This document shows, piece by piece, positions 1-37,590 of a stretch of DNA of 37,590 bases. This DNA is from a virus (taxonomy: Duplodnaviria; Caudoviricetes), in the IMG/VR virus record IMGVR_UViG_3300034095_000063, positions 1 through 37,590 of that record, one strand, 5' to 3'. The translations under genes were made by a program, and so were the position numbers. Every line of letters starts with the position of its first letter. Positions within the stretch are counted from its first letter, which is position 1. Below the pieces are notes generated by a model. That model saw only the letters and a list, made by a program, of their open reading frames with translations, searched no databases and had not been told where the DNA came from.

Positions 1-129
1 ACACATACTATAGTATCACTCATACCATAATAAGTCAAGGGCTTTCTACCGTAAGAGGAATACTTAGGTCTACCTTTCATGAAGCTACGACCTTGCCAAT
101 AGGTAGGCATGTTTAGTAAAACTAGCAGT
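1..129. repeat. Terminal direct repeat (copy 1); probably circular-assembly overlap
   Basis: 1-129 matches 37462-37590 (exact from 4-129, one mismatch at position 3); it lies inside the primase ORF, which reads through the junction. Confidence 0.9.
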
Positions 130-422
130 TGATTCTTCACATCCCACCCCATCTTTGAGTCAGTAATTTCATCGTTAGTAATTCCATATTTAAGTAACCA
201 TTGTTTAGGTTCTTTAGGTAAATCATAAGTAAGAGTTGGAGAGTTAGACGGATTAGTAATAGGGATACTATCTCTACTATTTACTCTCTCACGTATTGAC
301 TTTATGTCATCTTTGTGCTTAGTATACTTACACCCAAAGCAAAAGAAGTGATCATCATACTCAGCTAAATTGTCCTTACTACCACACTTTGGACAAGGCA
401 GATGTCTAATGAATTGTGCCAT
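1..422 (-). CDS. DNA primase, N-terminal part (Zn-binding domain); continues across the junction into 37461..37185
   Basis: ATG at 422 reads MAQFIRHLPCPKCGSKDNLAEYDDHFFCFGCKY (T7-gp4-like Cys4 Zn finger) and stays in frame with MPTYWQGRSF at 110, the same sequence as ORF 37185..37571. Confidence 0.85.
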   Translation of the reverse strand, partial: MAQFIRHLPCPKCGSKDNLAEYDDHFFCFGCKYTKHKDDIKSIRERVNSRDSIPITNPSNSPTLTYDLPKEPKQWLLKYGITNDEITDSKMGWDVKNQLLVLLNMPTYWQGRSFMKGRPKYSSYGRKPLTYYGMSDTIVC

Positions 423-430
423 AACTTCTC

Positions 431-625
431 CTAATTTCCATTAACTTCTGGTATCTCCTCTGATTCAATGGAAACAACAGTCTCTAAATCCTTACGACTA
501 GTGCTCGGAACTTCGTCCCTCACAGTGAAATAACAGTCACTACAAAGATCTAGGTAGACCCCATGATGGTCTTTACGAGTAGCTTCGTAGTCACTTAATT
601 CACAATCACACGCTTGACATCTCAT
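431..625 (-). CDS. Small Zn-ribbon hypothetical protein
   Basis: CQAC...CSDC motifs; likely start ATG 625 overlapping the upstream stop. Confidence 0.65.
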   Translation of the reverse strand: MRCQACDCELSDYEATRKDHHGVYLDLCSDCYFTVRDEVPSTSRKDLETVVSIESEEIPEVNGN

Positions 626-774
626 GCTCCGCACTCCACACATTTTGGTTTAGTAAGTTCACTTCGTTTTTGTTCTACATACTTAAAGATAATAGCAATA
701 AGTTCATCATCATTAATGTAGTGCATAGCTAAGATTGTATCTAAGTCACTTAGTATTTCTAATGCATCATTCAT
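622..774 (-). CDS. Hypothetical protein (50 aa)
   Basis: Hand-translated MNDALEILSDLDTILAMHY...KCVECGA*; SD AAGGAG upstream; below the ORF-track cutoff. Confidence 0.6.
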   Translation of the reverse strand: MNDALEILSDLDTILAMHYINDDELIAIIFKYVEQKRSELTKPKCVECGA

Positions 775-861
775 TTAGTTCTCCTTTAGTAAATGGGTGG
801 GGTACTTATAACACCTTGCATAGTTCATCACAACTACTGGTGTTACTTTCCCCCATAAACT

Positions 862-1638
862 TTAATTTAAATAATCTTTGAAAGCTTGTGCATATTTTAC
901 TAACGTAGTTCCAGTAAGACCTGGAGCAGTGTTGACTTCAAATAAGAAGACTTTGTTGTCACGTTCTCGATAACCAATGTCAACAGCACCGAAGTCTAGA
1001 CCTAGAATCTTAACAGCCTTGATAGCTGCTTGCTCTATTTCTACTGGATAGTTAATGTCAGCACGAGCGTAGACATAACCGTTAGAGTGATTACGAATGC
1101 CTGTGTCACCACCAGTCCAATTAAGTCTACGTTTCTTTTGCTGAACATCTATGACCGACTCTCTGAATACATGAACACGATACTCATACTTATGTTTAGT
1201 ACCAAGAGTATACAAAGGTGCTTCGACTAGATCAATGATGTTCTTAGCTATTACTATACCACCTCCGCTGTGACTTGTCAAGGAAGTTCTACAATAGATA
1301 GACTCCTTGCCTAATCGTTCGCCCCCTTCTGTAGCTATGTAGAGCATGTTAGATGCATCATACCTAGTGGTACAATAGTTGGGTAGATAGGGATACTCAT
1401 TCTCATACAACAGATCAAAGGTCTTAAGCTTGTTACATGCAATAGCAATAGCACTGTGCTTATTTAGATCCTTCTCCGCATAAGGTACACTCTCCGACGG
1501 AGTAGAGTTGCCCCAGTTAATGATGATGTCCCGTCGTTTAGCCTCATATGTAGGGCGGATACGTTTAATGCCTAGAGCATTAGCTAGAGCTTTACCTGAC
1601 ATAGAGCCCATCTTGTATGGGAATAGTTTAAAAGTCAT
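862..1638 (-). CDS. ATP-grasp ligase (RimK/glutathione-synthetase-like)
   Basis: INWG, NKLKTF, EYRVHV, LGLDFGAVDI and FEVNTAPG motifs typical of ATP-grasp enzymes. Confidence 0.85.
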   Translation of the reverse strand: MTFKLFPYKMGSMSGKALANALGIKRIRPTYEAKRRDIIINWGNSTPSESVPYAEKDLNKHSAIAIACNKLKTFDLLYENEYPYLPNYCTTRYDASNMLYIATEGGERLGKESIYCRTSLTSHSGGGIVIAKNIIDLVEAPLYTLGTKHKYEYRVHVFRESVIDVQQKKRRLNWTGGDTGIRNHSNGYVYARADINYPVEIEQAAIKAVKILGLDFGAVDIGYRERDNKVFLFEVNTAPGLTGTTLVKYAQAFKDYLN

Positions 1639-2008
1639 ACACTACCTCCTTCTGTTTGAGTTTAGCTAACTGACGTTGCTTGAATCTAGTCTCCATCTGT
1701 TTAATCTTGATTGCAATACCACGCAACCTAGGATCATCAGGTAAAGGGTTAGCCTTAACATCTATACCAAGAGGACCTAACTTAGCTTCGTATGCATCTA
1801 GATTATACCCTCGAGAGGTAAGACAGATACCACCACATGTGTGGAAGTTCTGCTTATCTTCATGATCCCATTCAATAGATATTATACCCTCTACACCTCT
1901 ATCCATATGAAACTTAAGGACAGTCCCTGTCATACCTGCTAAGAAAGTTACATTATCATACTCAAAGTCATCTGTTACTACAACTTTATCACCTCTATTA
2001 TATTCCAT
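1628..2008 (-). CDS. Hypothetical protein
   Basis: 126-aa ORF tightly packed within the operon. Confidence 0.7.
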   Translation of the reverse strand: MEYNRGDKVVVTDDFEYDNVTFLAGMTGTVLKFHMDRGVEGIISIEWDHEDKQNFHTCGGICLTSRGYNLDAYEAKLGPLGIDVKANPLPDDPRLRGIAIKIKQMETRFKQRQLAKLKQKEVVYDF

Positions 2009-2010
2009 GA

Positions 2011-2919
2011 TTAGATTACTCCATAAGGATAAACAACTACTGGTTCTACTGGTGCCTCATAATCTTCTTCTAATAACTCAATGTCCATGAACTTGATGTT
2101 GTAGAGGAAGTTAGGAACATCAGAACCTTCATCAGCTGAGTCAGCCATTAAGTCTACTGAGTAGTCACGATTAACTGCAACGATCTCCCATACAGAATCT
2201 TTAGGGAAGTATGACCTAGTGCCAGCATCATACTGTCCACTAAGCAGAGTCACTAACTCACCTAGTGCTATGTTCTCTTTCTTGTAAGCCCAAGTTTGTT
2301 TGTTATCGTAGTAACGATTAGTAAGAAAAGAAGCTTGACGAGGTGGATAATATGTGCTAGGTGGTGGTGGAACATAAGGTGGTGGTTTCTTGTAACTAGA
2401 ATTAGAATACCATACATCGTTATCCCATACACCCTTGTCTTCATTGAAGATCTTAGTATTACCTGTGTTATCCATAAAGATTAGCTTGGAGTAACCGATA
2501 CGAGCCTCAATAAGTTTTTGTACTGGATCTTGGAATAAACCTAAGTTGCCCCACTTGTCAACGAATGGTTGTAGTATATCCTCATTGAATAACCAAGTGT
2601 CAGACTTAGCTGGATCAGTGTACCCTGAGATCATACCATTGTGCACGAATGCAAAGTTGTCATTGATCTTGTATGGATGACAGTTAGCCTCATTGATTAA
2701 GCCGTGAGTCTTGATACGGAAATGTATCACACACTCTTTCTTCTTATCTCTACGGTAAGACTTCCAGAAGTCAGCGAAAGAGAAGAAACCTTTCTTGACA
2801 TACAGTTTGTCATTCTTATGGAACATATAGCCAGCACCATCAGAGTTAGCTTTGTAACACTGAGCTAGAGTTTCTTGAGGAATCTCTTTACCCTCTGGTT
2901 TATAAATAGCGATACACAT
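2011..2919 (-). CDS. Class II (Ntn) glutamine amidotransferase
   Basis: N-terminal MCIAI nucleophile Cys; NSDGAG, HFRIKTHG, NCHPY, HNGMI and SDT motifs. Confidence 0.88.
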   Translation of the reverse strand: MCIAIYKPEGKEIPQETLAQCYKANSDGAGYMFHKNDKLYVKKGFFSFADFWKSYRRDKKKECVIHFRIKTHGLINEANCHPYKINDNFAFVHNGMISGYTDPAKSDTWLFNEDILQPFVDKWGNLGLFQDPVQKLIEARIGYSKLIFMDNTGNTKIFNEDKGVWDNDVWYSNSSYKKPPPYVPPPPSTYYPPRQASFLTNRYYDNKQTWAYKKENIALGELVTLLSGQYDAGTRSYFPKDSVWEIVAVNRDYSVDLMADSADEGSDVPNFLYNIKFMDIELLEEDYEAPVEPVVVYPYGVI

Positions 2920-4472
2920 TATGCGAATCCTTTCAAGCAGTTAGATAATTCAGGATATGATTTACGATTGTTAAGGACCCAATGCATAAAGCTACGATGT
3001 CCTGTAAGTTGTTTGAGTGGCATATTAACTTGAGCTGGTTGACAGTAGTCAGTCAATGCTTGACAGAACTCTAGTCTAGCAGAGAACTCCTCCCAATTCT
3101 TAGGTGTGCTAAAGATACGGAACTCAATAGTATCACGATTAGATAAGTTAAGTGCATTGTATCGTTCACCTTGTTGCCCATTAATGAATGGGAATGTAAC
3201 AGATCGACCAGTAATCCTAGCATACTGATTGTCAATACGACCAGCGATGTGAGCAATGAATGCTTTGTTATCCATACGATTAAGGAACTCTGTCATCTTA
3301 CCAATAGTAAATACATTAAGAGGCTTACGACTCACATGCACATGCATACCTGTGTTCTTGTCAGGGAATAGACCAAGAGAACCATATGAACTATAGAACT
3401 TCTTGAACTCTTCTAAGTGGATATCTAGAGTAGCAGGACAAGTAACAATCTCAAAGCCATTCTTGATAGAGCCATCGTGTTTCATAATGGCATGACCCTG
3501 TAAAGCTTTACCTACCTTGATCTTAGATACATCACGATCAGATGACTCATACTCTAACTCTATACCTAGATATACAGTAGAAGGTTTAACATTCTTAGCC
3601 TTGAACTTAAGAATCTCAGGAACTTTGGTGCTATAGTTATGAATCCTGTATAGAGTCTCATTACATTTGAAACATGCCCCATCTATGATAGATAAGTCAG
3701 GCACTTCGTTGTGGCATACAGGACACTCACACATAGTAACTTCACTACGTTTGTATACTCTACCTTGGATGAAGCACTCGTCATCACGAAGAAAGATATA
3801 GCCGTGACGATACTCGTGACGAGAGAATCCATAATCAGTAGGTGAAAGAGCACCATTTACCATACAAATACCTTCAGAGAACTCATAGTTTCTACCTAAG
3901 TAATAAGGTAATACTGTTCCTGTCAAGTGGCATTTGAATAATTCTATATTATAGTTGTTGCTCATGTGGTTTACAAGAGCATCAGCATCTGCAACAATTG
4001 CATCAGGTTGAGCAGATATAGCTATGTTAAGTAACTCATGAGTGTAACCACTCTTACACCATCTCTCTGAGTTTAGACGTTTAGATATTGCTTTGTATAT
4101 ACCTTTACGAAGTGCCCCAGTCTTTGATGTTAGTTTAACGGGATTGGATTTGTAATACATAGCATCTATTATAGCATGCTCACCATCCCAACTGTTACGA
4201 ATCTTAACTAAGCCAGCAGCTGCTGCTATAGTTGAATTGTAATCACGATACCAACCAGTGTGACTAATTGATATTACATGATACCATTCTTCATTGATAA
4301 TTGCCATATCTCTTGTAAGAGCCATAGCACTACCTTTGACATAATATTTCTTAAGTGTTACTTCTGTTCCATAACTATTGTAGCCCTCTACAATCTCCAT
4401 CTTAAAGTCTGGATGTAGATTAGGGATTTCATAATCATAGTTCCTAAATTGACTTTGGGTAAACGGTCTCAT
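2919..4472 (-). CDS. Putative amidoligase (COOH-NH2 ligase, glutamine-synthetase-like fold) with a long N-terminal extension
   Basis: GIELEYE, HDGSI..GFEIVT, TGMHVHV, RYNALN and TIEFRIF motifs; CPVC...CFKC just upstream of the ligase domain. Confidence 0.82.
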   Translation of the reverse strand: MRPFTQSQFRNYDYEIPNLHPDFKMEIVEGYNSYGTEVTLKKYYVKGSAMALTRDMAIINEEWYHVISISHTGWYRDYNSTIAAAAGLVKIRNSWDGEHAIIDAMYYKSNPVKLTSKTGALRKGIYKAISKRLNSERWCKSGYTHELLNIAISAQPDAIVADADALVNHMSNNYNIELFKCHLTGTVLPYYLGRNYEFSEGICMVNGALSPTDYGFSRHEYRHGYIFLRDDECFIQGRVYKRSEVTMCECPVCHNEVPDLSIIDGACFKCNETLYRIHNYSTKVPEILKFKAKNVKPSTVYLGIELEYESSDRDVSKIKVGKALQGHAIMKHDGSIKNGFEIVTCPATLDIHLEEFKKFYSSYGSLGLFPDKNTGMHVHVSRKPLNVFTIGKMTEFLNRMDNKAFIAHIAGRIDNQYARITGRSVTFPFINGQQGERYNALNLSNRDTIEFRIFSTPKNWEEFSARLEFCQALTDYCQPAQVNMPLKQLTGHRSFMHWVLNNRKSYPELSNCLKGFA

Positions 4473-4629
4473 TTACTTGCTCCTTAGTTGTTGATAAACT
4501 CGATACTAACTGTATCAAGGTCTTACGGTCTATACTACTACTACTTTTAGGAAGCCTTTTAAACTTCTTAAAATATGCATGACAGTATATCTCATTAAGA
4601 GTATCTGTCGAATAGCTAGAGAGATTCAT
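4444..4629 (-). CDS. Hypothetical protein
   Basis: 61-aa ORF with a purine-rich GGAGAAAGGG upstream; co-oriented with the operon. Confidence 0.5.
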   Translation of the reverse strand: MNLSSYSTDTLNEIYCHAYFKKFKRLPKSSSSIDRKTLIQLVSSLSTTKEQVNETVYPKSI

Positions 4630-4768
4630 AATAATCCCTTTCTCCTGTTAAAATACTGTGTTCCCCATTCCTATCCGTAAGGACTACATAACATACATTT
4701 GATGAAATGTCAACAGATATAAGAATAATTAACACACTCACTAATACTAATAGAAGTTTCATATTAGA

Positions 4769-4906
4769 TTATAACTTGTAATCGAAGAACTTACTAGATC
4801 TAGCTTTAGCTTTTCTCCGTTCTAAGATACTAATACAAAAATCACATACAGCAAACACACCGATAAGAAACATAATAAATACACACAATAAGATGTAGTT
4901 TTCCAT
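4769..4906 (-). CDS. Small putative membrane protein (45 aa)
   Basis: Hand-translated MENYILLCVFIMFLIGVFAVCDFCISILERRKAK...: hydrophobic helix plus basic tail. Confidence 0.5.
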   Translation of the reverse strand: MENYILLCVFIMFLIGVFAVCDFCISILERRKAKARSSKFFDYKL

Positions 4907-4907
4907 T

Positions 4908-5087
4908 TTAATATCCCCATTGCTCTTTTGATATTCTATTTCTAAAGATATCTACTTCTTTATAGATATCATCTAAGCCTATGTTGATAGGCTCACTATC
5001 TAACATTCTCCAACCTTCTTGCCAGAGATAATCAGACAGCTCAATTACTGGCTGAATCTCGTTGGTATATTTATTTATAACTCTCAT
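4908..5087 (-). CDS. Hypothetical protein (59 aa)
   Basis: Hand-translated MRVINKYTNEIQPVIELSDYLWQEGW...; SD AAGGAG upstream. Confidence 0.55.
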   Translation of the reverse strand: MRVINKYTNEIQPVIELSDYLWQEGWRMLDSEPINIGLDDIYKEVDIFRNRISKEQWGY

Positions 5088-5091
5088 GTGA

Positions 5092-5271
5092 TTAAATCTC
5101 CTTAATATAATTCATAGAGAAAGAGGAACAATCCCCATATGTTTGGGATAACTTCTTATTAGCCTGTTTAACTGCATCTTCCATAGATTGAGCTTCTATA
5201 TAGAACTCTACTTCTCTATGGAACTTATTAATTCTACTTATAAACAACACTTCATAACTAATCAACCCCAT
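5092..5271 (-). CDS. Hypothetical protein (59 aa)
   Basis: 3' part of track ORF 5092..5379; probable start MGLISYEV at 5271. Confidence 0.55.
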   Translation of the reverse strand: MGLISYEVLFISRINKFHREVEFYIEAQSMEDAVKQANKKLSQTYGDCSSFSMNYIKEI

Positions 5272-5350
5272 ATATGACCGTCTCTTTCTCTCTCTACAAT
5301 TAATAGATAACTCGTTAGAGAGAACCGAAGTCCTCTCCAACTTAGCGTGA

Positions 5351-5587
5351 TTAGGCTGTAGTGCCATTACTGCGTTCACGAGCTTCAGCTAATTTCTTTG
5401 CTTGCGCACGAATGTTTGTTATTTCATCACGAGCATCCATTAGCTCTTGAAACAGAGGCGATTTGTAACGAAGCATAGTAGCTAACGCATCACCGAGCAA
5501 CTGCTCTGCTAGGTATAGTTTAAGTCCGCTGTTAGCGTTTGCCATTACCTTGTTGTATTCATTGAAATCAAATTGCTGTGTTGCCAT
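5351..5587 (-). CDS. Hypothetical helical protein (78 aa), probably the first early gene; lies in the left arm of the rod
   Basis: SD AAGGAG 7 nt before ATG; intact ORF MATQQFDFNEYNKVMANA... Confidence 0.8.
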   Translation of the reverse strand: MATQQFDFNEYNKVMANANSGLKLYLAEQLLGDALATMLRYKSPLFQELMDARDEITNIRAQAKKLAEARERSNGTTA

Positions 5588-5817
5588 GGTAGTTCTCCTT
5601 AGTTAATGCGGCGGTTGCCACAGCTGTTAGAAACACAAAGACGAGGCGATGTCAGGTGATCTAGCCTTAGCAGGCTGCTGAGACGTAGAACAATGGCGTG
5701 CCTTTTCGACATTGTTCTAGGTCTCTTGCAGATGCTTAGGCTAGAGCACTTGATGTTGACTCGGCTTTGTGTTTCTATCAGCGCATTGGGGCAACAGCTG
5801 CATTAACTTAGGAGAAC

Positions 5818-5997
5818 TTGGCAACACAGCAATTTGATTTCAATGAATGCGCTTACAACAAGGTAATGGCAAAGGATAACGGTGGTTACTTAAACTTCCT
5901 AGCAGTGCTGTTGCTCGGTGATGCGATTAGCTACATGCTTCGTTACAAATCGACTCTGTTTCAAGATAAAGCTAATGCGATGGTCGTGATGAAGTAA
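5818..5997 (+). pseudogene. Degenerate inverted copy of the 78-aa gene (open for 59 codons from TTG)
   Basis: Reads (M)ATQQFDFNECAYNKVMAKDNGGYLNFLAVLLLGDAISYMLRYKSTLFQDK...; the ATG is lost through a 4-nt deletion. Confidence 0.55.
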
Positions 5998-6547
5998 CGA
6001 ACTTCGATGCGCAAGCTAAGAAATTAGTTGAAGCTCGAGGGTTGAACGCAGTAATGGCACGGCATCAGCCTAATCACGCTAAGTTGGTTAGAGGACTCGG
6101 TTATCTCTAACTAAGAGTTATCTCTCTATAAAATTACTTTAAACAACAACAACTTATCTAGATATTAATACAACTACTAAATACCTATAGAGGTACCACA
6201 CTACACATATCTTCTTCACCTAACAGACAAGACAATATGATACGCATGAGTAACAGCTAGACAATGCTACTTAACATTGACTTCGTTACTAGGTCACACT
6301 ACTAGATCAACATAGGGGGGGGGTGTATATAGCACGGATGTGGATTTTAATGATGTATCACAACACACACAATAAAGGGTAAAATAGAACGTCTCTGCAT
6401 AATGTGCTATCTTTGAACAAGAGAGGAGGGAAGGAGAGGTGATATAGACTATATCGATCTGCGACATTACTACTTAGTAGAAATCTCTTTCTATTTTAAA
6501 ACAGGAGTTTTAGAAGTAGAGTTTCTCTAATTGATCAATATAAGAAT

Positions 6548-6576
6548 ATTATATCATATTTCTAATCTAAAGTCAA
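6548..6576 (-). promoter_or_regulatory. sigma70-type leftward (early arm) promoter
   Basis: TTGACT-17 nt-TATAAT with extended -10 TG. Confidence 0.8.
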
Positions 6577-6624
6577 TATCCTTTCTCTCAAATATAAATA
6601 TATTCTTTCCTCTTCATAATTTAC

Positions 6625-6653
6625 TTGACTTTTAGTTTCTTCTATGTTATAAT
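6625..6653 (+). promoter_or_regulatory. sigma70-type rightward promoter (packaging operon)
   Basis: TTGACT-17 nt-TATAAT with extended -10 TG. Confidence 0.8.
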
Positions 6654-6694
6654 GATTACATAGTTAGTTAGATTTTCTATTGGAGCGAAGCGAC

Positions 6695-6964
6695 ATGCCA
6701 TACATGACGAACGGCAAACGAGATTATAAAAAAGAGTTAGACTGGGAACACGAACAAAGTAAGAAGCGTGTTAAAGACCGTGCTGCTCGTAATAAGGCTC
6801 GTAAAGAAGCTGGACTTAAAGTAGGAGACTCTCGTCAAGCTGATCACAAGAAACCTCTAGACTCTGGTGGTTCTACTAAGAAGTCGAACGTACGAGTCGT
6901 CTCGGCTAAAGAGAATGCAATGAAAGAAGTAAAACGTAAACGTTCTAAACCAGGTAATAATTAA
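6695..6964 (+). CDS. Small HNH-type endonuclease-like protein, packaging-associated
   Basis: DHKKPLDSGGS...NVRVVS..N HNH-like motif; upstream of terminase; likely ATG 6695. Confidence 0.7.
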   Translation: MPYMTNGKRDYKKELDWEHEQSKKRVKDRAARNKARKEAGLKVGDSRQADHKKPLDSGGSTKKSNVRVVSAKENAMKEVKRKRSKPGNN

Positions 6965-6983
6965 TCAAAAAGGAATACTATAC

Positions 6984-7181
6984 ATGGCTACAAAACCAAC
7001 CACTACTACTACTATGGGCTACACAAAGAAACCTTTAGTTAAAACAATGCCAGTTGTTAAAGAAGCAGTACCTAGTGAGATTGCTGATAAAATGCAGACT
7101 ATGCAAAACAACAGAGCAGCTAAGAACTATACTAAAACAAATCCTTCAGGTTATGCTGGTATCTCTTTTGATAAAGACTAA
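6984..7181 (+). CDS. Hypothetical protein
   Basis: 65-aa ORF with SD AAGGA. Confidence 0.65.
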   Translation: MATKPTTTTTMGYTKKPLVKTMPVVKEAVPSEIADKMQTMQNNRAAKNYTKTNPSGYAGISFDKD

Positions 7182-7184
7182 TTA

Positions 7185-7655
7185 ATGGAAGAAACAATTT
7201 TAGATACGGCAAAGGCTACACAAAAGCCTCGTAGAAAAGGTAGGAGAAGTAGAGAGGAGACTAACAAGATTAGAGCTGCTCTTGGGTTAACCGTTAAGGT
7301 TGCTCCCCCTAAAAGGGACTACACTCCACCTGCTATTCTACCAGAGAAGACTAAGGCTAAGTCGCAAGAGATCCTTGCTGCTATGCTTACAGGTAAGAGT
7401 ACTCTTGTAGTAAAGAAAGTAATGGACAAAGCTTTAGATGACAACGACTCTGATCAGATGGCTTGTCTCAAACTGCTTATAGATCGTATGATCCCTACAT
7501 CTTATTTTGAGAAAGAGAATAAGGGTAACAAGGGGATTACTATTCAGATTATGGGCGTAGGTGAAGTAGGCATTAAAGAAAATGATGAAGAACCTATAGA
7601 AGCTGAGTACGTAAGTACGGATGAGTATGTAGAGGAGGAGCCAATAGATGGCTAA
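7185..7655 (+). CDS. Probable terminase small subunit
   Basis: Position immediately before TerL; basic N-terminus, helical core (ALD...QMACLKLLIDR). Confidence 0.65.
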   Translation: MEETILDTAKATQKPRRKGRRSREETNKIRAALGLTVKVAPPKRDYTPPAILPEKTKAKSQEILAAMLTGKSTLVVKKVMDKALDDNDSDQMACLKLLIDRMIPTSYFEKENKGNKGITIQIMGVGEVGIKENDEEPIEAEYVSTDEYVEEEPIDG

Positions 7656-8907
7656 TCTTCAGGTAAAGCTCCACGAGAAACAGTTAGAGATATTCAACGA
7701 TCCACATAGGTTCAAAGTAGTAGCAGCAGGTCGACGCTTTGGTAAGTCTCGACTAGCAGCTTGGACCTTGATCATTGAGGCACTGAAGAGTACTGAGAAG
7801 GATGTGTTCTACGTAGCACCTACTTATCAGCAGGCTAGGGATATTCTCTGGTCTCTTCTTAAAGAGATAGCTAGAGATGTCACAGCATCTGCCCACGAGA
7901 ACACTTCGGTGTTAACTCTAATTAATGGGCGTAAGATTTACCTTAAAGGTTCAGATAGACCAGATACTCTTCGGGGTGTAGGTTTAGCGTATGTAGTAAT
8001 TGATGAGTACGCTGACATGAAGCCTCAAGTGTTCGAACAGATCTTGAGACCAGCGTTAGCAGACGTTAGGGGTGGTGCTCTATTTATTGGTACTCCTAAA
8101 GGTAGGAACCACTTCTATGAGTTGTTTAAATACTCTGAGGGAGAAAAAGACAAGGATTGGAAGTCGTTTCACTACACTTCTTATGATAATCCTCTTCTTC
8201 CTAAGGATGAGATTGAAGCAGCTAAGTTATCTATGTCTAGCTTTGCGTTTAGACAAGAGTTTATGGCTTCATTTGAAGCAGCAAGTAGGGATCTATTTAA
8301 AGAGGAATGGATACACATCGATGAAGAAGAACCTAATGAAGGTCGTTATTTCGTTGCAGTTGACTTGGCTGGCTTTATTAACGTGGATAGAGAGTCAGGA
8401 AATAAGAATAAAAAGCTTGATGAAACGGCTATAGCTGTAGTCAAGGTCCACGATGGTGGTTGGTGGATAGCAGATGTGTTACATGGTAGGTGGGATATTA
8501 AAGAGACTTGTTCTCAGATAATGTCTGCAGTAGTTAAGTACGAACCCGTAGCTGTAGGTATTGAAAAAGGGAGTCTAAAGAATGCTGCATTACCTTACCT
8601 TACTGACCTTATGCGTAGGCACAATCACTACTTTAGGATTGATGACGTTACTCATGGTAATCAAAAGAAAACAGATCGAATTGTCTGGGCTCTCCAAGGT
8701 CGCTTTGAACACGGAAAAGTCTCGCTAAACTACGGGACTTGGAACAATGAGTTTATTGATCAGTTAGTCAACTTCCCTAACTCACAGTTACACGATGACT
8801 TGATTGATGCGGTAGCATACATAGATCAGATACAGATAGTAGAATACTTTCACGATTACGATAGTGAAGAGCAGTACGAACCTTTAGACAGAGTTAGTGG
8901 ATTTTAA
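7648..8907 (+). CDS. terL: Terminase large subunit
   Basis: Walker A AGRRFGKS, Walker B VVIDE, GTPKG coupling motif; RNase H-like nuclease VDLA...HDDLIDA. Confidence 0.95.
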   Translation: MANLQVKLHEKQLEIFNDPHRFKVVAAGRRFGKSRLAAWTLIIEALKSTEKDVFYVAPTYQQARDILWSLLKEIARDVTASAHENTSVLTLINGRKIYLKGSDRPDTLRGVGLAYVVIDEYADMKPQVFEQILRPALADVRGGALFIGTPKGRNHFYELFKYSEGEKDKDWKSFHYTSYDNPLLPKDEIEAAKLSMSSFAFRQEFMASFEAASRDLFKEEWIHIDEEEPNEGRYFVAVDLAGFINVDRESGNKNKKLDETAIAVVKVHDGGWWIADVLHGRWDIKETCSQIMSAVVKYEPVAVGIEKGSLKNAALPYLTDLMRRHNHYFRIDDVTHGNQKKTDRIVWALQGRFEHGKVSLNYGTWNNEFIDQLVNFPNSQLHDDLIDAVAYIDQIQIVEYFHDYDSEEQYEPLDRVSGF

Positions 8908-8921
8908 AAGAGGATAGATAA

Positions 8922-10907
8922 ATGAGTTCTAATAAACTAGTAGATTGGATTAACGATAATGTCTCTGAGTGGCGAGACCACCGTGATGATAACTATCTCT
9001 CTGACTGGAAAGAATACGAACGTTTATGGCGTGGTATCTGGGCTGCAGAGGACTCTACTCGTAACTCAGAGCGTAGTCGTATTACTTCTCCTGCTCTACA
9101 ACAAGCTATTGAAAACCACACGGCTGAGATAGAAGAGGCAGTCTTTGGTCAAGGTGACTATCTATTCGACATCGAAGATGATATGAATGATCAGAATCCT
9201 GCAGATATAGAGTACATGAAACGCTACATGAAAGAATGTTTCAAGAAGAATAAAGTACGCAAAGCAGTTGGTGATGTAATTCTTCTAGCTTCTATCTATG
9301 GTACGGGTATTGGTGAGATTACTGTTAAGAAGACTAAAGAGATCTATCCTACTACACAACCTATTGAAGGTTTAGATGTATCTGCAATTGGTGTACAAGA
9401 AGTAGAGAAAGTCCGAGTAGCTCTACGTCCAATCAATCCTCAGAACTTCCTTATAGATCCTAATGCTACTTCTGTAGAAGATGCTATGGGTGTGGCTATT
9501 GAAGAGTTTGTATCAGCACATTCTGTAGCACAAGCTATCAATCAAGGTATCTACCGTGATGTAAAAGACTTAGGTGATGACTCTACTCCAGACAGTGATC
9601 TAGAAGCTAGTTTTATTGATACAGAGTATAATGACGATAAGATCCGAGTACTACGTTACTATGGTCTAGTTCCAAAAAATCTACTAGAATCTGCTCTTAA
9701 AGAAGATGGAGATATTGTTAGTTTGTTTGGTGAGGAAGAAGAATCAGGTGTACTAAGTGATCTAATGGAAGAGTATGGAGATTTAGTAGAAGCAGTAGTA
9801 GTTATTGCCAATGAGTCCTCTCTTCTAAAAGCAGAGAAAACTCCCTACATGATGAAAGATCGTCCTGTAGTAGCCTATCAAGATGATACTATCCCTAATC
9901 GTTTCTGGGGTCGTGGCGTTGCAGAGAAGGGCTACAACATGCAGAAAGCTATCGATGCACAGCTACGTAGCCACTTAGATAGTTTAGCTCTTGCAACCGT
10001 GCCTATGATGGCTATGGACGCTACTCGACTACCTCGTGGTAGTAAGTTTGAAGTACGTCCAGGTAAAACTATTCTTACTAATGGTAATCCTCAAGAAATC
10101 TTGATGCCATTTAAGTTTGGTTCAGTAGATGGTGCTAACATTCAGACAGCACAACAGTTCGAACAGATGTTATTACAAGCTACAGGTACTATGGATACTG
10201 CAGCAATGCAGACTCAGCCTGAAGGTGCTAACATGTCGTTTGCTCTTTCTGCTATTATCAAGAAAAATAAACGTACTTTAGTAAATTTCCAAGACAGTTT
10301 CCTTATTCCATTCGTAGAGAAGGCAGCTTGGAGGTTCATGCAGTTTGATCCTGAGCACTTTAAGACACAAGATTGGAAGTTTATTCCTTCTTCTACTCTA
10401 GGTATGTTAGCTCGAGAAGTAGAACAACAACAATTCATCAATTTAATGAAGACTCTAGGTCCAGATAGTCCTCTAGTTCCTATTTTAATGCAAGGTGTCC
10501 TAGAAACTTCTAACTTAGCTAACAAAACTCAGCTATTACAGCAGTTAGCTCAAGCACAACAACCAGATCCACAGGCACAACAGATGCAAATGCAGCAAGC
10601 ACAGCTACAAATGGGTCTAGTGGCAGCACAAACTGCAGATCTTAACACTAAAGCAGGCAAACAACAAGCAGAAGCTCAACAAATTGCTGTTGAAACACAG
10701 CTTGAGCCTGAATTAGTAAAAGCTAAACTAGTTGCAGCTCTATCTACTAACCTAGATGCAGGTCAAGGTGACGATAAAGAGTTTGAACGTCGTGTTAAAG
10801 TTGCTGATCTCCTACTAAAAGAAAAAACTCTTAATCTAAAAGCAGTAGATAGTGCACAAAATAGGGAAATTGTCAAGATGCAAATGAATAGTAAAAATAA
10901 CTCTTGA
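8922..10907 (+). CDS. Portal protein
   Basis: 661 aa after TerL; YGTGI and FWGRGVAE motifs, Q-rich coiled C-terminus. Confidence 0.88.
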   Translation: MSSNKLVDWINDNVSEWRDHRDDNYLSDWKEYERLWRGIWAAEDSTRNSERSRITSPALQQAIENHTAEIEEAVFGQGDYLFDIEDDMNDQNPADIEYMKRYMKECFKKNKVRKAVGDVILLASIYGTGIGEITVKKTKEIYPTTQPIEGLDVSAIGVQEVEKVRVALRPINPQNFLIDPNATSVEDAMGVAIEEFVSAHSVAQAINQGIYRDVKDLGDDSTPDSDLEASFIDTEYNDDKIRVLRYYGLVPKNLLESALKEDGDIVSLFGEEEESGVLSDLMEEYGDLVEAVVVIANESSLLKAEKTPYMMKDRPVVAYQDDTIPNRFWGRGVAEKGYNMQKAIDAQLRSHLDSLALATVPMMAMDATRLPRGSKFEVRPGKTILTNGNPQEILMPFKFGSVDGANIQTAQQFEQMLLQATGTMDTAAMQTQPEGANMSFALSAIIKKNKRTLVNFQDSFLIPFVEKAAWRFMQFDPEHFKTQDWKFIPSSTLGMLAREVEQQQFINLMKTLGPDSPLVPILMQGVLETSNLANKTQLLQQLAQAQQPDPQAQQMQMQQAQLQMGLVAAQTADLNTKAGKQQAEAQQIAVETQLEPELVKAKLVAALSTNLDAGQGDDKEFERRVKVADLLLKEKTLNLKAVDSAQNREIVKMQMNSKNNS

Positions 10908-10932
10908 CTTTTAAATAATCTTATGGTATAAT
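10904..10932 (+). promoter_or_regulatory. sigma70-type promoter for the head genes
   Basis: TTGACT-17 nt-TATAAT with extended TG. Confidence 0.8.
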
Positions 10933-10950
10933 CATTATATAAGTAAAGCT

Positions 10951-10979
10951 ATTATAACACATTTTTAGAAAAGGTGCAA
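10951..10979 (-). promoter_or_regulatory. Candidate antisense sigma70 promoter facing the portal 3' end
   Basis: Minus strand TTGCAC-17 nt-TATAAT with extended TG. Confidence 0.5.
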
Positions 10980-10983
10980 TAGT

Positions 10984-11226
10984 TTGGAAAGAGAATTGCA
11001 AGATTATTATGAAGAACGATTTAGTACGATGTCTTCTAAAGGATGGAAAGATCTAATAGAAGATGTAGAAAAGATGTATGAAGCAACAAACCAGATAAGT
11101 AGTACTGATAACTTTGAGGGGTTCCATAAACGTAAGGGTCAACTAGATATCTTACAGTGGATTCTCTCTCTACAACAAGTATCAGAACAAGCCTATGAGG
11201 AGTTGCTTAATGCGGATAATGCTTGA
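10984..11226 (+). CDS. Hypothetical protein
   Basis: 80-aa ORF, TTG start with AAGG upstream. Confidence 0.7.
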   Translation: MERELQDYYEERFSTMSSKGWKDLIEDVEKMYEATNQISSTDNFEGFHKRKGQLDILQWILSLQQVSEQAYEELLNADNA

Positions 11227-11431
11227 TTTTAAGTGTACTGTTTGTGAACATACAGACGAACGGTACGTAGATAATACAACAGAATACACTGAGTGTTCTA
11301 TATGTAATAGTAAAGCTACTCGTATGATTAGCACACCTACTATTTCATTAGAAGGATACTCAGGTAGCTTTCCAGGTGCAGCAGCCGCTTGGGAAAAAAA
11401 GCACAGAATGGCTGCTAACCCAAGAGATTAG
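11210..11431 (+). CDS. Zn-ribbon protein (FmdB-like)
   Basis: DFKCTVC...CSIC...RMISTP pattern. Confidence 0.7.
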   Translation: MRIMLDFKCTVCEHTDERYVDNTTEYTECSICNSKATRMISTPTISLEGYSGSFPGAAAAWEKKHRMAANPRD

Positions 11432-11490
11432 CTACGATAGCCAAGTAACTAGTTCCTTTCCTAAAATGCTTTATGCACAGGAGACTTAAT

Positions 11491-12285
11491 ATGGCACAAG
11501 TAATAGATGAAGTTTTAATTAATGATCTAGAGACTGACTCAATTGATAGTATTGACAACTCGGAAACTTTAGATACCACACCTGCTAAACCTGCAGATGA
11601 GGTTGTAGACAATCTACCAGAGAAATACCGTAACAAATCGCTAAAAGATATTATCGCAATGCACCAAGAAAGTGAAAAGCTAATTGGTAAACAAGGTAAT
11701 GAAGTAGGCGAACTACGTCGAACAGTAGATGACTTTATTAAAACGCAAACTTCTAGAAACTTACAGACAGATGTAGAAACAGATCTTAGTGATGACGACT
11801 TTTATAGTGATCCTATACAAGCAACTAAACGGGCTATTGATGAACATCCAGCAATCAAGGATGCTAAACAACAGTCTATAGCTATGAAACAAGCAGCAGT
11901 CCAAAATAAGATTGCTACGAAGTATCCTAACTTCCGTGAAATTGCAACAAGCCAAGAATTTGGTAATTGGGTAAATGGATCAAAAGTACGAATAGAGTTA
12001 TACAACAGGGCACAGAATGATTATGATTTTGATTCTGCTGATGAACTCTTATCTACTTGGATTGAGCGTCAAGAGTACACTAAGAAAGTAACTGATACCT
12101 CTAAATTAGACCGAGAGCAACAACTTAAATCGGCAGATATGGGAACATCAGGTGCTACTGAATCTACATCAAAAAAGAAATATCGTCGAAGCGATATTAT
12201 TAAACTTATGCAAACCGATCCTGATCGATACGATAGCATGGCAAACGAAATTATGATTGCCTATCGAGAGAACAGGGTAATATAA
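11491..12285 (+). CDS. Capsid scaffolding protein
   Basis: Acidic, coiled-coil, LPEKYRNKS motif; directly upstream of the MCP; SD AGGAG before ATG 11491. Confidence 0.8.
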   Translation: MAQVIDEVLINDLETDSIDSIDNSETLDTTPAKPADEVVDNLPEKYRNKSLKDIIAMHQESEKLIGKQGNEVGELRRTVDDFIKTQTSRNLQTDVETDLSDDDFYSDPIQATKRAIDEHPAIKDAKQQSIAMKQAAVQNKIATKYPNFREIATSQEFGNWVNGSKVRIELYNRAQNDYDFDSADELLSTWIERQEYTKKVTDTSKLDREQQLKSADMGTSGATESTSKKKYRRSDIIKLMQTDPDRYDSMANEIMIAYRENRVI

Positions 12286-12311
12286 AAACAATTTAGAAAA
12301 GGATTTACAAA

Positions 12312-13223
12312 ATGGCTTTAGGCTCAAATCACGTAACAAATACTACAGGCGCATCCTTCATCCCAGAAATTTGGAGTGATGAGATTATCGCTGCTTATAA
12401 GAAATCTCTTGTAGCAGCTAACCTATTTAAGAAAATGTCTTTCACTGGTAAGAAAGGTGATACTATCCATATCCCTTCTCCTACTCGTGGTGTAGCTTCT
12501 CTTAAAGCTGCTGAAACACAAGTAACTCTACAAGCAGCTACTGAAACAGAAGTAAACGTATTGGTAGATAAACACTACGAATACTCACGTTTGATTGAAG
12601 ATATTACAGAAGTACAAGCTTTATCATCTCTTCGTCGTTTCTACACTGAAGATGCTGGTTATGCTTTATCTAAACAAGTTGATACTTCCTTGATCCAATT
12701 AGGTCGTACTTTCAACGGTGGTTCTGGTGTTACTTACGGTGGTGCTTACATAGGTGGTGACGGTACTACTGCTTACACATCAGGTTCAAGCAATGCTTCT
12801 GCATTAACTGATGCTGCTATCCGTCGTACAATCCAACGTTTAGATGACAACGATGTTCCTATGGATGGTCGTTTCTTCTTGATTCCTCCTTCAGCACGTA
12901 ACACATTGATGGGTTTAGATCGCTACACTGAACAAGCCTTCGTTGGTGAAGTTGGTAATGGCAACACAATCCGCAATGGTGAAATCGGTAACTTGTATGG
13001 TATCCCTGTATTTGTATCAAGCAACTGTGATACTGCTACTGGTGGTGCTCGTATTGCTTTACTAGGTCACAAAGATGCTGCCGTGTTGGTTGAACAACAA
13101 GGTGTTCGTTCACAAACTCAATACAAACAAGAATACTTAGGTACTCTATACACTGCTGATACATTGTACGGTGTTAAAGAGCTACGTGACAACGCTTGCT
13201 TTGCATTAGCTGTTCCAGCCTAA
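12312..13223 (+). CDS. Major capsid protein
   Basis: FIPEIWS, GDTIHIP, GEIGNLYGIPV and DTLYGVK motifs; followed by a terminator. Confidence 0.92.
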   Translation: MALGSNHVTNTTGASFIPEIWSDEIIAAYKKSLVAANLFKKMSFTGKKGDTIHIPSPTRGVASLKAAETQVTLQAATETEVNVLVDKHYEYSRLIEDITEVQALSSLRRFYTEDAGYALSKQVDTSLIQLGRTFNGGSGVTYGGAYIGGDGTTAYTSGSSNASALTDAAIRRTIQRLDDNDVPMDGRFFLIPPSARNTLMGLDRYTEQAFVGEVGNGNTIRNGEIGNLYGIPVFVSSNCDTATGGARIALLGHKDAAVLVEQQGVRSQTQYKQEYLGTLYTADTLYGVKELRDNACFALAVPA

Positions 13224-13238
13224 TAAGTAATTAGGTTT

Positions 13239-13275
13239 AAACCTCTTACCCACACGACTCGGGTAGGGGGTTTTT
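13239..13275 (+). terminator. Rho-independent terminator
   Basis: AAACCTCTTACCC / GGGTAGGGGGTTT stem followed by a T-run after the MCP stop. Confidence 0.8.
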
Positions 13276-13302
13276 GCATAATTACTTAATAGGAGAAGTA
13301 TA

Positions 13303-13482
13303 ATGGCTAAATTTAAATGTAAACTTTCAGGTGTAGTGGTTAGTTTTGAGTATGAGCATGATATTAAGTCAATGCTTAAACATCCTCAGTATGACTTAGT
13401 AGATGAATCTCCAGCTAAAAAAGCACCTGAAGGTTTAGTAAAAGAAAAAACAGTAGCAGTAAAATCTATATTTAAGGACTAG
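13303..13482 (+). CDS. Hypothetical protein (59 aa)
   Basis: Hand-translated MAKFKCKLSGVVVSFEYEHDIKSMLKHPQYD...; SD AGGAG. Confidence 0.7.
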   Translation: MAKFKCKLSGVVVSFEYEHDIKSMLKHPQYDLVDESPAKKAPEGLVKEKTVAVKSIFKD

Positions 13483-13486
13483 TTTA

Positions 13487-16261
13487 ATGGCGATATTTAG
13501 AGGTCCAGGAGGTAGTGGTGATGCTACGGCAGATACTTCTAATAACTCCATTACAGCTGTTAATGCTGCCAATGCTGCTCAAGCAAGTGCTACAGCTGCT
13601 GCTGCTAGTGCTACTTCTGCTAGTAACTCTGCTAGTTCTACAGCAGGTGATGTAGCTGCTGCTTCTGCATCTGCAACTAGTGCCTCTAACTCAGCCACTA
13701 CTGCTACTACTAAAGCTTCTGAAGCTAGTACTTCAGCAACTAATGCTGCTACATCAGCATCTACAGCAACTACCAAAGCAAGTGAAGCAGCTACTAGTGC
13801 GTCTAATGCAAGTACTTCTGCAGCTACTGCTACAACAAAGGCAAGTGAAGCTGCTGCTAGTGCTACCTCTGCTTCTGGTAGTGCTACTACAGCAACTACT
13901 AAAGCTAGTGAAGCTTCTACATCAGCTACTAGTGCATCTACTAGTGCTACAACAGCTACAACAAAAGCAAGTGAAGCAGCTACTAGTGCGTCTAATGCTG
14001 CTAGTTCAGCAACAAGTGCTTCAACATCTGCTACTAATGCAGCATCTTCAGCTACAGCAGCTAGTGGGTCAGCTACAACAGCTTCTACACAAGCAACTAA
14101 TGCAGCAGCATCAGCTACTACAGCCTCGACACAAGCCACCAATGCAGCGGCATCTGCTTCAAGTGCCTCAACATCTGCTGCTACAGCCACAACACAAGCT
14201 ACTAATGCTAGTTCTAGTGCAAGTGCTGCAAGTGGTTCAGCTACAACAGCAACTACACAAGCAGGAATAGCTACTACTAAAGCAGGAGAAGCTTCTACCT
14301 CTGCTACTAACGCTGCATCTAGTGCTTCTACTGCTACCACTCAAGCTACTAATGCTAGTACTAGTGCTACAAGTGCTTCAGGTTCTGCTACAACAGCCAC
14401 AACTCAGGCAGGTATAGCTACTACTGGAGCAACTACTGCAACTACACAAGCAGGTATTGCTACCACTCAGGCTACTAACGCTGCAACATCTGCTTCTACA
14501 GCAACTACACAAGCTGGCATAGCTACTACACAAGCTACTAATTCTGCTACAAGTGCTGCTGCATCTGCTGCTGCTCGTGATGCTGCCTTAGCTGCTTTAG
14601 ATTCATTTGATGATAGATATTTAGGTTCTAAGAGTTCAGATCCTACTTTAGATAATGATGGTAATGCTTTAGTATCAGGTGCTTTGTATTTTAATACAAC
14701 TACTAATAGTATGAAAGTATTTGATGGAAGCGTTTGGTTATCTGCTTATGCTTCTTTGTCAGGTGCTTTATTATCAACAAATAATTTAAATGACCTAACT
14801 AGTATATCAACTGCTAGAACTAATCTTGGTTTAGGAACTCTTGCTACGCAATCAGGTACTTTTAGTGGAACTTCTAGTGGTACTAATACTGGAGACCAAA
14901 TTAATATAAGTGGTAATGCTGCAACTGTTACAACTAATGCTAATTTAACAGGAGATGTTACATCTGTTGGTAATGCAACAACATTATCTGCAAGTGGTGT
15001 AACTGCTGGTTCATATACAAATACAAATATTACTGTTGATTCTAAAGGTAGAGTTACAGCAGCAGCAAATGGTTCTGCTGGAGGAGTTACTAGTGTAACT
15101 GCAACATCACCAGTAGTATCTTCAGGTGGTGCTACACCAGCTATAAGTATGGCAGCAGCTACTACGTCAGTTAGTGGGTATTTAACATCTACTGATTGGA
15201 ATACATTTAATGGTAAACAACCTGCAGGGTCTTATGTAACAGTAGGCGGTGCATTAGGTACACCATCAAGCGGTACTTTAACAAACTGCACATTTCCAAC
15301 GCTTAACCAAAACACCACAGGCAGTTCGGGTTCATGTACTGGTAACAGCGCAACGGCTACAACTTTAATTGGTGACCAATCAAATTGGGCATCATACCGT
15401 TCAAGTGCCGTGGCAAACATGTTAAGTTGGAAAAATTACGGTAATAGTCATATTATATTTGACGCTTCAGCATCAACATCGCCAACTGGAAGTGCGGTAA
15501 ATAACACAAATGCTCAAATTGCTTGGACAGGAACATATCCTACTTTAATGGGTTGGAACGGGACTAACACTTATGGTGTTAGGGTTGATTCAGCTAGAAT
15601 TAGCGATTCAACTTCAGGTTCATCAGCATCATGCACAGGCAACGCGGCAAGTGCATCATCTGTTGCCGCATCAGGCATTACAGGTCAAACAGGGATGTGG
15701 ACAAGTGCCGCAAGACCAGGGGCTTATCGTTTATATCGTAATGATAGTAATGACCCTTATAATATCCAAACAACTTGGAGTGCGGATGTAAGTGGATATT
15801 GGTCTTTGCGTGGATATTATAATGATACCTATCATGCCCCTTGTTATGTTGGATATGCTGGATATTCAAACACAGCAGGTTCAGCACCAGCAAATGGAGG
15901 CACATCTGCAGCTTGTTCAGGTAATTCAGCAACTGCTACAGCACTATCCACAGCTTCAGGTTCAGCACCATCATATTCAGCAAGGGCTTGGGTAAACTTT
16001 AACGGTACTGGTACAATTGCTATTCGTGCAAGTGGTAATGTCAGCTCATTGACAGATAACGGAGTCGGTAATTACACAGTCAATTTTACAACAGCAATGC
16101 CTGATGCAAATTATTGCACAACAACTGCATTAAGCAATGCAACTTATGCCCCTGTTAATATGATAGGAACATATACAACTACATCAGTACAGTTACAGAA
16201 TTTTGCTGATACAGTAGCGGCAAGGGATTTTACAACTGTAACTGCCGCTATACATAGATAA
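13487..16261 (+). CDS. Long tail fibre protein
   Basis: Ala/Ser/Thr repeat shaft, FDDRYLG...DNDGNAL and ITVDSKGRVT fibre motifs, C-terminal AWVNFNG domain. Confidence 0.85.
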   Translation: MAIFRGPGGSGDATADTSNNSITAVNAANAAQASATAAAASATSASNSASSTAGDVAAASASATSASNSATTATTKASEASTSATNAATSASTATTKASEAATSASNASTSAATATTKASEAAASATSASGSATTATTKASEASTSATSASTSATTATTKASEAATSASNAASSATSASTSATNAASSATAASGSATTASTQATNAAASATTASTQATNAAASASSASTSAATATTQATNASSSASAASGSATTATTQAGIATTKAGEASTSATNAASSASTATTQATNASTSATSASGSATTATTQAGIATTGATTATTQAGIATTQATNAATSASTATTQAGIATTQATNSATSAAASAAARDAALAALDSFDDRYLGSKSSDPTLDNDGNALVSGALYFNTTTNSMKVFDGSVWLSAYASLSGALLSTNNLNDLTSISTARTNLGLGTLATQSGTFSGTSSGTNTGDQINISGNAATVTTNANLTGDVTSVGNATTLSASGVTAGSYTNTNITVDSKGRVTAAANGSAGGVTSVTATSPVVSSGGATPAISMAAATTSVSGYLTSTDWNTFNGKQPAGSYVTVGGALGTPSSGTLTNCTFPTLNQNTTGSSGSCTGNSATATTLIGDQSNWASYRSSAVANMLSWKNYGNSHIIFDASASTSPTGSAVNNTNAQIAWTGTYPTLMGWNGTNTYGVRVDSARISDSTSGSSASCTGNAASASSVAASGITGQTGMWTSAARPGAYRLYRNDSNDPYNIQTTWSADVSGYWSLRGYYNDTYHAPCYVGYAGYSNTAGSAPANGGTSAACSGNSATATALSTASGSAPSYSARAWVNFNGTGTIAIRASGNVSSLTDNGVGNYTVNFTTAMPDANYCTTTALSNATYAPVNMIGTYTTTSVQLQNFADTVAARDFTTVTAAIHR
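13570..14575 (+). repeat. Degenerate ~42-nt (14-aa) coding tandem repeats in the tail fibre
   Basis: Recurrent ATTATTKASEA(A/S)TS and ATTATTQAGI units; boundaries approximate. Confidence 0.8.
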
Positions 16262-16309
16262 TGTTTGGCATAGCAGCATTTTTATAAATAATAACAAGCG
16301 AATGTATTA

Positions 16310-16516
16310 ATGATAAATATAGACCCAGTTGAATATGGCAAACTAATCTCAAAGGTAGATTCCCTTGAGAAAAAGATTGACAAGATGGAGTGTGCTCTTG
16401 ATGAACTACTTGCCTTAGCCAACAAGGGTCGTGGTGGCTTTTGGATGGGTATGATGATTGCATCTCTTGTAGGAGCTATTATTTCTTATGTATCTCGTGC
16501 TTTTGTAGGACACTAG
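16310..16516 (+). CDS. Small membrane protein (holin/lysis accessory candidate)
   Basis: Coiled coil plus C-terminal TM helix; adjacent to the endolysin. Confidence 0.6.
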   Translation: MINIDPVEYGKLISKVDSLEKKIDKMECALDELLALANKGRGGFWMGMMIASLVGAIISYVSRAFVGH

Positions 16517-16933
16517 ATGCAACTGACACCTCACTTCTCTCTTGCTGAACTTACAGTTACTAATACTAAAATAGATAACACACCATCTAAAGAAGTAATA
16601 GAAGTCTTACGCACAACTGCTTTTTATATGGAGAAAGTGAGAGAGATACTAGGCAATGTGGCTATCACTATCAATAGTGGTTATCGCAGTCCTGATGTCA
16701 ATCGTCAAGTAGGTGGCACTAGCAACTCGTCACATACTTATGGGTATGCTGTAGACTTCACAGCCTATGGTCATACTCCACTTACTATATCTAATATTCT
16801 TGCTAAAAGTAATCTTAAATTTGACCAACTAATCTATGAGAAGACTTGGGTTCATATATCATTTGACCCTCGTATGCGTGGGAATATTCTCACACTCAAA
16901 GGTAAAGGTAAATATGTAAAGGGGATTGTATAA
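16517..16933 (+). CDS. Endolysin, peptidase M15 family
   Basis: LTPHFSLAEL, SGYRS..N..VGG..SSH..G.AVD and WVHIS Zn-peptidase motifs. Confidence 0.9.
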   Translation: MQLTPHFSLAELTVTNTKIDNTPSKEVIEVLRTTAFYMEKVREILGNVAITINSGYRSPDVNRQVGGTSNSSHTYGYAVDFTAYGHTPLTISNILAKSNLKFDQLIYEKTWVHISFDPRMRGNILTLKGKGKYVKGIV

Positions 16934-17307
16934 TGTGGTCTGTTTTGTTTCCAGCTCTACTGCCAGCTTTAACAGATGGTGTTCGTGGTATCTTTGCTAA
17001 GTTTACAAAAGGTGCAGGAGGTAATCCTGTCAATGTAGCTGAACGCATACAACTCATGCAAGCAGAGACAGCTCGTCTACAAGCACTAGCAGAGATAGAT
17101 AAACCAGCAGGTGAACCTTCTATCTGGGTTACTAACTTAAGATCTAGCTTTAGGTATATTGCAATTATCATTATTTGGTTAGCTACAGTAAGTGCAGTAT
17201 TTACTCCTTCAGTAGCTGAACCTATTACTCTAATTCTATTAGATTTAAGTGGTGCGTGTATGAGCTTCGTTATCGGTGAGCGTATGTATCTTACTTTAAG
17301 GAAATAA
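16933..17307 (+). CDS. Putative holin
   Basis: Multiple hydrophobic segments; translationally coupled to the endolysin. Confidence 0.6.
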   Translation: MWSVLFPALLPALTDGVRGIFAKFTKGAGGNPVNVAERIQLMQAETARLQALAEIDKPAGEPSIWVTNLRSSFRYIAIIIIWLATVSAVFTPSVAEPITLILLDLSGACMSFVIGERMYLTLRK

Positions 17308-17308
17308 T

Positions 17309-17581
17309 ATGCCAATCAAAAAAGGACAAGAAACTTTTGCTGGGTACAATAAACCTAAACGTACTCCAGGTCATCCAACTAAATCTCATGCTGTATTAGC
17401 AAAAGAAGGAGATAAAGAGAAACTAATTCGCTTTGGACAACAAGGTGTTAGTGGTGCTGGATCTAACCCTAGTACTCCTTCTGAGAAAGCTAGGCAAAAG
17501 TCATTCAAAGCTCGTCATGCATCTAACATTGCTAAGGGTAAAATGTCTGCAGCATACTGGGCTGATAAAGTCAAGTGGTAA
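17309..17581 (+). CDS. Basic hypothetical protein
   Basis: 90-aa Lys-rich ORF (KSHAVLAK...LIRFGQQG...SAAYWADKVKW). Confidence 0.75.
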   Translation: MPIKKGQETFAGYNKPKRTPGHPTKSHAVLAKEGDKEKLIRFGQQGVSGAGSNPSTPSEKARQKSFKARHASNIAKGKMSAAYWADKVKW

Positions 17582-17589
17582 TAAATACC

Positions 17590-17618
17590 TTGACAAACAA
17601 AGTCTATTGTGGTATAAT
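17590..17618 (+). promoter_or_regulatory. sigma70 promoter for the tail/ejection genes
   Basis: Perfect TTGACA-17 nt-TATAAT with extended TG. Confidence 0.88.
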
Positions 17619-17643
17619 TGTATTATAATTAAGGGATTTTAAA

Positions 17644-18285
17644 TTGACATACTTAGAATGTGTAAATAGAGTTTTAAGACGACTTCGTGAGAATGAGGTT
17701 ACTACTGTCAATGAAACTCCATACTCCAAACTAATAGGAGATTTAGTTAATGTAGTGAAAGTAGAGGTAGAAGACTCATGGGATTGGTCTGCTCTTCGTA
17801 CAACACTTACAGCAACTACTACTGCTACTTTATTTAACTATGTATTAACTGGTTCAGGTACTCGTCTTCGTGTTCTTGATATCATTAATGATACAGATAA
17901 CTTTTTTATTGAGCAACGTGGAACTCGTTGGTTTGATGAACAGTTTCTAATTAATGTAGAGCAAGTAGGTTCTCCTTTATACTACAACTTTAATGGTGTA
18001 GATAGTAATGGTGATACTCAAGTAGATTTCTTTCCTATTCCAGATGGTACATATAACATACGTTTAAACGTTATCTTACCTCAAGCAGAACTTGTAGCAG
18101 ACTCAACTCAGATACAAATACCAGCTCTCCTTCTAGTAGAAGGTGCATTAGCTCGTGCTATTAGTGAGCGTGGTGATGATGGTGGTTATGCTGAACAAGA
18201 GCAACGTTATCGTTCTATGGCTTCAGATCTAATTGCTCTTGAGTCTAGTCAACGTCTTGATGAAATGGTTTGGACAGCACAATAA
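17644..18285 (+). CDS. Tail adaptor / tubular protein A-like
   Basis: MTYLECVNRVLRRLRE N-terminus typical of podoviral adaptors; position. Confidence 0.7.
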   Translation: MTYLECVNRVLRRLRENEVTTVNETPYSKLIGDLVNVVKVEVEDSWDWSALRTTLTATTTATLFNYVLTGSGTRLRVLDIINDTDNFFIEQRGTRWFDEQFLINVEQVGSPLYYNFNGVDSNGDTQVDFFPIPDGTYNIRLNVILPQAELVADSTQIQIPALLLVEGALARAISERGDDGGYAEQEQRYRSMASDLIALESSQRLDEMVWTAQ

Positions 18286-19874
18286 TGGCAGGTCAATTAA
18301 AAGCTCTTAGCAATGCGTCACTTGGCTTTCTTGGGTTAAACACTCAAGAGAGTGGTGTGACATTAGAGAGTGGGTATGCCACTAAAGCTACTAACTGTAT
18401 CATAGATAAGTTTGGTCGTTTAGGTAGTCGTAGAGGTTGGACTGCTGTTACTACAAACAATGGTACACTAGGTGATACAGATAAGATAGAAGCTCTATAT
18501 GAGTTCTTTAATTCTGATCAAACAACTACCTTCTTATCTGCTGGTGCACTTAAGTTATTCTCGGGCACTACTACTCTTACAGAGATGCCTGTTAAACAAG
18601 CAGATCAAACTACAAACCTAACTATTACTTTTACTGGTAATAGATGGCAGTTCTCTCAACTACAAGAGGGAGCAGGTTATGGTAGTTCTATATATGGCTT
18701 TGCTGCACAGAAGGGTAATCCTCTTTTAGTGTATCGTAAAACAAATCATACTGGAGCTTACATATTCCAACGAGTAGGTGATTATGGTACTAAACCTACA
18801 GGTGTAACTACCTTTGATCCAGATTGCACTCATACTGCATTTGGTCGTCAATGGGTAGCAGGTGTAACTGGAGCCAAGACTACTGTATTCTATAGTCAGT
18901 TATTAGATGGTGCTTTATTTACAGGTACAGGTTCAGGACTACTAGATATAGAGACTGTTGTTGGTGGTAGTGATGAGATTGTTGCTATATCTTCACACAA
19001 TGGCTTTCTTATTATATTCTGTCAAAAGAGTATAGTTGTTTATGCAAATCCAGATGATCCTTCTAATCTTACTCTATCTGATGTAATTACTGGTGTTGGT
19101 TGTATTGCTCGAGACACTGTTCAACAAACAGGCACTGATTTAATATTCCTTAGTCATAGTGGTATTCGTAGTTTAAATCGAGTAGTACAAGACAAGAGTA
19201 TGCCTATGCGTGACTTGTCTATGAACATTCGAGATGACTTAGTTACATATGTTGGTGGTGAAGTATTAGATAATATTAAGAGTGTTTACTTTGAGAGAGA
19301 TGCTTTCTATCTCTTAGTACTCCCTTCTCTAAAACAATCTTTTTACTTTGACTTGCGTCAAACATTAGATAATGGTGCTGCTCGTGTAACTACATGGGAA
19401 GGCTTTATACCATCATCACTTTGTAATACTAAAGACAATAATCTATATCTAGGAATGCCTGGACGTATTGGTAAATATACTGGGTATACAGATAATGGTA
19501 GTACATATCGTTTAGAGTACTACACTTCTAACATTGATGCTGGTGAACCATTTAGTCTTAAGTTCTTAAAGAAAGCAAGTGTAGTTGTAATTGCTTCAGG
19601 TACTCAAGATATTGTATTTAAATATGGGTTTGACTATCAAAATGTATACTCAAGTAGAACGTACACAAAAGACTTTGTAGGTGGTACAGCTGAGTATAAT
19701 ATCTCTGAATATAATATAGGTGAGTTTACTGCTGGTAGTGCTATTCAAGATATTACTATGCACCTAGGCGGTTCAGGTAAAATATTACAATTTGGTGTTG
19801 AAGTTCCAATTGAAGGTGCACCAGTTAGCTTACAACAACTAACAATCTATTTGAAAACAGGGAAAATGGTATAA
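18285..19874 (+). CDS. Tail nozzle / tubular protein B-like
   Basis: Beta-rich ~530 aa with GLNTQ and GVGCIARDT motifs; follows the adaptor. Confidence 0.7.
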   Translation: MAGQLKALSNASLGFLGLNTQESGVTLESGYATKATNCIIDKFGRLGSRRGWTAVTTNNGTLGDTDKIEALYEFFNSDQTTTFLSAGALKLFSGTTTLTEMPVKQADQTTNLTITFTGNRWQFSQLQEGAGYGSSIYGFAAQKGNPLLVYRKTNHTGAYIFQRVGDYGTKPTGVTTFDPDCTHTAFGRQWVAGVTGAKTTVFYSQLLDGALFTGTGSGLLDIETVVGGSDEIVAISSHNGFLIIFCQKSIVVYANPDDPSNLTLSDVITGVGCIARDTVQQTGTDLIFLSHSGIRSLNRVVQDKSMPMRDLSMNIRDDLVTYVGGEVLDNIKSVYFERDAFYLLVLPSLKQSFYFDLRQTLDNGAARVTTWEGFIPSSLCNTKDNNLYLGMPGRIGKYTGYTDNGSTYRLEYYTSNIDAGEPFSLKFLKKASVVVIASGTQDIVFKYGFDYQNVYSSRTYTKDFVGGTAEYNISEYNIGEFTAGSAIQDITMHLGGSGKILQFGVEVPIEGAPVSLQQLTIYLKTGKMV

Positions 19875-20635
19875 TGGCAAACTACGTCAAAGCAACGAAC
19901 TTCTTTACAAAGGATGCCTTGCTTACAGGTAATCCTAATAAGATTATTAAAGGTAGTGAGATTGATGCTGAGTATAATGCTATTGCAACAGCTATAGCTA
20001 GTAAAGCAGATACGACCTCTCCTACATTTACAGGGACACCTATTGCTCCAACAGCTACCGCTGGGAATAATTCAACACAGATAGCAACTACAGCTTATGT
20101 GGCGACTGCTATAGGTACTCCAGGAACAATGGCAGCACAGAATGCTAATGCTGTAGCAATTACTGGTGGTACTGTTGCTGGTGTAACTGTTGCTGGAACT
20201 TTTACTGGAAACATTACAGGAAATGTCACAGGAAATGCAACTGGTTCTTCAGGTTCTTGTACAGGCAATGCAGCTACAGCTACAAAGTTATCAACTGCAA
20301 GTGGTTCAGCACCATCATATTCAGCTAGGGCATGGGTTAATTTTAACGGAACTGGTACAGTAGCAATTAGAGCAAGCGGTAATGTTAGTTCTATTACAGA
20401 TAATGGTACAGGCGATTATACTGTTAATTTTACAACAGCAATGCCTGATGCAAATTATGCAATGGTATCTAGTGGCGGAGGAGATGCAGCCGATAATAGA
20501 CCAGACCCAATTGGAACAAATACAACAACAGCCCCTACTGCTAATGCAATCAGATTAATACAATGGTACATGACTGCAACAACACACCAAGGTCCACAAG
20601 ATGGTACTTGGAATAATATAGTAATTTTAAGATAA
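19874..20635 (+). CDS. Short tail fibre
   Basis: SPTFTGTPIAPTA...STQIATTAYV fibre motif; C-terminal AWVNFNG domain shared with the long fibre. Confidence 0.75.
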   Translation: MANYVKATNFFTKDALLTGNPNKIIKGSEIDAEYNAIATAIASKADTTSPTFTGTPIAPTATAGNNSTQIATTAYVATAIGTPGTMAAQNANAVAITGGTVAGVTVAGTFTGNITGNVTGNATGSSGSCTGNAATATKLSTASGSAPSYSARAWVNFNGTGTVAIRASGNVSSITDNGTGDYTVNFTTAMPDANYAMVSSGGGDAADNRPDPIGTNTTTAPTANAIRLIQWYMTATTHQGPQDGTWNNIVILR

Positions 20636-20644
20636 GGAAAAATT

Positions 20645-20839
20645 ATGAAAAGAATTATATATAAAACAGCAGATGGTGGAGTAGCGGTAATCGTTCCTAC
20701 ACCTGAGTATTTAGAAACACATACAATAGAAGAACTAGCAGCCAAAGATGTACCTGCTGGTGCAGAATTTCAAATTGTAGATGTATCTGATATTCCAGAA
20801 GACAGAACATTCCGTAACGCTTGGGAGTATGCAGCATGA
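20645..20839 (+). CDS. Hypothetical protein (fibre-associated)
   Basis: KDVPAG...IPEDRTFRNAW; SD AAGGA; follows the fibre. Confidence 0.7.
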   Translation: MKRIIYKTADGGVAVIVPTPEYLETHTIEELAAKDVPAGAEFQIVDVSDIPEDRTFRNAWEYAA

Positions 20840-21063
20840 TTACAGTTAATATAAATAAAGCTAAAGAAATTACTAAGGCAAGGTTGCGTATAGAACGTGA
20901 GCCGTTACTTGTTGCACAAGATGTAGCATTTCAACGTGCATTAGAAAGTGGTGCGGATACTGCTGGTATTGTAGCTGAAAAACAACGCTTGCGTGATATT
21001 ACTAAAGTAGTGGATACCTTAACAACAGTAGATGAATTAAAAACAATTACAGTTAATTCATAA
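20836..21063 (+). CDS. Tail fibre assembly chaperone-like protein
   Basis: R.ER.PLL...D...KQRLRDIT pattern; ATGA overlap. Confidence 0.65.
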   Translation: MITVNINKAKEITKARLRIEREPLLVAQDVAFQRALESGADTAGIVAEKQRLRDITKVVDTLTTVDELKTITVNS

Positions 21064-21080
21064 ATAAAAGGTAAAAGAAA

Positions 21081-22073
21081 ATGGGATTACTTAAATCAAT
21101 AGGTAAGATAGCTCAAGTTGCTGGTACAGTTACAGGGCAACCTTGGCTTACTGCTGCTGGTAGTGTAGCTGGTTCACTTGATAGTGGAGGTGGTGGTGGC
21201 GGTGGAGGTAGTGCTACTTCAGCACAAGCACCTGGATTTGTTCCTTATGGAGTAACTACTGGTTTTGGTACCTCTAAAATAGATGCAACTAACAAAACTG
21301 CAACTTATTCTCTAGATCCTAGACTACAGTCTTTTAGAGATAGAATGTATGGAGGAGCTACTGCTGCCTTAGACTCTGCTGATCCTGCGTATGCTTATCA
21401 GAATATAAACTATGCTAAAGGTTTATTTGGTGAAGCTACGAATATGGATATTGGGTCTATGACTCAAGACTATTTAAATAGTCAAATAGCTTTATTAAAT
21501 CCAGCTCGTGAAGCTGAGTCTAGTCGTTTAAATGATTTAATGTTTAGTAAAGGTACTCTTGGTGCTGGTGTTGGTATGGAGGGTGGCTATGTGAATCCTC
21601 AACAGTTTGCTTTAGCTAAGGCTCGTGAACAAGAGAATAGTAGACTTGCTGTAGCATCTGAAGACAGAGCTCGTGCAATTCAAGGTGAAACTCTACAAAG
21701 AGCTAACGCTATGTATGGTCTAGGTCAAAGCTACTTAACTCAACCGTATGATACAGCTAATACTCTATTTGGTATGGGTACTAATATTGAGAGTCTAGGT
21801 GCTAACTCTATGGCTCTAGGTTTGAACATGGGTAGTACTGCAGGTCAGTTGAATAATGAAGCTTCTCGATACAATGCAGCTATTAACCAACAAAACTGGG
21901 GTAATCAACTATATAATCAAGCTACTAATAGAGATACTTGGAGTGGTGCTTTAGATCAAATAGGAACTGTAGACTGGGGTAAGATCTGGGGAAGAACTCC
22001 AGACTTTAATCCAATGGCTGATTCCTCATCTTTTGATTCCTTTAATAATTCTAACTATGAGAGACCTGCATAA
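21081..22073 (+). CDS. Probable internal virion / DNA ejection protein
   Basis: Gly/Ala/Gln/Asn-rich; position after the tail genes. Confidence 0.6.
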   Translation: MGLLKSIGKIAQVAGTVTGQPWLTAAGSVAGSLDSGGGGGGGGSATSAQAPGFVPYGVTTGFGTSKIDATNKTATYSLDPRLQSFRDRMYGGATAALDSADPAYAYQNINYAKGLFGEATNMDIGSMTQDYLNSQIALLNPAREAESSRLNDLMFSKGTLGAGVGMEGGYVNPQQFALAKAREQENSRLAVASEDRARAIQGETLQRANAMYGLGQSYLTQPYDTANTLFGMGTNIESLGANSMALGLNMGSTAGQLNNEASRYNAAINQQNWGNQLYNQATNRDTWSGALDQIGTVDWGKIWGRTPDFNPMADSSSFDSFNNSNYERPA

Positions 22074-22075
22074 TT

Positions 22076-23932
22076 ATGGCACAAGCTAATCAATTAATGC
22101 CTGGAGAATGGGACAATGTATTTGGTCCTTCTGCAGCAAATCTTAGTAAGACACAGGATCAAGCATTTGAGGATAAGACTCGTCTAAATGCTCAGTTAGA
22201 TCCTATGGCTTTAAACTACAACTCTCGTGTAAACATGGGTAGACGTATAGGTAAAAGTATTAATACTCTATTTGGTGGTCAGTCTACTGATCCTGCTCTA
22301 CGCAAAGCTGAGATTATAGATCAAATATTTAAAACTCTTTCTCCAGAAGAATTAAAGAATCCTGCACAGGCTCTTAGTACTATTGCTGATCGTTTAGAAG
22401 AGCAAGGTTATCCTAGAGATGCAGCAGAAGCTCGTATGAAGTCTACTGAAATTGCTCAACAAACAATGATAAATGAGGACACAGTTAAGACTTCAGGTAT
22501 CAAAAGACAACAAGCAGTGCTAGAACGTATAGCTCAAGGTGCTAATGGTATCTTGGGTATGTATGATCAAGTAGGTCCTGAGTTACAAGATCAACTTTAC
22601 AATCAGCAAGTAGATATGATTGAGAAAGAAGTAGGGGTAGAGGCAGCAAATCAACTGCGTAATGTTAAGCCTACTGAACGAAGAGCTATGCTTAAGAAGA
22701 TGGTAGATGAAGCTGATAAAGAGTCTTCTAGAAGTAAAGAAACTATAGCAAATGAAAAGATAGCTGCTTCTCAAAAAGCATATGAATTTAAAGCAGGTGT
22801 TGCAAAAGCAATGCAGACAGAGAAAGAGAATAATAGATTTATTCTACAAGCTAATAATCTTAAATTTAAAGCTAGTGAAGTTTTCTTAGAGAATCTAGGT
22901 GATAGAATTGGAGCAACTGATGATGCTCTTAAGAATCAAGCTGATTTATTAGCTATGTACAGTGATCCTATGAAGACTCCTACACTATCTGAGTCTGAGA
23001 GAACTATTGCTGTTAATCAAATCACTCAGAACATGAAGACTCTTGAGGCTACTAAAGGCAAGCTAAATGCTATGCAAGGTAGTGCTGGACAAGCTATTCA
23101 AAACCCTGTACTTGCTGGTCCTGGAAGTACTGTAGCAGCTACTGCTATTCCAGGGGGAACTGCTCCTGCAGCTACTCAAGCTGCTCCTGCAAAGACTCAA
23201 GCTAAAACTACAGCAGAGAATGATGATTATATTCAGGCAGAGACAGCTGCAAAACTATATCCTGCAGATGCTGCTCGTATTTGGGCAGAGTATGATAAAG
23301 ATCATCCAGGAGTTAGAGGTGCTACTACTAAACCTGCAGCTCCTGCCGCTGAAACTAAACCTAAACTATCTGTAGAAGAGCAGAAGAAAGTTGACTTTGA
23401 AGCTGCATTCTTAGCTAAGTTGAATCAAGAATCTGATTATCAGAAGATAGCTAATGCAGGTAAAGCTATATTAAAACCTTTACAAGACTTTTGGGTTAAG
23501 TATGAGAATGATGTTAAAGCTCAAGGTGAGTTAATAGATGCTTTTGCTAAACATGCTAAAGCTAAATTAAATGATAAAGCTTATGTTGCTCAACTATCTC
23601 CTAATGCTAAAGCTAAACTAGAAGAGTTAGCTAATGATTCTAGTGTTAAGTCTATGGAACGTCAACAAGAAGGTACAAAAACTATGTTGGCTTTAGCAGG
23701 TACTGCTCTAACTGCTGGTATATCTACTGTTACTATTAAAGGTCTTCTTAAAATGAGTGCTGCTAAAGCTGCTAAGAATGCTTATAAAACTAGGACTCCT
23801 CTAAAAATAGAAACTAAGATGAAAGGTCTACCTGAGAAAGTTAAGATCTCTCAAGAAAAAGTAGATAGAGCAGCAGGTCTTCGTGAGAAAGAAGATCCAG
23901 CCCTTAGATTTGCAAAACCTTTATTCCAATAA
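22076..23932 (+). CDS. Probable internal virion / DNA ejection protein
   Basis: 618 aa, helical, Ala/Lys/Gln-rich; position. Confidence 0.6.
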   Translation: MAQANQLMPGEWDNVFGPSAANLSKTQDQAFEDKTRLNAQLDPMALNYNSRVNMGRRIGKSINTLFGGQSTDPALRKAEIIDQIFKTLSPEELKNPAQALSTIADRLEEQGYPRDAAEARMKSTEIAQQTMINEDTVKTSGIKRQQAVLERIAQGANGILGMYDQVGPELQDQLYNQQVDMIEKEVGVEAANQLRNVKPTERRAMLKKMVDEADKESSRSKETIANEKIAASQKAYEFKAGVAKAMQTEKENNRFILQANNLKFKASEVFLENLGDRIGATDDALKNQADLLAMYSDPMKTPTLSESERTIAVNQITQNMKTLEATKGKLNAMQGSAGQAIQNPVLAGPGSTVAATAIPGGTAPAATQAAPAKTQAKTTAENDDYIQAETAAKLYPADAARIWAEYDKDHPGVRGATTKPAAPAAETKPKLSVEEQKKVDFEAAFLAKLNQESDYQKIANAGKAILKPLQDFWVKYENDVKAQGELIDAFAKHAKAKLNDKAYVAQLSPNAKAKLEELANDSSVKSMERQQEGTKTMLALAGTALTAGISTVTIKGLLKMSAAKAAKNAYKTRTPLKIETKMKGLPEKVKISQEKVDRAAGLREKEDPALRFAKPLFQ

Positions 23933-23933
23933 T

Positions 23934-24392
23934 ATGTCAGGTAATAAATATCTTATAAAGTTAGGTTTAGCACCTGATCTGAATACCGTCGCTACTCACC
24001 AAGTTGAGAGTGGCGGTAGACAGTTTGATAACTCAGGCAATGTAATTACTTCTAAAGCAGGTGCTCTAGGTATAGCTCAAATTATGCCTACTACTGCTCC
24101 TGAAGCAGCCAAGTTAGCAGGTCTACCTTACAACAAGTATTTACTTAAAGCTAGTCAAGAGTACAACGCTAAACTAGGTGCTGCTTATCTTAAACAAAAG
24201 ATAGCTGACTTTAATGGAGATGTCGAAAAAGGACATGCTGCCTATAATGCAGGTAGTGCTAGAGTATCTAGTGCCATTGAGAAAGCTAAGAGACATGGTG
24301 GATCTTGGAAAAACTATCTTCCAGATGAAACTAAAAACTACATAATTAAAATAGAATTAGCAAAAGAGAATCTTTCAAAAGGAAAGACCTAA
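23934..24392 (+). CDS. Lytic transglycosylase (SLT domain)
   Basis: VESGG, GALGIAQIMPTT, AAYNAG and ETKNYI motifs; probable start ATG 23934. Confidence 0.9.
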   Translation: MSGNKYLIKLGLAPDLNTVATHQVESGGRQFDNSGNVITSKAGALGIAQIMPTTAPEAAKLAGLPYNKYLLKASQEYNAKLGAAYLKQKIADFNGDVEKGHAAYNAGSARVSSAIEKAKRHGGSWKNYLPDETKNYIIKIELAKENLSKGKT

Positions 24393-27337
24393 TGGGTAAT
24401 AAATATTTAGATAGACTTGCAGAACAAGATGCTAAAACTACTACAGGAAATAAGTATATAGATAGACTTGGTATCCAAGAATCTCAATCTCCTCTAGAAA
24501 CTTTTGCAACTCATGCTGCTGCTAATCTTCTTCCCGCTGCTGGTGGTCTAGCTGCAGGCTCTCTTGCAGCCACTGCTGGTGCTCCTATAGCTCTTGCATC
24601 TGGTCCTGCTGCTCCTGTAGTGGAGGCTGGTCTATTTCTAGGTGGTATGTTCCTTGGATCAGAGGGTGTTAGACGAGTACAAGAAGAGTTTCTACCTGAG
24701 AGCTTTAAGAACTATTTAGCTGTTGGTGGTAAAGAGAATAAGTATTCTGCTGTAGCTGGTGATTTAGCTTCTTTTGTTCCTTTTACTAAACTAGGATTAG
24801 TTAAGAAAACACTTGACTCAGGAGAAGTAGTAATTGACAAAGCCACTAACGTAGCCTTAGGTGCTATAGGTGGTGGCATTGATGCTGCTAGTCAGTACAT
24901 ACAGACAGGTGAAGTAGATCCTACACAAGTAGCTATGAATGTGGTAGCTACTCCTTTCATAGGTGGTAAAGGTTTAAGTAAAGTAGGTCAAGCTATCTCT
25001 GCTAAACCTAAAGAAACTACTACTATTAAAGATGAAGTTGAAACTCAGAATCAACAAGTAGAGCAAGACACTTGGAGAGCTCAGAATCTTATTGATCTAA
25101 GGAAGATTGAGGCAGATAACTACGAGACTATTCTTAGAAAAGAAGTTATATCTAACATGCCTAAAGATAGGGTTACTCCTGAGTTAGAGAAAGAGACTTT
25201 TGCTGAGTTATTCTCAGCGTCTGGTAGAAATGCTGAAGGTGGTAAAGCTCCTACTATTATTATGACTGATGCAGAAGTTCCAGCATTCCGTGGTAACATG
25301 GAAGGTAGATGGCAAAAGCATGAAGTTAAAATACAAGAAGCAAGACAAAAGCTTGCTGATCCTACTTTAAGAGAAGGACAAAGATTAGGTCTAGAGTCTG
25401 AGATAGAAGGTAGACTAAGAAGTCAAGAGAATATTAAATATATTTTAGAGAAGCAAGAACGCTTTGGTTCTACTGAATATCTACTTCCTATTCTAGAGAA
25501 AGTTAGAAACACATATGATGAATTAGGTATAAAAGCTAGAGATGCTGGCGTAATTAAGGGTATGTTGTATAACTACGTACCTCTTATGGTAGATAAATCT
25601 CAAAGTAAAATGTCTGAAGAAGGACTAGCATCTGCTTTAGAAGGTTTCTATAAGTTAAAAGATGCTTCTTTCAAAACAGATTCCTCTATGGAACGGGCAT
25701 TTAATACTGCAAATGAGTTGCAAGAGTATCTAAATACTATAGATCCTACACTATATGTTCACAGAGACATAGGCACTGTAACAAATGCTTATATGACTTC
25801 TATGAATAAAGCAATTGCTCAGAAAGAGTTGATAGATCAGTTAAAGAATACTAATCTTCTTACAGGTACTAAAGATCCAATTATATCAACAGATCCTGCA
25901 TTTGCTGTTAGAAATAAGTATGTAGCTTATAATAGTCGTGGGGCTAGTCAAATGGAAGGTGCATTTGTACATCCAGACTATGCTCCTATACTTGATACTA
26001 TGTTCCAACGTAATGACATTGGAGCTATCAAGAATGCATTAGTTCAAACAGCTATGCTTACTAAGGCTCTTAACGTAGCAGGTTCTCTATTCCATGCTCC
26101 ATCTCTTGGTTGGGCTATGGCTGGTGCATCTCCTAAGTTAGCCTTTAAAGAGATTATCACAGCAGGTAGTGGTATTCGTAAGGCAGTAAATGACCTTAAG
26201 AAAGGAGAGATGTCTGAGTATACAGAGTTAGCCATAAAGACAGGTACTAAGATTGGTACAGAAGACGTACAGAGATCTATTGTGTCTGACTTGGGTGCTT
26301 ATGTAGACAAGAAGATCTTTGGTAATGCTAGTGTTTTAAAGAGACTTACTAATCCTATAGATAAGTTTATTCTACAAAAGATGAATACCTTTACTTGGGA
26401 CTACATGCATACTGGTGGTAAATTAGTTCTATTTAAAGATCTAATGACTAAGGCAGAAAAGAATCTTACAGAAGTTCCAGGTACTGCTGCTTATAATGAA
26501 GCTAGATTTAAGTTAGCAGAGCGTATCTCTAACTCAGTGAATCACACTATGGGTGGGTTGCAGTGGTTGCAAGCTGCTGCTTCTATTAAGAATAAAACTA
26601 CTAAACAGTTAGCAATCCACGGTGCAGGTATAGAAAGTAGAGCTTGGGCTCAAGTAGCTATGTTTGCTCCTGACTGGACAGTTTCTACTCTAGGTTCTTT
26701 CCTTAAAGGTATGCCTGATAAGATTAATCCTGCTAAGTGGGATGTTAAAGCAGGTGTTAAGGGTATAATGAAACCTATGAATGAGGCTGACTTGTCTCGT
26801 AGGTATATGATTAATACTGGTTTACTATATTTAACTATTCTAGATGCAATTAACTTAGGTACTTCTGGTCAACACATCTGGCAGAATGAAGATCCAACTC
26901 GTATTCAGCATGCTGATGGTACTACTCAACAGTTAGCTAAACACTCTATGGAAGCTGTACACTGGTTGATGGATCCAGCTAAGACCTTGAAGAATAAATT
27001 GGGCTTCTTTCCTAAAGCTGGACTTGCTTTCTTAGATGATCAAGGTGGAAATTACTTAGAGAGGGCTGGAACAGTTGCTAAGTTAGCTGCACCGTTCTCT
27101 GTTGGTTCTGCTTTACAAGCTCCAGAAGGAGAAGCAGCATGGAGAGCGTTTATGTCTGCTGCTGGATTCCCAATCTATGGTAAACCTCTTTCTTATTTAA
27201 GAGATCCTAATGATGTTCTTAAAGAGAAAATGGAAAGAAAAGCAGTAAGACAAGAGAATCAGATGGAAAAAGTAGAAGAAATACGAAGGAAGGCAGAAAC
27301 TAGTGAATTACGTGGATTATTTAGTGAGTATCTCTAA
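24392..27337 (+). CDS. Large internal virion / ejection protein
   Basis: 981 aa, last gene of the + arm; hydrophobic Gly/Ala N-terminal region. Confidence 0.6.
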   Translation: MGNKYLDRLAEQDAKTTTGNKYIDRLGIQESQSPLETFATHAAANLLPAAGGLAAGSLAATAGAPIALASGPAAPVVEAGLFLGGMFLGSEGVRRVQEEFLPESFKNYLAVGGKENKYSAVAGDLASFVPFTKLGLVKKTLDSGEVVIDKATNVALGAIGGGIDAASQYIQTGEVDPTQVAMNVVATPFIGGKGLSKVGQAISAKPKETTTIKDEVETQNQQVEQDTWRAQNLIDLRKIEADNYETILRKEVISNMPKDRVTPELEKETFAELFSASGRNAEGGKAPTIIMTDAEVPAFRGNMEGRWQKHEVKIQEARQKLADPTLREGQRLGLESEIEGRLRSQENIKYILEKQERFGSTEYLLPILEKVRNTYDELGIKARDAGVIKGMLYNYVPLMVDKSQSKMSEEGLASALEGFYKLKDASFKTDSSMERAFNTANELQEYLNTIDPTLYVHRDIGTVTNAYMTSMNKAIAQKELIDQLKNTNLLTGTKDPIISTDPAFAVRNKYVAYNSRGASQMEGAFVHPDYAPILDTMFQRNDIGAIKNALVQTAMLTKALNVAGSLFHAPSLGWAMAGASPKLAFKEIITAGSGIRKAVNDLKKGEMSEYTELAIKTGTKIGTEDVQRSIVSDLGAYVDKKIFGNASVLKRLTNPIDKFILQKMNTFTWDYMHTGGKLVLFKDLMTKAEKNLTEVPGTAAYNEARFKLAERISNSVNHTMGGLQWLQAAASIKNKTTKQLAIHGAGIESRAWAQVAMFAPDWTVSTLGSFLKGMPDKINPAKWDVKAGVKGIMKPMNEADLSRRYMINTGLLYLTILDAINLGTSGQHIWQNEDPTRIQHADGTTQQLAKHSMEAVHWLMDPAKTLKNKLGFFPKAGLAFLDDQGGNYLERAGTVAKLAAPFSVGSALQAPEGEAAWRAFMSAAGFPIYGKPLSYLRDPNDVLKEKMERKAVRQENQMEKVEEIRRKAETSELRGLFSEYL

Positions 27338-27346
27338 AAATGACCT

Positions 27347-27431
27347 CTAGAATCGAGCTACAACGCTTTTAAATTATAGGTTGATGTACTTGTATCAAAA
27401 TATAGTCTAAACTCGTTGTAGCCCCTTCTAG
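27347..27431. terminator. Long imperfect hairpin where the two arms converge (bidirectional terminator or processing-site candidate)
   Basis: CTAGAA/TTCTAG and GCTACAACG/CGTTGTAGC arms plus inner TATA/TATA and TGAT/ATCA pairing. Confidence 0.55.
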
Positions 27432-27453
27432 TAGTGTCTATGACGATTTGACC

Positions 27454-27525
27454 CTATTTGTTCATTACGTACATAGTAACTTCAAAGCCAAAGCGCATTT
27501 CTGTTGCTGATGGTGATTTCCACAT
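27454..27525 (-). CDS. pqqA: PQQ precursor peptide PqqA (23 aa)
   Basis: MWKSPSATEMRFGFEVTMYVMNK*: W..P....R.GFEVTMY with the E-x3-Y core; SD AAGGAG 6 nt upstream. Confidence 0.93.
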   Translation of the reverse strand: MWKSPSATEMRFGFEVTMYVMNK

Positions 27526-27620
27526 AACATACTCCTTAATATATACTACACAAAATAGTTTGTCTGTAATATTTATTGATTTATTACACACAAAATAGCA
27601 TAAACTTATACTATACTAGT

Positions 27621-27648
27621 ATTATAGCATAGTATAAGCTTTTTGCAC
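27621..27648 (-). promoter_or_regulatory. Candidate promoter for pqqA
   Basis: Extended -10 TGcTATAAT with a weak -35 (GTGCAA, 16 nt); the -10 lies within a 10-bp inverted repeat (27605-27614 / 27629-27638). Confidence 0.55.
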
Positions 27649-27660
27649 TACGGATTAGTA

Positions 27661-27822
27661 TTAACTTTCCATAATGTATTTACTGAATACTAACCTCAGT
27701 ATACCCACATGAAGTACGACTACCCATTTTAGGTTATCACCTTTGACATCGAAATCCTGATTGTCCATAATCTCAGCACCAAAGACTAAACCACCTATTG
27801 TTTCCCATGTAAATTCTATCAT
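27661..27822 (-). CDS. Hypothetical protein (53 aa)
   Basis: Hand-translated MIEFTWETIGGLVFGAEIMD...; ATGA overlap with the RNR stop. Confidence 0.6.
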   Translation of the reverse strand: MIEFTWETIGGLVFGAEIMDNQDFDVKGDNLKWVVVLHVGILRLVFSKYIMES

Positions 27823-29690
27823 ATCTCACACACTCCTGATACACACGCTAGTTGTTGGGCACCTTCAGTATTATCATCGAGTTCTATAAAATCACTCCAA
27901 TCAATATCTGTTGGCATTTCACTTAGTAACTTATGATAAGTCTCTTCATCGATATCTTCGTAAGGAGCTTGTACATAAGTATGGTTTGAGTGAGGTAAGA
28001 AAGATACACCACTTACTTCATCAAAGTATTTCCAAACCCAAGCACCTACTTCTACCCACTCCTCATCTTTAACTGAGATAGTGACTGAGGGTTTGTGTTC
28101 ACACCAGTGACGCTGATAGATTAACCACAACTCTAACTGTTCGATAGCTGACTTAGAGTTACGAGTAATAGCACCAGTAGGAGCCTTCATCGGGAAGCCA
28201 AAGACAGCAGTTGAATCAGGTCTAAATGCTTCATCTTCTACTGGAACACCCTTACTTTTTAGATACTCGTAGATCGGATCCTTTTTATCCATACGAATAC
28301 GTCGTAAGTAATAATCGTTGTGTCGAGCATGAATGCCACTAGCACTGTCCACCAACTGAGAGACTGTACCTGAAGGCTTAACAGCAGTGATAGCAGCAGA
28401 AGCAGGAATACCAAGTTTTTCAGCAAGTTCTTCATTTGTTCTCCGAGCAATACCACGTAAGTATTCTAGTAATCGAGGATCAGGATTAGAGGTAATCTCA
28501 GCATCCATAATACCTGTCAAACTAACACCTAACAAACGCTCTTCTGAAGTATTCTCTACCCACTCTTCACTCAAAAAGTTAAACTTATTAAGAGTAGATT
28601 GAATAGTACCTAAGATAGAGGCTAGGTTAACTTTACGTTCAAGAGATTCAAGTGTATCCCCGTTCCGTACAACCACTTCCGTAAGATTGCAGAACTGTTT
28701 ATCACGGAGGATAATCTCTGAGCATGGATTGGTTCCGTAACTGTGATCTTTAGAACGTCGTCCCCACTTAGCAGCTTGAGTTTGAGCAGCAACACGATTA
28801 AATATTCCTCGTTCACCTGACTTGGATTTAACCAGAGATAACCATTCTTCCATGAAAGTCTCACTATCTGGTCGTTCTGTGTAGGCAACTGAGTTGTTAG
28901 CAAGTCCTCGGTGTGGATTATCATTATACCATGCTCCCATTTTAGCTTCACGCATACGTCGATCTGTAAGATTAGAGAGGGAGATTAGAGCACTGCGACG
29001 CACCCCACCTACCACTACAATCTCACCTACCATACACATTATGTCGTGTACTTCAATACTAGTGAGTTTTCGTCCACTAGCTTCTTTAAATGACTTAATC
29101 GTAAAGTCAAAGAGTCGTTTAAGAGGCTCAGGTCCTGATGCTCTTCCACCAAATACTTTAAGTCTTGCTCCAGCTGGTCGAACCTTTGAGTAATCAATTT
29201 TAGGGACATCGCCCTCCCACAAAGAAGAGAGGAGCTTTTTGAATGCTTTTGCCCATCCGAGCTTGCTGTCTTGTACAAATATGACATCATCTACCTCTCG
29301 TAATTTTTCAGGAATAGCTGGTAACTTACTAACTTCTTGACGCTCACAACTAAAACCTACACCTGTACCATTCATAAGGATGTATAGAGCTTCACTAAAC
29401 GCTCGCTTGTTGTTGACTGCTAGGTAACTACAGTTATAAGCTGCAATGTTATCTCGCTCTACTGCTTCACCTGCTGACATCATAAGACGCATAGAAGGCA
29501 TTACTTCTAGATTTAGAATAGAAGATCTTAGTTCTTCATAAGGTATCTCTACATCTTTAGTTTGTGTCTTTAAGTATGTGATAAGACGATCTACTGTCTC
29601 TTCCCATGACTCACGACGATGCTCTTTATCAAGGTATCGAGAGTATCGACTCCGATGTATGATTGATTGGTATATACTTGGTAGTTCCAT
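27819..29690 (-). CDS. nrdJ: Class II (adenosylcobalamin-dependent) ribonucleotide reductase
   Basis: YNCSY, GTGVGF, GGVRRSA, TNPCSEI, CNLTEV and VKPSGTVS motifs, C-terminal CVSGVC; no beta-subunit gene; likely start MELPSIYQ. Confidence 0.9.
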   Translation of the reverse strand: MELPSIYQSIIHRSRYSRYLDKEHRRESWEETVDRLITYLKTQTKDVEIPYEELRSSILNLEVMPSMRLMMSAGEAVERDNIAAYNCSYLAVNNKRAFSEALYILMNGTGVGFSCERQEVSKLPAIPEKLREVDDVIFVQDSKLGWAKAFKKLLSSLWEGDVPKIDYSKVRPAGARLKVFGGRASGPEPLKRLFDFTIKSFKEASGRKLTSIEVHDIMCMVGEIVVVGGVRRSALISLSNLTDRRMREAKMGAWYNDNPHRGLANNSVAYTERPDSETFMEEWLSLVKSKSGERGIFNRVAAQTQAAKWGRRSKDHSYGTNPCSEIILRDKQFCNLTEVVVRNGDTLESLERKVNLASILGTIQSTLNKFNFLSEEWVENTSEERLLGVSLTGIMDAEITSNPDPRLLEYLRGIARRTNEELAEKLGIPASAAITAVKPSGTVSQLVDSASGIHARHNDYYLRRIRMDKKDPIYEYLKSKGVPVEDEAFRPDSTAVFGFPMKAPTGAITRNSKSAIEQLELWLIYQRHWCEHKPSVTISVKDEEWVEVGAWVWKYFDEVSGVSFLPHSNHTYVQAPYEDIDEETYHKLLSEMPTDIDWSDFIELDDNTEGAQQLACVSGVCEI

Positions 29691-29763
29691 TAAGTTTCCT
29701 CTTGTTATATAGGGCACACTGTAGAGATTTATAGGAGGAAGTGTGAGTTCCCCCCATTTGATG

Positions 29764-29955
29764 TTATTTGTTACCGAACAACTCTTCATCTGTGTATTGC
29801 TTATGACCGACCTCATAGTTTTTAATGTGCTGTGCGATGTCGTCAGCCACGTTGGGTATGTCTTTCTTGCCCCATATCAAATCGTAGTTGTCTACGTACT
29901 GCTTGCTGTTGGTTTTACTGATCAATTTGTCACCTGTGATATCATTTTTACTCAT
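29764..29955 (-). CDS. Hypothetical protein
   Basis: MSKNDITGD...YDLIWGKK; in operon. Confidence 0.65.
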   Translation of the reverse strand: MSKNDITGDKLISKTNSKQYVDNYDLIWGKKDIPNVADDIAQHIKNYEVGHKQYTDEELFGNK

Positions 29956-30124
29956 CTTCAAACTCTCCTAATATAAGTTCATCTAAAATTTGTGCATACT
30001 TAGCTTCAAGTTTATCTTCGAAAGCATTGACTAGATCCCAAGTAGTTAGTCCTAGTAAATCTACTAAGTCAAACTCTGTTATCTGCTCTGCTACTTTCTC
30101 TTTTAACTCATTTAACGTCAACAT
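29948..30124 (-). CDS. Hypothetical protein
   Basis: MLTLNELKEK...DLVNAFED; in operon. Confidence 0.65.
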   Translation of the reverse strand: MLTLNELKEKVAEQITEFDLVDLLGLTTWDLVNAFEDKLEAKYAQILDELILGEFEDE

Positions 30125-30329
30125 TTTCAAACTCCTTAACTAACTGTATGAAATGTATGGCTTTATCTAAGTCCTGTACGCCCCCTTTGTTACGCCACCT
30201 GCAAAGATACTTAATAGCTGTTGCCTCTAGATAAGGTATCTTGTTTATGTGGCAGAAGTAAGCAGGTTGTATTGGAAATCCTTTGTAGTGATCACCACCT
30301 ACTTGTATTTCACTAGCTAACTGTTGCAT
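30108..30329 (-). CDS. DUF3310 / SaV-like protein
   Basis: QVGGDHY...AIKYLCR...KGGVQDLDKA motif. Confidence 0.8.
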   Translation of the reverse strand: MQQLASEIQVGGDHYKGFPIQPAYFCHINKIPYLEATAIKYLCRWRNKGGVQDLDKAIHFIQLVKEFENVDVK

Positions 30330-31092
30330 ATTTCTTCCTTAAGTATTTCAAACTAACTGGCATTTCATCAAAAGAACCATTGACAACATCATGTAGAATG
30401 TAGAGACCTCTCCAATGATTGTTAGTCTGGTGATTGAGATAGTGTTCCTCATGTTCGTAGCAACTACCAGCAATCAGAGCAGTCATCTCAGAACCATCAG
30501 CACGTTTACCGTAAGCAATGTCACGACCCTGTTGATGCCCTGCTATACAAGACTGATGATGCTTAAGTAAAAGCATACGAGCAGTATTACAAGGGTTGCC
30601 CATAACTCCGCTGACGAAGTAGTGACAAAACGCAATGCCTTCGATAACAATTGGTTGAAGGAACGGAATAAATTCCCAGCCACTTTTCTCATACTCTAAG
30701 TCCTCCAGAGAGATTAAACCATCAAGCTTCGGATCATTCTGAATAGCCCTATTGATACGATGTTCATGATTGCCACCTAACATAACTAGACGAGGTTTCC
30801 ACCTAGCACGTTTAGTCTCAATCAGACGCTTCTGTTCCGCCCTTACGGGCGAAAGCAGAACCTTCATTGCATCTTTAGAAGCTTGGATATCAGCTTTGTA
30901 ACGCTGACCTTCCATTGACTTACTACCAGCCTTATCATGAGAAGAGAGTGAAGGCATATCAGCAAAGTCACCTAGGTGAACAATGATGTCTGGCTTCATG
31001 TCTACTGCATAACGACCGATAGCATCAAGGAAAGCAAAGTCATCACCAGGTCTGATCTGAGTATCTGGAATAACCATGATACGTTTACTCAT
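30313..31092 (-). CDS. Calcineurin-like metallophosphoesterase
   Basis: IPDTQ, HLGDFAD, GNHE and GHQQ motifs; probable start MSKRIMV. Confidence 0.85.
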   Translation of the reverse strand: MSKRIMVIPDTQIRPGDDFAFLDAIGRYAVDMKPDIIVHLGDFADMPSLSSHDKAGSKSMEGQRYKADIQASKDAMKVLLSPVRAEQKRLIETKRARWKPRLVMLGGNHEHRINRAIQNDPKLDGLISLEDLEYEKSGWEFIPFLQPIVIEGIAFCHYFVSGVMGNPCNTARMLLLKHHQSCIAGHQQGRDIAYGKRADGSEMTALIAGSCYEHEEHYLNHQTNNHWRGLYILHDVVNGSFDEMPVSLKYLRKKYATVS

Positions 31093-31219
31093 TGTAGTGA
31101 TCTCCGTTGTTTCCATTCTGACCTATGTTATCGATACGATCTTCATCCCATTCATCAGCTGTATCTTCATCAATCATTTCATCAGTTAGTTGATCGTGTG
31201 GATCTAGTGGAGCACTCAT
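31085..31219 (-). CDS. Small acidic protein (44 aa)
   Basis: Hand-translated MSAPLDPHDQLTDEMIDEDTADEWDEDRIDNIGQNGNNGDHYNE*; SD AAGGAGG; overlaps both neighbours. Confidence 0.65.
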   Translation of the reverse strand: MSAPLDPHDQLTDEMIDEDTADEWDEDRIDNIGQNGNNGDHYNE

Positions 31220-31413
31220 GATGGGACACCTCCTTCTTGTTTAAATAGATCTAACTCTTGTTGTGCATCTGATTCTTGAATCTTGATGATGCCATTGAAC
31301 ACTAAGTTCTTGATTGCATGGTCCATTAAGAACCCAGCTTCAGCTTCTGTAACACTGAAGTCAAAGTCTAGACTACCATCTTCTTCATTGCGAACACAAT
31401 TGTTTATACGCAT
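31216..31413 (-). CDS. Hypothetical protein
   Basis: 65-aa ORF in operon. Confidence 0.65.
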   Translation of the reverse strand: MRINNCVRNEEDGSLDFDFSVTEAEAGFLMDHAIKNLVFNGIIKIQESDAQQELDLFKQEGGVPS

Positions 31414-31771
31414 TTAACCAATCCTTTCTAAAGTCAAGCCATTCAAAGTTGTTAAGTTCAGCCCACATTGCATACGTTGTCTTACTACCTCTGTGTAACT
31501 TATTCGATGCATTCTGAAATAACATTATTATTCTGATGTCTGGATTACACTCTCTAAACCATAGCATCTTCTTGCGAGTTTCTAGATCTAGTAACCCTTT
31601 AGCCTCAAGATAGATCTCTTTACTCGCATCTGTTTTAAAGTCTGGAGTGTAGGTTCTTTCTTGTACTGGTTGAGTAAACTTAAGTCTAGTTGGTTCATAC
31701 TCTACAGAAGGGTATTCCTTTATTAGTGTATTCCAAACCTTTTCTTCTAACTTACTTTTGAACTTGGGCAT
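31385..31771 (-). CDS. Endonuclease I-like Holliday junction resolvase (T7 gp3-like)
   Basis: FKSKLE, YTPDF, EAKG and TTYAMWA motifs. Confidence 0.88.
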   Translation of the reverse strand: MPKFKSKLEEKVWNTLIKEYPSVEYEPTRLKFTQPVQERTYTPDFKTDASKEIYLEAKGLLDLETRKKMLWFRECNPDIRIIMLFQNASNKLHRGSKTTYAMWAELNNFEWLDFRKDWLNAYKQLCSQ

Positions 31772-32474
31772 TTAGTAGTTTCTCATATCGAGCAGCATAG
31801 CTATCTCCTTCATGACGTAGAAGCCATAGGCACTGAGAATCCATAAGGAAGTTTCCTTTACCGATAAGAGATAGACTGTGTACTTTGTCGAACATAGCCT
31901 GCTCAGTAGTAAGTCCAGCTAAAGCTTTGCGGGCTTTAACTTCACCTAATCCTGGGATACCCTTAACGTTGTCAGAAGAATCTCCTTTAATGCATTGCTC
32001 ATAGAATAGTCTAAGACCCTCTAACTCTGTTTGTTCTACAAAGTTATCAGGTCTAGACCAACTAAGTGTACCTATAGCCCATTGAAAATGTTTCCCTGGA
32101 ACCTGTAACATATCCTTATCTAGAGAACAGATAGTAGTAGTACCTCCCACCTTATCTTGGTGAATAGATAGAGCATCATCTGCTTCTAGAGTATCAGGAG
32201 CCCACTCAGCCCCTAACTTGTCAAGTGCATACTTCTGTAATGCAAGCAAGTGCTTAGGCTTAGGGGCTGTCCTATTAGCTTTGTAGGCTGGGTTAATAGT
32301 TTTACGGAAGTTACTTGGTCCTGTTAGAAAGGCTCTGTAAGAGGTAGCACCAACCTTAGATTGAATGCCCTCAAACAGATCCTTCATCCTAGATACGGCT
32401 ATGCCCACTGGTTCTTCTTCAGCACTGGCTGCACTACGAAAGCAAACAAGATCCATATCTATAAGGGCAATCAT
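31752..32474 (-). CDS. 5'-3' exonuclease (T7 gp6 / FEN-like)
   Basis: IDMD, NFR...YKANR, EADD, DKDMLQ and GDSSDNVKGIPGLG motifs. Confidence 0.9.
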   Translation of the reverse strand: MIALIDMDLVCFRSAASAEEEPVGIAVSRMKDLFEGIQSKVGATSYRAFLTGPSNFRKTINPAYKANRTAPKPKHLLALQKYALDKLGAEWAPDTLEADDALSIHQDKVGGTTTICSLDKDMLQVPGKHFQWAIGTLSWSRPDNFVEQTELEGLRLFYEQCIKGDSSDNVKGIPGLGEVKARKALAGLTTEQAMFDKVHSLSLIGKGNFLMDSQCLWLLRHEGDSYAARYEKLLNAQVQK

Positions 32475-32878
32475 TATACAGCTACTCCTTCAGGGATAGA
32501 ATCAGAAGACTCATACTCAATTAGATTATTAATTACCAAGGTATTAAGAGTAGGAGAAGTACCTTTCTTACCCTTGAACTCCCAATCATAACTAGCTACA
32601 ACGGCAACTGCATCACTACCATTACCGATACGAACATCAGTAGCGACAGGTACGCCATTACTATCAGTAGCTTTGATTGGAAGGGTAGACTTACAGGTAA
32701 TGTAGTGTCCTCGGTCGTATTGGTCATCATCACGTTTGTTTACCTTGATACCTAATGTTGATAATTCTTTAACAGCCTCTGGACTTAACTGTGCTAAGTC
32801 AACTTGATACTTACCTGACATCTCGTTAGTCTCGTTTAGTTGAGCCCAGAATAGTTTTGCTTTGATTTTAATTGCCAT
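32474..32878 (-). CDS. Probable single-stranded DNA-binding protein
   Basis: OB-fold-like KYQVDL...IGNGS...V..LIEY; acidic tail; position in the replication module. Confidence 0.65.
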   Translation of the reverse strand: MAIKIKAKLFWAQLNETNEMSGKYQVDLAQLSPEAVKELSTLGIKVNKRDDDQYDRGHYITCKSTLPIKATDSNGVPVATDVRIGNGSDAVAVVASYDWEFKGKKGTSPTLNTLVINNLIEYESSDSIPEGVAV

Positions 32879-32959
32879 CTTTAAATACTCCAATGTCTAT
32901 ATACGTTTACAATAATGTGAATACAAGTTACTACTTCTAACACTGTGATCCAAGTCTTA

Positions 32960-33247
32960 CTAGAAGGGAACATCGTCATCTCCTAAAGAAGTATTATTAA
33001 CTTCCGTGGTATTGACCCATTGTTCGTAACCTCTTTTATCTTCTTGAACCTCTACATCTACTTCGGTACCCTTAGTCCAACTACTCGCAGCTTTGTACAC
33101 ATGTTTGTTTTTCCAAGAGAATAATCTCCAGGATTTAACTTGGTCCTCAGTATCTCTAAAGATAACTTCTATGGCTTGATACTCTAAACCATTAGCTGCT
33201 TGATGGGCTGTGGGGGTACCTACATCCACAATTTTAATTCTAAGCAT
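32960..33247 (-). CDS. Hypothetical protein with an SSB-like acidic tail (DDDVPF)
   Basis: 95 aa; C-terminal DDDVPF. Confidence 0.65.
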   Translation of the reverse strand: MLRIKIVDVGTPTAHQAANGLEYQAIEVIFRDTEDQVKSWRLFSWKNKHVYKAASSWTKGTEVDVEVQEDKRGYEQWVNTTEVNNTSLGDDDVPF

Positions 33248-33957
33248 TTACTTCCTCCATGTTACCCCAATCAGGTCCTACTTCACACTGAACCCTCATA
33301 GGTAGGTTAAACTCCGTACCAAATATCTTTTTAAAGTTAGCTGGTACATCGTTGAAACAGTTATTAACTAACTGCACTAGACTAATATTATCCCATACTT
33401 TGGGATCAAAGTCAAGTATTATTGAGTCGTGTACTGTGTTTACCATTAAGACTCCTTCTTTACCTTTCAATCTGTTGCGTAGTGATACTCGAGCTAGAGC
33501 CATGAGATCAGCACCTAGCCCCTGTACTGGATAATTAAGTATCTTAGTACGAGGGAACTTAACCTTACCATACTTAACCTCAGGCTCAAACTTATAGAAT
33601 CTACCAGTAGGCATATCGATACGACCATCACGCATAGCACGTTCTAGCAGTTGATCATGCCATACCTTTAGTCCTGCGTACTTTTCGTAGAACTGGTCAA
33701 TGACTCCTTGCCAGAACGTTTCATCTCCAATACTTGAGAAGTTAAGATCATTCGCATAAGAGTACGCTGATCCTCCGTAGATGAGTCGAAACACGAACGT
33801 TTTAGCAATAAGTCGACTTGGTAGTCCAAATCGCTGTTGGTTGTCTGCATGTTGGTCTACTCCTAAAAGAATCTCATCGATAGCTACTTGATCTTGACTT
33901 AAGTATGTGGCTCCTACCCACTCAAGAAAGTTGTTTTGCATCCGCTTGGAGTAACAT
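33240..33957 (-). CDS. polA: Family A DNA polymerase, C-terminal (palm/fingers) part; frameshift near 33925
   Basis: Motif A MLLQADAKQL(EW) from ATG 33957; motif B RLIAKTFVFRLIYG; NYPVQG; motif C TVHDS; a 4-nt excess separates motif A from the main ORF. Confidence 0.85.
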
Positions 33958-34406
33958 CACTTTATATCCTCCTTCGAGAGAACTGATTTAGCGAACTGAA
34001 TTAACTCTTCTCTTGTAGAGTTCCACTTCATAGAGTTCGCTAAGGTAGATATAATTTCTATATTATCTTTACTATAACCTAATGAAGGGTCAATCCGATC
34101 TATTGAGGGAGAATGTTTCCTATCCCCAGCTATTGTTAATGGTACTTGTAAATAAGGGCATAACTCAGGAATAACTATATCTTCTTTAGTTAAAGAAAAC
34201 TCTATTCCTTTTTGTTTTGCTCTTAATTTTGCATATTTAAGTAGATAGTGTATAGGATCTACTACTTTAGTTTTATGATAGTAATCTCGTGCTCCTTTCT
34301 TTTTAGCTTCTCTATTCTCTTCAGCATATTTTTTGCGTTGTTCTGAATATTTATCATAGTTTTTTAAATACTCTTCTCTTCTTTTTACTGGATCATAAGG
34401 TTTCAT
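33957..34406 (-). CDS. HNH homing endonuclease-like protein
   Basis: CPYL...SIDRIDPSLGYSKDNIEIIS..AN.MK motif; visibly more AT-rich than the flanks. Confidence 0.85.
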   Translation of the reverse strand: MKPYDPVKRREEYLKNYDKYSEQRKKYAEENREAKKKGARDYYHKTKVVDPIHYLLKYAKLRAKQKGIEFSLTKEDIVIPELCPYLQVPLTIAGDRKHSPSIDRIDPSLGYSKDNIEIISTLANSMKWNSTREELIQFAKSVLSKEDIK

Positions 34407-34431
34407 TGGATTCTCCTAGTGTTATACTAAT

Positions 34432-34460
34432 AGTATACCATAAGTTTCCATTCTAGTCAA
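34432..34460 (-). promoter_or_regulatory. sigma70 promoter inside the HNH cassette
   Basis: TTGACT-17 nt-TATACT with extended TG; the -10 overlaps the palindrome TATACTA-A-TAGTATA. Confidence 0.75.
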
Positions 34461-34535
34461 GTACTTTCTGCTTGTAGTAACATCTAGTAGAGATCCTCCC
34501 ATAATCGTTCGATATAAATATCTTTCTCGTATGCA

Positions 34536-35687
34536 TCAAGTAAAGCGAGAATAGAAGAGACCTTTGATTCCTCCGTCGAAGTTTTGCAGGTTTGGTTTAC
34601 TACTTGACAGACGTCCTGTACGAGCGACGCATTGATTAAGTTGTCCATGTATCTTGTTCTCCTTCCAGTTAAGTTCAGCGGATAGCTTGAGCAATCCTCT
34701 GTAGTACGTTGATACTCTCTTCTCTAACTCTGATCTCTTTAAGAGAGTTTGAATAGCTTTGAGAGAGTGTTGATTCCTACTCTTGAGAGACTTAAGTGTA
34801 GCCTCATCAGTAGAGAAGTAACCTTCTTTAGCTAACTCTGAACCTCTAGGAGGAGTAAAGAGTCTTGGTAATTCAACTACATAGTCTTCCCACTTTTCTT
34901 TGACTTCTCCTTTACGAGCACCTGTCTTGTAAAACCCAGCAGGTACTTTGCGAGAAAGCTTAATGCTTCCGCCATAAAGTAAGCAACTGAGATGATCACC
35001 GCTATTGGGATTAAAACTATCACAGTTATGGTACTGATACAACTCGTTATCCAACTCGACGATTTGTGCATCCAATTCATTTGCTAATTCCTCACTCTTT
35101 GTTGCGTTATATAATAGACCATTGTATTCCATTTCTTGTAGTACAAGTAGGTCTTGATTGTGTAAACTAATTAGTCGTTGTAGTGGTAGACCACCAGCTT
35201 TAACTTCTTCTAACTGTTTGAGATATACTTGGTACGTTAGATCTAAGTCACCTTGTAGATACTCTTCTAAGATAGATTTAGGTATGTCTGGTGTATCTAT
35301 TCCATTCTTCCAATACTCAGTACTAACCACATCAAGCTTAGTACCCAGCCCATAATGAGCAGCGACACCATTGAGAGATGGGTAGCTTGCCTCTTGTCCA
35401 GTAAGTATAAAGTGTACAAGCTGACAATCCCAAATACGTTTAGAGCCAAAAGAAATTCCATATCTGTTTATCCAATGTAAGTCAAACTTAATGTTGAACC
35501 CTATAAGTATATCACAATCATCAATCCTTTGTTGGATCTCTTGAAGCTTAGGTACATAGGGATCATGAGAGTATTCTATATCGAATAGTTTATCTCCGAT
35601 GCCTACATAGCACAGCTTGTTAGTCTGATCAAAAGGATTACCTTTGTTAGAGATTGTTGTTTCTACGTCTAGTACTAACTCTTTCAT
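34536..35687 (-). CDS. polA: Family A DNA polymerase, N-terminal part (3'-5' exonuclease and thumb)
   Basis: ExoI DVET, ExoII GFNIKFD, ExoIII YLQGD; FNPNS; TGRLSSSKPNLQN. Confidence 0.9.
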   Translation of the reverse strand: MKELVLDVETTISNKGNPFDQTNKLCYVGIGDKLFDIEYSHDPYVPKLQEIQQRIDDCDILIGFNIKFDLHWINRYGISFGSKRIWDCQLVHFILTGQEASYPSLNGVAAHYGLGTKLDVVSTEYWKNGIDTPDIPKSILEEYLQGDLDLTYQVYLKQLEEVKAGGLPLQRLISLHNQDLLVLQEMEYNGLLYNATKSEELANELDAQIVELDNELYQYHNCDSFNPNSGDHLSCLLYGGSIKLSRKVPAGFYKTGARKGEVKEKWEDYVVELPRLFTPPRGSELAKEGYFSTDEATLKSLKSRNQHSLKAIQTLLKRSELEKRVSTYYRGLLKLSAELNWKENKIHGQLNQCVARTGRLSSSKPNLQNFDGGIKGLFYSRFT

Positions 35688-35770
35688 CGGAATCCTTTAA
35701 TAAGTAATGTTGTATAAGTAATGTTGTTACTATACCTAAACCAAAAGCTTGGTAGTAACACTGAATGTAT

Positions 35771-35965
35771 TCAATAAATAGTTGCATGCCATATATCCCA
35801 TGTTGTCCACACATCTCCAAGTTGATTGTAAGTTTTCTTAGCGATACCGTATGGTGGAGTTACGGATGCTAATACTTTGCTATCTCTGATTTGATACTTA
35901 GCACCTATCTCTATCAAAGGTTTGTTCCGTAACTCATGCTCATAAGGTAAATCATTTAGTATCAT
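35771..35965 (-). CDS. Hypothetical protein
   Basis: 64-aa ORF coupled to the helicase stop. Confidence 0.6.
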   Translation of the reverse strand: MILNDLPYEHELRNKPLIEIGAKYQIRDSKVLASVTPPYGIAKKTYNQLGDVWTTWDIWHATIY

Positions 35966-37203
35966 TAGAGATCCTCATACCTAGCTACCTCTGCTCTAAT
36001 CAATACCTTAGCACTACCGTGTCGTTTCTCAGGTAGGGTATCTTTGTCACCTAACAGTTTGTTTTTACAGATGTTAAAGTATCTGAATCGACTAGTGTTA
36101 TCTGATTCTTTACCAATGCCTAAGATCCAGTCAGCTTCGCCTTGCTTCGCAGTCTTGCTGCCATCAACCATGTCCATCGTTAACCAAGTCTTACCCTCTG
36201 CTTCACCTGAAGCTTGAGATACAGCGATGACTGGTGCATAGTTCTTAGAGATCTCACGAGCCCATTGATAGATAGCCTTGAGTTCTAGATCCTTACGTTC
36301 TGCTTTGAAACCTTTAAGTTTATCGATCTGATCAAAGATGATAAGTGCTGGGTTAGCAGTCTTAAGAATCTGTTCTATGCGTTGGATAGAAGATGAATCC
36401 TCGAAGTCGTAGATCTTAATCTGATCCTTAGTCTTCATGTCATACACCTTCTGATTGCGCTCTAGGTCGCCCCATAAGTGATCCGTAGTCATACCTAGTA
36501 CAGCTTGGAAGCAACGAATACCAACCTTGTTGCCTTGTTCCTCGTTGTTGAACCACAAGATGTTACCATCTGTTTGTTCTACCATGTGAGATATCTCACT
36601 AGCAAGGAACGTAGTCTTACCTGTCTCTGGTCTAGCGAATATAAAACCAAAGTCACCCTTGCGTAGAGAACCGAAAGATTCATTCAAGAACTTAAGTCTC
36701 CAACGCAGCCCAGGTGTTGCTACTTGGGAAGTATATAGATCTGCTAGATTCATGTTGACAGTGACAGGAGTATTGTCCTCTACCTCTTGTAACTCTAGGT
36801 TAGAGAATAGAGCAAGTAAATCTTCTACTGGAGTCCTACCATCCTCTACATCTAGAGCCATCTTAGCGATGTCTCCAGCGAGAGAACGTCGACGATGTTC
36901 TTCCAGAAGAGTAATCACTCCCTCTACATTTACCTCTAGACTATAGATAGATTCTAGTAATTCTCTAAGTTCTTTACGCTCAGAGTCTTGTAAAAGATAA
37001 TTACTTAGATAACATAGTTCTAAGTCTTCTACGCTACAGTGTTCTTTAGTAGAGTACTTAGAGTAATAGATAGAGATTACGTTAAAGACTTTATAGATGT
37101 TAACATAATTGTTCTTTATATAGGTTATATTAACATACTTGTAATACTTTGTAAAGTCTTTTTTATCCTTCATGAAAAGATTTATTATGGAAAGTTCAAC
37201 CAT
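35965..37203 (-). CDS. Replicative helicase (DnaB/SF4)
   Basis: ARPETGKT Walker A, IIFDQI Walker B, AVSQA, EADWILG and KN motifs. Confidence 0.9.
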   Translation of the reverse strand: MVELSIINLFMKDKKDFTKYYKYVNITYIKNNYVNIYKVFNVISIYYSKYSTKEHCSVEDLELCYLSNYLLQDSERKELRELLESIYSLEVNVEGVITLLEEHRRRSLAGDIAKMALDVEDGRTPVEDLLALFSNLELQEVEDNTPVTVNMNLADLYTSQVATPGLRWRLKFLNESFGSLRKGDFGFIFARPETGKTTFLASEISHMVEQTDGNILWFNNEEQGNKVGIRCFQAVLGMTTDHLWGDLERNQKVYDMKTKDQIKIYDFEDSSSIQRIEQILKTANPALIIFDQIDKLKGFKAERKDLELKAIYQWAREISKNYAPVIAVSQASGEAEGKTWLTMDMVDGSKTAKQGEADWILGIGKESDNTSRFRYFNICKNKLLGDKDTLPEKRHGSAKVLIRAEVARYEDL

Positions 37204-37590
37204 TCCGTTAGTTCCTCCTTTGTATATTCTTTGGGATCCTCAGGAGAGATGACTATCCTAGTAGGTATTCCACGTTGTTTAAATTCCCTAGAGATTCTCA
37301 TAGCTTCCTTAGCTTTATCCCTATCTAGCCATAGGACAACCATTTTAAATCGTTTGGAGAGCGTTTGTATAGTGTCTCGTGTCATACTACAACCAAGCAA
37401 AGGTGTAGCACAATAAGATGGTGAGAGTCTAGCTATCTTGATTGCCGATAACACATCCTCTACGCATACTATAGTATCACTCATACCATAATAAGTCAAG
37501 GGCTTTCTACCGTAAGAGGAATACTTAGGTCTACCTTTCATGAAGCTACGACCTTGCCAATAGGTAGGCATGTTTAGTAAAACTAGCAGT
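37185..37590 (-). CDS. DNA primase, C-terminal TOPRIM part
   Basis: VCVED, LLG and WLDRD TOPRIM motifs, DPK; continuous with 422..1. Confidence 0.85.
   Translation of the reverse strand, partial: LLVLLNMPTYWQGRSFMKGRPKYSSYGRKPLTYYGMSDTIVCVEDVLSAIKIARLSPSYCATPLLGCSMTRDTIQTLSKRFKMVVLWLDRDKAKEAMRISREFKQRGIPTRIVISPEDPKEYTKEELTEWLNFP
37462..37590. repeat. Terminal direct repeat (copy 2)
   Basis: Matches 1-129. Confidence 0.9.

Follow-up and report, generated by a model that had tools for sequence, protein, structure and literature searches.

Single-strand promoters are known from conjugative plasmids, which arrive in the recipient as a single strand of DNA. Hepatitis delta virus, viroids, and obelisks form a rod with regular bulges and one open reading frame (ORF) on one side, and in fold-back–inhibited type I toxin mRNAs, which usually encode small membrane-active toxins, the start region is paired with a distant complement. 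The Frpo/ssi elements of F, ColIb-P9, and other conjugative leading regions are described as long imperfect hairpins of the template strand that precede the first genes to be expressed; they fold on the entering single-stranded plasmid DNA, rebuild −10 and −35 boxes for host RNA polymerase, and cease to act once the DNA has become duplex (PMC9849209, PMC11541004). In N4, a tailed double-stranded DNA (dsDNA) phage, the first genes are described as being read by a phage-encoded virion polymerase from short template-strand DNA hairpins that are stabler than their complement (PMC4496689). Bacterial RNA polymerase is reported to proceed only ∼20–30 nt on single-stranded templates, and displacement of the RNA is reported to need upstream rewinding, as shown for an archaeal enzyme (PMC2241882); the N4 virion polymerase, which meets the same RNA:DNA hybrid problem, is described as using SSB (PMC4496689). 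In the literature searched, which included few subscription papers, there was no description of a gene-length mirror or of a host-polymerase single-strand promoter in a tailed phage.

Here we follow up an earlier note on a fold-back element that contains a whole gene. The stretch of DNA analyzed, referred to below as the window, is 37,590 nt long (IMG/VR record IMGVR_UViG_3300034095_000063) and is a complete circularized phage genome with a 129-nt end overlap.

Geometry of the Fold-Back Element

In a global alignment, positions 5305–5695 of the window and the reverse complement of 5710–6123 form an imperfect inverted repeat, end to end: across 424 columns the two arms make 351 Watson–Crick matches and 30 mismatches, with 43 gap columns (33 + 10). 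The earlier note had described such a mirror, with the leader, Shine–Dalgarno (SD) sequence, 78 codons, and stop of one gene all in the left arm, and both the alignment and the placement of ORF 5351–5587 (−) bear it out. RNA folding of the two strands of 5280–6150, a check that it had proposed, gives one unbranched rod in each case, at −573.8 kcal/mol (z = −52) for the + strand and −526.3 kcal/mol (z = −43) for the − strand, far below the shuffles (0 of 20 equal for either strand). The parts of the element are as follows.

5305–5695, + strand: left arm, in which the + strand is template for leader, gene, and 3′ hairpin
5314–5341, − strand: 12-bp hairpin with a C(UUCG)G loop, directly past the stop and at the rod foot (coordinates from the sequence)
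5351–5587, − strand: gene for a 78-aa three-helix protein, first of the leftward (replication) arm
5557–5586, + strand: longest perfect helix, 30 bp, partner 5819–5848
5587–5590, + strand: 4-nt bulge covering the A of the start codon
5595–5600, − strand: SD AAGGAG of the 78-codon gene (read from the sequence)
5696–5709, + strand: apex, with a G.A mismatch, a 2-bp stem, and an 8-nt loop at 5699–5706
5710–6123, + strand: right arm, the mirror copy covarying with the gene; proposed stand-in non-template strand
5818–5997, + strand: pseudo-ORF of 59 codons with a TTG start, in the mirror arm

The length given in the note for the longest perfect helix is correct, and perfect helices never run beyond 18–31 bp across the elements compared, a cap that perhaps reflects avoidance of hairpin nucleases or of deletion. 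The bulge that it had pointed out at the A of the ATG is present in the window, but within this bulge base 5589 is the sole position unpaired in all nine aligned elements. The pyrimidine-rich 8-nt apex loop differs in sequence between relatives. The hairpin at 5314–5341 is a 3′-end or terminator-like hairpin of the mRNA; in the window it is without a clear U run. The rod shape, the regular bulges, and the single ORF along one side recall hepatitis delta virus, viroids, and obelisks. Of the hepatitis delta analogy that had been drawn for the element, the shape holds, but the element is part of a DNA genome and no ribozyme was found by Rfam: a scan of 4400–7000 at E ≤ 1 returned one weak match (E = 0.53), outside the rod.

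The Gene in the Left Arm and Its Protein Family

The 78-aa protein is modeled confidently as three helices (pLDDT 92.5) and belongs to a family of ∼60 clusters at 50% identity. A search among 50%-identity representatives gave 66 matches to the family; two of these are unrelated long repeats, and three are translations of mirrors. No Pfam or PHROG family was matched at E ≤ 0.001 by any of 56 members, with two weak single matches at E 0.001–0.005. The model matched no PDB fold at E ≤ 0.001, its BFVD structure matches were to uncharacterized phage proteins only, and the best score in an Atlas structure comparison was 0.77. A tblastn search with the window protein matched no cultured phage, and a genome match in L184 (45% over 48 aa, among the matches listed) was judged spurious. 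The position of the gene at the head of its arm points to a factor that acts at once in host takeover or in end protection.

Gene callers already annotate the mirror arm as protein: the database proteins P0003, P0020, P0026, and P0028 are mirror-arm translations. We considered and rejected the mirror as a second gene. Across nine elements its SD or start is lost in different ways, and the position of its first stop varies from codon 9 to past codon 80. The pseudo-ORF at 5818–5997 is probably not a gene, since neither its start context nor its stop position is conserved.

Genome Context and the Inferred Early End

The leftward arm carries genes for amidoligase, glutamine amidotransferase, primase, helicase, a split PolA, exonuclease, and ribonucleotide reductase, and the rightward arm, from 6680, those for terminase, portal, capsid, and tail proteins. 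Three features lie between the rod and the rightward arm.

6312–6323, + strand: conserved G-run between the divergent arms, a candidate genome-end or terminase signal
6548–6576, − strand: sigma70-like promoter TTGACT-17-TATAAT, directed toward the rod from beyond the G-run
6625–6653, + strand: sigma70-like promoter TTGACT-17-TATAAT of the packaging and structural arm

The element had been placed at the head of the early arm near divergent promoters; the gene is indeed first in its arm, with the promoters ∼425 nt away. The leftward promoter at 6548–6576 is conserved in the close clade and absent from MEP401, MEP402, and distant loci. The G-run recurs in 24 of 25 related loci examined. Cobaviruses are described as having short terminal repeats whose 5′ part is G+C-rich and conserved, and they have been proposed to form 3′ single-strand ends (PMC6775973), and the annotated left terminal repeat of the cobavirus ICBM1 opens with C-runs in the early-gene sense. 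By analogy with these C-runs, the G-run likely marks the physical early end, which we infer to lie near 6340, ∼200 nt from the rod foot, with the 3′ end of the + strand there. No fold-back was found in ICBM1, ICBM2 (also a cobavirus), or ICP2. The published inverted repeats of SIO1 are 98–100% identical, unlike the imperfect arms of the window, and we set aside a reading of the element as a repeat of that kind.

The best DNA matches of the window are to lake-water metagenomes, and the host is probably a freshwater methylotroph. Directly downstream of the element, 862–4472 holds a cassette of ATP-grasp (RimK-like), glutamine amidotransferase, and amidoligase genes. DNA polymerase A is split into two ORFs (33240–35687) with an endonuclease VII/HNH-like ORF between them (33957–34406); it is also split in MEP401, where a different small ORF separates the halves. 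A tail-fiber gene at 13487–16261 has a long Ala/Ser/Thr repeat region (13550–14590) of 21- and 63-nt units. In two related phages, an inter-arm palindromic segment has a second match, in inverted orientation, within the helicase gene region (L139, 18626–18753 and 13730–13908; L138, 48497–48660 and 31752–31908).

Maintenance of the Mirror Copy

All 10 IMG/VR loci whose protein is 92–99% identical to that of the window keep the rod, each with its own diverged copy across the apex, a check that the earlier note had proposed for homologues. The rod is therefore real and not an assembly artifact; an inverted terminal repeat was likewise rejected, the arms being imperfect and strand biased. In nine distinct elements, 47 of 77 variable left-arm columns realize at least two different Watson–Crick pairs. 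The 182 minority alleles divide into 137 with a matching base in the mirror, 25 opposite which the majority base is kept, 17 with some other difference, and 3 opposite gaps; these cells tally sequences rather than events, and arm-to-arm conversion could account for some. In an RNAalifold consensus, 48 of 332 pairs show changes on both sides.

A significant upstream inverted copy is present at 11 of 20 homologue loci (with the non-homologue L111 dropped; L115 and L116 are near-duplicates) and at 10 of 33 scored metagenome loci, a set that overlaps the first, leaves out 7 of 40 loci with too little flank, and retains L183, which resembles a non-homologue. The mirror is retained in homologues whose protein is ∼48–58% identical to that of the window, and at several distant loci the detectable mirror spans the first 70–210 nt of the gene only. 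The long mirror is absent from the other loci (9 of 20 and 23 of 33), mostly in one subfamily, so the protein does not need it. Homologues without a partner had been named as what would refute the idea; such loci do occur, and the close clade keeps the mirror throughout. At the mirror-less loci L117, L129, L040, and L083, a short GC-rich hairpin is found instead, ∼35–70 nt upstream of the gene and immediately before the SD; its loop, read on the template strand, is GCA, GCAA, or similar.

The cultured Methylophilales phage MEP401 (OP830906.1, locus L134; Zobellviridae by its record) carries a fold-back of its own. Its gp01, found via the neighboring amidoligase rather than by direct protein match, is a distant member of the family (hhalign probability 91%, E = 1e-6 against the family profile). 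The element lies across the record junction.

MEP401, ∼42530–42987 and 1–310: 770-nt fold-back, 72% arm identity (E = 1e-87), spanning all of gp01 and reaching the terminator hairpin

MEP401 and MEP402 (L133) share the two-arm layout of the window. Nine replication-module proteins of the window are 53–77% identical to those of MEP401 and the amidoligase 34%, and its terminase and capsid have no match there, which resembles “group II” of PMC10580990. The words “inverted,” “promoter,” and “terminal repeat” are absent from the main text of that paper. The mirror runs to 28–45 nt beyond the stop codon in the window, in L095, and in MEP401, where it ends at the mRNA 3′ hairpin and is thereby linked to the transcription unit.

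A neutral inverted duplication, kept alike by template switching or gene conversion and without function, would account for the blocks of several bases that change jointly in both arms, as conversion would yield, and for the lack of a mirror in one subfamily. However, conversion in duplex DNA cannot give the one-strand mismatch bias described below (46:2 and 20:3), 45 columns are unpaired or shifted in all nine elements, perfect helices are capped, and the mirror persists at the protein distances just given and in MEP401. We regard this reading as very improbable. The gene and its own complement are a maintained pairing, as had been proposed, on the evidence of covariation and of distant homologues that include a cultured phage.

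The Strand and the Molecule Predicted to Fold

The + strand is antisense to the gene and thus its template. Read on this strand, the 30 mismatches of the window are all G.T, G.G, G.A, or T.T, with no A.C, C.C, C.T, or A.A: 10 of 10 transition mismatches are G.T, and 20 of 20 transversions are T.T, G.A, or G.G. Isolated mismatches in 11 loci (the window, nine distant homologues, and MEP401, which are related and so not fully independent) show the same bias on the + strand, with G.T 46 versus A.C 2, G.A 20 versus C.T 3, G.G 10 versus C.C 1, and T.T 19 versus A.A 7. Mismatches thus favor folding of the template strand and not of the mRNA, a bias that had gone unnoticed in the first description of the element. 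Conversely, the − strand rod has almost no G.U pairs (0–3 in 9 of 10 elements, 7 in L005).

Whether DNA or RNA folds can be addressed with nearest-neighbor energies. The G.T and G.G biases do not tell the two apart, but the G.A bias does: in the real contexts, G.A is worth −1.7 kcal/mol over its opposite-strand form with DNA parameters and 0.0 with RNA parameters. T.T over A.A is worth −0.05 kcal/mol with DNA and −0.35 with RNA parameters, so that the 19:7 excess is unexplained by the former and leans slightly to RNA. On balance we favor DNA over RNA as the folded molecule, at roughly two to one. In a loop census, C-GNA-G triloops number 17 on the + strand versus 8 on the − strand and GNRA loops 16 versus 10, a skew too weak to decide between DNA and RNA.

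A structured RNA of the + strand was weighed in two forms: an 820-nt antisense rod acting as a double-stranded RNA (dsRNA) decoy or RNase III sponge, and a short mirror RNA made from a right-arm promoter in duplex DNA. The G.U and G.G biases fit it equally well and the T.T excess slightly better, and the right-arm promoters of L091, L041, and MEP402 would drive rightward transcription from duplex DNA. Against it, RNA parameters give the isolated G.A mismatches no advantage in energy over C.T, the rod is not flanked by any convincing promoter or terminator of the + strand, and no Rfam family matches. We think such an RNA quite unlikely, and the decoy role suggested in the note is disfavored by the same G.A bias, which is unexpected where C.T would carry no energy cost. 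A + strand promoter at ∼5295–5300 (TACAAT) was rejected; its spacing is 15 nt, it is not conserved in L004 or L005, and it overlaps the ribosome-binding site of the next gene. Contigs from six RNA-library runs, which represent at most four samples (the records of X21 and X22 are identical, as are those of X23 and X24), cover parts of the gene (5313–5638) and none of the mirror arm (5710–6123). Contigs of X23/X24 also cover non-coding 6311–6668, so DNA may be present in them, and the run records, which hold assembled contigs only, list no joint over the element. We set the gap over the mirror aside; a hole in contigs proves nothing.

The other role suggested for a folded RNA was a translational lock, in which a − strand transcript from 6548–6576 would carry the mirror first and fold over the SD and ORF, so that the message for a harmful early protein is silenced or destroyed until processing takes place. 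Fold-back–inhibited type I toxin mRNAs resemble the element in pairing the start region with a distant complement. In favor of the lock, the close clade conserves the promoter, a fold of −526 kcal/mol remains available to the − strand RNA, and the SD is paired while the start region is interrupted. But the lock needs a folded − strand mRNA, and 30 of 30 mismatches stabilize the + strand; the scarcity of G.U pairs on the − rod is the opposite of a selected RNA fold; and MEP401, MEP402, and distant loci are without the promoter. Unlike in type I toxin mRNAs, the strand selected to fold is the template, and a rod in the mRNA would be in competition with that molecule's own 3′ hairpin. As the main function of the element we find the lock doubtful. 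The conserved promoter does point through the rod on the mRNA strand, and a lock on this read-through RNA may therefore operate alongside a single-strand promoter, as a secondary off-switch.

Promoter Sequences in the Predicted Template-Strand Fold

Seven to eight relatives with a 97–99% identical terminase and enough flank are without the gene. In L016, L020, L021, L034, L035, and L062, a non-coding hairpin of ∼280–300 nt lies just upstream of the first leftward gene, where the window has its rod; gene-less L019 has a shorter hairpin, and L036 and L055 have little structure. Four of these hairpins carry full promoter boxes.

L016, 4165–4446: non-coding sister fold-back
L020, 2572–2868: non-coding sister fold-back
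L035, ∼3060–3340: non-coding sister fold-back
L062, 1712–1990: non-coding sister fold-back

The template fold of each brings together TTGACA and TATAAT (12/12) at a spacing of 18–20 nt; TTGACA is implied by the template arm and TATAAT lies on the other arm with 3–5 of its 6 bases unpaired, and neither arm alone holds the 12/12 promoter. In their anatomy they closely match Frpo/ssi, as does MEP402, and are the clearest Frpo-like promoters among the loci here. The MEP402 hairpin, a short one on the template strand upstream of gp02, folds into TTGACA-16-TACTAT (10/12) with 5 of 6 bases unpaired. Further long or nested inter-arm inverted repeats, unrelated in sequence to the window rod, were seen at L020:2943–3072 and L021:3546–3675, and others, likewise unrelated, within the 0.5–1.8 kb that precede the terminase gene in L047, L048, L053, L063, and L079.

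The corresponding candidates in the window are weaker.

5650–5655, − strand: −35-like hexamer CTGACA (5/6), fold partner TTGATG at 5750–5755
5776–5781, + strand: candidate −10 TATCAG (4/6) in the mirror arm, 20 nt from the −35; weak

With its 20-nt spacer, this folded promoter scores 9/12, which equals the maximum of the opposite-strand control over 21 loci, and the 15 gene-containing rods, the window among them, score 7–9/12, none above the control. The scan rejects hexamers with bulges, and it missed linear mirror-arm sites in L091 and L041 (TTGCAA/TTGTCA-16/17-TATAGT/TACAGT). The −35-like hexamer stays at 5/6 through four variants, CTGACA in the window and ATGACA, TTGACT, and TTGACG in relatives. 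Support for a folded promoter is thus good at the level of the locus but weak in the window itself. The lack of an ordinary early promoter was discarded as support, being uninformative, since ICBM1 and ICBM2, which have no fold-back, are also without a site of at least 10/12.

The same DNA and strand evidence would serve a reading in which folded single-stranded DNA protects the end or primes replication and has no part in gene expression. The 3′ tail would fold to resist nucleases and RecA/SSB loading, or host RNA polymerase would lay a primer as at single-strand origins, and the gene would be in the arm only as the nearest sequence. The gene-less sister phages also bear several + strand hairpins here, and Frpo reportedly makes replication primers too, going by the title of Masai and Arai 1997. 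On the other side, the mirror ends at the mRNA 3′ hairpin in the window, L095, and MEP401, and the phage encodes its own primase and helicase. We rate this reading as unlikely.

Discussion

Our preferred reading, to which we give a probability of about 0.5, is that the template strand folds into a 400-bp hairpin from which host RNA polymerase transcribes, a single-strand promoter of the Frpo kind whose stem encompasses a whole gene. Of the three roles offered in the earlier note, a folded template for host RNA polymerase fits best. Near the inferred early end, the + strand would be left single and would then be predicted to fold. It might be exposed by 5′ resection of the entering end, as the unreplicated end of T7-type linear replication, or by supercoil-driven strand separation, as in N4; this proposed single-stranded state near the early terminus is the weakest link of the mechanism. 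The fold would assemble a −35/−10 promoter from both arms, as seen in the sister hairpins and weakly in the window. The mirror would act as a stand-in non-template strand that re-anneals behind the polymerase and frees a translatable mRNA. Bacterial RNA polymerase stalls in the RNA–DNA hybrid on a bare single-stranded template, which would be why the mirror reaches the 3′ hairpin, and a stand-in role would explain its end shortly past the stop. The non-coding, co-evolving mirror would thus make one strand a complete transcription unit of promoter, gene, and terminator, a snap-back gene, whose first protein could be made even with the complementary strand absent or degraded by the host; once the DNA was ordinary duplex again, the single-strand route would be off.

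The element would therefore work like Frpo, while differing from it in its position over a gene and in a non-conjugative genome. Frpo lies upstream and is non-coding, whereas the window hairpin takes in the leader, the whole gene, and the 3′ hairpin, and the window is a tailed dsDNA phage (terminase, portal, capsid, PolA) with no known single-stranded transfer. With N4 it shares a tailed dsDNA phage genome and a template-strand hairpin, stabler than its complement, at the first genes. The N4 hairpins are described as short and read by the virion polymerase (PMC4496689), with short stems and G-N-A loops, whereas the window hairpin is ∼400 bp with a pyrimidine-rich apex; none of the 54 window ORFs matched an RNA polymerase among the PHROGs, the largest (981 aa) being without assignment.

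We tentatively propose that a lineage of tailed dsDNA phages that includes MEP401 has both a programmed single-stranded stage at its leading end and a snap-back gene. MEP401, with its gene-length mirror, and MEP402, with a short hairpin only, infect the same non-pathogenic host (Methylophilales FZCC0133), which makes the single-strand promoter idea directly testable. If it is true, tailed dsDNA phages would use a single-stranded leading end as a template for gene expression, whether as part of their design or in answer to end-resection by the host, and a stand-in non-template strand would solve the stalling of bacterial RNA polymerase on bare single-stranded templates.

Follow-up and report, generated by a model that had tools for sequence, protein, structure and literature searches.

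An 820-nucleotide fold-back around the first early gene of a podovirus, with mismatches that favour folding of the template strand

Conjugative plasmids enter cells as single strands and are known to have promoters that work on single-stranded DNA; in a double-stranded DNA phage such promoters would not be expected. That tailed phages inject duplex DNA counts against the reading of a single-stranded template in such a phage. Rod-like RNAs are known from HDV, the Obelisks and 6S RNA, in which a long imperfect rod contains or opposes an open reading frame. In the Frpo promoters, as laid out in excerpts from two reports (PMC9849209; PMC11541004), a fold on the single-stranded DNA template brings a -35 element and an unpaired -10 element together. 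A literature search that covered few subscription journals, and many of its sources in part, returned no description in tailed phages of fold-backs like the one described here.

The DNA analyzed here (the window) is the whole stretch of 37,590 nucleotides of IMG/VR virus record IMGVR_UViG_3300034095_000063, a 37.5-kb podovirus genome that was assembled as a circle with a terminal overlap. It is the genome of a tailed phage, carrying genes for terminase, DNA polymerase and helicase, and is not the leading region of a conjugative element. The window is related to the Methylophilales phages MEP401 and MEP402, its helicase being 62% identical to that of MEP401, and lake water was the source of all 18 DNA runs among the matches listed. 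In the early region, genes for an amidoligase, a class II glutamine amidotransferase and an ATP-grasp protein are clustered on the minus strand (862-4472). The DNA polymerase is apparently split into two open reading frames with a frame of 149 amino acids between them (33240-35687, minus strand), as for MEP401, and a probable tail fibre of 924 amino acids (13487-16261, plus strand) contains long Ala/Ser/Thr repeats of 7 residues. A stretch of 203 nt is repeated at 15912 and 20256 (80%), and a 33-bp imperfect inverted repeat that follows the probable capsid gene (13219-13293) is likely a terminator.

On the plus strand, positions 5305 to 6123 (about 820 nt) form an imperfect fold-back, the rod, which mirrors the first early gene of the phage. 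Because an imperfect backwards copy of this gene is present, the template strand of the gene can fold into a hairpin of 820 bases. In a self-alignment the left arm (5305-5695), which holds the template strand of the gene, its leader and a candidate promoter, pairs with the right or mirror arm (5710-6123), a degenerate sense copy that would serve as non-template strand in the fold; the apical loop of 14 nt between both arms (5696-5709) varies among relatives. The 424 alignment columns consist of 351 Watson-Crick pairs, 43 gaps and 30 mismatches, and the rod is made up of 46 interrupted helices with a longest perfect run of 30 bp. Within the mirror arm, a frameshifted sense copy of the gene that lacks an ATG (5818-5997, plus strand; a 59-aa frame starting with TTG) is probably no real gene. 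An internal-loop motif, AGCAGGCTGC / TGCAGATGCT, located at window positions 5669-5679 and 5726-5737, is common to the window and a distant clade (L053, L065, L080) and is replaced in some close relatives. No known RNA family or tRNA was found at the rod, the sole Rfam match being RsaH (E=0.53), which is below the cut-off and outside the rod. Neither rod nor gene had a blastn or tblastn match among cultured phages in a DNA search that covered phages, not plasmids.

Read on the plus strand, the mismatches of the rod comprise 10 G.T, 10 G.A, 7 T.T and 3 G.G, and A.C, C.T, A.A and C.C do not occur, which amounts to a polarity of 30/30 (two-sided binomial P=1.9e-9) or, for isolated mismatches alone, of 25/25 (P=6e-8). 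Three of four alignment scoring schemes gave 30/30 and the fourth gave 30/31 with one C.T. The original prediction had counted 26 differences by hand (10, 7, 6 and 3 of these classes), which is right in kind and slightly low. Also, the plus strand folds better than the minus strand under RNA parameters (-573.8 versus -524.6 kcal/mol) as well as under DNA parameters (-373.0 versus -334.2 kcal/mol), and the rod fold stands at z=-59 relative to shuffled sequences. The mRNA strand is not the one optimized for folding, as it would be for an inhibited mRNA of the type I toxin-antitoxin kind, with 0 of 30 mismatches in its favour. The claim that the plus or template strand is the one built to fold is therefore borne out by the mismatches and energies, and by the homologues considered below.

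That such polarity is unlike the neutral decay of an inverted duplication had also been proposed, and simulations as well as the mismatch types agree. In 20,000 trials of simulated substitution without strand bias, all 30 mismatches were favoured in none; with a simulated deamination bias, this outcome was reached in 2 of 20,000 trials at a bias of 5x and in 1,268 of 20,000 at 20x. Strand-biased deamination fails to explain the polarity because 20 of the 30 mismatches are of the transversion type, which deamination does not polarize (0.5^20 = 1e-6). Neutral decay and deamination bias were thus ruled out as sources of the polarity. A more elaborate version, in which a neutral inverted duplication is kept similar by template switching and is subject to strand-biased mutation, could draw on multi-base block changes in both arms that look like inter-arm copying. 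However, the simulations and the 20 polarized transversion-type mismatches speak against it, as do mismatches that are invariant among relatives and the recurrence of the structure in distant lineages, and the chance that it is right appears negligible. An assembly artefact was ruled out as well, because pairing of the arms is 83% with many indels, relatives carry versions of their own, and an independent DNA run contains both arms.

Rods of 808-832 nt were found in all 10 viral loci that carry the gene. In 8 distinct close haplotypes, the favoured mismatches amounted to 31/34, 26/29, 33/35, 34/37 and 38/38 in five of them, and the polarity was weak in the other three (20/32, 28/45 and 13/21). 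Homologues therefore share the bias, as do the distant clusters and MEP401 described below, though it is weak in 3 of 8 close haplotypes. The arms co-vary: among 9 haplotypes, the window included, at least two different Watson-Crick pairs occur in 51 of 381 paired columns. Over the same 381 pairs, 155 positions of the right arm are variable versus 76 of the left arm, and within the gene the variable sites are distributed as 20, 7 and 5 over codon positions 3, 1 and 2. Five rod mismatches are invariant across all 9 haplotypes; mismatches common to at least three haplotypes are favoured in 40 of 48 cases, versus 39 of 69 for singletons, in counts that project the pairing of the window onto the other haplotypes and contain some misalignments. 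The difference between shared and singleton mismatches, the invariant mismatches and the variation at third positions together suggest that new mismatches arise without bias and that stable ones persist.

The gene enclosed by the rod (5351-5587, minus strand) is the first early gene and encodes a 78-aa protein of an uncharacterized phage family; the gene is represented in RNA libraries and is preceded by the ribosome-binding site AGGAG (5595-5599, minus strand). A three-helix fold was predicted for the protein with a pLDDT of 91, and a profile search gave 66 hits. No significant match was obtained in PHROGs, Pfam, PADLOC, PDB sequences, Foldseek-PDB or VIA. The best structural match (Z 7.3) corresponds to generic helical hairpins, matches in BFVD are uncharacterized phage proteins, and the top score in the Atlas was 0.77. 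Judging by the position of its gene, one might guess at a role in early host takeover or in end protection.

A run of nine G residues (6315-6323, plus strand; a C-run on the early sense strand) lies 191 nt beyond the rod and is followed by two divergent strong promoters, which mark the junction of early and late arms. Both promoters are of the sigma70 type and conserved in 18/18 sequences, one being directed leftward (6548-6576, minus strand) and the other rightward (6625-6653, plus strand) before the packaging and structural genes. According to portions of a study on cobaviruses (PMC6775973), their genomes end at the early/late junction, with short terminal repeats and a G+C-rich 5' part. The LUZ24 record starts with a C-run and ICBM1 has C-runs within its first 45 nt. 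Among relatives, 3 of 37 listed locus ends, some of which are not true contig ends, coincide with the equivalent C-run, one of them belonging to a 36.7-kb contig, and several loci run through it; for these reasons we assume with moderate confidence that the G-run is the left terminus and likely the physical left end of the linear genome. The leftward promoter points at the G-run and, if the latter is the terminus, would direct transcription out across the terminal repeat, possibly in connection with packaging or once the ends have been joined.

Metatranscriptomes were available as six runs. X19 and X20 stem from one sample, and contigs are identical between X21 and X22 and between X23 and X24, so that these runs represent 2-3 independent RNA sources. 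RNA contigs cover the gene arm in all six runs (5298-5638), in X19 with contigs from several phage variants; over 5649-6297 there were none in the six runs, and DNA run X5 covers both arms. The rightmost RNA ends are at 5590, 5608 and 5638, the last of which, from X21/X22, is situated 17 nt past a predicted transcription start near 5621. The adapter remnant found at 5608 speaks for sense mRNA (one molecule; two control remnants in genes of known strand fit a stranded library). The ends of RNA inside the rod agree with a start of transcription on the folded strand; they are a hint at the level of contigs, compatible with rare RNA from the mirror arm. These data also bear on the idea that minus-strand RNA reading through from the promoter at 6576 folds back and silences the gene, with the mismatches rendering the fold metastable. 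Such a role would make sense of a conserved leftward promoter that points at the rod, and the minus-strand RNA still folds at -525 kcal/mol. Yet 30/30 mismatches are of the worse class on that strand, no RNA was seen over the mirror arm and the triloops described in the next paragraph occur on the other strand; we find this scarcely credible.

In order to distinguish a DNA fold from an RNA fold, the mismatch spectrum was pooled from 137 distinct isolated contexts in 18 rods, resulting in counts of 44 G.T to 6 A.C, 29 G.A to 14 C.T, 18 T.T to 11 A.A and 14 G.G to 1 C.C. The preference for G.A over C.T (10:0 in the rod of the window) is energetically neutral under RNA parameters (ddG=0 in 26 of 29 contexts) and favoured by -1.6 kcal/mol under DNA parameters; that of T.T over A.A (7:0 in the window) is slightly better explained by RNA than by DNA parameters. 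In addition, C-GNA-G triloop hairpins, which as GNA mini-hairpins are much more stable as DNA according to parts of one report (PMC13037366), were present in 21 of 36 terminal regions examined, where distinct hairpins numbered 36 on the template strand versus 5 on the sense strand (P=8e-7, for related and not independent regions), relative to a background of 1-2 per 36-40 kb. RNA-type GNRA tetraloops in these 36 regions amounted to 19 on the template versus 10 on the sense strand, and no C-GNA-G triloop occurs in window positions 5101-6400. The G.A bias favoured under DNA rules, the DNA-type triloops of relatives and RNA on the gene arm only make it more likely that the folded molecule is DNA rather than RNA. 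Mismatch spectrum and triloops are indirect hints that the strand carrying the rod may be single-stranded in the cell. The mismatch spectrum can also serve more generally to tell from sequence which strand folds, and whether as DNA or RNA.

The original prediction had left open whether a plus-strand RNA or a single-stranded DNA rod is under selection; the DNA option fits best and the RNA rod is unsupported. For an RNA that starts near 5306 and is selected as an HDV- or 6S-like molecule, a primer or an antisense precursor, one can cite that the G.U, U.U and G.G biases fit RNA, that X21/X22 have an ambiguous loose end at 5433, readable as plus-strand RNA or as DNA, and that very stable duplex RNA can be under-sequenced. 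A TACAAT at 5295-5300 (plus strand) had been proposed as start signal for this transcript: the element is present, and TACAAT or TAAAAT is kept in 8 of 10 relatives, but it has no good -35 and received no promoter-like call, lies in the upstream region of the next minus-strand gene and is not accepted here as a promoter. Against such an RNA stand the right arm without RNA cover in six runs that cover the left arm, a G.A bias for which RNA energetics offer no basis, the DNA-type triloops of relatives and the lack of an Rfam match, and we judge it quite improbable. Similarly, of the suggestion that host polymerase copies the rod into mRNA in the manner of HDV or 6S RNA, the copying of a folded rod fits best and the likeness to those RNAs does not hold.

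A candidate split promoter was located in the inner stem of the rod. Its genomic half would consist of CTGACA, 17 nt and TTCTAA (5627-5655, minus strand) and its mirror-arm half of TTGATG, 17 nt and TG-T-TTCTAT (5750-5778, plus strand). In the clade of the window, invariant blocks 17 nt apart are separated by a spacer that co-varies, reading (C/T/A)TGAC-..-TTCTAA on the genomic strand and TTGAT-..-TG-T-TTCTAT on the mirror arm; the -35-like box CTGACA becomes TTGACT or TTGACG in two relatives. With a rough promoter matrix of sigma70 frequencies, TTGAT-..-TTCTAT is the top-scoring site on the 3' arm in 9/9 sequences of this clade, the score being 6.2 for the window, whose candidate -10 TTCTAT lacks A-11. 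An invariant T.T mismatch (5627/5778) supplies T-7 in the fold only. The start, which we place near 5621, coincides with a conserved small stem-loop (5607-5622, minus strand) that is predicted to form the 5' end of the mRNA and has a core invariant in 9/9. No good sigma70 site is evident on the 3' arm in the distant homologues L066, L070, L072 and L078.

Sister phages were defined by the gene found at 7185 in the window, and 28 of 32 such loci found were examined. Those without a rod and with sufficient upstream sequence have another first gene of 46 aa, followed by one of 242-285 aa. The latter encodes a conserved all-helical early protein (2600-3364 in L016) with 40 homologues and with no family or fold match, its 254-aa version included. 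In sister-phage leaders the template strand folds better in 8 of 9 cases (two identical; without shuffle control), and where the first gene is a different one, a hairpin on the template strand takes the position of the rod. A branched version of about 280 nt was noted at 3606-3890 in L016 and also in L017, L019, L026 and L034, with TTGACA on one arm and TATAAT on the other. Of six such hairpins tested, five have TATAAT on the 3' arm, mostly unpaired and 19-20 nt after a -35-like box; on their 5' arm the complement of TTGACA is present, and no -10 follows it. The sister-phage hairpin is the clearest candidate for an Frpo-like promoter in this group.

Distant homologues were collected with a motif scan, giving 192 loci of which 85 were confirmed by HMM and fell into 27 clusters, 22 of them with enough upstream DNA. 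In 18 of these 22 evaluable clusters, folding is better on the template strand. Long-range pairing of the gene start occurs in 10 of 22, all 10 template-favoured, and 12 of 22 have no fold-back over the gene start, which in several cases reflects a distance of 1.0-1.8 kb between gene and G-run. Of 11 lineages inspected, six (the window, L070, L078, L137, L160 and MEP401) have a mirror copy of most of the gene, which in five of the six extends to a terminator-like hairpin; the remaining five lineages mirror part of the gene. In most lineages with a rod, the latter is 160-220 nt from the G-run. The cultured Methylophilales phage MEP401 (L043, OP830906) has an unannotated rod of about 830 nt (about 42530-42987 plus 1-330) that encloses gp01, a remote homologue that folding brought to light and a profile comparison confirmed (probability 92.5, E=4.9e-7); 234 of 300 nt of its gene are mirrored and the polarity of the rod is 69/84. 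The main text of the MEP401 paper gives no match for 'hairpin' or 'promoter' (PMC10580990). A comparable long rod is absent at the corresponding ends of MEP402, MW202796, QDWS535, ICBM1, VpV262 and LUZ24. A scan of bacterial genomes yielded 34 loci, of which one was confirmed (L217); as this locus is in a metagenome-assembled genome and possibly a misbinned phage contig, no host was found.

Our main reading, for which we estimate a probability of roughly 0.55, is that the template strand is rendered single-stranded at the genome end and folds into a pseudo-duplex, which host RNA polymerase transcribes. In such a course of events a linear genome with short terminal repeats would have its left end at the G-run (6315-6323). 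The rod would then belong to the first kilobase and to the strand whose 3' end is located there, and until the ends are joined the strong promoter at 6576 would be at the opposite end of the genome. The template strand may be freed by 5'-3' resection at entry or may persist as an unreplicated 3' tail during replication. The fold would then reconstitute a promoter within the inner stem, from which transcripts would start near 5621. We propose that the mirror arm spans the gene to beyond its stop codon because the polymerase needs a non-template strand to displace and release the mRNA. N4 polymerase on single-stranded templates yields RNA:DNA hybrids, as stated in part of PMC4496689.

The same single-stranded DNA fold could have a DNA-metabolic job, such as capping or protection of a 3' tail, limiting resection, or priming of replication or of concatemers, and the gene would be transcribed from the duplex. 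Frpo itself reportedly also primes replication, an observation said to go back to Masai and Arai in 1997. All the DNA-type evidence from mismatches and triloops fits such a job, as do the spacing of 160-220 nt from the G-run in most lineages with a rod, the lack of a universal promoter on the 3' arm and the mini-hairpins found at phage single-strand priming sites, as mentioned in sections of PMC13037366. It leaves unexplained why the mirror arm tracks ribosome-binding site, gene and terminator exactly and why TATAAT is unpaired in sister phages, and TTCTAA, the -10 in the duplex, is poorer than its counterpart in the fold; we think this explanation unlikely, though worth keeping in view. Transcription of the template rod might also come about without resection if an asymmetric cruciform as in N4 were extruded from supercoiled duplex DNA and the host single-strand binding protein melted the weak minus-strand hairpin. 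The same asymmetry has been described for the early promoters of N4 (PMC4496689, in part), and a stable plus strand combined with a weak minus strand would explain the polarity. However, N4 hairpins have few base pairs, unlike a rod with its many interrupted helices, 14-nt loop and 30-bp longest run, large branched apical domains in many homologues make extrusion unlikely, and a site near a free end would hold supercoils poorly; we consider a cruciform highly improbable.

Returning to transcription of the folded template strand, a broader claim would be that widespread double-stranded DNA podoviruses of abundant aquatic bacteria run their first kilobase as single-stranded DNA by end resection and express the first gene from a self-folded pseudo-duplex that spans the whole gene. 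We regard this generalization as possible but doubtful. If true, a phage would turn an attack on its DNA ends, or its own end processing, into a switch for its first protein. The cultured pair of MEP401 and OM43 strain FZCC0133 carries the structure, which makes the question directly testable.

When compared to described systems, the rod differs from HDV, the Obelisks and 6S RNA in being encoded by phage DNA, in the mirror arm on which no RNA was seen and in its DNA-type mismatch spectrum. With Zobellviridae-type podoviruses, as far as portions of the reports on the MEP401 group (PMC10580990) and the cobaviruses (PMC6775973) describe them, the window shares the two-arm genome, the split family A DNA polymerase, the C-rich start of a putative terminal repeat and the long gene-free leader, whereas the left ends of ICBM1 and VpV262 are without such a rod. 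The terminal repeats of the jumbo phage Matilda, known from part of their description, were considered as a counterpart and rejected for their different architecture. Like the early hairpin promoters of N4, covered by part of one report (PMC4496689), the rod has a template hairpin that is more stable than its complement and would belong to the genome end that enters first, and C-GNA-G triloops also occur in the leaders of relatives of the window. In contrast, N4 hairpins are tiny and the rod is two orders of magnitude longer; also, the virion RNA polymerase of N4 has about 3,500 aa (PMC4496689, in part) and the longest open reading frame of the window 981 aa. Closest are the Frpo/ssi elements of F and ColIb-P9, which according to extracts from PMC9849209 and PMC11541004 are likewise template-strand fold-backs before the first-expressed genes at the end that comes first, and whose -35 and unpaired -10 meet only in the fold, as they would in the sister phages. 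The rod differs in belonging to a tailed phage with double-stranded DNA, for which entry as a single strand is not known, in mirroring a whole gene over 820 nt where in Frpo/ssi the promoter alone is folded, and in the non-canonical -10 of the window. On balance we lean towards the view that the rod works like an Frpo promoter; being off conjugative elements, it is no member of that group. If double-stranded DNA phages have at their genome ends an Frpo architecture that has grown to mirror a whole gene, this would imply an undescribed single-stranded phase in their life cycle and a means of linking gene expression to the processing of DNA ends.
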